NCBI GenBank assembly: GCA_005779305.1
Contig: SXJR01000061.1
Location: 1-18,920, forward strand
DNA: 18,920 nucleotides
Source: Myxococcales bacterium
GTDB lineage: Bacteria > Myxococcota_A > Polyangia > Haliangiales > Haliangiaceae
Direction of reading: 5' to 3'
Shown: in pieces, positions 1 to 18,920 of the stretch
How the letters are laid out: each line of letters starts with the position of its first letter
How positions within the stretch are numbered: the stretch's first letter is position 1
Notes under the pieces: model-generated
The model's input: only the letters and a program-made list of their open reading frames with translations
Told to the model about the DNA's origin: nothing
The model's database searches: none
Program-made: the position numbers and the translations under genes

Positions 1-1902
1 CACACCCGCGGCAAGCGGGTCGTCGCCGAGATCACCCTGCCCGCGGCGCTGGTCGAGGAGCAGATGCACGTCTCGACCGACAAGCTGCCCGCGACCGGCG
101 CCGATCGCGCGACCGTCATCGAGGCCCTGGGCCGGATCGCCGACGCCTCGGCGCTGCCGACGGTGGCGAGCGCGCTCGGCAGCGCCGATCCGGCGATCGC
201 CGTGGCCGCCGGCGTGGCTATGGGCCGGCTCGGCCGCGCCAAACACGCGCTCGACGACACCACCGAGCTGGCCGCGATCGGCCGCACCAGGGACGAGGAC
301 GCCGGCGTGCGCTACGCCGCCACCTACGGGCTGGCCCGCGCCTTCGTCGATCCGGCCGCGCCGCCGCCGGCGGCGACCGACCCGGTGGTGCGCGCGCTGC
401 GCGACCGGCTCACCGATCAGGACCCGCTGATCCGCGCCGCCGCCGTCGCCGGCCTGGCCACCCGCAAGGCGGTGCCGGTGACCACGCCGCCGCTGCTCGA
501 TCGCCTCGACGACACCGACTGGCGGGTCGGCGTCGAGCTGGTACGCACGCTGGGCGGCCCCGCCGGCACGCCCGAGACCCGCAAGGCGCTGGTCGCGTAC
601 CTGGCGCGCGTGCAGAGCGAGTGGATCGCCGGGCGCGTGCCGCCGCCGTTCGCCCACGTCCTCCTCGAGGGCCTGCGCCAGCTCCCCGACCGCGCCACCG
701 ACGTGAAGACCCGCGGGTTCCTGGTCGCGACCGCGCGCGGCTACGCCGATGATCCACCGAGCGGCCGCCCACAACCGCTGCAGCTCGCGTCGGCGTGGGC
801 GAGCTGCCTGGCGCTGGCGGCGCTGGCGCGGCCGCTGCCATCGGCGTCGACCGGCGACGCGCTCGGCGATCCCGAGGTCGCCCGCTCGCAGCTCGAGGGC
901 TGCGGCGCCGGGCTCGTGCCCGATCACGAGGTCCGCAAGCTGGTGCTCGACGTCACCGCCGCCCACGGCGGCAGCGACGCGGTCAAGCGGCTCTCGCTCG
1001 CCGCCGGCCACGGCGACGTCCGCATCGCCGGACACGCGGTCGGGCTCCTGCCCGGGCTGTGGGAAAAGGCGTCGGCGGCCGATCGACTCACGCTGGCCGG
1101 CGCGCTGACCGACGCGGTCAAGCGCAACGACGCCGCCGTCGCCGGCTCCGCCGCCGAGGTCGCGGGGCCGATGCTGGCCGAGCGCGGCAAGGTCGGTCCG
1201 CTGGCGCCGCTCGCCGACGCCGTGGTCGCGCGCCTCGCCACCGCCGCCGGCGACGCCGAGCTGACCGCCGGCCTGCTCGGCGCCATCTCGGCCGCCAAGC
1301 TCGACGCGCTGCCCGCATGCCAGGCCATGCGCGGCGATCCCAGCCCGCCGCTGCGCACCGCCGCCCGCGACTGCGTGAAGGCGCTGGTCGGTGAGGATCC
1401 CGGGCCCGCGGTGGCCACCAAGTCTCCGCCGTCGCCGCCGGTCGATCCAGTCGCCGGCCTCAACGCGCGCACGTGGAGGCTCAGCACCACCCAGGGCGAC
1501 ATCAGCATCGCGTTCGCCGGTGAGCTGGCGCCGTGGCACGTGGCGGCGATCGCCGAGCTCACCCGCAAGGGCTTCTACGACGGCACGTTCTTCCACCGCG
1601 TGGTCCCCGACTTCGTGGTCCAGGGCGGCGATCCCACCGGCTCGGGCTGGGGCGGCCCCGGCTTCACCCTGCCCGCCGAGCCCGGCTCTCGCCTCGACGC
1701 GCCCACGCCCGAGTACGCGCCGGGCGGCATCGGCATCGCCGACGCCGGCAAGGACAGCGGCGGCTCGCAGTGGTTCGCGATGCACGGCCGCGCCCCCCAC
1801 CTCGACGGCCGCTACACCTGGATCGGCAAGGTCACCGAGGGCCAGGACGTCGTCGACCGCCTCCAGATCGGCGACCGCATCGTGCGCGCGCGCGTCGAAT
1901 GA
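1..1902 (+). CDS. HEAT/PBS-lyase-repeat protein fused to a C-terminal cyclophilin-type peptidyl-prolyl cis-trans isomerase. It is 5'-partial: the frame is open back to base 1.
   Basis: Frame 1 has no stop from base 1 to the TGA at 1900-1902. The N-terminal two thirds are Ala/Leu-rich HEAT-like repeats (EALGRIADASALPTVASALGSADPAIAVAAG...). The C-terminal 170 aa carry cyclophilin signatures (FHRVVPDFVVQGGDPTGSGWGGPGF...GGSQWF). GC3 is high throughout. Confidence 0.8.
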   Translation, partial: HTRGKRVVAEITLPAALVEEQMHVSTDKLPATGADRATVIEALGRIADASALPTVASALGSADPAIAVAAGVAMGRLGRAKHALDDTTELAAIGRTRDEDAGVRYAATYGLARAFVDPAAPPPAATDPVVRALRDRLTDQDPLIRAAAVAGLATRKAVPVTTPPLLDRLDDTDWRVGVELVRTLGGPAGTPETRKALVAYLARVQSEWIAGRVPPPFAHVLLEGLRQLPDRATDVKTRGFLVATARGYADDPPSGRPQPLQLASAWASCLALAALARPLPSASTGDALGDPEVARSQLEGCGAGLVPDHEVRKLVLDVTAAHGGSDAVKRLSLAAGHGDVRIAGHAVGLLPGLWEKASAADRLTLAGALTDAVKRNDAAVAGSAAEVAGPMLAERGKVGPLAPLADAVVARLATAAGDAELTAGLLGAISAAKLDALPACQAMRGDPSPPLRTAARDCVKALVGEDPGPAVATKSPPSPPVDPVAGLNARTWRLSTTQGDISIAFAGELAPWHVAAIAELTRKGFYDGTFFHRVVPDFVVQGGDPTGSGWGGPGFTLPAEPGSRLDAPTPEYAPGGIGIADAGKDSGGSQWFAMHGRAPHLDGRYTWIGKVTEGQDVVDRLQIGDRIVRARVE

Positions 1903-2813
1903 GCGCCGCCGACTTCCAGCGCTGGCGCGCCGGCGGCAAGGTCTACCGTCACCGCGGCCACGCCATCTTCTACCGCGTCGAGGGTGATGGCCCGACGCTG
2001 CTCACGCTGCACGGCTTCCCCAGCGCGTCGTGGGACTGGTGGCCGATGTGGCCGGAGCTGACCAGGCGCTTCCGCGTGGTCGCCGCCGATCTGATCGGCT
2101 TCGGCTGGTCGGCCAAGCCGCGCGACCACGGCTACTCGATCCTCGATCAGGCCGACCTCAACGAGGGTCTGATGCGCGAGCTCGGCCTCGAGGACGCCCA
2201 CGTGCTCGCCCACGACTACGGCGACACGATCGCGCAGGAGCTGCTCGCGCGCCACGAGGACGTCGCCGGCCGCCGGGCCTCGACCGGCGGCGGACCACGC
2301 ACGCTGCGCCTGTGCTCGGTCTGCTTCCTCAACGGCGGCCTCTTCCCCGAGACCCACCGTCCGCGTTTCGTGCAGCGCGTGCTGGCCAGCCCGCTCGGCG
2401 GGGTCATGGGTCGTCTCAGCAGCAAGCGTTTGTTCCGCTCGGGGATGACCGCGGTCTTCGGACCGAAGACGCCGCCGTCGCGCGAGTTCATCGACGAGCT
2501 GTGGACGCTGCTCCGCCACGACGACGGCCACCGCGTGCTGCACCTCCTGATCGGCTACATGGCCGAGCGCCGCCGTCACCGCGAGCGCTGGGTCGGCGCG
2601 CTCCAGCGCACCCAGGTGCCGCTGCGCGTGATCGACGGCCCCGTCGATCCGATCTCCGGCGCCCACATGGTGGCGCGCTTCCGCGAGCTGGTCCGCGACG
2701 CCGACGTCGTCGAGTTGCCCGGTATCGGCCACTACCCGCAGATCGAGGATCCGGCCGGCGTCACCCGCGCGTTCCTCGAGTTCCACGACCGGCTCGAGAC
2801 GAAGTCACGCTGA
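1899..2813 (+). CDS. Alpha/beta-hydrolase fold protein of the epoxide hydrolase / haloalkane dehalogenase-like class.
   Basis: The ATG at 1899 overlaps the upstream TGA as ATGA, which suggests translational coupling. The N-terminus reads MSAADFQRW...LLTLHGFPSASWDWW, an HGxP oxyanion-hole-like motif. A DYGD nucleophile-elbow-like region is present and the C-terminus reads PGIGHYPQIEDP. The longer ORF from 1533 would overlap the cyclophilin CDS and was rejected. Confidence 0.8.
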   Translation: MSAADFQRWRAGGKVYRHRGHAIFYRVEGDGPTLLTLHGFPSASWDWWPMWPELTRRFRVVAADLIGFGWSAKPRDHGYSILDQADLNEGLMRELGLEDAHVLAHDYGDTIAQELLARHEDVAGRRASTGGGPRTLRLCSVCFLNGGLFPETHRPRFVQRVLASPLGGVMGRLSSKRLFRSGMTAVFGPKTPPSREFIDELWTLLRHDDGHRVLHLLIGYMAERRRHRERWVGALQRTQVPLRVIDGPVDPISGAHMVARFRELVRDADVVELPGIGHYPQIEDPAGVTRAFLEFHDRLETKSR

Positions 2814-2838
2814 GCGGCATCGTTCCCGCAGGACGTTG

Positions 2839-2858
2839 CTCCGGATTCCACTCCGGAG
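2839..2858. promoter_or_regulatory. Inverted repeat ctccgg-N8-ccggag in the 74-bp spacer between the hydrolase stop and the MVP start. It could be a weak terminator or an operator.
   Basis: The stem ctccgg (2839-2844) pairs with ccggag (2853-2858). It extends to 8 bp with one mismatch (tgctccgg / ccggagga). No U-tract follows. A GGGGGGA Shine-Dalgarno at 2876-2882 precedes the MVP ATG. Confidence 0.25.
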
Positions 2859-2887
2859 GACATTCGAAGTAACCGCGGGGGGAACAC

Positions 2888-5413
2888 ATGGACGAGCGGA
2901 ATCAGAAGCGTGACCTCGTGCTTGCGCCGAGCGAGTACGCCTACATGCAAGACGTCACCAAGGGCATCATCAAGACGTACACCGGCCCGACGGTGATCAA
3001 CCCGACCGCGCAGGAGCGGCCGGTGGTCTTCAATCCTCAGAACAAACACTTCGAGGCGTGCACGCTCGAGCAGGCGGTGCAGCAGATCGCCATCGCGCCC
3101 GAGGGCTACTACGTCACGCTCAAGAACCCGTCGGCGAAGAACGATCATCCGGCGTCGGGCGGCGTCTACCCGTCGCCGGATCTCGAGGTCGGTCGCAAGA
3201 TCAACATCACCGGCCCGTGCTCGTTCGCGCTGTGGCCGGGACAGATGGTGAAGCTGGTCCCCGGCCACCACCTGCGCTCGAACCAGTACCTCGTGGTCCG
3301 CGTCTACAACGAGGACGAGGCCCGCAAGCACTGGAGCCAGGCGGTGATCAAGCCGGCCGGCGACGGTCCCGAGAGCACGGCGCCGATGGGCGGCGCGCCT
3401 CGCGACCTCACCGTCGGCAGGTTGTTCATCATCAAGGGCACCGACGTCTCGTTCTACATCCCGCCCACCGGCGTGGGCGTGGTCACCGACGAGAGCGGCT
3501 CGTACGTGCGCGACGCGCTCACCCTCGAGCGGCTCGAGTACTGCATCCTCGTCGACCAGAACGGCAAGAAGCGCTACGAGCGCGGCCCCCAGGTCGTGTT
3601 CCCCGAGCCGACCGAGACCTTCATCGCCCGCGACGGCGTGCGCAAGTACAAGGCCATCGAGCTGCAGGAGATCCAGGGCCTGCACGTCAAGGTCATCGCG
3701 CCCTACACCGAGGCCGGCCGCAGCTACCGCGAGGGCGACGAGCTGTTCATCACCGGCAAGGAGACCGCGATCTACTTCCCGCGCGAGGAGCACTCGATCG
3801 TCCGCTACGACGGCAAGGACAAGCACTTCGCCGTCGCCGTGCCGGCTGGCGAGGCCCGCTACGTCATGAACCGCAAGAGCGGCGAGATCCGCATGGTGCG
3901 GGGCCCGGCCATGCTCCTGCCCAACCCCGTCGACGACGTGATCGTGCGCCGCGTGCTCACCGATCGCGAGTGCGGCACCTGGTACCCGGGCAACGACGCC
4001 GTGCTCGCCTACAACCGCTCGCTGCGCCAGCTCGAGAGCGCGGCGCCGGTCGGCCGCGCCGGCGTGGTCTCGGAGAACGAGATCCAGAAGCAGCAGAAGA
4101 AGGCGCCGGCCGCGCAGCAGGTGGCGATGGGCGCCGCCGCGCCGGCCTCGCAGCAGGTCGCCGGCGAGGTGCTCGAGCGCGGCAACCAGTTCACCCAGCC
4201 GCGCACGGTGGTGCTCGACACCCGCTTCCAGGGCGTGCCGGCCATCAACGTCTGGGTCGGCTACGCGCTGATGGTGGTCGACAAGCAGGGCCACCGCCGC
4301 GTCGAGCAGGGCCCGGTCAACCTCCTGCTCGGCTACGACGAGACCCTCGAGGTCATCGAGCTGTCGACCGGCAAGCCCAAGTCGACCGACCGCCTGCTGC
4401 AGACCGTGTTCCTGCGCGTGCTCAACAACAAGGTCGGCGACATCTGCGTGGTCGAGACCAGCGACCACGTGCAGGTGACGCTCGAGTACTCGATGCGCGT
4501 CAACTTCACCGGCGACGCCAACCGCTGGTTCGAGGTCGAGAACTACGTCAAGTTCCTGTGCGACCACGTGCGCAGCGTGCTCAAGGGCGCGATCAAGAAG
4601 GTCTCGATCGAGCAGTTCTACGCCGGCTCGATCGACATCATCCGCGACGTCATGCTGGGCAAGGCCGAGAAGTCGGACAAGCCCGACAAGCCCGACGTGG
4701 TCCGGCCCGGCATGCGGTTCCCCGAGAACGGCATGCACGTCACCGACGTCGAGGTCCTCGAGGTCTCGATCGACGACGAGGCGATCTCCAACCTGCTCGG
4801 CGACGCCCAGCACGACGCCGTGCAGTCGAACATCAAGCTGATCGGCGCCCAGCGCGGGCTCGAGGTGGTGAAGAAGCAGGAGAACATCGCCCGCGAGACC
4901 GCGATCGCGCAGGCCGAGACCCGGCGCAAGCTGGCCGAGCTCGAGATCGAGGCGATCGCGGCCCGCTTCCGGGTCGCGCTGGCCGGCGTGCAGGGCGAGC
5001 TCGACGAGGCCAAGGCCCGCGAGGGCGCGGCGGTCGCGCGCAACGCCGCCGTCGACGTCGATCACAAGGCCAACCTGCGCCGCAGCGACGAGATCGAGGC
5101 GGCGGCGCTGACCACCGCCCGAGGCCGTCAGACCCTGGCCCTCGAGGCGCTCGCCGCCGAGGTCAGCGCGGTGGTCCAGCGCTTCGAGGCCGCGCAGGGC
5201 GGCTTCAGCGAGGCGCTGCTCGCGCTCTCGTCGCGCGAGACCCTGGCCAAGGTCGCCGAGGCCATGAGCGTCCAGTCCTTCGTCGGCGGCAAGACCCTCA
5301 CCGACGTCATCGACAAGGTCTTCGCCGGCACGCCGCTGGCCGGCCTCATGGACAAGGTCAAGGACCGCGTGGTCGGCGGCAACGGCGAAGCGCCGCGGTT
5401 GCCGGGCGCCTGA
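2888..5413 (+). CDS. Major vault protein (MVP) homolog, full length, 841 aa.
   Basis: A GGGGGGA Shine-Dalgarno lies 5 nt upstream of the ATG. The N-terminus shows MVP-repeat-like segments ([47 protein letters not shown]). The middle region aligns by eye with the eukaryotic MVP shoulder and cap region. [20 protein letters not shown] matches [57 protein letters not shown] matches [61 protein letters not shown] matches [22 protein letters not shown]. About 200 aa of Ala/Glu/Arg-rich coiled coil (cap-helix) follow. There is no signal peptide. The eukaryotic MVP comparison is from memory. Confidence 0.88.
   Translation: [841 protein letters not shown]
5348..5409 (+). repeat. Direct repeat copy 1. 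It is the last 62 nt of the MVP CDS ([21 protein letters not shown]) and is duplicated at 8521-8582.
   Basis: atggacaaggtcaaggaccgcgtggtcggcggcaacggcgaagcgccgcgg is identical for 51 nt in both copies. The next 11 nt differ at 2 positions (gttgccgggcg vs gctgccaggcg). Confidence 0.9.
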
Positions 5414-5452
5414 GCCGCAGCCGCACCCGCAGCCGCACCCGCACCCGCAACG
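5414..5452. repeat. C-rich simple repeat (gccgcagccgcacccgcagccgcacccgcacccgca) immediately after the MVP stop.
   Basis: Visible reiteration of a cagccgcacccg unit. Its composition resembles the C-rich repeats after the second MVP-end copy at 8651-8737. Confidence 0.6.
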
Positions 5453-5573
5453 GGTTGGCCAATTGGGGTGATGAGTCAGCCCTCCCCCGCGGTCGTCCGG
5501 GGCCCGCTCACCGTCGACGTCGAGTGCGCCGTCGGTTCGCAGCCGTCGGGTCCGCTCATCAAGCTCGAGTGAG

Positions 5574-6029
5574 TCAGCGGTACGGCCCGTCGCCGTCGCC
5601 GTACTCGATCAGCTCCGTCATCAGGTGGGGATCGATCGGGATCTTCTCGACGTCGACGCAGTACCACTCGGTCGCGCCGCACCCGCGGCAGACGTACACC
5701 TCCAGGAGGCCGATCCCGGACTCCTCGACCGCGACCGGTTTGACCTCGCTGCTGAAGAAGCCGCGATACGTGTCGGGCATGTGGGTGACGTACATCGGTG
5801 CCGAGACCTGCGCGTTCCCGTCGCCGACACGCGTGGTCGAGTGCTCGCGCGGGATGACACGAATGAACGACGACTTGTTGCAGCGGTCGCACGGAGCCCG
5901 CGGCCGGCGAGACGGAGGCATCGGGATCAGTCCGATCCGATCGGCGCACACCTGACACGCCCGCATCGCCTGCTCGGCGTCGGTGGACAGTTGATGGGTG
6001 TTGCAGAGCTCGCAACGCGGCGTGGTCAT
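5574..6029 (-). CDS. Small Cys-rich zinc-ribbon-like protein of 151 aa with four CxxC pairs. Function unknown.
   Basis: ATG at 6029 to TGA at 5574. Motifs CELC...CQVC...CDRC...CRGC point to a double zinc ribbon. GC3 is high. It sits inside the lower-GC segment between the MVP duplicates. Confidence 0.6.
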   Translation of the reverse strand: MTTPRCELCNTHQLSTDAEQAMRACQVCADRIGLIPMPPSRRPRAPCDRCNKSSFIRVIPREHSTTRVGDGNAQVSAPMYVTHMPDTYRGFFSSEVKPVAVEESGIGLLEVYVCRGCGATEWYCVDVEKIPIDPHLMTELIEYGDGDGPYR

Positions 6030-6330
6030 GGCCGCAACCCTACACCCGTGGCGCTACGACACGTCGTGGCCCGCTTGTGTGACATCGCGCTGCTGATGCT
6101 GGCCGGATGTGGCGACGGCTCGTCCGGTGACGCGGACAGCGCGGCCGGCGTCGACGACGGTGACGGCGGTGCCGCGGCGGGCGACGTGGCGAGGTCGGGT
6201 CGCCGGCCTTGTATCCGTATCGACTCGCGCCGCTCGAGCTCGAGGGGATCGCGCGGCGAACGGGCGGCTCCCTGGAGGGGCCGCATCCGCTTCACGACAC
6301 CGCTCGCCCGCGATCGAAGCCTGATCGTCG

Positions 6331-6465
6331 CTAGAAGATCGGGCCCGGCACGCGCGAGGCGATGTCGAAGAACGTGAAGGCGAACGTCTTCTCCTGCGGA
6401 GACAGCGTCCCGCCGCCGCGGCTGTCCGGGTCGTCGCCGTTGCCCGGTCCGCCAGAGACGTGCAT
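6331..6465 (-). CDS. Possible 44-aa small ORF (MHVSGGPGNGDDPDSRGGGTLSPQEKTFAFTFFDIASRVPGPIF) just downstream of the metalloprotease gene.
   Basis: It is in the same frame as the protease and begins 20 codons after its TGA. About 41 of 44 codons end in G/C, which is typical of genuine CDS in this genome. There is no clear Shine-Dalgarno. It lies below the ORF-track length cutoff. Confidence 0.25.
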   Translation of the reverse strand: MHVSGGPGNGDDPDSRGGGTLSPQEKTFAFTFFDIASRVPGPIF

Positions 6466-6525
6466 GTCGGCTCGGCGAGCGCGGCGCATCGCTCGGGGTC
6501 GCGCGCCAGCTCTAACGGCGGGGCG

Positions 6526-15939: not shown

Positions 15940-18584
15940 TCGTTGCGCCAGTCGTCCTCCTCGCGATCTTCGTCGGCGACGTGGACGCTGACGACGGTGC
16001 CGACGACGGCGCTCGCGATCTGTTCGGCCTCGACGAGCCCGCGGAGACCGCGCCGACCTGCGCCGACGCCCGCAGCCTGCCCTGCCCCGGCGCCGACGAG
16101 CGCGCCCCGGCGACCTGGCTGACCCGGATCACGGCCGAGCGCCTGGCCCGCCTGCCCCTGGCCGCGGCCGATCTCGACAGCGTCGCCGGGCTCGCCGTCG
16201 GCGCCGGCCGCGACGACCCGGGCGTCCACTACGCCGGCGCTACCTCGGTCGACAACCGCTGGCTCCTCGACGGTGCCGCCATCGACTCGCCGCGCCTGGG
16301 CACGCTCTCGGTGCGGGTTCCGCTGGCCTTCATCGAGGAGGTGGTGATCGCCACCGGCGGCTTCTCGGTCCGAGACCGCGCCGCCACCGGCGCGGTGATC
16401 GACGCTCGCCTGCGTGAGGGCGGCGACCAGCACGACGCCCGCGCCAGCGTGTGGATGGGCGCCGGCGCGCCACCACGCCTGACCGAGCGGGTGCGGGGCG
16501 AGTATCGATCGTTCCAGGGCCGCATCACCGATCAGCGCAGCCTCGACGCCGATCTGGTGGCGACCGGCCCGCTCGGTCGCGCCGGCGGCGCGCGGCTCTG
16601 GTACGCCGTCGGCGTCGCGCCAAGGCTGTGGGACGCGAGCCTGGTGCGCGACGCATGGCGCCGCACCGACGTCGACGGTGACGGCCGCGCCGACGAGGAC
16701 GCCGCCGGGCTGATCGTGCACGAGCGCCTCGGCGACACGCTGGAGCGCGACGCGCTGGCCTGGTCGGTGCCGGTGATGGCCCGTCTGGGCGCGCGCTCGA
16801 CCCATCATCAGATCGCGGCCACCGCGCTGGTCGCAAGCGCCGGTGACACTCGCTGGACCGTCACCGCCGAGGAGTCGGCCGCCGGCGTCGACCGTCGCGA
16901 TCTCGACGCCACGCTCTCGCTGTCGTGGCGCGGCACCTGGGCGACGACCCGCGCCCGCGCGCTGGCGAGCTGGATGCGCGACGCGCGCATCGAGTCGCCG
17001 CACACCGCCGGCGGCAACGCCGCCGACATCGGCCTGGCCTACGTCCCGTCGCCCGACCCCGCCGTCGAGGGCGGCGACGCCGCCGTGCGCAACGGCTGCG
17101 AGAACGACACGCCCGGCGATCCTTACCCCGGCTTCTTCAACTGCCCGTTTCCGACCGGCTACTACCACGTCGGCGGCGCCGGTCAGATCGGCGACGTGAT
17201 CCAGGATCGCCCGGCCGTGCTCGGCGAGATCGAACACACCGTCGGCGATCACGCCATCGCCGCTGGCGCCAGCGGCGAGGACGGCCGGGTCGTGGTGCGC
17301 ACGCGCTACACCGGTGGCTTCCTGCGCCGGCAGCTCGGCGACGCCGCGTACATCGACTACCGGCTGGTTTCGATCGGCGCCGGCTTCCCCGACTCGTGCG
17401 GCGACGCCGTCTCGTGCAGCTGGCTCGCCGAGCACGAGCGCACGATCCGCACCCGCAACCTGGCCGCGTGGCTGGCCGACACCTGGCGGCCCGGCGACGA
17501 CGTCGCGGTCGAGTACGGCCTCCGCCTCGAGTCGAGCCAGATCGGCGAGTCGGTGCAGGTCCGCGACGCCCTGCCCCGGCTCGGCGCCTCGTGGGACTTC
17601 CTCGGCGGCGGCCGCTCGCGGCTGTTCACCGGCTGGGGCCGGTACGCCGCGGTCCTGCCCGCCGCCACCGGCGAGCGAGTCTTCACCGGGCCGACCATCT
17701 ACCAGCAGATCAACTTCGGTGCGACCACGTCCCACGCCGTGTCGTCGAGCGGGGAGGTCCCGATCGATCCCGAGCTGCACGGCGTGCGCGTCGACGAGGT
17801 CCTGGCCGGGATCGAGCTCGGCGCCGCCGACGTGGCGCGGGCGACGCTGGTGGCGCGCCACCGTCACCTGGGTCGCGCGCTCGAGGATCAGGGCGGCATC
17901 TTGACCGTGGTCGGCTCCGGCGAGGGCAGGGCGGCGGCGACCCGCGACTTCAGCGAGATCGGAGTCTCGCTCGAGAACTCGCCCGGGGCGGGCGTGCACG
18001 TGCGCGCCGGCTACGCCTGGTCGCGGTTGCGCGGCAACTGGCCCGGCCCCTACGATCCGACCGACGGATTCGGGATGTACCTGTCGTCGCTGTTCGATCG
18101 CGATCCGGTGAACGCCACCGGCGCCCTGCCCAACGACCAGCCCCACCGCTTCTTCGCCGAGGTGGTCGGCCGCGGCCGCCGCTGGGGCCTGGACCTCGAT
18201 CTCGGCGTGCGGGCGACGGCGTCGTCGGGCCGCCCGCGCAGCGTGCGCACCACCGGCGGGCAGTCGTTCCTGATCCCGCGCGGCGCGGCGGGGCGGCTGC
18301 CGACGGTGGCCCAGACCAACGCGCGGATCGCCGCCCGCCGCGGCCGGGTGACCGTGACCCTCGACGTGGCCAACCTGTTCAACCGCCGAGGCACCGTCGC
18401 CGTCGACGAGGTCTACGTCCTCGACGACCTGCCGCCGATCGCGGGCGCCGACGCGAGCGATCTGGTCTTCGTCAAGGACAACGTCGTCGAGTCGGATCCG
18501 GCGCGGCTCAACCGCCGTTACGGCGCGCCGAGCCGGTTCCAGACCCCGTTACTCGCTTTCCTGGGCGTGCGCGTCGAGCTCTGA
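15894..18584 (+). CDS. TonB-dependent-receptor-like outer-membrane protein with a plug domain, possibly Oar-like.
   Basis: Plug-like motifs are present: TRITAERLARLPLAAADLDSVAGLAVGA and SVDNRWLLDGAAIDSPRLGTLSVRVPLAFIEEVVIATGGFSVRDRAATGAVID. Most of the protein is a long beta-rich region. The C-terminus reads ...NLFNRR...FLGVRVEL. The start was set at the ATG at 15894 (MVRVSPSGWDVRRVAFVAPVVLLAIFVG, a signal peptide), which overlaps the divergent gene. The start is uncertain. Confidence 0.55.
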   Translation: MVRVSPSGWDVRRVAFVAPVVLLAIFVGDVDADDGADDGARDLFGLDEPAETAPTCADARSLPCPGADERAPATWLTRITAERLARLPLAAADLDSVAGLAVGAGRDDPGVHYAGATSVDNRWLLDGAAIDSPRLGTLSVRVPLAFIEEVVIATGGFSVRDRAATGAVIDARLREGGDQHDARASVWMGAGAPPRLTERVRGEYRSFQGRITDQRSLDADLVATGPLGRAGGARLWYAVGVAPRLWDASLVRDAWRRTDVDGDGRADEDAAGLIVHERLGDTLERDALAWSVPVMARLGARSTHHQIAATALVASAGDTRWTVTAEESAAGVDRRDLDATLSLSWRGTWATTRARALASWMRDARIESPHTAGGNAADIGLAYVPSPDPAVEGGDAAVRNGCENDTPGDPYPGFFNCPFPTGYYHVGGAGQIGDVIQDRPAVLGEIEHTVGDHAIAAGASGEDGRVVVRTRYTGGFLRRQLGDAAYIDYRLVSIGAGFPDSCGDAVSCSWLAEHERTIRTRNLAAWLADTWRPGDDVAVEYGLRLESSQIGESVQVRDALPRLGASWDFLGGGRSRLFTGWGRYAAVLPAATGERVFTGPTIYQQINFGATTSHAVSSSGEVPIDPELHGVRVDEVLAGIELGAADVARATLVARHRHLGRALEDQGGILTVVGSGEGRAAATRDFSEIGVSLENSPGAGVHVRAGYAWSRLRGNWPGPYDPTDGFGMYLSSLFDRDPVNATGALPNDQPHRFFAEVVGRGRRWGLDLDLGVRATASSGRPRSVRTTGGQSFLIPRGAAGRLPTVAQTNARIAARRGRVTVTLDVANLFNRRGTVAVDEVYVLDDLPPIAGADASDLVFVKDNVVESDPARLNRRYGAPSRFQTPLLAFLGVRVEL

Positions 18585-18604
18585 CCCGCGCACCCGCGCG
18601 ACGG

Positions 18605-18919
18605 TCAGCGCCGGCGGCGACCGGAACCGGCGCGGCCACGGGCGCTGCGACCACCACCGCCACCACCGCCGCCGTGCCCGTCGCCGGCCTTGCGCTGCTC
18701 GAGCTGCCTCCGCTCGTCGCGGCGACGCTGCATCAGCGCCTGGGGCGACGGCGAGCTGCCAGCCGGCGGTCGACCGCCACGCAGCTCGTACGGATGACCC
18801 TCGATCACCGGGATCTCGCGGCGGATGAGCCGCTCGATCGCACGCAGGAGGTCGCCCTCCTCCTCGTCGCAGAACGAGAGCGCGAAGCCCGACGCGCCGG
18901 CGCGCGCGGTGCGGCCGAT
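18605..18919 (-). CDS. C-terminal 104 codons of a DEAD-box RNA helicase. It is 5'-partial and continues beyond the window end.
   Basis: The minus-strand frame is open to the window edge: [38 protein letters not shown]. This is helicase motif VI (GRTaRAG) followed by a Gly/Arg-rich tail ([26 protein letters not shown]). Confidence 0.75.
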
Positions 18920-18920
18920 G

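Follow-up and report, generated by a model that had tools for sequence, protein, structure and literature searches.

Background

Mammalian major vault protein (MVP) self-assembles into a closed barrel of D39 symmetry, and the function of the resulting particle, the vault, is still unsettled about 40 years after its discovery in 1986; it could be easier to approach in bacteria that have a single shell gene. Eukaryotic MVP (rat, human and rabbit; PDB 4V60, 4HL8, 9BW5 and 9Z4W) is 861-893 aa long and follows one domain order: repeats, nine in vertebrates, with a disordered loop in the penultimate one, then an SPFH-like shoulder, a cap helix and a C-terminal tail.

Bacterial homologs of MVP, myxobacterial ones included, were described in 2013 (Daly et al., PMC3762200) and in 2019 (Sokolskyi, bioRxiv 10.1101/872010). 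These published surveys comprise about ten bacterial sequences, and the homologs described come from Corallococcus (H8MNI3), Plesiocystis (A6FXM1/A6FXE2), Enhygromyxa, Saprospira, Microscilla and Herpetosiphon. The view that "only a few Bacteria" possess MVP was still quoted in 2026 (PMC12962969). The same work reports Asgard homologs, likewise prokaryotic and known from models only, which possess repeats, shoulder and cap helix; the Asgard representative, with five repeats, was modelled as a 10-mer. More distant are the cage formers of the SPFH clan (HflK/C, flotillin, prohibitin, stomatin and QmcA). They share the shoulder-type alpha/beta domain, and the long helix that follows it bundles into a closed cap, but they are membrane-anchored, lack MVP repeats, measure only 250-430 aa and, in bacteria, are often accompanied by NfeD or FtsH.

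The gene analysed here lies on contig SXJR01000061.1, within a window (the whole stretch of DNA that was analysed) of 18,920 nucleotides. As far as their descriptions go, the published bacterial homologs resemble its product in being hosted by Myxococcota (Nannocystaceae included), in their Pfam signature and in their length of about 830 aa, and they are likewise known from in-silico work only; the source organism differs, since here it is an uncultured lineage similar to Kofleriaceae/Myxococcales.

Identification of an MVP homolog

The open reading frame, according to both the ORF list and the translation, starts with ATG and ends with TGA, and M1 and the motif next to it are near-invariant among homologs, so the start codon is correctly assigned. 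The N-terminus is polar and carries no signal peptide, and the highest mean hydropathy over 19 residues (Kyte-Doolittle) is only 1.18, so that there is no transmembrane segment; like the eukaryotic proteins, this member of the family is therefore predicted to be soluble and without anchor. This agrees with the first-pass annotation, made from the sequence alone, which had described an 841-aa reading frame without signal peptide.

The same annotation had recognized in the protein an intact homolog of MVP and had proposed to check this with Pfam models and a structure prediction; both checks bear it out. MVP_shoulder (PF11978) matches aa 513-629 with E 5.3e-26 and 91.4 bits (cut-off 25), covering positions 2-117 of the 118 in the profile, and Vault_3 (PF17795) matches aa 467-509 with E 1.3e-7 and 32.1 bits (cut-off 28.8). 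All 49 relatives that were scanned also match MVP_shoulder. Sequence searches of the PDB returned MVP chains only, with E 9e-18 for the single sequence and 2.6e-29 for the family profile, and identity with human MVP is about 24%. Two shoulder alignments with eukaryotic MVP, which had been given in the first-pass annotation, were both reproduced by phmmer against rabbit MVP 9z4w, where vvetsdhvqvtleys is aligned to tietadharlqlqlay and fpengmhvtdvevlevs to fpqnglvvssvdvqsve.

Collinearity extends well beyond the shoulder. The family profile, compared by HHalign with human MVP 1-547 as a single-sequence target (100% identical to PDB 11dr), gave a probability of 98.5% and E 3.5e-15 over 441 collinear columns. 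An AF2 model based on a 150-sequence alignment reached a mean pLDDT of 83; it supersedes an earlier one, built on 49 sequences, with pLDDT 59 and an unreliable N-terminus. Searched with Foldseek against the PDB, the model retrieved full-length MVP chains as its best 12 matches (E 2e-34 to 9e-27), followed by the murine MVP R1-R7 crystal structure 3gf5 (E 4.8e-16, TM 0.60) and, after it, by SPFH cages. Compared with MVP chains from assembled vaults, the monomer model is bent differently; global TM scores are therefore low (0.25-0.47), and superposition is good only at the level of domains. MVP chains were the best matches in all searches, whether by sequence or by fold. The 841-aa protein is a genuine homolog of MVP, collinear with the eukaryotic protein from repeat 1 to the cap region.

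Domain organization

The features of the gene and of its product are collected in Table 1.

Table 1. Coordinates of the MVP homolog gene and of its domains (nucleotide positions in the window)
Feature	Residues (aa)	Position	Strand	Notes
MVP homolog gene		2888..5413	+	Complete, stop codon included; 841 aa, 92 kDa, pI 6.2
N-terminal beta-rich MVP-type repeats	10-405	2915..4102	+	AF2 pLDDT >90 over most of the region
Disordered, low-complexity, length-variable loop	406-450	4103..4237	+	At the position of the eukaryotic R8 disordered loop
Last repeat, equivalent of eukaryotic R9	452-512	4241..4423	+	Vault_3; pLDDT ~97
LSTGKPK, counterpart of the "keyhole loop"	492-498	4361..4381	+	Aligned to human LSAGRPK 500-506
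Shoulder domain, SPFH/band-7-like fold	513-629	4424..4774	+	MVP_shoulder; pLDDT 85-97
Cap-helix-like single alpha helix, 138 aa	631-768	4778..5191	+	DSSP on the AF2 model
C-terminal tail, three short predicted helices, possible cap-ring equivalent	769-841	5192..5410	+	Low pLDDT

The domain order is that of eukaryotic MVP and the total length is nearly the same. The repeats are of MVP type, as indicated by the Vault_3 match, by the Foldseek match to 3gf5 and by the HHalign collinearity with human R1-R9. Before the disordered loop about seven units can be distinguished, starting near aa 10, 64, 118, 195, 243, 300 and 348, the last of them helix-rich and resembling eukaryotic R8, and a variable internal loop interrupts the region at aa 157-178. 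A self-comparison by HHalign for internal repeats gave weak signals (probability at most 57%). The last repeat was aligned to MVP 462-520 by both phmmer and hmmsearch. Counting the repeats against the nine of eukaryotic MVP had also been proposed in the first-pass annotation; DSSP on the AF2 model and the alignment suggest a total of about eight, a single unit standing in place of human R2 and R3. The Asgard representative has five, against about eight in this bacterial protein, which nearly equals eukaryotic MVP in length.

The disordered loop, which has pLDDT <50 at aa 408-434 and is aligned opposite human MVP 429-463, is longer than in the eukaryotic protein, which also lacks the extra loop within the repeats. 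The family consensus is missing at the disordered loop, and many relatives break there into two matched stretches.

The predicted cap helix follows directly after the shoulder with pLDDT 60-88, and the HMMER alignment runs on through MVP 647-809; it is somewhat shorter than the helix of about 155 aa in eukaryotic MVP. Where a cap coiled coil of about 200 aa had been claimed, the model thus gives a 138-aa helix and then a low-confidence tail of about 70 aa. The phmmer alignment reaches query residue 808 (MVP 842), pLDDT is <50 at aa 769-804 and 827-841, and some positions of the tail are conserved in the family (A790, M793, G800, G801, V807 and G814); together they point only weakly to a cap-ring equivalent. 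The complete architecture for a half-shell, as first proposed, is slightly inexact in the number of repeats, and its cap-ring part has weak support.

The keyhole loop

In human MVP, K506 contacts the diphosphate of NAD+/ADP-ribose (pocket residues from PMC12280208), and the LS(T/A)GxPK loop to which this lysine belongs is common to eukaryotic MVP and to the bacterial homolog. Among 150 bacterial sequences S493 and K498 are invariant, while P497 is found in 148 and G495 in 143; S493, P497 and K498 align with human S501, P505 and K506. Bacteria thus share an invariant core with the NAD+/ADP-ribose-holding loop of human vaults, and Lys498 is an obvious target for mutagenesis. Most other residues of the human pocket are changed in the alignment: H509 corresponds to D501, K573 to D559, W545 to V538 and P565 to E551. 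Because the pocket is conserved only in part, the binding of a nucleotide, NAD+ or an ADP-ribose-like ligand by the S..PK loop is a speculative proposal.

Proposed assembly of the protein and alternative readings

Assembly into a cage is, in our analysis, the most likely mechanism for this protein. Purely by analogy with eukaryotic MVP, which alone assembles the shell, and with all solved SPFH relatives (HflK/C, flotillin, prohibitin and stomatin), many copies would pack side by side. Repeats and shoulders would make up the wall, with the long helices bundled into a closed cap by the same logic as in the SPFH-clan cages; the resulting particle would be a soluble cup, or a two-cup barrel, with a lumen. 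Located between the last repeat and the shoulder, the invariant S..PK loop would sit at the subunit interface and, as in human vaults, might bind a phosphate-bearing ligand (nucleotide, NAD+ or ADP-ribose). Taken as a whole, a cytoplasmic member of the MVP family whose copies pack into a lumen-enclosing cup or barrel, with a phosphate ligand bound by the loop at the interface, is the reading that we consider probable, although by no means assured. Since there is one repeat fewer than in vertebrate MVP and the loops are different, particle size and symmetry are not transferable from the eukaryotic vault. The literature searched contains no report of a vault particle for any bacterial member, in agreement with the first-pass annotation.

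A true MVP homolog could also do without a closed vault and form an open ring, a small decamer-type cup, filaments or a membrane-associated coat, or serve as a scaffold in another role. We regard this as rather unlikely, although it deserves serious consideration: the repeats number about eight and not nine, their loop insertions differ, conservation and model confidence are both low in the C-terminal cap-ring region, Asgard homologs with five repeats were modelled only as a 10-mer cup (PMC12962969) and eukaryotic vaults can, according to PMC13100048, be membrane-associated in situ. However, the solved relatives that possess the module of shoulder plus long helix (those in the Foldseek list) all form a closed cap, and the wall-forming repeat region is the most conserved, which is hard to explain without lateral packing.

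The identification as an MVP homolog has also to be weighed against an ordinary membrane scaffold of the SPFH/band-7 type (flotillin, HflK/C, stomatin) with unrelated flanks, in which the likeness to MVP would reflect only the shared SPFH fold. Band_7 (PF01145) weakly matches 22 of 49 relatives, SPFH cages occur in the Foldseek list with E 5e-7 to 1e-3, and one relative is named "SPFH domain-containing protein" by NCBI. The protein itself, however, has no Band_7 match at E<=1, as against 91 bits for MVP_shoulder; over its N-terminal 400 residues it resembles the crystal structure of MVP R1-R7 (E 5e-16) and is collinear with human R1-R9; it has no membrane anchor, and neither NfeD nor FtsH is encoded among the neighbours of its gene. 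It does not qualify as a canonical SPFH/band-7 protein, the kinship of fold found by Foldseek being at the level of the clan only, and as far as in-silico tests go this very improbable reading is refuted.

The bacterial family and its genomic context

Bacterial homologs had been presented as rare in the first-pass annotation, and this does not hold. The search at E<=1e-5 yielded more than 6,600 proteins (90% clustering), the matches at 50% identity amounted to 1,229 clusters, and species-representative bacterial genomes, cultured Nannocystis among them, contained 80 loci, with orthologs 44-92% identical. Relatives come from Myxococcota, Riflebacteria, Desulfobacterales and other groups, and the JGI annotation of these proteins is "major vault protein". 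In an alignment of 150 sequences, down to 39% identity with our protein, 24 positions are invariant and about 130 are conserved in at least 90% of the sequences, most of the conserved positions falling in the repeat region, the most conserved part of the family. Conservation is strong over hundreds of bacterial lineages and the architecture is uniform, no fused domains having been detected by Pfam in the ten longest relatives, which speaks for selection on function. A homolog search seeded with rabbit MVP 467-842 retrieved only partial eukaryotic MVPs of at most 653 aa. The gene belongs to a large bacterial MVP family that has already been published, and with thousands of relatives the locus adds little as an instance; the survey reveals a family far larger and more uniform than quoted, two to three orders of magnitude above the published lists. 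For experiments, the uncultured lineage of this locus is a less suitable starting point than cultured carriers such as Nannocystis exedens DSM 71 and N. punicea FL3.

The genes around the MVP homolog include a Peptidase_M50B, a TonB-receptor-like barrel and an alpha/beta hydrolase. The first-pass annotation had suggested looking for conserved neighbours in related genomes, and neighbours proved to be shared only among close relatives, with MVP at least 90% identical. Myxobacteria encode many Ser/Thr kinases, and a de novo search for conserved neighbours at 83 loci found as the only widespread cluster such kinases, at 29 loci; they are about 30% identical and vary in position, orientation and length, so the cluster looks like background. 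Three non-myxobacterial loci had no partner gene in common. Within the 19-kb window and the flanks of related loci there were no TROVE, PARP or NACHT domains among the neighbours and no genomic hint of counterparts of TEP1, PARP4 or vault RNA, the partners known from the eukaryotic vault. Rfam gave no family in the window, the PADLOC models of anti-phage defence systems had no match at E<=0.01 for the MVP homolog or five neighbours, and promoter and terminator scans yielded nothing useful.

One neighbour was considered as a partner. The gene for a protein with VIT, P_proprotein and VWA_2 domains lies 4.4 kb downstream (9810-12263), vault PARP has VIT and vWA domains, and the linkage is kept in relatives with about 90% identical MVP, so that the pair might be taken as a bacterial counterpart of MVP and PARP4. 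We reject this as extremely improbable: the VIT-VWA protein has no PARP domain and carries a typical signal peptide, which implies export, whereas the MVP homolog is cytoplasmic, the two are kept apart by genes on the opposite strand, of which there are three in the window and one in the closest relatives, and the linkage is gone at all loci where MVP identity is 82% or less.

The gene invariably stands alone, so the shell protein is probably self-sufficient. We can then tentatively extend our reading of the single protein, at clearly lower confidence, to the possibility that bacteria of many phyla build vault-like cages from a single stand-alone gene, with the S..PK loop binding a ligand of nucleotide or ADP-ribose type. 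If this were true, the vault shell and its ligand pocket would predate eukaryotes, and the function of vaults could be tested in Nannocystis and similar organisms that are in culture and genetically simpler.

Origin of the gene

MVP is best known from eukaryotes and horizontal transfer has been proposed for the cyanobacterial copies (PMC3762200), but contamination of the assembly by eukaryotic DNA, or very recent acquisition of the gene from a eukaryote, has a negligible probability and is refuted for this locus by a GC3 of 0.976 in line with the flanking bacterial genes, by the absence of introns, by the identical protein on four independent metagenome contigs, by the orthologs at 80 bacterial genome loci and by an identity with human MVP of only about 24%. 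With the highest GC3 and the lowest Nc (26.7) the gene is the most biased among the 12 genes of the window, which upholds the host-type codon usage and very high GC3 noted in the first-pass annotation. It is a resident bacterial gene, as is also supported by bacterial neighbours and by a gene order that recurs in independent assemblies of related Kofleriaceae/Myxococcales MAGs, the closest named relatives of the source myxobacterium.

The gene and its product

The window has a G+C content of 65-77%, and its third-position GC plot gives twelve genes, among them the ORF encoding the major vault protein (MVP) homolog. This ORF opens with an ATG, a start supported by the near-invariance of Met1 in homologs and by the conserved motif that follows it, RDLVLAP.EYA. 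The product has a mass of 92 kDa and a pI of 6.2; its 19-residue hydropathy peaks at 1.18, too low for a hydrophobic stretch, and it lacks a signal peptide, so that ORF, translation and hydropathy agree with the 841-aa protein lacking a signal peptide described by the first-pass annotation. With a GC3 of 0.976 and an effective codon number of 26.7 the gene is the most biased of the twelve and, for this reason, it is native, as had been claimed against a recent transfer, and, judging from codon usage, probably well expressed. An imperfect hexamer array begins at its stop codon; it is length-polymorphic, since L001, a related locus from one metagenome assembly, has three more units (18 bp) than the window and the related locus L002.

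Features of the window and of the MVP homolog
Feature	Position	Strand	Description
HEAT-cyclophilin fusion	64-1902	+	612 aa; HEAT repeats, C-terminal cyclophilin-type peptidyl-prolyl isomerase
MVP homolog	2888-5413	+	841 aa
Variable loop	aa 157-178		
Disordered loop	aa 406-450		length-variable; at place of eukaryotic R8 long loop (human 429-463)
Vault_3 (Pfam)	aa 467-509		E 1.3e-7, above curated cut-off
Shoulder, MVP_shoulder (Pfam)	aa 513-629		E 5.3e-26, above curated cut-off
9-bp repeat CAAGCCCGA	4660-4696 (aa 592-603)		about 4 copies
Single helix	aa 631-768		138 residues, directly after shoulder
Hexamer array CCGCAC/CCGCAG	5413-5449		about 6 copies
Two genes, 151 aa and about 582 aa	5574-8358	-	no firm family match
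Heptamer array CCCGCCA	8650-8736		about 13 copies, 72% matches; intergenic, between minus-strand genes 6526-8358 and 8738-9742
VIT-VWA protein	9810-12263	+	817 aa; VIT, proprotein-convertase P, VWA; clear N-terminal signal peptide
9-bp array TCACGCCGG	13631-13693	+ (unit as written)	seven perfect copies, at junction of two minus-strand genes

Sequence and fold of the MVP homolog

The Pfam search proposed as a check gave both MVP families above their cut-offs, and phmmer against all PDB sequences matched MVP chains only (E 9e-18), in an alignment where the two residue matches to eukaryotic MVP quoted earlier recur. A profile from 49 relatives lifts this match to E 2.6e-29. HHalign of the bacterial profile against human MVP (residues 1-547, 100% identical to PDB 11dr) was collinear over 1-540, with a probability of 98.5%, E 3.5e-15 and 441 aligned columns. 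Structure prediction, the other check proposed, points the same way. AlphaFold2 modelled the N-terminal half poorly from a 49-sequence alignment; from 150 sequences the mean pLDDT was 83, exceeding 90 over most of aa 10-400. Ranks 1-12 of a Foldseek search of the PDB are full-length MVP chains (E 2e-34 to 9e-27), followed by crystal structures of murine MVP repeats R1-R7 (E 5e-16, TM 0.60) and then by the SPFH-clan cages flotillin, HflK/C, prohibitin and stomatin. Against MVP chains from assembled vaults the global TM-scores are only 0.25-0.47, as the domains of the monomer model are bent differently relative to one another. An SPFH protein with unrelated flanks, named beforehand as the refuting case, is excluded, since matches in sequence, fold and HHalign span MVP including its N-terminal repeats. 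The window protein is almost certainly an MVP homolog, and the analysis as a whole shows it to be full-length, soluble, strongly conserved and stand-alone.

In the DSSP string of the model, beta-rich units begin near aa 10, 64, 118, 195, 243, 300, 348 and 452; a single bacterial unit (aa 74-125) aligns opposite human R2+R3, while the others face R1 and R4-R9. The N-terminal repeats of MVP type were therefore rightly recognized, and their number would be about eight and not the nine of eukaryotic MVP, one fewer than in the vertebrate protein. After aa 768 the tail is modelled with low confidence as three short helices and aligns weakly to the cap-ring region. The repeat CAAGCCCGA inside the gene encodes KSDKPDKPD, a shoulder-domain loop of variable length across the family.

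Proposed assembly and the keyhole loop

By analogy, the repeats and shoulders of many copies would pack laterally and the long helices would bundle, giving a closed homo-oligomeric cup or barrel. We lean, by a modest degree, towards such a cage, because eukaryotic MVP builds its shell alone and because of the likeness to every solved shoulder-plus-helix protein. The main rival, an MVP homolog with a different oligomeric state or role, is possible but clearly less probable. An ordinary SPFH scaffold and contamination of the assembly are both very improbable.

NAD+/ADP-ribose is held between neighbouring shoulders of human MVP with the help of the keyhole loop R504-P-K506-R-P-H509-A-R511 (PMC12280208), and native brain vaults likewise showed this loop with ADP-ribose (bioRxiv 10.64898/2026.05.01.722283). 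In the alignment, LSTGKPK (492-498) of the window protein stands opposite human LSAGRPK (500-506); S493 and K498 do not vary among 150 bacterial sequences, and P497 is kept in 148 and G495 in 143. Such conservation clearly points to strong constraint on the loop, and ligand binding by it may be hypothesized. Other residues of the human NAD+ pocket are not kept in the window protein (H509 to D501, K573 to D559, W545 to V538, P565 to E551).

A large and already described family

Bacterial homologs had been called rare, which is wrong: clustering at 90% identity leaves over 6,600 family members at E<=1e-5, and clustering at 50% identity leaves 1,229 clusters at E<=1e-3, 620 of them at E<=1e-30; bacterial homologs, myxobacterial ones included, were published in 2013 (Daly et al., PMC3762200) and 2019 (Sokolskyi, bioRxiv 10.1101/872010), and Asgard (PMC12962969) and phage homologs after those surveys. 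Many bacterial members carry the JGI annotation 'major vault protein'. Nearly all of the 150 clusters listed at 50% identity are 800-930 aa long, and no additional domains were found in the longest relatives. Four metagenome contigs encode the identical protein, and the nearest named relatives are Kofleriaceae/Myxococcales MAGs (90-92% identity). Among species-representative genomes, 95 relatives were confirmed, and loci were taken from the best 80; they include Kofleriaceae, Haliangiales, Nannocystaceae, Polyangia and Bradymonadia. A search seeded with a spirochaete protein extends the family to Riflebacteria, Ozemobacteraceae, Desulfobacterales, Eremiobacterota and others. Far from Myxococcota, homologs occur in Candidatus Achromatium palustre (L046, 63% identity) and Spirochaetes bacterium GWB1_36_13 (L082, 44%); the former resembles myxobacterial sequences more closely than the Nannocystis copies do, which horizontal transfer or a binning error could explain.

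The family assignment is correct and the novelty claim is not: the window protein joins a known, experimentally untouched family. The earlier statement that prokaryotic vault assembly is unsettled holds, as the literature searched contained no bacterial vault particle and no experiment on bacterial MVP homologs. Bacterial vaults are a real question, and this locus is one of thousands; the cultured carriers Nannocystis exedens DSM 71, N. punicea FL3, N. bainbridge and N. radixulma are better test beds.

Genomic context

The MVP gene is preceded on its own strand by the HEAT-cyclophilin fusion, which keeps this place just in the close clade, and by an alpha/beta hydrolase gene; downstream it is followed by three genes of opposite orientation, none with a family match, and then by the VIT-VWA gene. 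The Pfam name 'vault protein inter-alpha-trypsin' (VIT) suggests a link to PARP4, the vault PARP of eukaryotes, but a comparable partnership with the MVP homolog is highly unlikely: the signal peptide marks an exported protein, the opposite-strand genes stand in between, and tblastn searches with every window neighbour in 89 related loci found this gene, like the other neighbours, only at loci whose MVP is at least about 90% identical. Flanks are entirely different where MVP is 74% and 67% identical and in three loci from other phyla, and in all five, opposite-strand genes or intergenic spacers longer than 100 bp set the MVP gene apart. Unusually long non-coding spacers precede MVP in L091 and L092, outside the window's myxobacterial group (about 780 and 1,640 bp).

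De novo clustering of flanking ORFs from 83 loci gave one cluster common to many, Ser/Thr kinases (29/83), at most 6 kb from the MVP homolog, in varied positions and orientations and with about 30% mutual identity. Myxobacteria encode many such kinases, so these neighbours are probably background. Kinase-bearing loci include L007, L018, L049, L053, L057, L035 and L060; in about seven loci the kinase is the immediate upstream neighbour, in the same orientation or divergent. PADLOC and Rfam scans returned nothing.

The genes of 151 aa and about 582 aa, the larger with a sub-threshold fn3 match only, have a lower GC3 (0.84-0.89) and are confined to assemblies with the identical MVP protein; L005/L006 (MVP 90% identical) lack both but are otherwise syntenic, as if the two genes had been inserted recently or these relatives had lost them. 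Farther downstream, the TCACGCCGG array encodes (VTG)n at the N-terminus of a 208-aa protein, with a GTG start possible in each unit; in L001 the protein is called with 208 aa and in L002 with 211 aa, suggesting that the array varies by one unit between them.
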